This document shows positions 1 to 14,077 of a stretch of 14,077 bases of DNA, piece after piece. Origin of the DNA: a virus. Each line of letters starts with the position of its first letter. Within the stretch, counting starts at the first letter, position 1. The position numbers and the translations under genes are program-made. Where the stretch lies: the IMG/VR virus record IMGVR_UViG_3300037264_007252, one strand, 5' to 3'. The notes under the pieces were generated by a model, which had not been told where the DNA came from, did no database searches, and saw only the letters and a program-made list of their open reading frames with translations.

Positions 1-1
1 G

Positions 2-268
2 GGCGGCTGGCTACGAAGTGACAAAGGTGAGGGCGCGCGGCTGCACCTGCGCGACCGAAAGGACAAGCCATTCGATCCGAAGAAGCCCGTTTGGCTGGTC
101 TGCAAACACGCCCAGGGCCTCGACGATCGCCAACACGCTCACAGCTCGGCGTATCCCGGCAGCCCGCCCGGTAAGGGCACGATGCGCGCGACGTTCATGT
201 GCATCTGCAACAGCTCGTCCTCCTACGACGACGAAGTCAAGCAGATCCCCGTCGGAGGGAAGCCGTGA
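2..268 (+). CDS. 5'-truncated CDS (enters from upstream), hypothetical protein; C-terminal part reads '...KPVWLVCKHAQGLDDRQHAHSSAYPGSPPGKGTMRATFMCICNSSSSYDDEVKQIPVGGKP*'
   Basis: Frame 2 is open from the window edge to the TGA at 266-268. Third-position GC is mostly high and the translation looks protein-like. The overlapping listed ORF 18..353 (frame 3) is Arg/Ala-rich low complexity, typical of an off-frame read. This CDS is not in the ORF track because it has no start inside the window. Confidence 0.35.
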   Translation, partial: GGWLRSDKGEGARLHLRDRKDKPFDPKKPVWLVCKHAQGLDDRQHAHSSAYPGSPPGKGTMRATFMCICNSSSSYDDEVKQIPVGGKP

Positions 269-353
269 TTCGACTGGGCGAATGGGTCGTTGCACCGCGC
301 TCGGTTTCGACGCCCGAGGAACGTCTTCAGACCTACGAAGGTGGAGACGACTG

Positions 354-686
354 ATGCGTTGCTTCAAGTGCGCTCAGGAGATCACCGAGCTGCCCGAGGG
401 CAATCCCGCGCGGGAGAGCGCGGACTGGCACTACACGCCCGCGTTCGTCGTCGAAGTGATCGGCGGCGGCCCGGCCGGAGGCGGTCCTTGTCGCTGCGCC
501 GTGGTCTGCTGGCCGTGTATGCACGAGATCCAGCCCGACATGTGGATGTCCGGCGAGGGCTGGGACTCGATGGCGCCCGCTGTGCTCTTCGAGAAACTGC
601 CCGCCTTGGACCACGATGTTGAAACCTGCTGGGACGTCGAGACGTACAGTGACGTCGCGGTCCCGGCGCTCGAAGGAACACGATGA
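354..686 (+). CDS. Small Cys-rich zinc-ribbon-like hypothetical protein (CFKC ... CRCAVVCWPC)
   Basis: ATG at 354 with a GGTGGAG Shine-Dalgarno 8 nt upstream. Protein-like composition from this Met onward, in contrast to the upstream half of listed ORF 18..686. Paired CxxC motifs. Confidence 0.55.
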   Translation: MRCFKCAQEITELPEGNPARESADWHYTPAFVVEVIGGGPAGGGPCRCAVVCWPCMHEIQPDMWMSGEGWDSMAPAVLFEKLPALDHDVETCWDVETYSDVAVPALEGTR

Positions 687-751
687 TGATTTCCAAGGGC
701 AGCGCGTCAACGCGGGAGTCTGAGTCATGAGAGAACAACCCTGGAGACGTC

Positions 752-946
752 GTGAAGCTCGGCGAGAACATCCGGTTCGAGGTCGTCAAGGTACGAGCGC
801 GGCTAAGCTGTTCGACGTGCCAGGTCACTGAAGTGATCCCACCCTCGATCAGTGGTCGGGCGCTTATCGCCCAAACCAAGAAGTTTGCGCGTGCACACCA
901 GCACTGGCGATCGCGCTGGTCGAAGGGAGCTGATCATGCGACGTAA
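752..946 (+). CDS. Small hypothetical protein (GTG start), contains CSTC
   Basis: GTG start preceded by GGAGAC. Its end overlaps the next gene by 11 nt. Short, and composition is only moderately convincing. Confidence 0.35.
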   Translation: MKLGENIRFEVVKVRARLSCSTCQVTEVIPPSISGRALIAQTKKFARAHQHWRSRWSKGADHAT

Positions 947-1313
947 GCGTCCGCTCCCCGCGCGTCCACGTTTCACGGTTCGCATCGTCCTCGGCGGTAT
1001 CGAAGGCGTGGGCCCGAAGCGGCACTACGCTGCGCTCGCCGAGTTCTACGTCGACAACGGCCAGACGTACGACCAGGAACTTTCCGTCCCGGCCGCGTTC
1101 GTGGCCTACCGTGTCACCATGCAGTGCGTAGAAAACCGGCCCGGCCCGCCCAACGCCGAGCGTGCGTTCGCCAAGATGGTCATCGACGCGATCCCGCACG
1201 ACGTCTGGGACGCAGGCATCGCAGCGATCGCCGCCCGTGACCCGCACGGCCAACGTACCGCGCAGGAGATCATCGAGCGCTGGCGCCAGGGAGAATACGA
1301 TGCAGCTCGTTAG
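936..1313 (+). CDS. Hypothetical protein
   Basis: ATG at 936 with a GAAGGGAG Shine-Dalgarno. High third-position GC. Its stop overlaps the next gene's start. Confidence 0.5.
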   Translation: MRRKRPLPARPRFTVRIVLGGIEGVGPKRHYAALAEFYVDNGQTYDQELSVPAAFVAYRVTMQCVENRPGPPNAERAFAKMVIDAIPHDVWDAGIAAIAARDPHGQRTAQEIIERWRQGEYDAAR

Positions 1314-2028
1314 CGCTACGCAGCCGGACTGGACAGAACGCCGACAGGCAATCGCGAACTGGATCCAGTTCGTCGGCGACTTCGGTCAGATCGATGTAGA
1401 CGCGCTCCTGCCCTGCATCGAGGACAACGCGTTCGTCGAAGCCGTCGAGGCTGTTCTCAAGGCTGCGGGACGACCCTGGGCCTCGTTCGAGCACGTCCGC
1501 GACTTCTGCGTGCAGCGCCTCTACGGCGAGAAGTCGATAGCCCATACAGGGCCACCCCGGCCTCGGCACCGGGTCACGCCGTTCTCGGTGCCGATGGAGT
1601 TGCTTCGTAGCGTATTCACGTTCAAGGACCACAGAGGGCGCGACCAAAGTGAGTTCGTCCCTGGACGGCTCCGCATCCGCGAGGAGAGCTTCGTCCTTGA
1701 TGTCCCGATGAACGGTGAAGCCGATCATCGCTTCCTGGTAACGCAGGACCAGATGCTTCTCCTCACGACCGTATGGGCACGCGTCGTCCCGCCGATCGAA
1801 CCGCTCCGGCACCGTGTCGAGATCATCGATGAAGGCGCCAACCGTCGTCAGGACATGCTGCTGTGGGCGCTCGTGACCGAGCCGCAGCCGTTGTTCCTGC
1901 CGCTCTCACCCAACACCTCTGTGAACGTCAGGGTTCGACCGGGCTGGGCACCGCAATCGAACGAGAACACGCCGCCCATACACGTGCTCATGTCCTTTGA
2001 AGGCTGGTCGTATCTAGGAGGCTGGTGA
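1300..2028 (+). CDS. Hypothetical protein (243 aa)
   Basis: Internal ATG at 1300 of ORF 1162..2028, with a GGGAGAA Shine-Dalgarno. The stretch upstream of 1300 in this frame is Arg/Ser-rich junk that overlaps the previous gene. The stop overlaps the GTG/ATG of the next gene. Confidence 0.55.
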   Translation: MQLVSATQPDWTERRQAIANWIQFVGDFGQIDVDALLPCIEDNAFVEAVEAVLKAAGRPWASFEHVRDFCVQRLYGEKSIAHTGPPRPRHRVTPFSVPMELLRSVFTFKDHRGRDQSEFVPGRLRIREESFVLDVPMNGEADHRFLVTQDQMLLLTTVWARVVPPIEPLRHRVEIIDEGANRRQDMLLWALVTEPQPLFLPLSPNTSVNVRVRPGWAPQSNENTPPIHVLMSFEGWSYLGGW

Positions 2029-2660
2029 TGACGCTGCAACATGAACTGGAACAAGCACAAGCCGAGGTCGCACGCTACCGCGAGCGCGAAGCGTACTTCG
2101 CCAAGGCGCTGGGTGTCACCGACGGCGGCCAGTACCGGGCCGACTGGCCGAGTTCGATCGAACGGGTTCTGCGGGACTGCAAAGCCAAGGACGAGGCGCT
2201 GACGAAGGCCGCCGATACGTTTCGGGACTTCCATGCAGCTATGACGCTGCTCGGGCACGATCTATCGGCCAGCGCGGCAGCGATTGCTGAGGAAGCCACA
2301 CGCAAAGCGATCGGCCCCGACCGCCCGGCCCCGTGTCCGATCCCAATGATCCTTCACTGCCCCGAGTGCAAGACGCAGCACGTGGACGAGGGGATCTGGG
2401 CGACGACACGCTTGCACAAGTCGCATCTGTGCGCGGCCTGTAACCACACGTGGCGGGTCGCTGACGTTCCCACCGTCGGTGTAGCAACGTTGCCGAGCGT
2501 TGCCCGTGATCGCTGCTGCGATCGTTGCGAGGAACCCAACATCATGGACGCCCCCGACGGGCCCGTCTGTCACTGCGGAAAGCCGTCGGCGTTCGAGTCC
2601 GGCGTGTGCACCGACTGTGGGAACTGGGACCTGGCACGCTGGCAACGCGAAGGCGCATGA
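2025..2660 (+). CDS. Hypothetical protein with an N-terminal coiled-coil and a C-terminal multi-CxxC (double zinc-ribbon-like) region
   Basis: AGGAGG Shine-Dalgarno at about 2015. Start is GTG 2025 or ATG 2028. The N-terminus 'LQHELEQAQAEVARYREREAYFAKAL' is heptad-like. The C-terminus carries CPEC...CAAC and CCDRC...CHCG...CTDCG clusters. Confidence 0.55.
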   Translation: MMTLQHELEQAQAEVARYREREAYFAKALGVTDGGQYRADWPSSIERVLRDCKAKDEALTKAADTFRDFHAAMTLLGHDLSASAAAIAEEATRKAIGPDRPAPCPIPMILHCPECKTQHVDEGIWATTRLHKSHLCAACNHTWRVADVPTVGVATLPSVARDRCCDRCEEPNIMDAPDGPVCHCGKPSAFESGVCTDCGNWDLARWQREGA

Positions 2661-3214
2661 TGACGCCCATGAACTCGATCGACGACGTCAAGGCACTCCT
2701 CGAACGTCTGCCAGAAGACCAGCGTAAGGCGTGCCTGAACTTCCTCAGCAAGAACGGCGAGCGCATGCTTCGCGCGCCTGGCTCGACGCATAACCACCAG
2801 GCGTGGAAGGGTGGCTACCTCGACCACGTCGCCGAGGTGATGAAGCTAGCCATCGCCTTCTACGACGCGTTTGTGGTGCTGGGACGTCCACTGCCCTTCA
2901 CACCGGCGGACGCGTTGGTCGTCCTGTTCCTGCACGATGCTGAGAAGCCGTGGCGCATCATCGAACACGAGGGTGGTTACGCGCACGGGTTCCCGAAGGA
3001 TCAGGCCGACGTGTTCCGTGAGCGGCTACTGCAAGAATACGGCATCTGGGGCACGCTGACGGCGGCCCAGAGGGACGCGCTTCTCTACGTCGAAGGTGAG
3101 AAGGACCGCTACACCCCGGACCAGCGCAACATGAGCGAGCTGGCAGCGTTCTGTCACCTGTGTGACGTCACGTCGGCGCGCATCTTCCATGACTATCCGA
3201 GGCGAAACAGATGA
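2657..3214 (+). CDS. HD-domain metal-dependent phosphohydrolase-like protein
   Basis: ATG 2657 forms an ATGA overlap with the upstream stop. The motifs 'STHNHQAWKGGYLDHV' and 'LVVLFLHDAEKP' match the H..H / HD pattern of the HD superfamily. Confidence 0.5.
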   Translation: MMTPMNSIDDVKALLERLPEDQRKACLNFLSKNGERMLRAPGSTHNHQAWKGGYLDHVAEVMKLAIAFYDAFVVLGRPLPFTPADALVVLFLHDAEKPWRIIEHEGGYAHGFPKDQADVFRERLLQEYGIWGTLTAAQRDALLYVEGEKDRYTPDQRNMSELAAFCHLCDVTSARIFHDYPRRNR

Positions 3215-3235
3215 TCAACCGCCGAAACTAGAACC

Positions 3236-3505
3236 TTGTCCATCCCCGTCGCGCTCGTCTGTCTCGCGGTCGCACTTGTCGGTGCCGTTGTGCTTGTACG
3301 CAACGCACGCAGGCAACGTGACAAGGTGTTCCGCGCGCAGGATGTGAATACCGAGGACGTGCAGCGCCAAGACGAGATGATCTGCGCCGAGTGCACCCAG
3401 TCGATCGATGCCGCGATCGACCTCTACATTGGCGACACAAGTCGTGGCACGTGGTGGCACCGCAAATGTTATAAGCGCGCAACGTTTAGGAGCAGGAGAC
3501 CGTGA
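3236..3505 (+). CDS. Small membrane-anchored zinc-finger protein (N-terminal TM helix, CAEC...HRKC)
   Basis: TTG start with no clear Shine-Dalgarno, so the start is uncertain. Third-position GC is very high throughout. A hydrophobic helix 'IPVALVCLAVALVGAVVLV' is followed by a CxxC...HxxC motif. Confidence 0.4.
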   Translation: MSIPVALVCLAVALVGAVVLVRNARRQRDKVFRAQDVNTEDVQRQDEMICAECTQSIDAAIDLYIGDTSRGTWWHRKCYKRATFRSRRP

Positions 3506-3696
3506 GCGAGAACAAGAACGGGAACGAGCGCAGGGAAGCCGTTCAGGTCTTCATGTGCGGCGGCGATCGGTGTCCGAAAGACGGACAGCCGCATCAATGG
3601 GATGGGCCAACGCAGACGACAGAACTGTCCGAGTCGTCGACGTGCTCGAAGTGCAGCCTCGCCCACATCGACTGGTGTTTGATGAACGCGCCGTAG
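3502..3696 (+). CDS. Small zinc-ribbon protein (CGGDRC ... CSKCS)
   Basis: GTG 3502 forms a GTGA overlap with the upstream stop, with AGGAGCAGGAG upstream. Two Cys pairs. Confidence 0.45.
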   Translation: MSENKNGNERREAVQVFMCGGDRCPKDGQPHQWDGPTQTTELSESSTCSKCSLAHIDWCLMNAP

Positions 3697-3744
3697 GTGC
3701 GTCCAGAGCAACGAAACGAAAGAGCAGAGGAAAGGGGATACGAC

Positions 3745-6378
3745 ATGAGCGAACCACAGAGGATGGAGAAGCGCGATCTGGTGCTGGCACCTGGCACCTA
3801 CGCGTACATGCAGGACGTGACCAAGGGCGTGGTCAAGACGTACACCGGCCCGACGGTGATCAACCCGACGGCTCAGGAAGTCCCGGTCGTCTACGACCCG
3901 GACGAGCGAACGTTCAAGCGCGCGGACAGCCTGGAGGCGGCGCTGTGCACGGCGGTGGTGGCCGACGAGGGCTTCTACATCGTGCTCAAGAACCCGGCCA
4001 AGCAGAACAAGCATCCCGATGACGGGGCAACGAGCATGAGCGCCGACCTCGACGTCGGCCGCGCAATCATCATCCCCGGTCCGGCCGTGTTCGCCCTTTG
4101 GCCGATGCAGGCCGCCGAGGTCGTCCAGGGCCATCATCTGCGCTCGAACCAGTACCTGCTGGTTCGCGTCTACAACGAGGACGAAGCCCGGGCGAACTGG
4201 AAGAAGGCGGTCGTCAAGCCCGCTGAGGCAACCGCCGTCGGGGTCACGCCGCCCGAGAAGCCAGTCGTGACTGCACCGCCGCCTGCCGATCTCACCGTCG
4301 GCAAGCTGATCATCATCCGAGGCACGGAAGTCTCGTTCTACATCCCACCGACCGGCGTCGAGGTCGTGGCGGACAGTGCAAACACGTACGTGCGCGACGC
4401 GCTCACGCTGGAGCGTCTGGAGTACTGCATCCTCGTCGATGAGAACGGCAAGAAGCGCTACGAGCGCGGTCCGCAGGTCGTGTTCCCGATCCCGTCCGAG
4501 CGCTTCATCGAGCGCGAAGCCAAGGGGCACGCTCGGCGCAAGTTCTCGGCCATCGAGCTGAACGAGATCCAGGGCCTGCACATCAAGGTGATCGCTGACT
4601 ACAAGGACGAGCGCAGCGGCAAGGATCACAAGGCGGGCGACGAACTGTTCATCACCGGGAAGGACGAGGCGATCTACTTCCCCCGCGAGGAACACTCGCT
4701 CATCAGCTACGACGGCCGATCCAAGCACTTCGCCACGGCCGTCCCGGCGGGCGAGGCACGCTACGTGATGAACCGGGTCACCGGTGAAATCCGTACGGAG
4801 CGCGGCCCCAAGATGCTGCTCCCGGACCCAAGGATGGAGGTGATCGTCCGCCGCGTCCTGTCAGACAAGCAGGGCACGCTCTGGTACCCAGGCAACCCGG
4901 AGGTGCTCGCCTACAACCAGTGGCTGCGTGACGTTCTCTCGAAGGCCCCGACCACGCGCTCGGGTGCGGTCTCCGAAGGCGACTTCGAGCGCAACGCGAA
5001 GGTGGCAACGCAGCAGGCACAGCGAGGTGGTGGTGCCGCGCCCGTCGCAGCGGTCATGGCAATGTCGAACCAGGGCTACGCTGCGATGGAGAAGAGCCTG
5101 GTGTCGGCCGACCAGGCTGCGATGATGGGTGACGAGTTCACTCGGGGCTCGAACTACACCCAACCGCGCTCGATCACGCTCCAGACCAAGTACGAGGGCG
5201 CGCCTGCGATCCAGGCGTGGACCGGCTACGCGGTCATGATCGTGTCGAAGACCGGCAACCGCCGGGTCGAGATCGGGCCGAAGAACGTGCTCATGGAGTA
5301 CGACGAGGCACTGGAAGTCCTGGAGCTGTCAACGGGCAAGCCGAAGACGACCGACAACCTGCTCAAGACCGTCTACCTGCGCGTCCTCAACAACAAGATC
5401 GGCGACATCGTCACTGACATCGAGACGAGTGACCACATTCGACTCAACATCAAGCTCTCGCTGCGGGTCAACTTCGAGGGCGAGCCGTCGAAGTGGTTCG
5501 AGGTCGAGAACTACGTCAAGTACCTCACCGACCACGTACGTTCGGTGCTCAAAGGCACGGTCAAGAAGCAGAACATCGAGCAGTTCTACGCGGGCGCGGT
5601 CGACATCATCCGCGACACCATCCTCGGCAAGCAGGTGGAGAAGAACGAGCGGCCGGGCATGACGTTCAAGGAGAACGGCATGCGCGTCACCGACGTCGAG
5701 GTGCTGGAGGTGAAGATCACCGACCAGACCGTCGCCGGGCTGCTGGCTCAAGCGCAGCACAACGTCGTCAAGGGCAACATCGAGCTGGCCCAGGCAGCAC
5801 GGGACCTCGACGTGGCCCGTCAGCAGGAGGAGTTCACGCGGCAAAAAGCCGACTTCAAGGCCGTGACGCTGAAGCGCGTACTGGGGCTGGAAGTCGACGA
5901 GATCGTCGAGAAGCAGAAGGTCGCGGAGACGCGGATCCGGACGCAGCGGGAGGAGCAGTCCCAGCTCAAGGAGCTGGAGGTCGAGAAGCAGGCCGTGATC
6001 GATACAGCGTTCGCGGCGAAGCTGAAGCGCGAGAAGGATGAGGCCGATCAGAAGCAACAGATCAACGCCGCGCTCCAACAGCTCACGATCGAGCTGACCA
6101 AGGCCGACGCAGACGCGGTGGTTCAGCGCTTTGCAGCAGCTCAGCCGGGCTTCGCTGAAGCGCTTCGCGCGCTCCAGAACGACGACGTGTTCGTCAAGGT
6201 CGCACAGGCATGGAGCATCCAGCGCGTGATCGGCGGCGAGAACGTATCCGACGCCCTCAAGCGCGTGTTCGAGGGCACGCCGGTCGGTACCATCGTCGGC
6301 AAGCTGCTCGGCAGCAACGGCAACGGGCAACACGAAGGGGTGAAGCCGACGCCGTCGGCGCCCGCCACCCGGCCGTAG
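3745..6378 (+). CDS. mvp: Major vault protein (MVP) homolog, full length (877 aa): MVP repeat domains + SPFH-like shoulder + coiled-coil cap-helix
   Basis: ATG 3745 is preceded by a strong purine-rich Shine-Dalgarno (GAGGAAAGGGGA). The listed ORF begins at GTG 3697, immediately after the upstream stop. Segments match mammalian MVP as recalled from memory. 'DLVLAPGTYAYMQDVTKGVVKTYTGPTV' resembles the MVP N-terminus '[29 protein letters not shown]'. 'AGDELFITGKDEAIYFP' and 'ARYVMNRVTGEIRTERGPKMLLPDPRMEV' resemble 'AGDHWLIRGPLEYVP' and '[29 protein letters not shown]'. 'RRVEIGPKNVLMEYDEALEVLELSTGKPK...IVTDIETSDHIRLNIKLSLRVNFE' resembles the shoulder '[29 protein letters not shown]...[23 protein letters not shown]'. 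About 150 residues of E/Q/K/A-rich coiled coil sit where the cap-helix lies. Total length is close to human MVP (893 aa). Confidence 0.8.
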   Translation: MSEPQRMEKRDLVLAPGTYAYMQDVTKGVVKTYTGPTVINPTAQEVPVVYDPDERTFKRADSLEAALCTAVVADEGFYIVLKNPAKQNKHPDDGATSMSADLDVGRAIIIPGPAVFALWPMQAAEVVQGHHLRSNQYLLVRVYNEDEARANWKKAVVKPAEATAVGVTPPEKPVVTAPPPADLTVGKLIIIRGTEVSFYIPPTGVEVVADSANTYVRDALTLERLEYCILVDENGKKRYERGPQVVFPIPSERFIEREAKGHARRKFSAIELNEIQGLHIKVIADYKDERSGKDHKAGDELFITGKDEAIYFPREEHSLISYDGRSKHFATAVPAGEARYVMNRVTGEIRTERGPKMLLPDPRMEVIVRRVLSDKQGTLWYPGNPEVLAYNQWLRDVLSKAPTTRSGAVSEGDFERNAKVATQQAQRGGGAAPVAAVMAMSNQGYAAMEKSLVSADQAAMMGDEFTRGSNYTQPRSITLQTKYEGAPAIQAWTGYAVMIVSKTGNRRVEIGPKNVLMEYDEALEVLELSTGKPKTTDNLLKTVYLRVLNNKIGDIVTDIETSDHIRLNIKLSLRVNFEGEPSKWFEVENYVKYLTDHVRSVLKGTVKKQNIEQFYAGAVDIIRDTILGKQVEKNERPGMTFKENGMRVTDVEVLEVKITDQTVAGLLAQAQHNVVKGNIELAQAARDLDVARQQEEFTRQKADFKAVTLKRVLGLEVDEIVEKQKVAETRIRTQREEQSQLKELEVEKQAVIDTAFAAKLKREKDEADQKQQINAALQQLTIELTKADADAVVQRFAAAQPGFAEALRALQNDDVFVKVAQAWSIQRVIGGENVSDALKRVFEGTPVGTIVGKLLGSNGNGQHEGVKPTPSAPATRP

Positions 6379-6596
6379 CGCAGGTACGTGGGGTTCCAGG
6401 CCGTGAAAACGTCATCGGACGCTGGAACAGCCAAGGCAGCGAGGGACGCCTCAAAACCACGCGGGGACGCTCGCGTGTCTAAGAGGCAGGGGCACCTTGG
6501 CATTTTCGTTTTCGATCTGAACGGCTACGTTGGGATCCAATCGAAGTGGCGGCCGATAGAGGGTGATCTGCGCCAAGCCACGAACGCCAGCGAAGC

Positions 6597-6605
6597 TGGT
6601 AAACT
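6597..6605 (+). promoter_or_regulatory. Possible extended -10 element (TGG TAAACT) about 55 nt upstream of the zinc-ribbon gene
   Basis: TGnTAnnnT pattern in the 280-bp gap after the MVP gene. No convincing -35 box. Confidence 0.2.
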
Positions 6606-6659
6606 GTGATCCGGGCAGCGACTAGCCCAGCGACTGAACTGAAAAGGACGAGAGACATC

Positions 6660-6974
6660 ATGACGATTGAGAATCAGGACCAGCAGCTCGTGTGCATCGA
6701 CTGCAAGCAGGAGTTCGTCTTCACGCAGGGGGAGCAGAAGTTCTTCGCCGAGCGGAACTTCACTCCACCGAAGCGCTGCAAGCCCTGCCGCGACGCCAAG
6801 AAGGCGGACAAGGCACAGGGAAGTGGTGGCGGTGACAACGGCGGCGATCGCGTTGCCGCTGGCAACGGTGGCGGCAACGACAACGCAGCCTTCTGGACCC
6901 GAGGCGACAACCGGGGAGGTAGCCGGGACGAGAACGAGGGGCGTGGCGGCGGGAACCGCCGTAGGCGCAGGTGA
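6660..6974 (+). CDS. Zinc-ribbon protein (CIDC-x17-CKPC) with a C-terminal Gly/Asn/Arg-rich (RGG-like) low-complexity tail; putative nucleic-acid-binding
   Basis: ATG 6660 with an AAAGGA upstream. The motif 'LVCIDCKQEFVFTQGEQKFFAERNFTPPKRCKPCRDAKK' is the conserved zinc-ribbon module I recall fused to some bacterial DEAD-box helicases and cold-shock proteins. The tail 'GSGGGDNGGDR...GNGGGNDN...RGGSRDENEGRGGGNRRRRR' is RGG/Gly-rich. Confidence 0.6.
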   Translation: MTIENQDQQLVCIDCKQEFVFTQGEQKFFAERNFTPPKRCKPCRDAKKADKAQGSGGGDNGGDRVAAGNGGGNDNAAFWTRGDNRGGSRDENEGRGGGNRRRRR

Positions 6975-7129
6975 AACTGCTCCAGATCGCGCGGTATTCG
7001 ATCTCGTGCGCTGAATGCGGCTTCGTCTGGTCGACCATTGCACTGCGTCGTCGTGGTGACCGTGAGTTCGACAAGGCGAAGCGTCGGCACGTTCGTGTGC
7101 ACGCCACGAAACGGCCGAAGAAGCAGTGA
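6971..7129 (+). CDS. Tiny basic ORF (52 aa), 'VKLLQIARYSISCAECGFVWSTIALRRRGDREFDKAKRRHVRVHATKRPKKQ', not in the supplied track
   Basis: GTG 6971 forms a GTGA overlap with the stop of the zinc-ribbon gene. High third-position GC. Basic tail. It is in frame with, and 12 nt upstream of, ORF 7142. Confidence 0.3.
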   Translation: MKLLQIARYSISCAECGFVWSTIALRRRGDREFDKAKRRHVRVHATKRPKKQ

Positions 7130-7141
7130 CGGTCGCGTCCC

Positions 7142-7621
7142 ATGCAACTCTCGCAGAAGTACGTCGTCTTGATCGCGCGAGCACGGCTGGTTCAAGCTCG
7201 TCGTGATGACACGAACGGCGCCGCTCTTGCCGATGTTGTCGGCCAGCGCATCGCTTGGACTGCACTTGCGGCGAGCGCAGACGCAGGGCCAGGCGCGTTG
7301 CGTGGGCGTGCACTATGGCTCATCGGTTGGACACTCGGGCAACTCGTCGGGCAAGGTTTTGAGCCCGAGGAGATTGCCCGGCCCGAGGGCCTCGATGCGA
7401 TCGAGGCCGTTGCCGTCGTCGCAGCGATCCAGAAGCGGCGCAACATCGCACACGTGAACCAACGCCCGCGTGGGCCGACGTTTGGTGGGACCGCACCGCG
7501 TCAGCAGTTGTTCATGCCGGTGAACGCTGGTAGGCCGCTGGCCGCGACCTGGGCTGCCGTCTACAAAGCGGCGCGTACCGAGCTAGACTGCTGCTTCGAT
7601 CCAGCCGGACGCCGACAGTGA
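7142..7621 (+). CDS. Hypothetical protein
   Basis: ATG 7142. Its stop forms an ATGA overlap with the next gene. Third-position GC is moderate. The antisense alternative (6525..7313 minus) is Ala/Arg-rich junk. Confidence 0.4.
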   Translation: MQLSQKYVVLIARARLVQARRDDTNGAALADVVGQRIAWTALAASADAGPGALRGRALWLIGWTLGQLVGQGFEPEEIARPEGLDAIEAVAVVAAIQKRRNIAHVNQRPRGPTFGGTAPRQQLFMPVNAGRPLAATWAAVYKAARTELDCCFDPAGRRQ

Positions 7622-8409
7622 TGGACGAGACTCGCGCAGCACAAGTCGCAGACGCGATCGCCTGGTTGGAACTAACCGGGCGTGTCACGCACGTGCCCGT
7701 CACACGTCTCACCCGGCGGCTGCGTGAAGGCGACGAAGCTCTCATCGACGCCATGTTGGCGCTACTCACCATCCCAGGGCGTCCCGGTGAACGTCTGGAG
7801 GTCTTACGCGATTTCCTGATCACGCAAGAGTTGGGCGAGCCCGAGGAATTACGTAGCAGCAGCGACTGGACCTCGTCGCCGTCACCGTTCAACGTCCCCG
7901 AGTGGGCACTACTCCCCTGGCTCGGGAAGGACATCAAGCGGCTACGCATCCGCCAGTTCTACGACTGTCTGCTCGTCGGTGGCGACGGCCGGTTGCCGGG
8001 GACGACAGGGGCAACGGTGCCGATGCGGGCAGCAGGACAGTGGCGGCTGTTCGGTAACACGCACATCGGTGAGCCGCTGATGACGAACCTGCAAGTCGCC
8101 GGGCAGTTTTGCTTCGATACGATGTTCGTCGCGACGGCCTGGTGGCTGGTGACGCTCAACTCTTGGGCGAGCGCCGAGGCATTCTTCGCGCGCAGCCACG
8201 TCTCGTTCGAGGTCGGTGATCGGCCCGAAGCTGTCGTGCAGGCCCTGCCACTATTTCGCGCACACCAACCGATCTTCGTGCCGGTCCCGCACCGTCAGAA
8301 CGTCGCCGTGGTGCTCAACTTCCATGGCGATCTGCCATTGCCGAGCGCCGGACCGTCGATCCCGGTGTACGTCTACGTTGAGGGCTGGGCAGCCAAGGAC
8401 GTGCGGTGA
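7618..8409 (+). CDS. Hypothetical protein (263 aa)
   Basis: ATGA overlap start. Protein-like composition with several Trp/Phe-rich stretches. No family recognised. Confidence 0.5.
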   Translation: MMDETRAAQVADAIAWLELTGRVTHVPVTRLTRRLREGDEALIDAMLALLTIPGRPGERLEVLRDFLITQELGEPEELRSSSDWTSSPSPFNVPEWALLPWLGKDIKRLRIRQFYDCLLVGGDGRLPGTTGATVPMRAAGQWRLFGNTHIGEPLMTNLQVAGQFCFDTMFVATAWWLVTLNSWASAEAFFARSHVSFEVGDRPEAVVQALPLFRAHQPIFVPVPHRQNVAVVLNFHGDLPLPSAGPSIPVYVYVEGWAAKDVR

Positions 8410-8414
8410 CCGTC

Positions 8415-8840
8415 TCACCACCGTCTGCGGCGGGAGCGTGGCGCGTCATCTTCCTTCTGACGCCGTGCCTCCTCGTAAGCCTCGTTGCGCCGACGGTCTG
8501 CCTCGCTCTGCCAACCCTTCCCACGACAAGCGAAGCACATGGAGATCACACCCTCCTCGGCTTCGTGGGTACGTCCACGTGGCGCGATGCCGGTTCCACC
8601 GCACTTGTTGCACACCCAAAATGGTGCGTCTTCGCGCATGAGCCCAACAATGACGTGCGCGGCGTTGAACCAATTTTCGGGCACAAGCTCTACTGGCTCA
8701 CGGTAGTCTTCGTGATCCGGTCCACGATAAAGCTTGCGTGCAATTTTCTCGGCTTCAGTGTCAAATTTTTGTGACGGCAACCCAGACTGCGCACGCAGGA
8801 TTGCATAACGACGGCGTATCTCGTCGATGGAGCGGCTCAC
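8415..8840 (-). CDS. Hypothetical zinc-ribbon protein (CNKCGGTG...CFACRGKG) with a basic C-terminus; locally lower GC
   Basis: GTG start at 8840 with GCCAGGACG upstream. Protein-like composition. It converges on gene 7618..8409 with only a 5-bp gap. Confidence 0.5.
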   Translation of the reverse strand: MSRSIDEIRRRYAILRAQSGLPSQKFDTEAEKIARKLYRGPDHEDYREPVELVPENWFNAAHVIVGLMREDAPFWVCNKCGGTGIAPRGRTHEAEEGVISMCFACRGKGWQSEADRRRNEAYEEARRQKEDDAPRSRRRRW

Positions 8841-8913
8841 GGGCGTCCTGGCGTTACACGCTGACCGCGCTTGAACACGGCTACCGCTCGTCTTGTGGAT
8901 CGACGGTGGTCAC

Positions 8914-9072
8914 CTATTCACCGTAGCTGACCATCTGCCCATGGTCACAGACGATGTAGTGACGGTCACCGGAGCGATCGGTCAGCACCACAGCAGCATG
9001 ACGGCGCACTCCGTCACTGAAGCCGCCCGTCGACCACTTACCACCTTTGGCAGCTTGCGTGCGTGCACGCAT
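8914..9072 (-). CDS. Possible small hypothetical protein ('...WSTGGFSDGVRRHAAVVLTDRSGDRHYIVCDHGQMVSYGE'); the longer listed ORF runs to 9252 and would overlap gene A by 71 nt
   Basis: The C-terminal half is protein-like. Third-position GC is only moderate and the start is ambiguous. Confidence 0.25.
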   Translation of the reverse strand: MRARTQAAKGGKWSTGGFSDGVRRHAAVVLTDRSGDRHYIVCDHGQMVSYGE

Positions 9073-9181
9073 CGCGCTAGCGGGCCCTTTGCGTGCCCAC
9101 CACGTCTGGGCTTCTTGGATGGTTGGCGTCCTCGTGCACCGTTGTGGCTTCTTCACGCAGTTCTCCTTCGCGCCTTGCGTT

Positions 9182-9673
9182 TCATACGAAGCTCTTGCGG
9201 TAGAGCTTCTCGGCGCTTCGACAGTCACCGGTGAAGGCTTGCTGGACGGCAAGATGCAGCCGCCGCTCAGAGGTCATGTCACACGCCGCGCTCTTCTTGC
9301 ACGACCGGAGCTTCATAGCGATCTTGTCGTAGTTCCCGCACCTGGGTGCATGCTGGGCCGCCCGCTCGGTCATGCGTTCCCACGGCTCAGCCTCGACCTC
9401 GTCCCAGTCATCTTCATAGTCGCCAACACGACCAGAGTTTTTCGTCGCGATACGCTTGGCGGCGCGTCCAGTGCTGACGGCCAAGAACACGCCCAGGGCG
9501 ATAAGGCCGAGAGTGATCGTTGTACCGACGACCCACATCGCGACAAGCGATTCGGCCGACGGTATGCCCTCGGCGCCAAGACCGAACATCTGATTCGGAC
9601 CGCTTTCGCCGAACCCGGGCGAAGCGGTCTCGGTGCCGTGCCCGTCCATCGTCGTGTGGGTAATCGCGAGCAC
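9182..9673 (-). CDS. Small membrane protein, paralog A (N-terminus MLAITHTT-MDGHGTETASP, GFG/GLG motifs, one TM helix)
   Basis: GTG start sits inside a 56-nt block nearly identical to the 5' end of the next gene. TM helix 'LVAMWVVGTTITLGLIALGVFLAV'. Good third-position GC. Confidence 0.55.
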   Translation of the reverse strand: MLAITHTTMDGHGTETASPGFGESGPNQMFGLGAEGIPSAESLVAMWVVGTTITLGLIALGVFLAVSTGRAAKRIATKNSGRVGDYEDDWDEVEAEPWERMTERAAQHAPRCGNYDKIAMKLRSCKKSAACDMTSERRLHLAVQQAFTGDCRSAEKLYRKSFV

Positions 9674-9680
9674 GGGTTAC
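9625..9680 (-). repeat. Copy 1 of a duplicated 5' gene segment (56 nt)
   Basis: 'cggtctcggtgccgtgcccgtccatcg' plus 'tcgtgtgggtaatcgcgagcacgggttac' recurs at 10201..10227 and 10270..10298. The two blocks have 2 and 0 mismatches respectively. In copy 2 they are separated by a 42-nt in-frame insertion. Confidence 0.7.
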
Positions 9681-10291
9681 GCTTTCTTCGGCTTGCCGAA
9701 CCCTTGAGCGACAGCAATCACCGGTGTGATCACAGGAAACAGCGACCCCAGGACGAACCACCCGATCGCCCAACCTACGCTCTGGTTTCGCTTGTAGCCG
9801 TGGTACGCGGATGCCGCGCCAGACACCGTCGACAGAACGCTCCAGATGATGACTGCCGTACTACGCGTCCGTTTCGTACGTGCGGCACGCTCCAGCGCAT
9901 CCGCAACGAGGCTTGCATCACCGCCCTCGGCGATGATCGCCGCCGCGAGCTTCTTGCGCGTGCCAGCGTCGAACTGTGCCAAGAGCTTGGCGAGGTCGAA
10001 CGCGTTGACATGGTCGAACGCACCAAACTTTGTGCGCGGCGCAATTCGCGCTGCTGTCTCCTGAATCTGCTCATCCGTCAACGCCGCGCCGAGGCCCATG
10101 ATGTCCGGCTTGCCGAACCCGGGCACGTTCCACGGCACCTTCTGTACGGAGCCGCCCCCGCCCCGGACGAAGACCGTTTCGTGAGGCGTGACGGGTGAGA
10201 CGGTCTCCGTGCCGAGCCCGTCCATCGGCGTGAGGAACTCCTTCGGCGGCAGCCTGAAAACTTCGTCGGTCGTGTGGGTAATCGCGAGCAC
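9677..10291 (-). CDS. Small membrane protein, paralog B (N-terminus MLAITHTT + 14-aa insertion + MDGLGTETVSP; C-terminal double TM; GFGKP motif twice)
   Basis: Its stop TAA is followed by CCC and then the GTG start of paralog A. Its 5' region duplicates that of A. C-terminal hydrophobic segments 'AVIIWSVLSTVSGAASAY' and 'VGWAIGWFVLGSLFPVITPVIAVA'. Confidence 0.55.
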   Translation of the reverse strand: MLAITHTTDEVFRLPPKEFLTPMDGLGTETVSPVTPHETVFVRGGGGSVQKVPWNVPGFGKPDIMGLGAALTDEQIQETAARIAPRTKFGAFDHVNAFDLAKLLAQFDAGTRKKLAAAIIAEGGDASLVADALERAARTKRTRSTAVIIWSVLSTVSGAASAYHGYKRNQSVGWAIGWFVLGSLFPVITPVIAVAQGFGKPKKA

Positions 10292-10298
10292 GGGTTAC
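10201..10298 (-). repeat. Copy 2 of the duplicated 5' gene segment (27 nt + 42-nt insert + 29 nt)
   Basis: Direct comparison of the two loci on the plus strand. The matches include the stop codon, the CCC spacer and the start codon of adjacent genes. Confidence 0.7.
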
Positions 10299-10582
10299 AC
10301 TTTCCGGCCGCGTACGACGTAGCCCAAGGCGAAGCCGGACACGGCCCCGAACAGGCCGGTGATGATGACCAGGGTCGCGGTCAGGCTCTTCGAGAAGCCG
10401 GTGTCGGCGGCTTCCTGGCCGAGGCCGTGTATCGGGTAGCCCTGTTCGATCGCGTGCGTGCCGAGGCCGTGACCGTAGACGAGCACGGGCCCGTTTTCGG
10501 CCGCACGCGCAAAGCCCGCGCTGTTGGCCGTGTAGCCGTTGGCGCGGCTGGCGCCGTTCTTCACTCTGGTCGCCGTCAGCAT
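10295..10582 (-). CDS. Small membrane protein C (HGLGTHAIEQGYPIHGLG motifs, C-terminal TM helix), first gene of the minus-strand trio
   Basis: ATG start next to the divergent promoter region. Its stop is followed by CCC and then the GTG of paralog B. TM helix 'LTATLVIITGLFGAVSGFALGYVV'. Confidence 0.5.
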   Translation of the reverse strand: MLTATRVKNGASRANGYTANSAGFARAAENGPVLVYGHGLGTHAIEQGYPIHGLGQEAADTGFSKSLTATLVIITGLFGAVSGFALGYVVRGRKV

Positions 10583-10636
10583 GGACCTACTCTATCACAC
10601 CCACGATCGCTCGCGCGATCGAGTAGAATCGCCTCT
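10583..10636. promoter_or_regulatory. Divergent promoter/operator region. Each side has a TAnnnT -10-like hexamer 6-9 nt before its start codon (TAGAAT for the plus gene, TAGAGT for the minus gene), suggesting leaderless mRNAs. They flank a CGATCGC-N4-GCGATCG palindrome.
   Basis: Sequence is 'CTACTCtatcacacccaCGATCGCtcgcGCGATCGAGTAGAATcgcctctATG'. GAGTAG is present in inverted orientation on both sides. Neither start has a Shine-Dalgarno. Confidence 0.35.
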
Positions 10637-11266
10637 ATGGCCGCCCAGTTCGAGCGCAGCGTTGAGCGCTGGCGCAAGCCCCTGGAGAAGCTCGCCGACT
10701 GGGTGCCGCTCGACTTCCTGCTCGCCTGGGTCGACAAGGAATCCAACGGCCTCCCACATGTCGTCTCATCCATCGGTGAGCGCGGCCTGTTCCAGGTCCA
10801 CAAAGACGAAGTCCCGTACCTCAAGCTCTCGGAGGCCGAGTTCCAGAAGCTGACCAAGGACACGGCGCTGGCACTCAAGACCGGCGTCAAGCAGGCCAAG
10901 CTCTACGCAAACTTCTCGAAGAAGTTCCTGGCCGAGGTCAGGGTCGAGTGGCACGGCCAGGACTTCTGGAAACTGGTCAAGCTCCACCACGCTGCCTTCG
11001 CCATGCCCCGGTATACGCTGCTCGCGTTCAAGCGCGAACATGGGCGTGGTCCGGCGAGTTGGGACGAGCTGTACAAGTTCGCTACGAAGATGGCTGCGGA
11101 GAAGAAAGACCTGATCCCCGACAAGCCGAAGTTTTCGGCCCGGCTGCGGGGACTGACCGCGAAGACGTTCAAGAACGCCGACACGGTCGGCAGCGTCGTG
11201 CCTGCAATCGCTGCTACGGACTTGCCCGCGCTGAGAACCTTCTTCCGTCTTCTAGCGGTGGCGTAG
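10637..11266 (+). CDS. Lytic transglycosylase (SLT / lysozyme-like) domain protein, no signal peptide (endolysin-like or virion-associated)
   Basis: 'DKESNGLPHVVSSIGERGLFQV' fits the SLT family signature E-S-x(7-9)-S-x-x-G-A-x-G-L-M-Q, with the catalytic Glu in 'ES'. The part of listed ORF 10274..11266 upstream of 10637 is antisense to genes B and C and was rejected. Confidence 0.5.
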   Translation: MAAQFERSVERWRKPLEKLADWVPLDFLLAWVDKESNGLPHVVSSIGERGLFQVHKDEVPYLKLSEAEFQKLTKDTALALKTGVKQAKLYANFSKKFLAEVRVEWHGQDFWKLVKLHHAAFAMPRYTLLAFKREHGRGPASWDELYKFATKMAAEKKDLIPDKPKFSARLRGLTAKTFKNADTVGSVVPAIAATDLPALRTFFRLLAVA

Positions 11267-11292
11267 CCCGGTCATCGAGATCACCGAGATCC

Positions 11293-11298
11293 GATAGA
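11293..11298 (+). promoter_or_regulatory. TAGAAT -10-like hexamer 19 nt upstream of ATG 11318 (AGGAGA Shine-Dalgarno in between). The same 'GATnnnTAGAATC' context occurs upstream of the 10637 gene.
   Basis: 'gatccgaTAGAATCcgaaacAGGAGAaaccATG' compared with 'gatcgagTAGAATCgcctctATG'. Confidence 0.25.
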
Positions 11299-11317
11299 AT
11301 CCGAAACAGGAGAAACC

Positions 11318-11521
11318 ATGCCCCGCTTCAACGTCATGCTCACGATCACCGCGCCGGTGTCCACCTCGATCGAAGTCAATGCGCCGAACGCACGTACGGC
11401 CGCTGCGAAGGCCGTACAGCACGTGTTGGAGAGTCCCGACTACCGGATCCTCGACTTCGACGGCAACTCGATCGACATCCTCAAGGACGACGTCACCGTC
11501 GACGAGGTCGAACCCGCGTGA
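11318..11521 (+). CDS. Small acidic hypothetical protein (67 aa)
   Basis: ATG with a strong AGGAGA Shine-Dalgarno. High third-position GC. Its stop forms a GTGA overlap with the next gene. Confidence 0.5.
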   Translation: MPRFNVMLTITAPVSTSIEVNAPNARTAAAKAVQHVLESPDYRILDFDGNSIDILKDDVTVDEVEPA

Positions 11522-11895
11522 GCCGCGCGACCGCGATCCTGCGTGCCGTCCGGTCATGCTTGACCGACGAGCTGCGGCTACCGAAGTATCGCGGGCACCC
11601 GAACCCGCTGCGCGGGCACTGCTCCGTCGCGAGCGAGGCCGTCTACTTCCTGCTCGGCGGCAAGCACAGCGGCTGGACGCCGACGACGTTGCGTGTCGGC
11701 GACGAGGTCCACTGGTTCCTCCGACAGCATGACAGTGGTGAGATCATCGACCCGACCGCTGGGCAGTTTGCTTGCGAGCTGGACTACGGAGAAGGGCGCG
11801 GTCGGGGTTTCCCGACGCCCCGAGGTGGCGCGAAGCAGCCACCACCGTCGAAGCGCGCTGCGAAAGTCATCGCCTGCGCACGGAGGAAGCTGTGA
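11518..11895 (+). CDS. Hypothetical protein (125 aa)
   Basis: GTG 11518 forms a GTGA overlap. The part of listed ORF 10948..11895 upstream of 11518 overlaps two other genes and is Arg-rich junk. Confidence 0.45.
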   Translation: MSRATAILRAVRSCLTDELRLPKYRGHPNPLRGHCSVASEAVYFLLGGKHSGWTPTTLRVGDEVHWFLRQHDSGEIIDPTAGQFACELDYGEGRGRGFPTPRGGAKQPPPSKRAAKVIACARRKL

Positions 11896-11908
11896 AAGGA
11901 GACCGTCG

Positions 11909-12082
11909 ATGACACGCCCTCTGCTCCTCGACAAGGACACCGTTCTGGATGACCTCGACGAAGTGCTGGGCTACCTCCGACAGCTTCGCCGCGATATCGT
12001 TGCGTCCCGAGAGCTGCCCCAACACGTCTTGCGAACTGCTGTCGAAGAGGGTGTGCGGCTTCTGGAGCACGTAGGCCGGTGA
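11909..12082 (+). CDS. Small hypothetical protein (57 aa)
   Basis: ATG 11909 with an AAAGGAG Shine-Dalgarno 8 nt upstream. High third-position GC. Confidence 0.45.
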   Translation: MTRPLLLDKDTVLDDLDEVLGYLRQLRRDIVASRELPQHVLRTAVEEGVRLLEHVGR

Positions 12083-12636
12083 CTCCAAACCGCACAAAGC
12101 CACTTGGCCTCGCCGTACCCGCGTGGTGGCGTCGTCCATCACCACGTCCGTCCGAGCACGCCATGTGCTACCGGCGCAAGGCCGACGCGCTCAACGTCTT
12201 CAAGGACTACAACCATCACGTGACTGAGAACTGGGGCGGCCTCTTGCAGCCGGACTCGACAGGCGCGACGTTCGACGCGATCAACGAGCGGTACGGACTA
12301 CGCGGCAAGAAGAAGGTCAAGTCCTTCGCCGAGGCGTACTGGGTTGCGATGCCACCGAACCCGCCCTACTGCCTGGACCGGATCGACATCAAGACGCTGA
12401 ACGAACTCCCGCCCGCGCAGGAGCACGGCGGCTTTCGTCTCCCCGACTACGTCTACGATGAGATCGCGAAACGTGAAGAGGCGCGATACTACCGCGAGCA
12501 GCTCTCACGGCGCGTGAAGCGTGAGCTTCGACGCGGACTGCATGACGCGGCAGGCTCGCGTGTCGTCGACGTCGCGCTTGTTGCAATGGGCCTCGGCGGC
12601 CTCGCGCTTGCCGTCTGGGCTGCACGAAGGAAGTAA
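12079..12636 (+). CDS. Hypothetical protein with a C-terminal TM anchor (VVDVALVAMGLGGLALAVWAA)
   Basis: GTG 12079 forms a GTGA overlap. Protein-like composition. The start is uncertain; alternative in-frame Met codons lie downstream. Confidence 0.45.
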   Translation: MTPNRTKPLGLAVPAWWRRPSPRPSEHAMCYRRKADALNVFKDYNHHVTENWGGLLQPDSTGATFDAINERYGLRGKKKVKSFAEAYWVAMPPNPPYCLDRIDIKTLNELPPAQEHGGFRLPDYVYDEIAKREEARYYREQLSRRVKRELRRGLHDAAGSRVVDVALVAMGLGGLALAVWAARRK

Positions 12637-12688
12637 GAACGCAGCGGTGATACACTCGATTCCACCGAACGAAAAGGAAGGTGAAGTG

Positions 12689-12943
12689 ATGACACGCAAG
12701 TCCAAGTCCAAGTCCAAGCCCTCCTACTGGGGCGTCTACGCCGACGGTAGGGCAGCGACAGGAAGCACCAACAAGAAACGAGAAGCTCAGGCGCTCGCTG
12801 CGCTGATCTCGATGCGTGGCATCGGTGTTGGCCGCAAGGTCTGCATCATGCAGCGCAGCAGCAGCGGCGACAAGCCGACGGGGGAGTGCTTCGAGAAGGG
12901 AATCCTCTACAAAGACGGCAAAGCGCGGCCGTCGCCGTTCTAG
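12689..12943 (+). CDS. Small basic hypothetical protein (84 aa; N-terminal KSKSKSK)
   Basis: ATG 12689 with an AAGGAAGGTGA Shine-Dalgarno. The upstream part of listed ORF 12521..12943 overlaps the previous gene and was rejected. Confidence 0.5.
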   Translation: MTRKSKSKSKPSYWGVYADGRAATGSTNKKREAQALAALISMRGIGVGRKVCIMQRSSSGDKPTGECFEKGILYKDGKARPSPF

Positions 12944-12958
12944 CGGCGGTGGCCTTCG

Positions 12959-13222
12959 ATGACGTCAAACAACCTCAAGGATCGCCTAGCTGACTACGAC
13001 GGCGAGGTGTTGCTAGCCGACGGCTTCGACGATGCCTTCCTCGGTCTCGGCGACCGTTGCGGCCAGCCGACAGTCGCTGTCTACGATCGTGAAGCGTGTC
13101 TCGGAGTCCTCATGCAACGCGACGGTATGTCGCACGAAGACGCCGAAGAGTTTTTCGACTTCAACGTCGCTGGTGCATGGGTCGGGGAAGGCACACCGAT
13201 CTACCTCACACGGATCCCATAG
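12959..13222 (+). CDS. Small acidic hypothetical protein (87 aa)
   Basis: ATG with a GGCGGTGG Shine-Dalgarno. High third-position GC. Confidence 0.5.
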   Translation: MTSNNLKDRLADYDGEVLLADGFDDAFLGLGDRCGQPTVAVYDREACLGVLMQRDGMSHEDAEEFFDFNVAGAWVGEGTPIYLTRIP

Positions 13223-13267
13223 TACGGCTACGTGGCTCATACGTGGCGCATCAACCGACGAGGGAAA

Positions 13268-13450
13268 ATGCGTAACAAATATCTTGTGGTAGTTGGTCCA
13301 GGGGGCACCGTGTGGTCGCAACATCGCAGCAAAAAGGCCGCTGACAAAGGGGTCGAACGATGCCTAGCGGACCACAAACGCAACGCACCCCGAGCAAAGA
13401 TCACCTGCAAGGTGATGACGTTTACGCAATACACGAAGAGGAGTCTCTGA
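13268..13450 (+). CDS. Small basic hypothetical protein (60 aa) with lower GC; alternative GTG start at 13232
   Basis: A GAGGGAAA Shine-Dalgarno lies immediately upstream of ATG 13268. Third-position GC is clearly lower than in neighbouring genes. Confidence 0.3.
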   Translation: MRNKYLVVVGPGGTVWSQHRSKKAADKGVERCLADHKRNAPRAKITCKVMTFTQYTKRSL

Positions 13451-13451
13451 C

Positions 13452-14077
13452 ATGACCCGACTCGTTCACTTCATCCTTGCTCTCAGCGCCTGCGGCGCAT
13501 TGCTGGCTTGCCCTGGCCCCAAGCCCAAGCCGCAGCCTGAGCCCCACAAGGTCATCGTCATACCCGGGACGACCGTGTTGATCGCACAGGCGGAGCCTGC
13601 CGTCGGAGCTACCGCCGCTGCGTCAGTCACCGTCTACATCAGCTTCGGTGCCGACTCGGTGATCCAAGCGGCTGACTGGGCGAGCTGGTGCACGACGACG
13701 TCGGCGCTCACCTGCAACTTCAACCTGACCGGCTCGAAGGCGTTGCCGAACCCGAACGGCGCGTACCTCAACATGACGATGAGCGTCGGCGCACCTGTCG
13801 GCTGCGGCGTGACCAAGGCCGAGCTGAACGTCAACAACCCGAACTGGTACGACACGCTCGACGTGAGTCTCGTCGACGGCTACAGCAACAACATGGAGAT
13901 CCGCTACACGCCACCGACGGGGCCGCCGGTGACAACGTTGGGGCCGCTCAACGGTCAGACTGGGAACGAAAAAGTCCTGGGCGTTTACCCCTACGGCTGC
14001 GATGTCTGCGTCGCTCGACAGAACCCACCGTGTGGGATCCCGACGGGAACTGACGGCTGCAAGGCAGGGACGCAGTA
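13452..14077 (+). CDS. 3'-truncated lipoprotein (lipobox L-S-A-C) with a thaumatin-like (TLP/GH64-like) domain motif
   Basis: ATG 13452 with an AAGAGGAG Shine-Dalgarno. The signal peptide 'MTRLVHFILALSAC' has a lipobox Cys14. Frame 0 is open to the window edge and the gene is absent from the track because there is no stop inside the window. 'AELNVNNPNWYDTLDVSLVDGYSNNMEI' closely resembles the conserved thaumatin-family core '...LNQ...DF.DISLVDGFN.PM.F'. Confidence 0.5.
   Translation, partial: MTRLVHFILALSACGALLACPGPKPKPQPEPHKVIVIPGTTVLIAQAEPAVGATAAASVTVYISFGADSVIQAADWASWCTTTSALTCNFNLTGSKALPNPNGAYLNMTMSVGAPVGCGVTKAELNVNNPNWYDTLDVSLVDGYSNNMEIRYTPPTGPPVTTLGPLNGQTGNEKVLGVYPYGCDVCVARQNPPCGIPTGTDGCKAGTQ

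Follow-up and report, generated by a model that had tools for sequence, protein, structure and literature searches.

Probably unrelated, independently acting zinc mini-proteins around a vault protein gene in a probable GC-rich phage fragment

Small proteins with paired CxxC or HxxC motifs lie on both sides of a gene for a major vault protein (MVP) homolog in the window, the whole stretch of DNA analysed here, which is an entire metagenomic contig of 14,077 nucleotides (14 kb, 63% GC). We consider it probable that the window is a phage fragment and that its zinc mini-proteins are unrelated to one another, each working alone and outside any vault module. This reading is built on the motifs, the conservation of the ligands, the phage affinities of the window, the lack of co-occurrence with MVP and an ordinary density of such genes, from which we infer zinc binding, independent function and the host.

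Comparison with databases supports the view that the window is phage DNA, most likely a piece of a phage genome that is large and GC-rich. For several window genes the database relatives are confined to phages (LR745206, Mx1, phiCbK-like, SPO1-like and BcepF1), and matches to huge or jumbo phages and to Myxococcus phage Mx1 recur among them: 2660-3214 matches the huge phage LR745206 (E=2e-30), 11518-11895 matches Mx1, phiCbK-like phages and LR756501, which also bears an MVP, and 12959-13222 matches SPO1-like phages. A Pfam match is absent for most window ORFs, and ten window proteins compared with the PADLOC models of anti-phage defence matched no component at E<=0.01. As the window contains no capsid, terminase or tail gene, a non-phage mobile element is a possible source as well. 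The host is plausibly a myxobacterium.

The MVP gene (3745..6378, plus strand) encodes 877 aa from the ATG at 3745, in an ORF that is open from GTG 3697; the ATG, located behind the SD GAGGAAAGGGGA, is the most likely start. Both the shoulder domain and the vault repeats of the product exceed the Pfam thresholds (MVP_shoulder, 96.1 bits versus 25, E=1.9e-27; Vault_3, 36.9 bits versus 28.8, E=4e-9). Its identity to homologs ranges over 42-66% (Myxococcota, Riflebacteria, IMG/VR contigs and huge-phage genomes), the nearest relatives being those of Myxococcota (58-66%).

Every CxxC and HxxC motif that the preliminary description had listed is present at the positions given there, and of the seven Cys-pair products counted there six look like real zinc-binding proteins, the seventh (6971-7129) being doubtful. 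The concern that the Cys pairs, or the ORFs themselves, might not be conserved was removed for four of the seven, which have homologs with invariant ligands. For each ORF its own frame has the best coding score of the six, by a thin margin at 8415-8840, and among the genes predicted on Logan assemblies of this DNA are 354-686, 2028-2660 and 6660-6974, with 6971-7129 left out. Compared with shuffles of the residues within each protein, the number of CxxC motifs is high in 2028-2660 (P=0.004), 6660-6974 (P=0.003) and 8415-8840 (P=0.002), marginal in 354-686 (P=0.04) and not significant in 3236-3505 and 3502-3696; these last two were kept as real because their Cys residues are conserved in homologs. 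The families are heterogeneous, with no cross-matches found between them. Together with the invariance of the ligands in alignments of the 2028, 3236 and 3502 families and a zf_Tbcl match above threshold, this suggests that the ORFs are for the most part real and encode mutually unrelated mini-proteins predicted to bind zinc.

The first of them (354..686, plus strand) is a putative zinc ribbon of 110 aa, rich in Cys (CFKC, CRC and CWPC; C3xxC6, C46xC48 and C52xxC55). It is gene-called on a Logan contig, and no homolog was detected in IMG/VR, in 50,697 phage genomes searched by tblastn or in a word-index search, the last being a weak negative. The 210-aa product of 2028..2660 (plus strand) carries a central C4 zinc ribbon (CPEC and CAAC) between a helical N-terminal region and a C-terminal Cys cluster (CDRC and CTDC) that is not conserved. 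The ribbon has the signature PMILHCPxC...HKSHLCxxC...WRxADVPTxGV and no Pfam model, and among 13 aligned sequences (12 homologs were found) C111, C114, C135, C138, H118, H130 and H133 are invariant. The AF2 model places short strands at 107-110, 117-120, 132-134 and 141-143, with pLDDT values up to 90 within 107-143 and below 50 over 152-177, so that the predicted domain has the two CxxC-bearing beta-hairpin knuckles and the conserved ligands of a zinc ribbon; a fold search returned generic zinc ribbons, none significant. Relatives include a protein of Burkholderia phage BcepF1 and a phage ORF annotated as a 'Zn-ribbon protein', and the contigs carrying homologs are phage-like, with lysis, tail and integrase genes.

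Downstream of the MVP gene, 6660..6974 (plus strand) encodes a treble-clef protein of 104 aa (CIDC and CKPC; C12xxC15 and C40xxC43) that belongs to zf_Tbcl, PF13451 (60.7 bits versus a cut-off of 24, E=1.3e-16, model positions 1-47 of 48), and ends in a tail rich in Gly, Arg, Asn and Asp. It is gene-called on the Logan contig L053, where the call falls in the same Pfam family, and it had one match in the phage tblastn search; a literature search by the Pfam accession for a function of the family returned nothing. The doubtful ORF that follows (6971..7129, plus strand, 52 aa) has a single CxxC (CAEC), a basic C-terminus and a weak PHROG match (E=0.0046); it is not gene-called on L053, is preceded by no convincing SD and had no homolog in the word-index search or among the 50,697 phage genomes. 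Located last in a minus-strand block (10582-8415), 8415..8840 encodes 141 aa with two DnaJ-type knuckles, CNKCGGTG and CFACRGKG. Its coding score is slightly above that of the opposite-strand ORF 8406-8774 chosen by the Logan gene caller, and no homologs were found, the phage genomes included. Its matches are weak (DnaJ_CXXCXGXG, E=0.012; PHROG, 3e-4), and assignment to the DnaJ CR finger PF00684 was rejected (16.3 bits versus 32.7; two CxxCxGxG repeats where four are required).

The two genes directly upstream of MVP form a cassette on the plus strand. In the product of the first (3236..3505, 89 aa) a hydrophobic, TM-like helix at the N-terminus is followed by a basic stretch and, at the C-terminus, by a C2HC region (CAEC and HRKC, in the context MICxEC...WWHRKC). 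Two homologs with 60-66% identity were found, and the hydrophobic N-terminus and C50, C53, H75 and C78 are kept in all three sequences; a candidate assignment to Prok-RING_1 (PF14446) was rejected at 17.2 bits versus a threshold of 29.1 (E=0.005), with four ligands only. The second gene (3502..3696), which has a GTGA overlap at 3502 with a strong SD, AGGAGCAGGAGA, ahead of it, encodes a C4 mini-protein of 64 aa (CGGDRC and CSKC) that belongs to an unnamed family with the signature vFxCGGxxCPKdGxpHxWDGP...TCSKCGl...lmnxP and has its core, CGGx(1-3)C...HxWDG...TCSKCG. An exhaustive HMMER search yielded 34 clusters of homologs, all from metagenomes, the best having E=2.5e-20 with identities of 65-72%. 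Across 30 sequences C19, C24, C48 and C51 never vary, and conservation is at least 90% for H31, W33 and G35. AF2 predicts the fold with a mean pLDDT of 83, and 89-95 over residues 20-60; no significant fold match was found in PDB or BFVD, nor any match in Pfam. Directly after a 3236 homolog in the contig L079 comes the beginning of a 3502-type gene. This is the only linkage seen to recur as a cassette, and it was seen once; the cassette would behave as a mobile unit, the second gene of which is found in other phage-like contigs with no MVP nearby.

The idea that such genes are unusually dense around MVP did not hold up. By a strict criterion (two or more CxxC) 4 of 26 window genes qualify, compared with 13 of 154 in five MVP-less phage-like contigs, each of which was found via a CxxC protein so that its count is inflated by about one gene (15% vs 8%; Fisher p=0.28), and with 27 of 383 in the flanks of GC-rich bacterial MVP genes, a background that rests on crude ORF calls (p=0.12). 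A looser one, which asks for two knuckles and three Cys or more, gives 6 of 26 versus 26 of 154 in the MVP-less contigs (23% vs 17%; p=0.42). One MVP-less contig, L080, by itself has 17-24% CxxC genes. The description of CxxC enrichment as characteristic of viral or phage genomes is borne out by the phage-only relatives, the phage MVPs and the conserved ligands.

GC-rich DNA yields long spurious ORFs, so the true CxxC count could be lower and the enrichment in part an artefact of ORFs that are not genes. Single-paired, uncalled 6971-7129 without a clear SD would fit, as would the lack of a homolog for 354-686 and the gene caller's preference for the opposite strand at 8406-8840; but in four ORFs the ligands are invariant among homologs, 354-686 is gene-called and best in its own frame, and two exact CxxCxGxG repeats in 8415-8840 are very unlikely by chance and fit the minus-strand block, which makes such an artefact unlikely. 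Proteins of transcription and replication commonly contain zinc ribbons and treble clefs, and a coordinated nucleic-acid-handling module of such factors could likewise be imagined; non-significant fold matches point to zinc modules of RNA polymerase subunits, MCM and XPA, and one relative of the 2028 ribbon, in the phage tblastn search, lies under an annotated HTH regulator. Yet the window yielded no domain of a polymerase, helicase, primase or nuclease, no fold match is significant and the families do not occur together in other contigs except for the 3236/3502 pair, leaving this reading very unlikely.

An alternative that involves MVP itself is that the cassette, possibly with the zf_Tbcl protein, is a lineage-specific MVP accessory set, with a membrane-anchored zinc finger as the tether of a vault-like shell and a soluble zinc ribbon as adaptor or cargo. 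The cassette shares its strand with MVP and lies directly upstream of it, with no terminator-like site above chance in between; its two genes are conserved as a unit in L079, and the RGG-like tail of the zf_Tbcl protein would suit an RNP partner. The proposed translational coupling into MVP stood in part: the GTGA overlap at 3502 is real, but no overlap joins the 64-aa ORF to MVP, since the likely start at 3745 leaves a gap of 48 nt after 3696. As start/stop overlaps are routine along the whole plus-strand array 936-8409, coupling at the MVP junction would in any case be nothing special, and the tight packing is general. Moreover, co-occurrence with MVP homologs, which had been suggested as a check, was found for none of the small proteins when about 65 MVP loci besides that of the window were examined: at the first 52 of them, with at most 10 kb of flank per side, tblastn with every window ORF recovered MVP itself only, HMMs of the 2028, 3236 and 3502 families and phmmer searches with 354-686, 6660-6974, 6971-7129 and 8415-8840 as single sequences against about 65 loci returned nothing, and a paired-CxxC small ORF upstream of MVP was seen at none of 46 loci. 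Neither cassette gene has a homolog within 10 kb of MVP at those roughly 65 loci, and both were unmatched in the 50,697 phage genomes, two MVP-bearing huge phages included.

Homologs of 3502-3696 and of 2028-2660 reside in phage-like contigs where no MVP lies within 10 kb. The 3502 family occurs in four other contexts (L075/76, L077 and L080-82 among its contigs), three of them with flank enough to show that MVP is absent nearby, although flanks reach 10 kb at most and most contigs are fragments, so that the phage genomes in question may carry an MVP elsewhere. The closest phage MVP (50% identity) belongs to the IMG/VR contig L001, where two 4-Cys mini-ORFs immediately follow it; they would favour an accessory set but are not homologous to those of the window, and may by analogy reflect a similar, non-homologous association. 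On balance we regard the accessory set as quite improbable, and the suggestion of cargo, adaptor or assembly factors lost its footing with the lack of co-occurrence and the MVP-free surroundings of the homologs. A search for known MVP binders gave no Pfam match of window proteins to PARP4 MINT/INT, TEP1, PARP, vWA, TROVE, NACHT or WD40. It is highly improbable that 3236-3505 and 3502-3696 serve a phage-built vault-like shell as dedicated partners, with one of them tethering the shell at the host membrane and the second being adaptor or cargo; if true, the cassette would be the first accessory set to be defined genetically for a vault of prokaryotes or viruses.

We therefore return to independent zinc mini-proteins in phage DNA as the preferred explanation, and propose that the accessory-gene arrays of a GC-rich, probably large phage carry both the MVP homolog and a mixed set of CxxC ORFs from at least five different families. 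In each protein four Cys/His ligands would hold one zinc ion, which would stabilise a fold of 30-60 residues that is too small for a hydrophobic core, and each would most likely act alone in an accessory, regulatory or host-interaction role. The zinc genes would adjoin MVP because MVP sits in a long, co-directional and tightly packed array, and nothing points to a vault module. Small zinc-stabilised proteins are routine in phage accessory-gene arrays, and their presence beside MVP is an ordinary finding that carries no comparative signal; genomic grounds alone hence do not justify their pursuit as vault components. Modest by-products of the analysis are a clearly conserved, uncharacterised C4 family of about 60 aa, known only from metagenomes and lacking a Pfam model, and its pairing, seen again elsewhere, with a membrane-anchored C2HC protein. 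Through the window the small number of phage MVP genes on record also gains a GC-rich case, whose source is probably a phage of myxobacteria and which could help in the reconstitution of a non-eukaryotic vault.

Phage MVPs have been reported previously (preprint 10.1101/2023.11.10.566534). The MVP of the window is a full-length homolog of those of the huge phages LR756500 and LR756501 (43% identical) and, as in the published cases, its neighbours differ from those in other phages; the published MVPs come from low-GC gut phages, whereas this one sits in DNA of 63% GC and has its closest relatives in Myxococcota. TEP1 and vPARP were not found in phage genomes (preprint 10.1101/2023.11.10.566534), and with these eukaryotic minor vault components (PARP4/vPARP MINT, TEP1) the small proteins share only the genomic idea of possible riders inside an MVP shell. 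The 2028-2660 protein has in common with 'Zn-ribbon' or hypothetical proteins of Burkholderia phages BcepF1, Maja and Karil-Mokiny-1 and of Caudoviricetes sp. MW202621 the ribbon CPxC...HKSHLCxxC...WRPADVPTxGV (38-53% identity), whereas its N- and C-terminal regions are unrelated to theirs and its second Cys cluster is not conserved. Nearly the whole PF13451 model, with both CxxC pairs, is represented in 6660-6974, which differs in being phage-borne and in its long Gly/Arg/Asn/Asp-rich tail. The exact CxxCxGxG knuckles of the DnaJ CR domain PF00684 recur in 8415-8840, but DnaJ has four repeats and this protein two, 25 residues apart from start to start, with no J domain. Likewise the C2HC region of 3236-3505 aligns weakly with the first half of the Prok-RING_1 model (PF14446), yet a RING has eight cross-braced ligands, whereas this protein has four (C50, C53, H75 and C78), fused to an N-terminal membrane helix.

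We propose, as the best-supported reading, that the CxxC ORFs of the window encode mini-proteins that are stabilised by zinc and act independently, of a kind typical in the accessory regions of phages. In such proteins, which we infer to bind zinc, four Cys/His ligands would take the place of a hydrophobic core, and every protein would have its own binding target. All of the CxxC motifs listed in the preliminary description are present where it placed them, and for every one of the seven ORFs the claimed frame is the best of six, by small margins for the shortest.

The 64-aa product of 3502-3696 (+) has 34 homolog clusters (best E=2.5e-20) in an exhaustive HMMER search; 30 sequences show no variation at C19, C24, C48 or C51 and almost none at H31, and the core is modelled by AF2 at pLDDT 89-95. 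This family has members in metagenomes only and is without a Pfam model. The product of 2028-2660 (+) has 12 homologs, and in the 13 sequences C111, C114, C135 and C138 are invariant, together with H118, H130 and H133. This central cluster forms two hairpins in the AF2 model, and the second, C-terminal Cys cluster is without conservation or confident modelling. Searching the PDB and BFVD with the 2028-2660 and 3502-3696 models to identify their folds gave generic zinc modules only, at non-significant scores, and therefore no target is indicated. The ORF at 6660-6974 (+) belongs to Pfam zf_Tbcl, scoring 60.7 bits where the cut-off is 24. The two homologs of 3236-3505 (+), at 60-66% identity, retain both its MICxEC...WWHRKC motif and its hydrophobic N-terminus, and since a basic stretch follows the helix, the sequence by itself suggests that the protein is probably N-out/C-in with a cytoplasmic zinc domain. 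Seven Cys, including CFKC, CRC and CWPC, are found in the product of 354-686 (+), which is gene-called in a Logan assembly, whereas 6971-7129 (+) has one Cys pair, is absent from the gene calls and is doubtful as a gene. The ORF at 8415-8840 (-) carries two exact CxxCxGxG knuckles and completes the minus-strand block 10582-8415. The Logan gene caller chose the plus-strand ORF 8406-8774 opposite it, a choice that is less credible and probably a miscalled strand because of the two exact knuckles and the fit of 8415-8840 with the minus-strand operon.

A word-index search with 3236-3505, 3502-3696, 6971-7129 and 354-686 joined into one query came back empty, which was a false negative for 3502-3696 and for 3236-3505, whose two homologs came from a single-protein search. 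The no-homolog results for 354-686, 6971-7129 and 8415-8840 are therefore provisional; none of the three has a match by tblastn in 50,697 phage genomes, and pattern scans of IMG/VR found no homolog of 354-686 or 8415-8840.

The preliminary description considered the density of zinc-ribbon genes around the vault gene unusual. Using curated or tool gene calls, we compared the window with five GC-rich, phage-like contigs that lack the major vault protein (MVP) gene. Under a strict definition (at least two CxxC) 4 of 26 window genes qualify (15%) against 13 of 154 (8%; Fisher p=0.28), and under a loose one (two knuckles, at least three Cys) 6 of 26 (23%) against 26 of 154 (17%, range 11-25%; Fisher p=0.42). 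In GC-rich flanks of bacterial MVP genes, crude ORF calling gave 27/383, or 7% (p=0.12), and MVP-carrying phage loci range from 0/32 to 6/37. The backgrounds, the five contigs included, are imperfect owing to ascertainment bias and crude ORF calls. By these counts the window is not exceptional among phage-like DNA.

It had also been suggested that two of the zinc-ribbon genes, directly upstream of MVP, are translationally coupled into it and could be cargo, adaptor or assembly factors. The GTGA overlap at 3502 is confirmed and a strong Shine-Dalgarno sequence (SD) precedes it, but overlap probably does not couple the 64-aa gene to MVP (3745-6378, +), whose likely start is ATG 3745, 48 nt past that gene and behind an SD of its own. 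Further start/stop overlaps are found at 1300/1313, 2028, 2660, 6971 and 7621, which makes coupling a feature of the array at large. Nor do the zinc-ribbon genes recur in the other MVP loci searched: with a cut-off as permissive as E<=1, ~65 such loci gave no match to HMMs of the 2028, 3236 and 3502 families or, by phmmer, to any of the remaining small proteins. When the 24 non-MVP ORFs of the window were compared by tblastn with 52 MVP loci (flanks of up to 10 kb per side) no match was obtained, and a small ORF with paired CxxC lies within 1.6 kb 5' of MVP in 0 of 46 loci. The two genes of the upstream cassette, 3236-3505 and 3502-3696, have no tblastn match in the 50,697 phage genomes, the MVP-carrying LR756500 and LR756501 included.

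Where relatives of the 3502 and 2028 types do occur, the surroundings are phage-like. Genes of the 3502 family are found on a phage-like JGI contig of 59 kb that also encodes dNK, M15 peptidase, NADAR, AcrVA2-like and zeta-toxin proteins, in small-ORF arrays adjoining ThyX and in an IMG/VR contig, and no MVP is found within the fetched flanks of the 3502-family contigs. The neighbours of 2028-type genes include phage lysis, tail, integrase and HNH genes, and there too no MVP was seen. The only conserved linkage found is the 3236/3502 cassette itself; in a 503-bp contig (L079) the codons GTG AGC GAG AAC AAG, with which a 3502-type gene begins, come 9 nt behind a 3236 homolog. In another contig (L078) a different Cys-rich ORF follows the 3236-type gene in place of the 3502-type gene. 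This ORF, uncalled on the 1-kb JGI contig, lies at 733-1029 (MKDCRH...CTICCTSC...) behind a GGGAGG SD. P0018, considered as a possible 3236/3502 fusion with an N-terminal CxxC...YHRxC before a 3502-type domain, is like 3236-3505 in its motif, but it was set aside, as BLASTP gave no alignment. That the cassette is a lineage-specific partner of MVP is, in our judgement, highly improbable. The IMG/VR contig L001, whose MVP is the closest to that of the window among phage and viral loci (50% identity), carries two mini-ORFs with four Cys each (64 aa at 12520-12714 and 68 aa at 12716-12922) immediately downstream of MVP, and an analogous association with MVP is conceivable there. Neither has a homolog among the window ORFs and, since such genes are abundant generally, we regard their position as coincidence.

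We interpret the contig itself as part of the genome of a large, GC-rich phage. The window is one entire metagenomic contig of 14,077 bp (63% GC), the same length as the longest contig of a JGI/Logan protein identical to that of 2028-2660, and Logan assemblies of run SRR11849544 span ~224-2984 and ~4057-12864 with independent gene calls. Relatives of 2660-3214, 11518-11895 and 12959-13222 occur in phages only. No Pfam family matches the 184-aa product of 2660-3214, whose relative is an ORF of huge phage LR745206 (635 kb; 42% identity, E=2e-30); HxxH and HD motifs spotted by eye suggest that it may be HD-like. Relatives of 11518-11895 (125 aa) are found in Myxococcus phage Mx1 (47% identity, in a region annotated as NUDIX hydrolase), in phiCbK-like Caulobacter jumbo phages, where they adjoin DNA polymerase I, and in LR756501, a huge phage that has an MVP gene as well. 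Matches to 12959-13222 are in SPO1-like Bacillus phages and a Tunturiibacter jumbo phage. Most of the remaining ORFs have no Pfam match, an SLT-like transglycosylase being the exception, and no useful match came from NCBIfam or from PDB sequences. The window has no tRNAs, no Rfam matches and, among ten of its proteins compared with PADLOC models at E<=0.01, no defence-system matches, and its promoter and terminator sites are no more numerous than expected by chance. Megablast against phages found no whole-contig relative, and MVP scans of metagenomes, genomes and IMG/VR, which reached at most 66% identity, revealed no syntenic one. The host is plausibly a myxobacterium.

Two pairs of paralogs were also observed. 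The genes 1300-2028 and 7621-8409, which flank the MVP block and have no database homologs, have in common an N-terminal domain of ~60 aa (33% identity, pairwise E=5e-6). The minus-strand neighbours 9182-9673 and 9677-10291 are paralogous membrane-protein genes, both starting MLAITHTT, and a 36-nt direct repeat (97% identical; 9651-9686 and 10269-10304) spans their start codon and 5' leader.

The MVP gene is full-length (Pfam MVP_shoulder 1.9e-27, Vault_3 4e-9). Its nearest relatives, at 47-66% identity, lie on the chromosomes of Nannocystis and Myxococcota MAGs (58-66% for Myxococcota chromosomal MVPs), and further ones come from Riflebacteria, from five viral contigs of IMG/VR and from the huge phages LR756500 and LR756501. 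Directly 3' of MVP lies a gene-free gap of 281 nt (6379-6659), the longest in the plus-strand array; a vault-RNA-like element was considered for it and rejected, as there is no Rfam match and the gap folds only marginally better than shuffles (z=-1.67).

MVP homologs of bacteria and phages have been described (PMC3762200; bioRxiv 10.1101/872010; bioRxiv 10.1101/2023.11.10.566534). The window MVP shares 43% identity with its counterparts in LR756500 and LR756501, huge phages of 462 kb and 735 kb, and it lies on a phage-like contig of 63% GC, whereas the phage MVPs published before come from gut phages of low GC. None of the small putative zinc proteins of the window bears any likeness to PARP4 or TEP1. 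Their likenesses are instead to other kinds of protein: 6660-6974 is a bona fide member of zf_Tbcl, the ribbon of 2028-2660 is shared with Burkholderia-phage proteins, 8415-8840 resembles half of the DnaJ CR domain and 3236-3505 weakly resembles Prok-RING_1, both below family threshold, and 3502-3696 belongs to an unnamed, well-conserved C4 family.

Follow-up and report, generated by a model that had tools for sequence, protein, structure and literature searches.

Major vault protein (MVP) homologs have been described in bacteria (Sokolskyi 2019, bioRxiv 10.1101/872010) and in phages (Santos et al. 2023, bioRxiv 10.1101/2023.11.10.566534). In the account given by the latter preprint, the vault shell protein comprises nine repeat domains (R1 to R9), and its shoulder and cap helix drive lateral oligomerisation; the same preprint cites Stephen et al. 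2001 for the assembly of vaults by MVP alone upon expression in insect cells. Here, we analyzed a viral stretch of 14,077 nucleotides (hereafter, the window), in which an initial annotation had noticed an MVP homolog. The window gene is a further member of a family that has already been annotated and described, and JGI gives exactly the same protein the name 'major vault protein'.

The MVP-family gene and its protein

The gene and its flanking signals were located as follows:

3745..6378, + strand: MVP-family gene, an uninterrupted ORF of 877 aa plus stop codon, with Pfam, PDB and Foldseek matches
3727..3737, + strand: Shine-Dalgarno-like GAGGAAAGGGG, read directly, 7 nt upstream of the ATG
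6487..6511, + strand: terminator-like hairpin and T-rich run (pattern scan match at 6487-6499, then GCATTTTCGT)

The ORF runs on the + strand from ATG 3745 to TAG 6376-6378. Since its GC3 is 0.88 and its dN/dS against an 81%-identical relative (L007) is 0.26, we regard it as a real gene under selection. In the JGI annotation, this gene starts at the second Met (P0001, 871 aa). The family consensus N-terminus is MSE...KRDLVL, and position 3745 is therefore favored as the start; the bacterial Shine-Dalgarno site noted in the initial annotation is present before it. The terminator-like hairpin lies in the 281-nt spacer 3' of the gene, which folds marginally better than shuffled sequence (z -1.67), and it is only suggestive because the pattern scan gave fewer such sites than shuffled sequence. 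The encoded protein has no hydrophobic or transmembrane segment (maximum 19-residue Kyte-Doolittle average, 1.48) and, judged from its sequence, lacks a membrane anchor.

Pfam analysis of the 877-aa protein revealed MVP_shoulder (PF11978) at residues 549-660, with the whole model covered (96.1 bits; cut-off, 25 bits), and Vault_3 (PF17795) at residues 502-545, directly before the shoulder (37 bits; cut-off, 28.8 bits). The HMM check proposed in the initial annotation thus succeeded for these two models but not for the Vault repeat (PF01505), whose match at residues 273-314 scored 17 bits against a cut-off of 27 bits. Both MVP_shoulder and Vault_3 were present in 39 of 39 diverse family members, PF01505 reached E ≤ 0.01 in only 6 of these 39 relatives, and Vault_2 was found in 1. 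A phmmer search against the PDB returned MVP chains (E 1.3e-13; query residues 199-794 aligned with rat residues 151-791), the sole non-MVP match being a weak one to an artificial protein. In addition, residues 483-784 of the family profile aligned with rat MVP 467-798 at 99 bits. Tandem N-terminal MVP repeats were not recovered by sequence with the Pfam models Vault PF01505, Vault_2 and Vault_4, and the family profile scored only -1.3 to 3.2 bits against each single rat MVP repeat. An internal repeat was detected between residues 185-258 and 297-370 (hhalign E 4e-4). Band_7 (PF01145) gave no match to the window protein at E ≤ 1; it is matched by 11 of the 39 family members, and NCBI names some MVP relatives 'SPFH domain-containing protein'. 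No NCBIfam or PHROG family matched the MVP protein, and none of the PADLOC defence models matched it or nine of its neighbours.

For the structural analysis, we used an AF2 model built from 114 more diverse sequences (pLDDT 73.8), which superseded a first model from 56 close relatives whose N-terminal half was too uncertain (pLDDT 64). The predicted layout is as follows:

3772..4221, + strand: three N-terminal beta-repeat domains (R1-R3-like), residues 10-159; AF2 pLDDT >90, all-beta, Foldseek match to R1-R7
4222..4299, + strand: Pro/Ala-rich variable loop in the third repeat, residues 160-185; low pLDDT, conservation 1.79 bits
4300..4854, + strand: further beta repeats (R3 end to R6-like), residues 186-370; phmmer, internal repeat and conservation
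4855..5193, + strand: helical then disordered segment at the position of rat R7-R8, residues 371-483
5194..5388, + strand: R9-type repeat (Vault_3), residues 484-548; PF17795, pLDDT about 90
5389..5724, + strand: shoulder domain with SPFH-like fold, residues 549-660; PF11978, pLDDT 89-96
5725..6138, + strand: single long cap helix, residues 661-798; uninterrupted, pLDDT about 80
6139..6375, + strand: short C-terminal helices (cap-ring position) and disordered tail, residues 799-877; AF2

In Foldseek searches, 12 vault structures aligned with this model (E 1e-29 to 3e-23; 900-990 alignment columns; 15-17% identity to mammalian MVP), which bears out the fold comparison suggested in the initial annotation. 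The repeat-only murine MVP R1-R7 crystals (3GF5, 3GNF, 3GNG) matched at E 4.6e-9 to 6.8e-9 with probability 1.00. Matches to SPFH proteins (flotillin, prohibitin, erlin, HflK/C and stomatin) ranged from 4e-7 to 1e-3 and were limited to the shoulder and helix; the repeat-only crystals (E 5e-9) rank ahead of every SPFH protein, of which flotillin is the best (4e-7).

Within the N-terminal half, residues 121-159 rank with the best-conserved of the MVP family (3.49 bits), and the beta-repeat stretch 186-370, including the sub-threshold PF01505 match, is the family's most conserved part (3.44 bits). The Pro/Ala-rich loop between them has no counterpart in the rat MVP alignment, and residues 199-370 are colinear with rat MVP from residue 151 onward in phmmer. 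The AF2 pLDDT is ~90 for residues 181-220 and low for 220-335. The segment 371-483 contains helices at 374-458 and has pLDDT <50 at 442-483; its conservation is poor (2.06-2.43 bits, with an occupancy of 0.78 for 371-441), as is its phmmer alignment to rat MVP. The cap helix (~138 residues) aligns with the rat MVP stretch C-terminal to the shoulder and is the least conserved structured part of the family (2.25 bits), its conservation periodicity peaking at 160 degrees, a value that is uninterpretable for packing. At the C-terminus, the helices at 803-855 have pLDDT 46-60, and the disordered tail (857-877) occurs in 32% of aligned relatives.

Collectively, the window protein is a true, full-length member of the MVP family and not merely an SPFH/band-7 protein, as the initial annotation had held. 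The model supports a chain of MVP-type beta-repeat domains in the N-terminal half, with residues 220-335 poorly modelled. The N-terminal repeats claimed earlier are accordingly seen in the predicted structure but not in sequence searches, and the claimed match along the whole MVP architecture holds for the order of parts, with reservations as to the repeat number, the helical and disordered segment 371-483 and identity. From strands and motifs, about seven repeats rather than nine are recognisable, namely six before residue 370 and the R9-type one. With this repeat number and a poor model at 220-335, the geometry of a particle could differ greatly from that of the vault. As for length, the 877 aa reported earlier are correct, and the 893 aa quoted for human MVP is the length of a PDB major-vault-protein chain.

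Relatives, neighbours and origin of the window

Bacterial MVP homologs, which the initial annotation took to be rarely noted, proved to be common. At E ≤ 1e-30, the relatives formed 616 clusters at 50% identity, and at least 120 species-representative genomes contained them, often as two paralogs; almost all of these genomes belong to Myxococcota. Relatives were also present in at least 230 IMG/VR viral contigs, many of which are 100-500 kb long; the JGI name and the 2019 and 2023 preprints likewise speak against rarity. MVP is near-universal in Kofleriaceae, Haliangiales and Nannocystaceae MAGs. Among the best 80 IMG/VR relatives, 46 are on contigs of at least 100 kb and 15 on contigs of at least 200 kb, and full length is kept in all 80 of those listed.

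Hundreds of prokaryotic and phage copies share 57-81% identity with the window protein. Chromosomal Myxococcota copies (55-59% identity) lie on contigs of up to 2.9 Mb, and in the chromosomal contexts that were read the MVP gene sits among large ordinary genes. By contrast, all five contexts read for 57-61%-identical relatives were phage-like, two of them on 168- and 288-kb contigs, and they contained genes for RtcB, primase, Dam methylase, ribonucleotide reductase, GyrB, ThyX, thymidylate kinase and dCTP deaminase. In a neighbour-joining tree, built without support values, the window copy grouped with phage-like copies and one Kofleriaceae/Haliangiales chromosomal paralog clade. Most likely, members of this MVP lineage have passed between chromosomes of Myxococcota and the phages that infect them.

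The window itself also looks phage-like, as proposed initially on the basis of its coupled micro-ORFs. Its genes are small and tightly packed, with overlapping stops and starts, and most of them are ORFans; its GC content is 0.63, compared with a mean of 0.69 in Myxococcota genome loci. Six window genes have phage or phage-like homologs. More specifically, the gene at 11521-11892 matches phrog_12251 (E 6.6e-17) and has homologs in Myxococcus phage Mx1 (47% identity, E 9e-21) and in 218-225-kb Caulobacter phages; the gene at 2657-3211 has a homolog in a 635-kb uncultured phage (42% identity, E 1e-35); the gene at 12959-13222 matches phrog_13182 (E 2.6e-26), with homologs in large Bacillus phages and a Tunturiibacter phage; and the zinc-ribbon part of the gene at 2025-2660 matches Burkholderia phages. 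A two-gene block (7142-8409) recurs in a 37-kb ORFan-rich contig of equal GC, and among 5.8 billion proteins the largest window ORFan is related to only two clusters, both on similar ORFan arrays. The last, truncated window gene encodes a lipoprotein and has a high GC3. The downstream lysis-type module suggested earlier is weak: its SLT match, beside membrane proteins on the opposite strand, scored 20.8 bits, just under the cut-off of 21.3.

Pfam and PHROGs scans of the neighbours recovered no phage hallmark gene (terminase, capsid, portal or tail) in the window, and the case for phage origin is therefore circumstantial. None of the ~25 neighbours matched an NCBIfam bacterial family, and no close IMG/VR relatives were found for three neighbour genes. 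We conclude that the window most likely represents 14 kb of a large phage, possibly a jumbo phage, or of a related mobile element, and that its host is probably a high-GC Myxococcota bacterium.

The tiny zinc-ribbon neighbours reported in the initial annotation are real but are not conserved partners of the MVP gene. When every window protein was compared by tblastn with the flanks of 175 chromosomal, phage-like and IMG/VR MVP loci, no neighbour proved to be shared. Clustering of the ORFs in IMG/VR MVP flanks yielded no more than small lineage-specific groups (a PTH2-like protein and an HD/kinase-like protein, for example), and the majority of clusters were off-frame ORFs within MVP itself. 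Within the 14 kb, no neighbour protein matched PARP, TROVE, WD40 or NACHT, as would be expected for vPARP or TEP1, and there was neither an Rfam match at E ≤ 1, including to vault RNA or other structured RNA, nor a tRNA gene. The MVP gene is most likely a stand-alone accessory gene.

A candidate cage and alternative readings

As a whole, we find it reasonably likely that the locus carries a prokaryotic/viral MVP, as an accessory gene on a large-phage fragment, whose product would self-assemble into a cage. Many MVP copies would pack side by side through repeat-repeat and helix-helix contacts, as in vaults and SPFH cages, and the resulting protein shell, closed or half-closed, would lie in the cytoplasm of the infected cell. 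None of the eukaryotic partners (vPARP, TEP1, vault RNA) would take part in its formation. The shoulder and cap helix are both present in the window protein and confidently modelled by AF2, and by analogy with vaults we infer that the protein may assemble into a cage. That large Myxococcota phages and many other jumbo phages make their own vault-like cage during infection is possible but doubtful; the phage-built cytoplasmic compartment might, for example, sequester host factors, nucleotides or defence signals.

Alternatively, the window could derive from a Myxococcota chromosome, as a genomic island or decayed prophage, with MVP as an ordinary cellular copy. The abundant chromosomal copies on megabase-scale contigs are in keeping with this, as are the MVP GC3, which is at the high end of the window genes and near that of a high-GC host, the high-GC3 lipoprotein gene at the truncated end and the missing hallmark genes. 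Nevertheless, we consider this origin unlikely, given that the ~25 neighbours match neither NCBIfam bacterial families nor any Myxococcota MVP locus, that several of them match phage-only families, that the window GC is below the genome-locus mean, that the largest ORFan has its only relatives on similar ORFan arrays and that the chromosomal copies read are surrounded by large ordinary genes. The protein might also act as a classical SPFH/band-7 scaffold, forming a dome on the inner membrane that would organise or shield membrane proteins, instead of a free double-shell vault. Its shoulder does have the SPFH fold, Band_7 and SPFH names occur within the family, and the smaller number of repeats than in mammalian MVP leaves the geometry open; against these points stand the lack of a transmembrane segment and of a Band_7 match in the window protein, a long conserved beta-repeat wall without SPFH counterpart and the far better match to MVP structures (1e-29 versus 4e-7), which make such a role rather improbable.

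That the protein serves as a structural part of the virion or internal head of a large phage, and not as an intracellular cage, appears very improbable. Although many 100-500-kb contigs classed as viral by IMG/VR carry MVP, and the large gene may be highly expressed in view of its GC3, its own Shine-Dalgarno site and flanking spacers, close copies occur in ordinary Myxococcota chromosomal contexts, often as two paralogs per genome, the phage-like contigs place MVP among nucleotide-metabolism and replication genes rather than structural genes, and no match to it exists among the PHROG families of cultured phages. Finally, contamination by eukaryotic DNA or a recent transfer of MVP from a eukaryote to a bacterium, which could be suspected because eukaryotes are where vaults are best known and the length is near that of mammalian MVP, has a negligible probability: identity to mammalian MVP is 15-17%, versus 57-81% to prokaryotic and phage copies, and the ORF is uninterrupted, preceded by a Shine-Dalgarno site and embedded among dense overlapping genes with phage-homologous neighbours. 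Contamination is ruled out by identity, gene packing and neighbour character, and the prokaryotic or viral nature asserted in the initial annotation stands.

Since the MVP family has already been annotated and described, this locus alone does not open the question of vault function. Our follow-up shows instead how common full-length relatives are, in IMG/VR viral contigs and in two paralogous Myxococcota lineages. MVP genes keep being exchanged between phages and hosts, singly and without partners, and a phage or myxobacterial MVP is therefore an attractive minimal system, which could show whether the shell alone makes a compartment and what the shell encloses. If phages do build such cages, they would represent a new type of viral compartment beside the phage nucleus, the window would be one example of a widespread viral organelle, and a genetically tractable route would be available to the long-open question of the purpose of the vault shell.

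Comparison with known vault and SPFH systems

SPFH/band-7 cages (flotillin, prohibitin, erlin, stomatin, HflK/C and QmcA) share with the window protein a shoulder fold followed by a helical region, which closes their multimeric dome. They are, however, membrane-anchored and have no beta-repeat wall, whereas the window protein has neither a hydrophobic segment nor a Band_7 match. Eukaryotic MVP (rat, human and rabbit; PDB 4V60, 4HL8, 9BW5 and 9Z4W) has the same order of parts, from the repeats through the R9-type repeat, shoulder and cap helix to the C-terminal cap region, and a similar length (861-893 aa compared with 877 aa). It differs in its low identity (15-17%) and in having nine repeats where about seven are recognisable here, and the window protein has its own Pro/Ala-rich loop (160-185) and helical/disordered segment (371-483). 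Unlike the eukaryotic vault, the window locus has no vPARP, TEP1 or vault RNA nearby.

Bacterial MVPs (bioRxiv 10.1101/872010; Myxococcales, Cytophagales and Oscillatoriales) belong to the same family and have the band-7-like shoulder in common with the window protein. Over its full length, the latter shares 55-61% identity with MAG copies from Kofleriaceae, Haliangiales, Nannocystaceae and Polyangia; with copies assigned by name to Bacteroidia, Desulfobacterales, Eremiobacterota and other groups, identity is 43-50%. The bacterial genes are chromosomal and lie among ordinary cellular genes, whereas the window copy, in a phage-like stretch rich in ORFans, has no neighbour in common with them.

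Closer in setting are the MVPs of the gut Caudoviricetes ctOa11 and ct2Ri15 (bioRxiv 10.1101/2023.11.10.566534), each of which is, like the window copy, a lone accessory gene, in this case in a tailed-phage genome. They have no TEP1 or vPARP homologs, their neighbours are not conserved, and they are nested among bacterial copies. By description rather than by sequence comparison, they differ in coming from the human gut and in grouping with Bacillota phages, while the window copy is high-GC and Myxococcota-related. Huge and jumbo phage MVPs (LR756500, LR756501, LR756503 and IMG/VR UViGs), which are unannotated in their records, are likewise full-length and colinear with the window protein, at 39-56% identity, and are more distant from it than the Myxococcota-type copies. 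Since the GC content of their contigs ranges from 0.22 to 0.67, many host lineages are implied.

The MVP gene and the identity of its product

The plus strand of the window holds a single unbroken ORF for the major vault protein (MVP), with its longest reading starting from GTG 3697 and an 877-aa reading starting from ATG 3745 and ending at TAG 6376-6378. GC along the frame is 0.83-0.93 at third positions (0.88 overall) and 0.39 at second positions, and this pattern within a 63% GC sequence indicates a real gene. The JGI record of the protein (P0001, 871 aa, labelled 'major vault protein') starts at the second Met. Since the family consensus begins MSE...KRDLVL, we favor the start at 3745, and on this evidence the coordinates and length proposed in the initial annotation are correct. 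The gene is under purifying selection, with dN/dS values of 0.26 against L007 and 0.20 against L005, two related loci. The signals in and around it are as follows.

3727-3737, plus strand: Shine-Dalgarno-like GAGGAAAGGGG, preceding ATG 3745
6379-6659, plus strand: 281-nt gap 3' of the MVP gene, atypical for the tightly packed window
6487-6499, plus strand: terminator-like hairpin inside this spacer
6388-6609: ORF inside the gap with a low GC3 (0.65), doubtful as a gene

The gap is predicted to fold only slightly more stably than shuffled sequence (z -1.67) and has no Rfam match. Comparable gaps lie beside MVP at other loci, and the gene ranks near the top of the window in GC3. Its own ribosome-binding site, the spacer with the terminator-like hairpin, the flanking gaps elsewhere, and the high GC3 suggest that MVP is independently and strongly expressed.

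A profile search, proposed in the initial annotation to distinguish an MVP from a protein matching SPFH models only, did not yield the SPFH-only outcome. Instead, Pfam MVP_shoulder (residues 549-660, 96.1 bits against a cut-off of 25) and Vault_3 (residues 502-545, 37 bits against 28.8) were recovered, and the Pfam scan gave no Band_7 match. The classical Vault repeat (PF01505) reached 17 bits at residues 273-314, under its cut-off of 27. Among 39 diverse relatives, MVP_shoulder and Vault_3 were found in all 39, Band_7 in 11, PF01505 in 6, and Vault_2 in 1. A phmmer search of all PDB sequences retrieved MVP chains (E 1.3e-13; residues 199-794 colinear with rat 151-791) and, as the sole non-MVP match, one artificial protein, weakly. 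With a profile of 56 relatives, the part comprising R9 (the last of the vault repeat domains R1-R9), shoulder, and cap helix scored up to 99 bits (483-784 against rat 467-798), and single N-terminal repeats still scored only -1.3 to 3.2 bits. By sequence, the C-terminal half is thus unambiguously MVP. The repeat construction of the N-terminal half is supported by an internal match of 185-258 to 297-370 (hhalign E 4e-4), a shift of about two repeat units.

A first AlphaFold2 model, built from 56 close relatives, had a pLDDT of 64 and a weak N-terminal half. A second, built from 114 sequences including relatives at 43-50% identity, reached 73.8 overall, with values above 90 at residues 10-160, ~90 at 181-220 and 490-660, and ~80 in a single helix at 661-798; low values persisted at 220-335 and 442-483. 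Foldseek against the PDB ranked twelve vault structures at the top (E 1e-29 to 3e-23, 900-990 alignment columns), followed by four chains from crystals of the murine R1-R7 repeats alone (probability 1.00, E 4.6e-9 to 6.8e-9) and then by flotillin, prohibitin, erlin, stomatin, and HflK/C (E 4e-7 and weaker). The N-terminal half is MVP-like in its predicted fold. The N-terminal MVP repeats, which had been called diagnostic, are sub-threshold by sequence but supported by the predicted structure through the match to the R1-R7 crystals. Across the family, the beta-repeat regions 121-159 and 186-370 are the best conserved (3.4-3.5 bits per column), and the cap helix is the least conserved structured part (2.25 bits).

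Distribution of MVP in bacteria and phages

In a word-indexed search, at least 5816 clusters built at 90% identity passed E<=0.001 out of 8000 candidates; the best 120 of these were all full-length and 55-81% identical to the window protein, and JGI labels many of them 'major vault protein'. When 1.84 billion representatives of 50%-identity clusters were searched exhaustively, 1204 matched at E<=0.001, of which 616 had E<=1e-30; the 150 matches listed were mostly near full length, with 41-59% identity. In addition, two peptide patterns alone recovered at least 120 loci from a set with one genome per GTDB species, nearly all of them in Myxococcota (Kofleriaceae, Haliangiales, Nannocystaceae, Polyangia) and on contigs of up to 2.9 Mb. 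Many MAGs of Kofleriaceae, Haliangiales, and other Myxococcales contain two or three MVP paralogs, which form two separate clades in a neighbor-joining tree without support values. Further named sources of relatives are Bacteroidia/Microscillaceae, Desulfobacterales, Eremiobacterota, Ozemobacteraceae, Anaerolineae, and Candidatus Venteria. We also observed a 53%-identical copy outside Myxococcota, in an assembly of Candidatus Achromatium palustre.

Bacterial MVP homologs have been reported from Myxococcales, Cytophagales, and Oscillatoriales (Sokolskyi 2019, citing earlier work; bioRxiv 10.1101/872010), and MVP genes from two gut Caudoviricetes, with neither TEP1 nor vPARP and with neighbors that are not conserved (Santos et al. 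2023; bioRxiv 10.1101/2023.11.10.566534). A Borg preprint mentions MVP-like genes as well. Our literature search found no experimental work on prokaryotic or viral MVP, and MVP is absent from the text of a recent survey of 790 myxophages. The hundreds of clusters, the Myxococcota loci, and the published homologs contradict the view that MVP has only rarely been noted in bacteria, and most of the novelty claimed for the window falls with it. The window MVP is a further member of a family already known but experimentally unexplored.

The closest relative (P0002, locus L007) is 81% identical and lies on a 5-kb contig with unrelated neighbors. Around relatives of 57-61% identity, phage-like gene arrays were found in the five contexts read.

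L005: RtcB, primase, DprA-like, Dam methylase, NAPRTase, and AcrVA2-like genes
L090: RNase T and PG_binding_1
L091: GyrB
L092: ribonucleotide reductase, Dam methylase, and RecD-like helicase
L094 (9293-9898) and L095 (12672-13466), phage-like contigs of 288 and 168 kb: two further MVP relatives (~58-59% identity), each adjoining thymidylate kinase

UDG, ThyX, dCTP deaminase, and NT5C genes also surround the last two. The genes around two other relatives, P0072 and P0005, are ordinary cellular ones, and the contigs are Myxococcota-like. In the GenBank phage collection, a 43%-identical copy occurs in three huge-phage assemblies (LR756500, LR756501, and LR756503; 462-735 kb). At least 230 IMG/VR viral contigs carry an MVP relative; in the best 80, the relatives are essentially full length and 39-56% identical, and the contigs reach at least 100 kb in 46 cases and at least 200 kb in 15, with GC of 0.22-0.67. 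No neighbor is broadly conserved across the chromosomal, phage-like, and IMG/VR loci compared. As lineage-specific neighbors of viral MVP genes, we noted a PTH2-like gene in 9 loci and an HD-domain/kinase-like gene in 7. No family of PHROGs, which was built from cultured phages, matches MVP. The only BFVD match over most of its length, A0A3G5A4K1 of Harvfovirus sp. (802 aa, 966 columns, E 3e-9), is named 'Prohibitin domain-containing protein' and may be an MVP-like protein of a eukaryotic giant virus.

The interpretation in the initial annotation is partly right, in that the window carries a genuine MVP homolog and its setting is prokaryotic and phage-like. MVP relatives of full length are common on large phage contigs and have passed between these and Myxococcota, a finding worth pursuing apart from the window.

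Gene content and origin of the window

We call about 26 genes in the window, mostly on the plus strand and many with overlapping stop and start codons; four form a minus-strand block at 8415-10582. Most neighbors of MVP have no assigned family. Several encode CxxC mini-proteins, one gives a weak YunG match, and neither NCBIfam (seven proteins tested) nor PADLOC (ten) returned a match. Relatives in phages or phage-like contigs exist for six of the genes (2025-2660, 2657-3214, 7142-7621, 7618-8409, 11521-11892, and 12959-13222), which are listed here with other notable genes.

2025-2660: zinc-ribbon part matching Burkholderia phages
2657-3214, plus strand: 185 aa; counterpart in the 635-kb uncultured phage LR745206, an unannotated gene, at 42% identity (E 1e-35)
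6660-6974, plus strand: treble-clef zinc finger protein (zf_Tbcl, 60.7 bits)
7142-7621 and 7618-8409, plus strand: pair in the same order on a 37-kb contig (L176, 9073-10771), with two small genes between them there
9182-9673 and 9677-10291, minus strand: adjacent membrane-protein genes sharing the N-terminal motif MLAITHTT ... MDG.GTET.SP
10295-10582, minus strand: third small membrane protein, following this pair
10637-11266, plus strand: SLT transglycosylase-like, near-threshold (20.8 bits against a cut-off of 21.3)
11521-11892: phrog_12251 (E 6.6e-17); Myxococcus phage Mx1 (47% identity, E 9e-21); 218-225-kb Caulobacter phages
12959-13222: phrog_13182 (E 2.6e-26); 150-165-kb Bacillus phages; 309-kb Tunturiibacter phage

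The product of 2657-3214 has an HD-like LHDAEKP motif and no Pfam family above threshold. The zinc finger gene, the first confident one 3' of MVP, is not conserved beside MVP at other loci; its product has a Gly/Arg/Asn-rich tail ending RRRRR, a sequence reminiscent of RGG nucleic-acid-binding tails. The 37-kb contig shares the window's GC (0.63) and encodes coupled ORFans together with AAA/DUF2201, RF-1, and PEP-utilizer genes, and the 263-aa ORFan of the pair has just two clusters of relatives among 5.8 billion proteins. The three minus-strand membrane genes face the SLT-like gene, with which they could, tentatively, form a lysis cassette.

Two ORFans flanking MVP, 1300-2028 and 7618-8409 (plus strand), are 33% identical over their first ~60 aa (E 5e-6) and are distant paralogs. 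The gene that runs off the window end (13452-14077, plus strand) encodes a lipoprotein-like product, with a signal peptide and LSAC lipobox, that weakly matches the Thaumatin family (16.3 bits, motif DVSLVDGY); its GC3 of 0.83 is high and atypical for a phage-like stretch.

The window probably derives from a phage, which is the best reading; it stops short of proof because terminase, capsid, portal, and tail genes are absent from the 14 kb. In the neighbor-joining tree, again without support values, the window and L007 pair inside a larger clade that combines one chromosomal paralog group of Kofleriaceae/Haliangiales with a basal grade of phage-like copies. That the window is a chromosomal island of a Myxococcota genome appears rather unlikely, with such paralogs on one side and the phage relatives of six window genes on the other. 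Eukaryotic contamination of the window is refuted.

A putative cage compared with the vault

All the parts of a vault shell subunit occur in the window protein in their proper sequence, a membrane anchor is absent, and this type of MVP travels as a single gene without eukaryotic partners. Eukaryotic MVP alone suffices for the shell, with the cap helix driving lateral oligomerization (summarized in bioRxiv 10.1101/2023.11.10.566534), and SPFH relatives close into domes, according to the titles of the PDB entries matched by Foldseek. Since MVP alone builds the shell in eukaryotes and SPFH relatives form domes, the most economical hypothesis is that the window MVP would assemble into a cytoplasmic, homo-oligomeric cage during infection. 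We consider a membrane-associated SPFH-type dome unlikely, as the anchor is missing (the protein has no hydrophobic segment) and MVP structures match much better. A role as a virion component, conceivable for a gene of phage contigs, is very improbable, given that MVP has paralogs on chromosomes and is placed next to genes of metabolism. For the putative cage, we found no cargo candidate, RNA, or defense-system signature, the last by PADLOC on ten window proteins.

Compared with mammalian MVP, the window protein is 15-17% identical in structural alignments. Judging by strands, motifs, and the HMMER alignment, we recognized six repeat units before residue 370 and an R9-type unit at 484-548. Residues 160-185 form a variable loop rich in Pro/Ala, and the poorly conserved residues 371-483, helical and then disordered, occupy the position of rat R7-R8. 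Since the wall apparently comprises about seven repeats, the cage may differ from vaults in size and symmetry.

Follow-up and report, generated by a model that had tools for sequence, protein, structure and literature searches.

Genes A and B, two adjacent membrane-protein genes on the minus strand of the window (the whole 14,077-nt stretch of viral DNA that was analysed), share a near-identical 36-nt tract that spans the stop-start junction in front of each gene. We consider it probable that the similarity at their 5' ends reflects old paralogy, deletions in gene A and a recent short-tract gene conversion or ectopic recombination between the tandem paralogs. Recent gene conversion or homologous recombination, which the first-pass annotation had proposed, is the best account of the tract (the junction plus eight codons), including its non-coding positions. 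Short-tract ectopic gene conversion and mosaicism between phage tandem paralogs are established, and what we describe is ordinary evolution of tandem gene families, not a new regulatory device or molecular mechanism. The case gives a small-scale picture of phage membrane-protein arrays in which a conserved module is joined to varied anchors and may be eroded by microhomology deletions and patched by tiny recombination tracts that carry the translation start region.

Gene layout and protein architecture

Genes C, B and A lie consecutively on the minus strand in an operon that opens with gene C, and TAA-CCC separates each pair (Table 1). All three have the third-position GC enrichment typical of real genes; the GC content of the window is 63%. 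The open reading frames of A and B both begin GTG CTC GCG ATT ACC CAC ACG AC, three bases past the upstream TAA, and the shared start recorded in the first-pass annotation is thus seen in both. The same starts were picked by two gene callers (Logan contig L008; JGI protein P0121). A Shine-Dalgarno sequence is missing at both the C/B and the B/A junction, and the gene downstream, which starts at 9156, is preceded by AAGGAG.

Gene C encodes a protein with two GLG motifs, a single hydrophobic helix at the C-terminal end (aa 66-90, from hydropathy) and the tail RGRKV, and its orthologs hold the same position in loci L010 and L011. The gene B protein begins with a complete N-terminal module (aa 1-60). 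A helical domain, predicted with confidence, follows at aa 70-140, and the C-terminus is a membrane hairpin of two helices with the motif YHGYKRNxSVGW...FPVITPxIAVAQGFGKPK. In its AlphaFold model pLDDT is >90 at aa 70-140, and helices are placed at 145-169 and 172-195. The gene A protein retains only a remnant of the module (MLAITHTT-MDGHGTETASP-GFGES). It has a single transmembrane helix (aa 42-69), and its C-terminal domain contains four cysteines. Hydropathy peaks lie at aa 42-69 in A, 174-198 in B (in addition to helix 145-169) and 66-90 in C, and all three tails are basic.

Table 1 Features of the gene C-B-A region and its divergent neighbour (window coordinates)
Feature	Position	Strand	Evidence or remark
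Block 3 in gene A	9608..9620	-	Identical to gene B copy, 13 nt
Block 2 in gene A, codons for MDGHGTETASP	9617..9649	-	
Gene A, 163 aa	9182..9673	-	ORF and translation; GC3 0.76; P0091 alignment; hydropathy
Block 1, B/A junction copy	9651..9686	-	Repeat search; end of B AAA GCG TAA, CCC, GTG, A codons 2-8
Gene B, 204 aa	9677..10291	-	ORF and translation; GC3 0.78; homologs
Block 3 in gene B, G CCC GGG TTC GGC	10112..10124	-	13 nt
72 nt in B, absent from A (VTPHETVFVRGGGGSVQKVPWNVP; most conserved part of the module)	10121..10192	-	4-nt microhomology CCCG at ends
Block 2 in gene B, encodes MDGLGTETVSP, where the module's conserved core begins	10193..10225	-	
42 nt in B, absent from A (linker DEVFRLPPKEFLTP)	10226..10267	-	Placement ambiguous by 2-3 nt
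Block 1, C/B junction copy	10269..10304	-	Repeat search; end of C AAA GTG TAA, CCC, GTG, B codons 2-8
Gene C, 95 aa (MLTAT...)	10295..10582	-	ORF and translation; GC3 0.89
Divergent control region between gene C and the SLT-like gene	10583..10636	.	Conserved in L009, L010 and L011
Putative lytic transglycosylase, 209 aa	10637..11266	+	ES...GLFQ motifs; borderline Pfam SLT

Three shared blocks and two length differences

A gapped alignment of the 5' regions of A and B resolves their similarity into block 1, a 42-nt gap, block 2, a 72-nt gap and block 3, all collinear and with both gaps in A. Beyond the N-terminal module no similarity between A and B was detectable. The two copies of block 1 are identical at 35/36 bases (97%) and contain an exact core of 30 nt. 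This 30-mer, GTAACCCGTGCTCGCGATTACCCACACGAC, occurs exactly twice in the window, on the minus strand at 9651-9680 and 10269-10298, and none of 200 shuffled controls matched it. The repeat search thus recovered the repeat where the first-pass annotation had placed it. The exact 29-mer given there is indeed identical in both copies, one base short of the full core, and the 27-mer with two mismatches and the 42-nt length difference both agree with the alignment. Block 3 (GCCGAACCCGGGC) and the second in-frame length difference, the 72 nt between blocks 2 and 3, had been overlooked.

Block 2 differs between A and B at 5/33 bases, which amount to two synonymous codon differences and two amino-acid replacements; its region aligns without gaps over 44 nt (9616-9659 vs 10192-10235, 84%). 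On the plus strand, the imperfect direct repeats TCGGCGTGAGG and TCGGTCGTGTGG lie on either side of the 42-nt segment of B. The linker that this segment encodes is homologous to VDVFEPPAPEFFTP of protein P0091 and to EVGAPPQALSTP of the gene B ortholog in L011.

A conserved N-terminal module on different membrane anchors

We found 271 homologs of gene B in metagenomes. Alignments of this family contain two conserved parts, the N-terminal module, usually with an ML(A/T) start, and the C-terminal hairpin. The module comprises ~60 aa, with an MLA(I/V) start, a variable linker and the core LGxETxSPVxPHETVFVRGGGGSxQKVPWNVPGFG, which is beta-hairpin-like, and is kept in ~18 B-type homologs. When its profile was compared by HMMER with 1.8 billion representative proteins, 11 proteins were retrieved. 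Among the relatives, the module occurs on at least four different membrane anchors: for example, P0124 and P0125 combine it with a single transmembrane helix and a basic tail, and P0126 consists of the module and the hairpin alone. P0124 occupies the same syntenic slot as the B-type proteins P0004 and P0013: a DUF6011 gene precedes it, and a gene of ~320 aa and a GDSL lipase come next. Since one slot holds differing anchors, we take the module to be an N-terminal unit that is old and exchangeable. Behind this common module, A and B have different membrane-protein bodies; they are not diverged copies of one gene, and in this respect the earlier description of proteins that have diverged downstream of the repeat has to be replaced.

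P0091, the only A-type protein found besides gene A (70% identical over aligned positions), has an A-type body behind a complete module, MLAIDFKSSGQVDVFEPPAPEFFTPMDGLGAETVSLVKPHETVFVRGGGGSIQKVPWNVPGFGES. The longer form is also carried by many B homologs. Because P0091 has the full module and linker, gene A is a truncated form from which 42 and 72 nt were deleted. This corrects the logic of the first-pass annotation, in which the 42 nt had been inserted into gene B. The comparison also defines an uncharacterised protein module and a membrane hairpin (YHGYKRN...FPVITP...AQGFGKPK), both of which are common in large uncultivated phages as well as in putative prophage regions of Gemmatimonadota, Planctomycetota and Myxococcota genome bins.

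Block 1 is more alike within the window than among orthologs

Within block 1 the TAA, the CCC spacer, the GTG and all seven sense codons are identical. The chance of seven sense codons coinciding, given identical residues, is P = 0.0027. One of these codons is the rare ATT, which accounts for 9/115 Ile codons of the window genes. The residues THTT are not conserved; P0091 reads DFKSSGQ there.

Orthologous junctions differ in sequence from those of the window. L010 and L011 have the C-B-A order and the divergent SLT-like gene of the window; their C/B junction reads AAGAAGGAGTGATCC ATG CTC GCC CTC GAA, and the B/A junction of L011 reads GGGAGAAGTAGTT GTG CAC GCG ATT GAG. The corresponding starts are ATG CTG GCG ATT in L009 and GTG CTA GCG GTT in L021. 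Judged by these comparisons, the closest loci retain the amino-acid motif, not the bases. The 36-mer was not found at the equivalent junctions of L010, L011 and L013, the three closest loci, and the 29-mer, searched with up to three mismatches, was not found in the 20 other loci fetched. For block 1 the likeness of A and B within the genome exceeds their likeness to orthologs (L009, L010, L011 and L021 all differ). In blocks 2 and 3, unlike block 1, the divergence between A and B is at the ortholog level. Because the closest loci differ and the 29-mer is absent from the 20 other loci, block 1 appears to be lineage-specific and young, a pattern typical of ectopic gene conversion or recombination. 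Taken alone, 1/36 against 5/33 mismatches is not a significant difference; with two copies in one genome and a tract of 36 nt there is little statistical power.

A short tract probably copied recently between junctions

Under the favoured explanation, the A and B bodies would first have shared the old, exchangeable module of ~60 aa, and the module of gene A would then have been eroded by the in-frame deletions of 42 and 72 nt, each at microhomology. A recent event would have copied ~36 nt from one junction to the other, comprising the last two or three codons of the upstream gene, the TAA, the CCC, the GTG and codons 2-8, either by gene conversion or by template switching in repair or replication. 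The end of the tract would mark the point at which the 42-nt deletion in A breaks the homology between A and B. As a by-product, A and B would have acquired the same unusual stop-3 nt-GTG junction. Since this junction stands before both genes without a Shine-Dalgarno sequence, the two are presumably translated by the same termination-reinitiation coupling. The arrangement resembles such coupling in bacterial and phage operons in having TAA, 3 nt and GTG without a Shine-Dalgarno sequence twice running; it is unlike the other coupled genes of the window, which appear from their ORF coordinates to overlap at stop and start, and here coupling is inferred from sequence.

The A junction was probably the donor, with copying in the direction A to B. 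At three diagnostic sites, assessed against three comparator loci, the tract has the A-lineage states GTG, GCG and ATT, as opposed to B-lineage ATG CTC GCC CTC, and directly past the tract the B-lineage sequence GAA GTT (Glu-Val) returns. It is the combination of A-lineage states within the tract and B-lineage sequence right after it that suggests A as the source. Copying in the reverse direction, with a template switch at the same time, is also possible and likewise fits a tract end at the deletion breakpoint.

The locus is fluid in other respects. L009 has A followed by C, as opposed to C-B-A in the window, L013 contains four tandem hairpin paralogs, and in L004 a similarity of older date (KKKG*-MSYH) spans a junction and includes synonymous differences. 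Searches of viral and metagenome contigs with an exact 23-mer recovered no close strain variants, and searches of metagenome and viral contigs with the A-type and SLT-like proteins found no close relatives. The window resembles known cases of short-tract ectopic conversion in phage tandem paralogs in that near-identity is sharply bounded and includes non-coding and synonymous positions, the neighbours are otherwise dissimilar, the tract is absent from orthologs and there are deletions at microhomology. It differs from them in that the tract is very short (~36 nt), is centred on a stop-start junction and is present in two copies only. The two copies form direct repeats at a spacing of 618 nt. 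Recombination between them would therefore excise exactly gene B, and an intact A would then come directly after C. The first-pass annotation had expected loss of gene A, and the segment between the repeats is gene B.

Alternative explanations

A recent one-step partial tandem duplication of the junction together with the whole module, followed by fast decay of the A copy through two deletions and several substitutions, is a fairly unlikely origin of the similarity. The three blocks are collinear and together ~93% identical, as such a duplication would leave them; the two private replacements in the A remnant (L to H, V to A) are consistent with relaxed constraint, and junction-spanning duplications occur in related arrays. 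However, the module of A shares with P0091 the A-specific sequence GFGES, the FGLG region that follows and GCG ATT at codons 3-4. This A-specific sequence, common to gene A and P0091, indicates that the module was on A before the window and L009 lineages split. Moreover, the divergence of A and B in block 2 is not below that of A and L009 (5/34 each), whereas block 1 is near identical.

We also think it unlikely that the 36-mer is a cis element, kept by selection for a role as nucleic acid. Such an element might be a coupling or reinitiation signal that sets equal output of C, B and A, or, in a variant covered by the same judgement, the binding site of a phage regulator or small RNA. In keeping with either form, the 36-mer crosses the stop-start junction, both junctions lack a Shine-Dalgarno sequence, unlike other genes of the window such as that at 9156, and CTCGCGAT and ACCCACACGA loosely resemble CTCGCGCGAT and ACACCCACGA, parts of the conserved divergent control region. 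In L010 and L011, however, the orthologous junctions have AAGGAG or GGGAG Shine-Dalgarno sequences and lack the 36-mer; it is not conserved in L013 or L004 either, and it has only two copies in 14 kb. RNA folding of the junctions against shuffled sequence gave no stable or shared fold (z-scores 0.29, 1.45, -0.09 and 0.74), a search of the junction against Rfam returned 0 matches, and a tRNA search found none. With the 36-mer absent from the junctions of L010, L011 and L013 and from the 20 other loci, z-scores around zero or higher and nothing in Rfam, the conserved cis element or RNA structure offered as a second option in the first-pass annotation is not supported. Because the orthologous junctions use ordinary Shine-Dalgarno sequences, the identical junction looks like a consequence of recombination and not its cause. 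A repeated phage promoter or multi-copy regulatory motif was rejected, as the window has just two copies and the 20 other loci have none.

A broader reading, which we regard as quite unlikely, is that the MLA(I/V) start and the module form a portable 'address tag' moved among anchors, that the junctions are selected and that the repeats act as a switch deleting gene B. If this were true, the tag could serve, for example, in assembly, processing or partner binding; large phages of this group would move it by recombination at gene 5' ends, and the identical stop-CCC-GTG junctions would keep the tagged proteins in fixed ratios.

Amino-acid conservation combined with codon bias is very unlikely to have produced the identity alone. 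It does explain blocks 2 and 3: the MLA(I/V) start and the core of the module are kept across genomes with synonymous differences. Between B of the window and the A-type gene of L009, the module is 84% identical in nucleotides, with 23/32 identical codons among identical residues, and the orthologous A bodies of the window and L009 are at the same level (65/94 identical codons). As far as sequence comparison goes, blocks 2 and 3 fit selected coding sequence, and synonymous differences are plentiful in other genomes. The first-pass annotation would have given up its proposal if amino-acid conservation alone explained the identity in related genomes with synonymous differences; this is the case for block 2 and the MLAI codons but not for the stop, the spacer and THTT. 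Coding constraint gives no account of the TAA, the CCC, the GAAAG upstream, the codons of the unconserved THTT or the rare ATT.

The sequence is a metagenome contig, and assemblers often go wrong at repeats. A chimeric join or an assembler-made repeat is nevertheless extremely unlikely, since Logan contig L008 (run SRR11849544; possibly the same sample) is 100% identical to window positions 4057-12864 and the exact repeat spans no more than 30 nt. The two assemblies come from different pipelines and agree fully over 8.8 kb, the A and B ORFs are intact with normal GC3 (0.76 and 0.78), and homologs exist.

Genomic context and possible function

Gene C and the SLT-like gene diverge from a control region that contains the palindrome CGATCGC-N4-GCGATCG and the TAnnnT boxes TAGAGT and TAGAAT, 6-7 nt before each ATG. 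Based on this spacing we infer leaderless transcripts; a simple sigma-70 scan of the region found no canonical promoter. In the SLT-like translation KESNG...GLFQV is visible, and the Pfam SLT match (PF01464; E = 3e-4, 20.8 bits) is below the cut-off of 21.3. No support for this protein was found in PDB, PHROG or NCBIfam. Its ortholog in L010 is 66% identical and has the same divergent position.

Searches with the A, B and C proteins gave no match in PHROG and NCBIfam, and in Pfam only a sub-threshold match of C to LrgB (17.2 bits vs a cut-off of 25). Gene B protein had no match among INPHARED phages and plasmid records, and no informative structural neighbour was found for its helical domain. 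None of the three proteins matched a described holin or spanin family in PHROG, Pfam or NCBIfam. In hydropathy they have the properties expected of holins, being small proteins with at least one transmembrane helix and a charged C-terminus. Those of spanins are missing: there is no lipobox and no N-terminal transmembrane helix in A, B or C. Cysteines are absent from B and C and lie at positions 112-151 in A.

Among relatives, some B-type genes stand first in operons that also contain M23 peptidase and GDSL lipase genes, and others lie within arrays of small, C-terminally anchored membrane proteins with GLG motifs. This context is weakly in favour of a role of the trio in the cell envelope or in lysis. 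Like tandem holin-like genes of lysis cassettes, the trio consists of small membrane proteins in a row beside a cell-wall enzyme, here the SLT-like gene, and the neighbours in relatives are an M23 peptidase and a GDSL lipase. Gene B departs from such genes in its size, which is large for a holin, and in its soluble N-terminal part of 140 aa; the trio forms an operon divergent from the hydrolase, is not co-transcribed with it and has no holin family match. A holin-like role is a possibility suggested by context. Our tentative working guess is that the three are co-translated inner-membrane proteins that work with wall-degrading enzymes. Another possibility considered was that the GLG and LGxET motifs contain a protease site, either phiKZ-type (S/A/G-X-E) or double-glycine.

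The gene family is an uncharacterised one of large uncultivated phages. Homologs of gene B are found on ~221-kb contigs, with the same length in three samples, on IMG/VR viral contigs and in Gemmatimonadota, Planctomycetota and Myxococcales genome bins. An actinobacterial host had been considered from the TAnnnT leaderless-type promoters and the DUF6011 and GDSL lipase neighbours, and was dropped in view of the homologs in those bins. The window DNA had no match among sequenced phages. Elsewhere, the window encodes a full-length Major-Vault-Protein-like protein; in the phage collection this protein matches only three 'uncultured phage' genomes of 462-735 kb.

Arrays of small membrane-protein genes in related loci

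Tandem arrangements of small membrane-protein genes are present in two of the related loci. The gene products of the L004 array, on an IMG/VR contig, each contain at least one GLG or GVG motif and carry at their C-terminus a transmembrane helix with a basic tail, and one gene has the B-type hairpin, the two-helix membrane hairpin that ends gene B. Two adjoining genes of this array are similar across their stop-start junction (KKKG-stop-MSYH), with synonymous differences, and this similarity is older. In the L013 array, on a JGI contig, the membrane hairpin (YHGYKRN...FPIITP...GYGKPK) is found in all four tandem paralogs, with nucleotide identities of 71-84% across the hairpin. In the array taken more widely, several genes begin with ML (MLT, MLS or MLG): two that encode the hairpin (at 6001 and 6689) and two farther downstream (at 7758 and 8647). 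Some genes start 1-3 nt past the preceding stop.

Features in the window and in related loci
Feature	Location	Strand	Remarks
Major Vault Protein (MVP) homolog, 893 aa	window 3697..6378	+	Pfam domains and alignment to rat MVP
Treble-clef zinc-finger protein, 122 aa	window 6606..6974	+	Pfam zf_Tbcl, E=1.9e-16
ORF	window 8406..8774	+	chosen by the Logan gene caller
ORF, 141 aa, CxxC...CxxC	window 8415..8840	-	weak PHROG matches to Q-like antiterminators
Divergent control region	window 10583..10636		between gene C and the SLT-like gene; conserved in L009 1-45, L010 730-774, L011 5-49
Array of eight or more small genes in succession	L004 2938..8994		IMG/VR contig 3300049484_000302
Four tandem hairpin paralogs	L013 5609..7745		JGI contig 3300009506 Ga0118657_10000917
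Two module-bearing genes with different bodies	L009 46-240; L021 2080-2200		both from JGI sample 3300010391
Enzyme genes after a B-type or module-bearing gene	L001 10641..13033; L012 6670..8318; L019 5358..7062		~221-kb, 196-kb and 48-kb relatives

The N-terminal module in other genes

The module, the N-terminal unit of about 60 aa common to genes A and B, recurs in L009 and L021. These two copies are 87% identical in nucleotides and share 26 of 31 codons, including a rare ATA Ile codon. If both genes belong to one genome, they would be a second instance of within-genome homogenisation of the module. The module profile also weakly matches the repeated blades of beta-propeller-like proteins (P0127-P0130; ...VTAVRDGGGNLKLISWNV...), which suggests that the module core TVFVRGGGGSVQKVPWNV forms a beta-hairpin with a glycine turn.

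Neighboring enzymes and recurrent relatives

Downstream of the B-type or module-bearing gene, L001, L012 and L019 all encode a protein of ~320 aa and a GDSL lipase; among the three, an M23 peptidase follows in L001 only. The genes at this position are wall- or lipid-degrading enzymes. In L001, neither the M23 peptidase nor the ~320-aa protein has an N-terminal signal peptide, and both finish with a transmembrane helix followed by an Arg-rich tail, a predicted topology that is unusual for secreted hydrolases.

Contigs of 221,422-221,661 bp turn up in three different samples, and the B hairpin is also present on a 220,727-bp contig of a 'Myxococcales' MAG (all among L001, L002, L003 and L015). 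The ~221-kb contigs probably represent one complete genome, of a phage or a plasmid, whose place in this MAG may be a binning error.

The divergent control region

A palindrome, CGATCGC-N4-GCGATCG, is conserved in the control region of the window and of L009, L010 and L011, with a spacer that differs among genomes; it looks like an operator. A simple sigma-70 scan of the region found no canonical promoter. TAnnnT boxes (TAGAGT and TAGAAT) end 6-7 nt upstream of each of the two divergent ATG starts, which suggests that the mRNAs in both directions are leaderless.

Other genes of the window

The two ORFs at 8406..8840 overlap on opposite strands and have GC3 values of 0.61 and 0.67, which do not decide between them; the coding strand is ambiguous.

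The 893-aa protein contains MVP_shoulder (E=1.9e-27) and Vault_3 (E=4e-9) domains and aligns with residues 151-791 of rat MVP (E=1.4e-13). It is a Major Vault Protein homolog of full length. ORFs 43% identical to it over 90-96% of its length occur in three records of uncultured phages (LR756500, LR756501 and LR756503; 462-735 kb). Since MVP homologs of viruses and bacteria were described in earlier preprints (bioRxiv 10.1101/2023.11.10.566534 and 10.1101/872010), the window protein is a new member and not a first.

Follow-up and report, generated by a model that had tools for sequence, protein, structure and literature searches.

A major vault protein gene and a lytic transglycosylase gene on a contig that is probably a fragment of a large uncultivated phage

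The literature still counts prokaryotic major vault proteins (MVPs) as rare and viral MVPs as two isolated cases. The latter are the gut phages ctOa11 and ct2Ri15, reported with an MVP in a 2023 preprint (10.1101/2023.11.10.566534); both are tailed-phage metagenome assemblies whose MVP homologue is closest to bacterial MVPs, and neither a TEP1 nor a vPARP partner turned up in them. Borgs have also been reported with predicted vault proteins (PMC12660748). In our own scan, MVP homologues were present on at least 234 IMG/VR contigs, many of them longer than 200 kb (43 of the best 80 are at least 100 kb), and in three huge-phage genomes in GenBank, LR756500, LR756501 and LR756503. These three, like LR745206, belong to the huge phages described by Al-Shayeb et al. 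2020; the records are 462–735 kb long. The window analysed here is a complete JGI contig of 14,077 bp, with no sequence beyond its ends, and its MVP gene (g08, Table 1) is a further example of the already known virus-associated MVPs. A preliminary description had supposed a virus-encoded MVP to be without precedent, which the 2023 publication and the homologues just listed contradict.

By their description, ctOa11 and ct2Ri15 are set apart from the window: they come from the human gut, have Firmicutes-type hosts and are different genomes (10.1101/2023.11.10.566534). The huge phages LR756500, LR756501 and LR756503 carry a full-length MVP homologue with 43% identity over 91–97% of the protein. 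Moreover, LR756501 shares a homologue of g18, the 634-kb LR745206 shares one of g05 (42% identity, tblastn 1e-30), and all have the same dense, mostly unannotatable gene style as the window. There is, however, no synteny, and both GC content and gene neighbours differ; the MVP neighbours in LR756500, for example, encode an RNA ligase, an HD-AAA_33 protein and a Macro-domain protein, none of which is found in the window.

The product of g08 scores above threshold with MVP_shoulder (1.8e-27, 96 bits) and Vault_3 (3.8e-9, 37 bits), has one Vault repeat below threshold and aligns end to end with more than 150 homologues; judged from its sequence, it has the make-up of a major vault protein, a shoulder domain and vault repeats in about 800–900 aa that end in a helical region. 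The gene lies about 4 kb upstream of the lytic transglycosylase (SLT) region on the same contig, and this linkage recurs where Logan assembled run SRR11849544 separately. MVP is probably one among the widely scattered accessory genes of large phages. Going further, one could propose that phage MVP is recurrent and horizontally mobile in large and huge phages, that it forms vault-like cages in infected bacteria, possibly for RNA repair or ADP-ribose handling, and that our contig is another carrier from an undescribed high-GC lineage; this is a speculation that we find possible but doubtful.

Our best explanation for the contig overall, to which we would give a probability of about 0.72, is that it is a fragment of an uncultivated large double-stranded-DNA phage, a non-structural accessory region that carries the MVP and the lytic transglycosylase. 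The source phage genome was probably 100 kb or more. The preliminary description had suggested a mobile or viral origin; homology and gene architecture do favour a virus, but the window offers no phage hallmark gene, with no capsid, terminase, portal or tail protein, the marks of a tailed-phage (Caudoviricetes) genome, recognized by Pfam or PHROGs among 25 window proteins. Such genes could easily be missing from 14 kb out of a genome of at least 100 kb. The viral reading is the best supported, though indirectly, through homology and the arrangement of the genes. With respect to architecture, the 26 genes over 14 kb (coding density 0.91, median protein 126 aa) are arranged in three strand blocks and overlap by 0–14 nt at eight junctions, which bears out an earlier remark on translationally coupled genes, and a Shine-Dalgarno-like GGAG precedes many of the start codons. 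Short dense genes, co-oriented blocks and stop/start overlaps are all phage-like.

With respect to homology, only 8 of the 26 genes have any detectable homologue, and the exact-sequence clusters that we checked are all singletons. Homologues in virus genomes (IMG/VR or GenBank phage records) were found for the SLT gene, g04, g05, g10, g11, g14, g18, g22 and the MVP gene, so that it is in virus genomes or virus-classified contigs that the homologues concentrate. The proteins of the interval 9182–13450, the part covered by the preliminary description, matched 71 phage records in 2.3 Gb against 3 plasmid records (weakly) in 7.3 Gb, and the MVP had no match in the plasmid database. No integrase, tRNA, att site, long direct repeat, terminal repeat or host gene is present within the contig; the marks of an integrated prophage (integrase, att repeats, flanking host genes or tRNA) are thus not seen on a contig that has no flanks.

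MVP homologues of similar identity (42–52%) are also found in bacterial MAGs, those of Riflebacteria among them, on contigs of up to 558 kb, and therefore MVP alone is no indicator of a virus. Alternatively, the contig could come from an ordinary bacterial chromosome of high GC, as a variable genomic island or what is left of a decayed prophage, with the MVP a host gene as in the Riflebacteria. The uniformly high GC3, the codon usage that is coherent for most genes and the absence of an integrase and att site would all fit. Against this, no housekeeping or NCBIfam-recognized gene was seen among those tested (ten proteins with NCBIfam), PADLOC found no defence-system match for the ten largest proteins, the median gene of 126 aa is short, and the homologues with readable context are all in phage-like DNA. 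In a rough neighbour-joining tree, which is weak evidence, the window MVP falls outside the Riflebacteria clade and beside the huge-phage sequences. Our scan of genome contigs used single-sequence patterns only and may have overlooked nearer relatives among bacteria; we consider a chromosomal origin very improbable.

The phage reading draws on the relatives of the lytic transglycosylase gene, g16. Its 23 homologues are 45–67% identical, and the orthologues (51–67%) lie on a coherent lineage of contigs of 51–221 kb, with IMG/VR members IMGVR_UViG_3300019487_000032, 3300024054_000362, 3300037483_000793 and 3300036768_000843, with which two Logan/NCBI contigs (L041 and L042) group. Three of the SLT-bearing contigs in IMG/VR are 94,993, 221,422 and 64,848 bp long, and relatives reach 195,792 and 221,422 bp. 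In five long SLT contexts small ORFans follow one another in a single direction, together with a UDG-DNA polymerase A fusion, AAA_24, tyrosine integrases, N6/N4 methylases, HNH, a reverse transcriptase and MoxR-ATPase with DUF2201. The polymerases of L041 and L139 are 63% identical and many of their neighbours are in shared order; to judge from such sequence comparisons the SLT contigs are one lineage. Matches of the relatives to PHROGs are strong (helicase 5e-79, phrog_11532 2e-47, ATPase 4e-43, phrog_1314 6e-58, integrase 3e-28), and reading of the translations added a DinG-like helicase, thymidylate kinase, ribonucleotide reductase and Dam. The window resembles the IMG/VR lineage (~65–221 kb) in its SLT orthologue, in GC content, which is 55–66% in the lineage, and in the lineage's long runs of small ORFans on one strand, and on one member, IMGVR_UViG_3300019487_000032, g10 (1.4e-11), g11 (2e-43) and the SLT gene have the same order and strand as in the window. 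It differs in that the sampled regions of the lineage contain no MVP and no homologues of g13–g15 or g17–g24, while the MoxR/DUF2201 pair and other SLT-neighbour genes common in the lineage are missing from the window.

When 20 of the larger proteins of these relatives were scanned, no structural or packaging hallmark was recognized in ~51 kb of the closest IMG/VR relative, nor in those portions of the other contigs that were sampled; their viral status therefore rests on the IMG/VR classifier, the replication-type genes and the PHROG matches. The contig could also be part of a mobile element that is not viral, such as a large plasmid or another giant extrachromosomal element, with the related “viral” contigs misclassified. 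Virion and packaging genes are unrecognized in both the window and those ~51 kb; the relatives' integrases, TnpB-like gene, methylases and HerA-like ATPase (a weak PDB sequence match, E 2.4e-5) are also found on plasmids and other elements; and the Borgs, which are not established viruses, have been reported with vault-like proteins (PMC12660748). However, genes for a relaxase, for type IV secretion, for partition or for plasmid replication were not seen, plasmid database matches are almost nil and the relatives' PHROG matches are strong. Moreover, the UDG-PolA fusion, AAA_24, ribonucleotide reductase and thymidylate kinase make up a phage-style replication set, and three of the relatives are listed in IMG/VR. 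A non-viral element thus seems quite unlikely to us.

Motif and fold uphold the SLT enzyme that had been read from the sequence of g16. Its Pfam SLT (PF01464) score of 20.8 bits is just below the gathering threshold of 21.3, but three of its homologues have a precomputed PF01464 match, and the catalytic Glu35-Ser36 and the GLFQ motif (G50-L51-F-Q53) are invariant across 24 sequences. The AF2 model has a pLDDT of 93, and its best PDB folds by Foldseek, MltE, MltF and MltC (probability 1.0, TM 0.5–0.6), are all lytic transglycosylases; the viral folds matched include tail lysins, the PRD1 transglycosylase and a putative endolysin. A sequence search of the PDB gave no match. With E. coli MltE, the catalytic domain of P. 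aeruginosa MltF and gp144 of phage phiKZ, g16 shares the fold, Glu-Ser and GLxQ, but sequence identity to these family-1 enzymes is only 13–20%, and g16 lacks a lipobox, a signal peptide and a peptidoglycan-binding domain. Its C-terminal helical extension is conserved within its own family. No signal peptide, TM or other hydrophobic segment could be found, and g16 would thus be a peptidoglycan-cutting enzyme without a signal peptide, with the role of an endolysin or of an enzyme for entry.

The three small TM proteins that the preliminary description placed beside this enzyme are genuine: g13, g14 and g15 each have a hydrophobic segment, and all are encoded on the minus strand. The Gly-rich N-terminus of g13 contains MDGHGTE and MFGLG (its C-terminal part is Cys-rich), g14 has MDGLGTE and IMGLG near its N-terminus, and g15 has GHGLG and IHGLG. 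The two copies of the junction repeat (Table 1) are 97% identical over 36 nt, with an identical 29-nt core, and from the shared motifs and this repeated junction the three look like paralogues of one another. The g13 gene call is identical in the Logan assembly and the exact g15 sequence occurs in both JGI and Logan. There were no Pfam or PHROG matches for g13, and none for g14 with these or PADLOC, although the C-terminal domain of g14 has a homologue on IMGVR_UViG_3300042874_000422 (L058:18949-19236, E 1e-19). The JGI name for g15, “putative effector of murein hydrolase”, probably derives from a sub-threshold Pfam match to LrgB (17.2 vs 25 bits).

The lysis-type module that had been proposed from these genes could not be sustained. 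Such a working cassette would have g16 as the endolysin and g13–g15 as holin-, antiholin- or spanin-type partners through which it gains access to the wall. Since g16 has a confident transglycosylase fold but no signal peptide or TM segment, it does need a membrane lesion or an export route, as is usual for the muralytic enzyme of a lysis cassette; the three small TM proteins are no more than 55 bp away, and the viral fold matches of g16 mentioned above are in keeping with the idea. As in lambda S-R-Rz/Rz1, a cytoplasmic muralytic enzyme adjoins small membrane proteins. Unlike the lambda genes, those of the window are divergent rather than co-oriented (the start codons of g15 and g16 are 54 bp apart), so that there is no co-transcribed holin; paralogous membrane proteins would be an unusual composition for a holin/spanin set, and there is no small o-spanin-like lipoprotein. 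Neither is the adjacency conserved among the relatives. Homologues of g13–g15 were absent near the SLT gene in all seven related contigs, and in six of these the three genes closest to it on either side include no TM protein; the exception, L049, has a 54-aa two-TM protein after the SLT orthologue, but it is unrelated to g13–g15. The sole g14 homologue found is separated by 13 kb from the genes for peptidoglycan hydrolases on the same contig. A lysis cassette is thus unlikely, and the trio appear to be paralogous small membrane proteins encoded next to the enzyme gene, on the other strand.

Table 1. Features of the 14,077-bp window
Feature	Coordinates	Strand	Basis or remarks
g02–g07, translationally coupled block upstream of MVP	936..3696	+	overlaps 14, 4, 4, 4 nt
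g05, HD-motif protein	2657..3214	+	HD motif read from sequence
g08, full-length MVP homologue	3745..6378	+	start candidates 3697, 3745, 3763
g10–g11 pair	7142..8409	+	tblastn and phmmer
g12, 141 aa, two CxxCxGxG zinc-finger motifs	8415..8840	-	low GC3 (0.61); gene call uncertain because Logan called the opposite strand
g13, 163-aa membrane protein, one TM (48-66)	9182..9673	-	ORF, GC3 0.76, hydropathy
Junction repeat copy 1: g14 TAA stop, CCC, GTG, first g13 codons	9651..9686	-	repeat search and alignment
g14, 204 aa, C-terminal TM hairpin	9677..10291	-	ORF, hydropathy, Logan gene call
Junction repeat copy 2: g15 TAA stop and g14 start	10269..10304	-	repeat search and alignment
g15, 95-aa tail-anchored membrane protein, TM 72-90	10295..10582	-	ORF, hydropathy
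g16, 209 aa, family-1 (SLT/GH23-type) lytic transglycosylase	10637..11266	+	motifs, AF2 model, fold matches
g17, 67-aa ORFan	11318..11521	+	GC3 0.87; exact sequence a singleton
g18, 125 aa, phage family phrog_12251 (YunG-like)	11518..11895	+	start overlaps g17 stop; Logan gene call
g19, 57-aa ORFan	11909..12082	+	translation, Logan gene call
g20, 157-aa tail-anchored membrane protein, TM 134-152	12163..12636	+	exact sequence, hydropathy
g21, 84-aa basic ORFan	12689..12943	+	translation; no Pfam/PHROG match
g22, 87 aa, phage family phrog_13182	12959..13222	+	PHROG 2.6e-26
g23, 60-aa ORFan	13268..13450	+	GC 0.536, lowest of the contig
g24, lipoprotein, at least 208 aa, runs off contig end	13452..14077	+	lipobox LALSAC|G

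The remainder of the interval would consist of small fast-evolving genes, two of them from phage protein families. Mostly unrecognizable small proteins had been described here, and indeed 9 of the 12 genes lying fully or partly within 9182–13450 match no family of Pfam or PHROG at E<=0.01, sub-threshold hits aside; there was no family match with Pfam or PHROG for g17 or g19, with these or PADLOC for g20, or for g23. The exceptions include g18, which matches phrog_12251 at 6.6e-17 (YunG is below threshold, 23.4 vs 27 bits), is 47% identical to a protein of Myxococcus phage Mx1 and also matches phiCbK-like Caulobacter phages and the huge phage LR756501, and g22, with tblastn matches in SPO1-like Bacillus phages and the jumbo Tunturiibacter phage Tunturi_5. 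The low-GC “morons” of the preliminary description are a weaker case: only g22 (0.591) and g23 fall below the contig mean GC of 0.632 in the interval, and g22 is itself a phage-family protein, which leaves g23 as the one serious candidate for a moron of recent acquisition. The lipoprotein reported there is real, g24 being the only lipobox protein of the contig, but it starts one base past the end of the interval; its thaumatin-like match is weak (16.3 vs 27.4 bits). Finally, among the genes upstream of the interval, g04 matches BcepF1-like phages, and g11 and g03 (1300-2028) are distant paralogues (E about 1e-6).

Nine of the window's proteins were recovered with identical boundaries by exact look-up in a collection of 15 billion proteins, each as a singleton at the 90% identity level, and since all nine lie on one metagenomic contig of 14,077 bp, the window comprises that contig in full; evidence on its nature must therefore come from its content and its relatives. 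The only other assembly with these proteins, an 8,808-bp Logan contig (run SRR11849544), falls wholly within the window, and this separate assembly reproduces the linkage between the major vault protein (MVP) gene, g08, and the region of the lytic transglycosylase (SLT) gene, g16. In our reading the contig is probably (at about 0.72) a fragment of an uncultivated large phage with an MVP gene, and it adds to a known kind, MVP-bearing large phages being already on record.

The window has a GC content of 0.632, a coding density of 0.91 and 26 genes as tallied by a GC3 frame plot and a codon log-odds caller, with g00–g11 and g16–g24 on the plus strand and g12–g15 on the minus strand. The median protein has 126 aa, there are overlaps of 0–14 nt at eight gene junctions, and GGAG-like sequences precede many of the gene starts. 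Searches of the window gave no tRNA, no long terminal or direct repeats and no Rfam family, and hence neither a vault-RNA nor a Y-RNA-like gene; promoter and terminator scans gave matches at or below chance. The gene calls conflict at one place, where Logan has a 122-aa ORF on the plus strand. Our preference is for the opposite-strand ORF of 141 aa, with its pair of CxxCxGxG zinc-finger motifs and its weak PHROG matches; GC3 is low (0.61) there whichever frame is considered.

The preliminary description had proposed a mobile or viral origin for the 9182–13450 interval; what it observed is confirmed in part, and its interpretation is likewise supported in part. In favor of a viral origin are homologues on virus-classified contigs and matches to phage families, but hallmark genes did not turn up: the window yielded none for capsid, portal, terminase or tail, and neither did about 51 kb of its closest IMG/VR relative or the other related regions sampled, where the scan covered 20 larger proteins of the relatives. 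Along about 51 kb of IMGVR_UViG_3300019487_000032, PHROG and PDB searches and tblastn on candidates revealed only replication and accessory genes. With no hallmark gene recognized in the sampled parts of the relatives, their viral label rests on the IMG/VR classifier together with their replication-type and PHROG content. Such a complement could also be that of a non-viral giant element, but the proteins of the interval matched 71 phage records and only 3 plasmid records, although the plasmid database is three times larger, and the MVP had no match at all in the latter; we consider this alternative unlikely. A defence island was rejected as being without any support, the ten largest window proteins having no match in PADLOC and ten window proteins none in NCBIfam. 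The “prophage” reading has no support of its own, and the annotation of the locus should read probable phage DNA.

The best evidence on the viral nature of the contig is the SLT family. Five long contexts of SLT homologues, on contigs of 51 to 151 kb, are runs of small, co-oriented ORFans, among which occur a UDG-DNA polymerase A fusion, AAA_24, tyrosine integrases, N6/N4 methylases, HNH, a reverse transcriptase, and DUF2201 alongside an ATPase of the MoxR type. An IMG/VR profile scan for the SLT yielded three contigs (94,993, 221,422 and 64,848 bp); on the 64.8-kb contig homologues of g10 and g11 lie upstream of the SLT gene, in the same order and on the same strand as in the window, and a walk along it led to relatives of 195,792 and 221,422 bp. 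The polymerase is 63% identical between SLT-bearing contigs and many neighbors are common to them, in order, so that, judged on sequence, these contigs form one lineage; the window SLT diverges from the members about as much as they do from each other. Larger proteins of this lineage have strong PHROG matches to a helicase (5e-79), phrog_1314 (6e-58), phrog_11532 (2e-47), an ATPase (4e-43) and an integrase (3e-28), a HerA-like ATPase is weakly supported by sequence matches in the PDB, and our reading of the translations adds a DinG-like helicase, thymidylate kinase, ribonucleotide reductase and Dam. By its translation, a protein of the related IMG/VR contig L049 has, near its end, a GGQ motif resembling that of peptide release factors.

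The SLT enzyme itself is real. Its Pfam SLT score (20.8 bits) is just below the cutoff of 21.3; Glu35-Ser36 and a GLFQ motif are invariant across its 23 homologues (45–67% identity), and the AlphaFold model is confident (pLDDT 93). The SLT profile found no match among PDB sequences, which made a fold search necessary; the top solved structures were all lytic transglycosylases (MltE, MltF and MltC, with phiKZ gp144 lower down), and a viral structure library gave tail lysins, the PRD1 transglycosylase and LT_GEWL-domain proteins. None of the homologues has a signal peptide. We conclude that g16 is a cytoplasmic lytic transglycosylase and the conserved functional element of the interval; its role may be that of an endolysin or, just as well, of an entry enzyme.

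Three small transmembrane (TM) proteins, g13, g14 and g15, do accompany it, each with a clear hydrophobic segment, but their grouping with g16 as a lysis module is, we think, not justified, at least not demonstrably. The g13–g15 block is divergent from g16 and on the opposite strand, with start codons 54 bp apart, and its proteins look alike, with Gly-rich N-termini bearing DG[HL]GTE or GHGLG followed by an hGLG motif. Moreover, the adjacency to the SLT gene is absent in relatives: none of seven related contigs has g13–g15 homologues near the SLT orthologue, and in just one (L049) is there a TM protein among the three nearest genes on either side, a 54-aa two-TM protein unrelated to g13–g15. 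The sole g14 homologue found, on IMG/VR contig 3300042874_000422 (L058), is 13 kb away from the peptidoglycan-hydrolase genes there. The “lysis module” label should not be kept. At the g15/g14 and g14/g13 junctions an identical 29-nt element covers the stop codon together with the start that follows (see table); it could have arisen by recent duplication or by gene conversion, or could serve as a signal for re-initiation.

Coordinates of the features discussed, in the window and at the loci compared with it
Feature	Location	Coordinates	Strand	Remark
29-nt junction element GTAACCCGTGCTCGCGATTACCCACACGA	window	9651-9686 and 10269-10304	-	after TAA stops of g14, g15; includes GTG starts of g13, g14
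g03	window	1300-2028	+	distant paralogue of g11
g08	window	3745-6378	+	MVP
zf_Tbcl protein	window	6660-6974		281-bp gap separates MVP upstream
g10	window	7142-7621	+
g11	window	7621-8409	+
Conflicting gene call	window	8406-8840	+ or -	122-aa (+) vs 141-aa (-) ORF
g13/g14/g15	window	9182-10582	-	small TM proteins
g16	window	10637-11266	+	SLT
Lipoprotein	window	from 13452		runs off contig
NGLG-motif proteins	L058	16020-19236		neighbors of g14 homologue; range includes it
TM protein, transglutaminase-like motif	L058	19282-19974		beside g14 homologue
GGQ-motif protein	L049	12535-13047
g10-family copies	L049/L050	5251-9681		also L051
MVP region, LR756500	L054	2517-14459
MVP region, 3300010399_000003	L001	5055-17580

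Several proteins adjoining the g14 homologue have repeated NGLG motifs, and the hGLG/NGLG motifs could be a processing or targeting signal. Beside that homologue lies a TM protein with a transglutaminase-like motif, weakly matching gp34 of Salisaeta icosahedral phage 1 (24% identity, E 4e-7), a tailless, membrane-containing phage; the same contig has small jelly-roll-looking proteins without any match.

As to the rest of the interval, most of the other proteins are, as first described, unrecognizable by Pfam or PHROGs. The lipoprotein is genuine, but it begins one base beyond the end of the interval. The “low-GC morons” amount to little, GC below the mean being confined to g23 (0.536) and g22 (0.591). 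The latter matches phrog_13182 (2.6e-26), with relatives in SPO1-like Bacillus phages and one jumbo Tunturiibacter phage; g18 matches phrog_12251 (6.6e-17), is 47% identical to a protein of Myxococcus phage Mx1, and has further matches in phiCbK-like phages and the 735-kb phage LR756501. Outside the interval, g05 has a homologue in the 634-kb phage LR745206 (42% identity, 1e-30) and, searched alone, no match in IMG/VR, while g04 has a homologue in BcepF1-like phages. A search with g11 found only two homologues, both on short contigs, and its AF2 model is poor (pLDDT 60). Genes g03 and g11 are distant paralogues (E about 1e-6), both ending in an (F/V)EGW motif, and the g10 family, with its common motif QG(L/F)xPxDxxxxxGxDAxEA, has several copies per genome in related contigs.

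The MVP homologue is full length (MVP_shoulder 1.8e-27, Vault_3 3.8e-9). A virus-encoded MVP is not, as had been supposed, without precedent. The window protein is 43% identical to proteins in three GenBank huge-phage genomes, and a profile scan found relatives on 234 IMG/VR contigs (best identity 56%); among the best 80 of these, 43 reach 100 kb or more and 17 reach 200 kb or more, with GC from 25 to 67%. An exhaustive HMMER search gave 1,204 clusters at 50% identity (E<=0.001), none of them exceeding 59% identity to that of the window. Homologues of similar identity also occur on contigs of Riflebacteria and other bacterial MAGs, as would suit a chromosomal island; a rough neighbor-joining tree weakly places the window MVP outside the Riflebacteria clade and beside the huge-phage sequences, and we regard such an island as quite improbable. 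In the literature, the “first viral MVPs” were those of two gut phages in a 2023 preprint (10.1101/2023.11.10.566534), still the only two phage cases described, and a 2025 paper mentions predicted vault proteins in Borgs (PMC12660748); the claim of a first virus-encoded MVP must thus be dropped. As late as 2026, a paper describes prokaryotic homologues as occurring “in only a few Bacteria”.

Published work seems to under-report how broadly MVP occurs among large phages; there are hardly any descriptions of what, in the data, appears to be a widespread phenomenon. Should the contig be viral, its MVP is an added high-GC environmental case. The protein forms the shell of the eukaryotic vault, to our knowledge an organelle of still unknown function, and it recurs in large phages. 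A phage-bacterium system making vault-like particles would open an easy route to experiments on the function of such cages, and such a system would also bear on the origin of the eukaryotic protein.

No second window gene was found at other MVP loci (GTDB genomes, JGI metagenomes and IMG/VR, plus 80 further IMG/VR loci), and no conserved MVP neighbor emerged between the window and about 120 other loci. Downstream of MVP in the window is a treble-clef zinc-ribbon protein (zf_Tbcl, 1.3e-16) whose tail is rich in Gly and Arg; it matches a small “Bacteriophage sp.” record and was not found beside MVP at any other locus. In IMG/VR 3300010399_000003, the genes on either side of MVP encode a primase-polymerase and a DNA polymerase, and the next gene downstream weakly matches phrog_850 (E 4.7e-7), annotated “RNA-binding protein”. 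In the huge phage LR756500, MVP has as neighbors a polymerase (phrog_23333), an RNA ligase and an HD+AAA_33 protein, and downstream a Macro domain is weakly matched (22.4 vs 22 bits); taken together, these genes hint at RNA repair and ADP-ribose handling.
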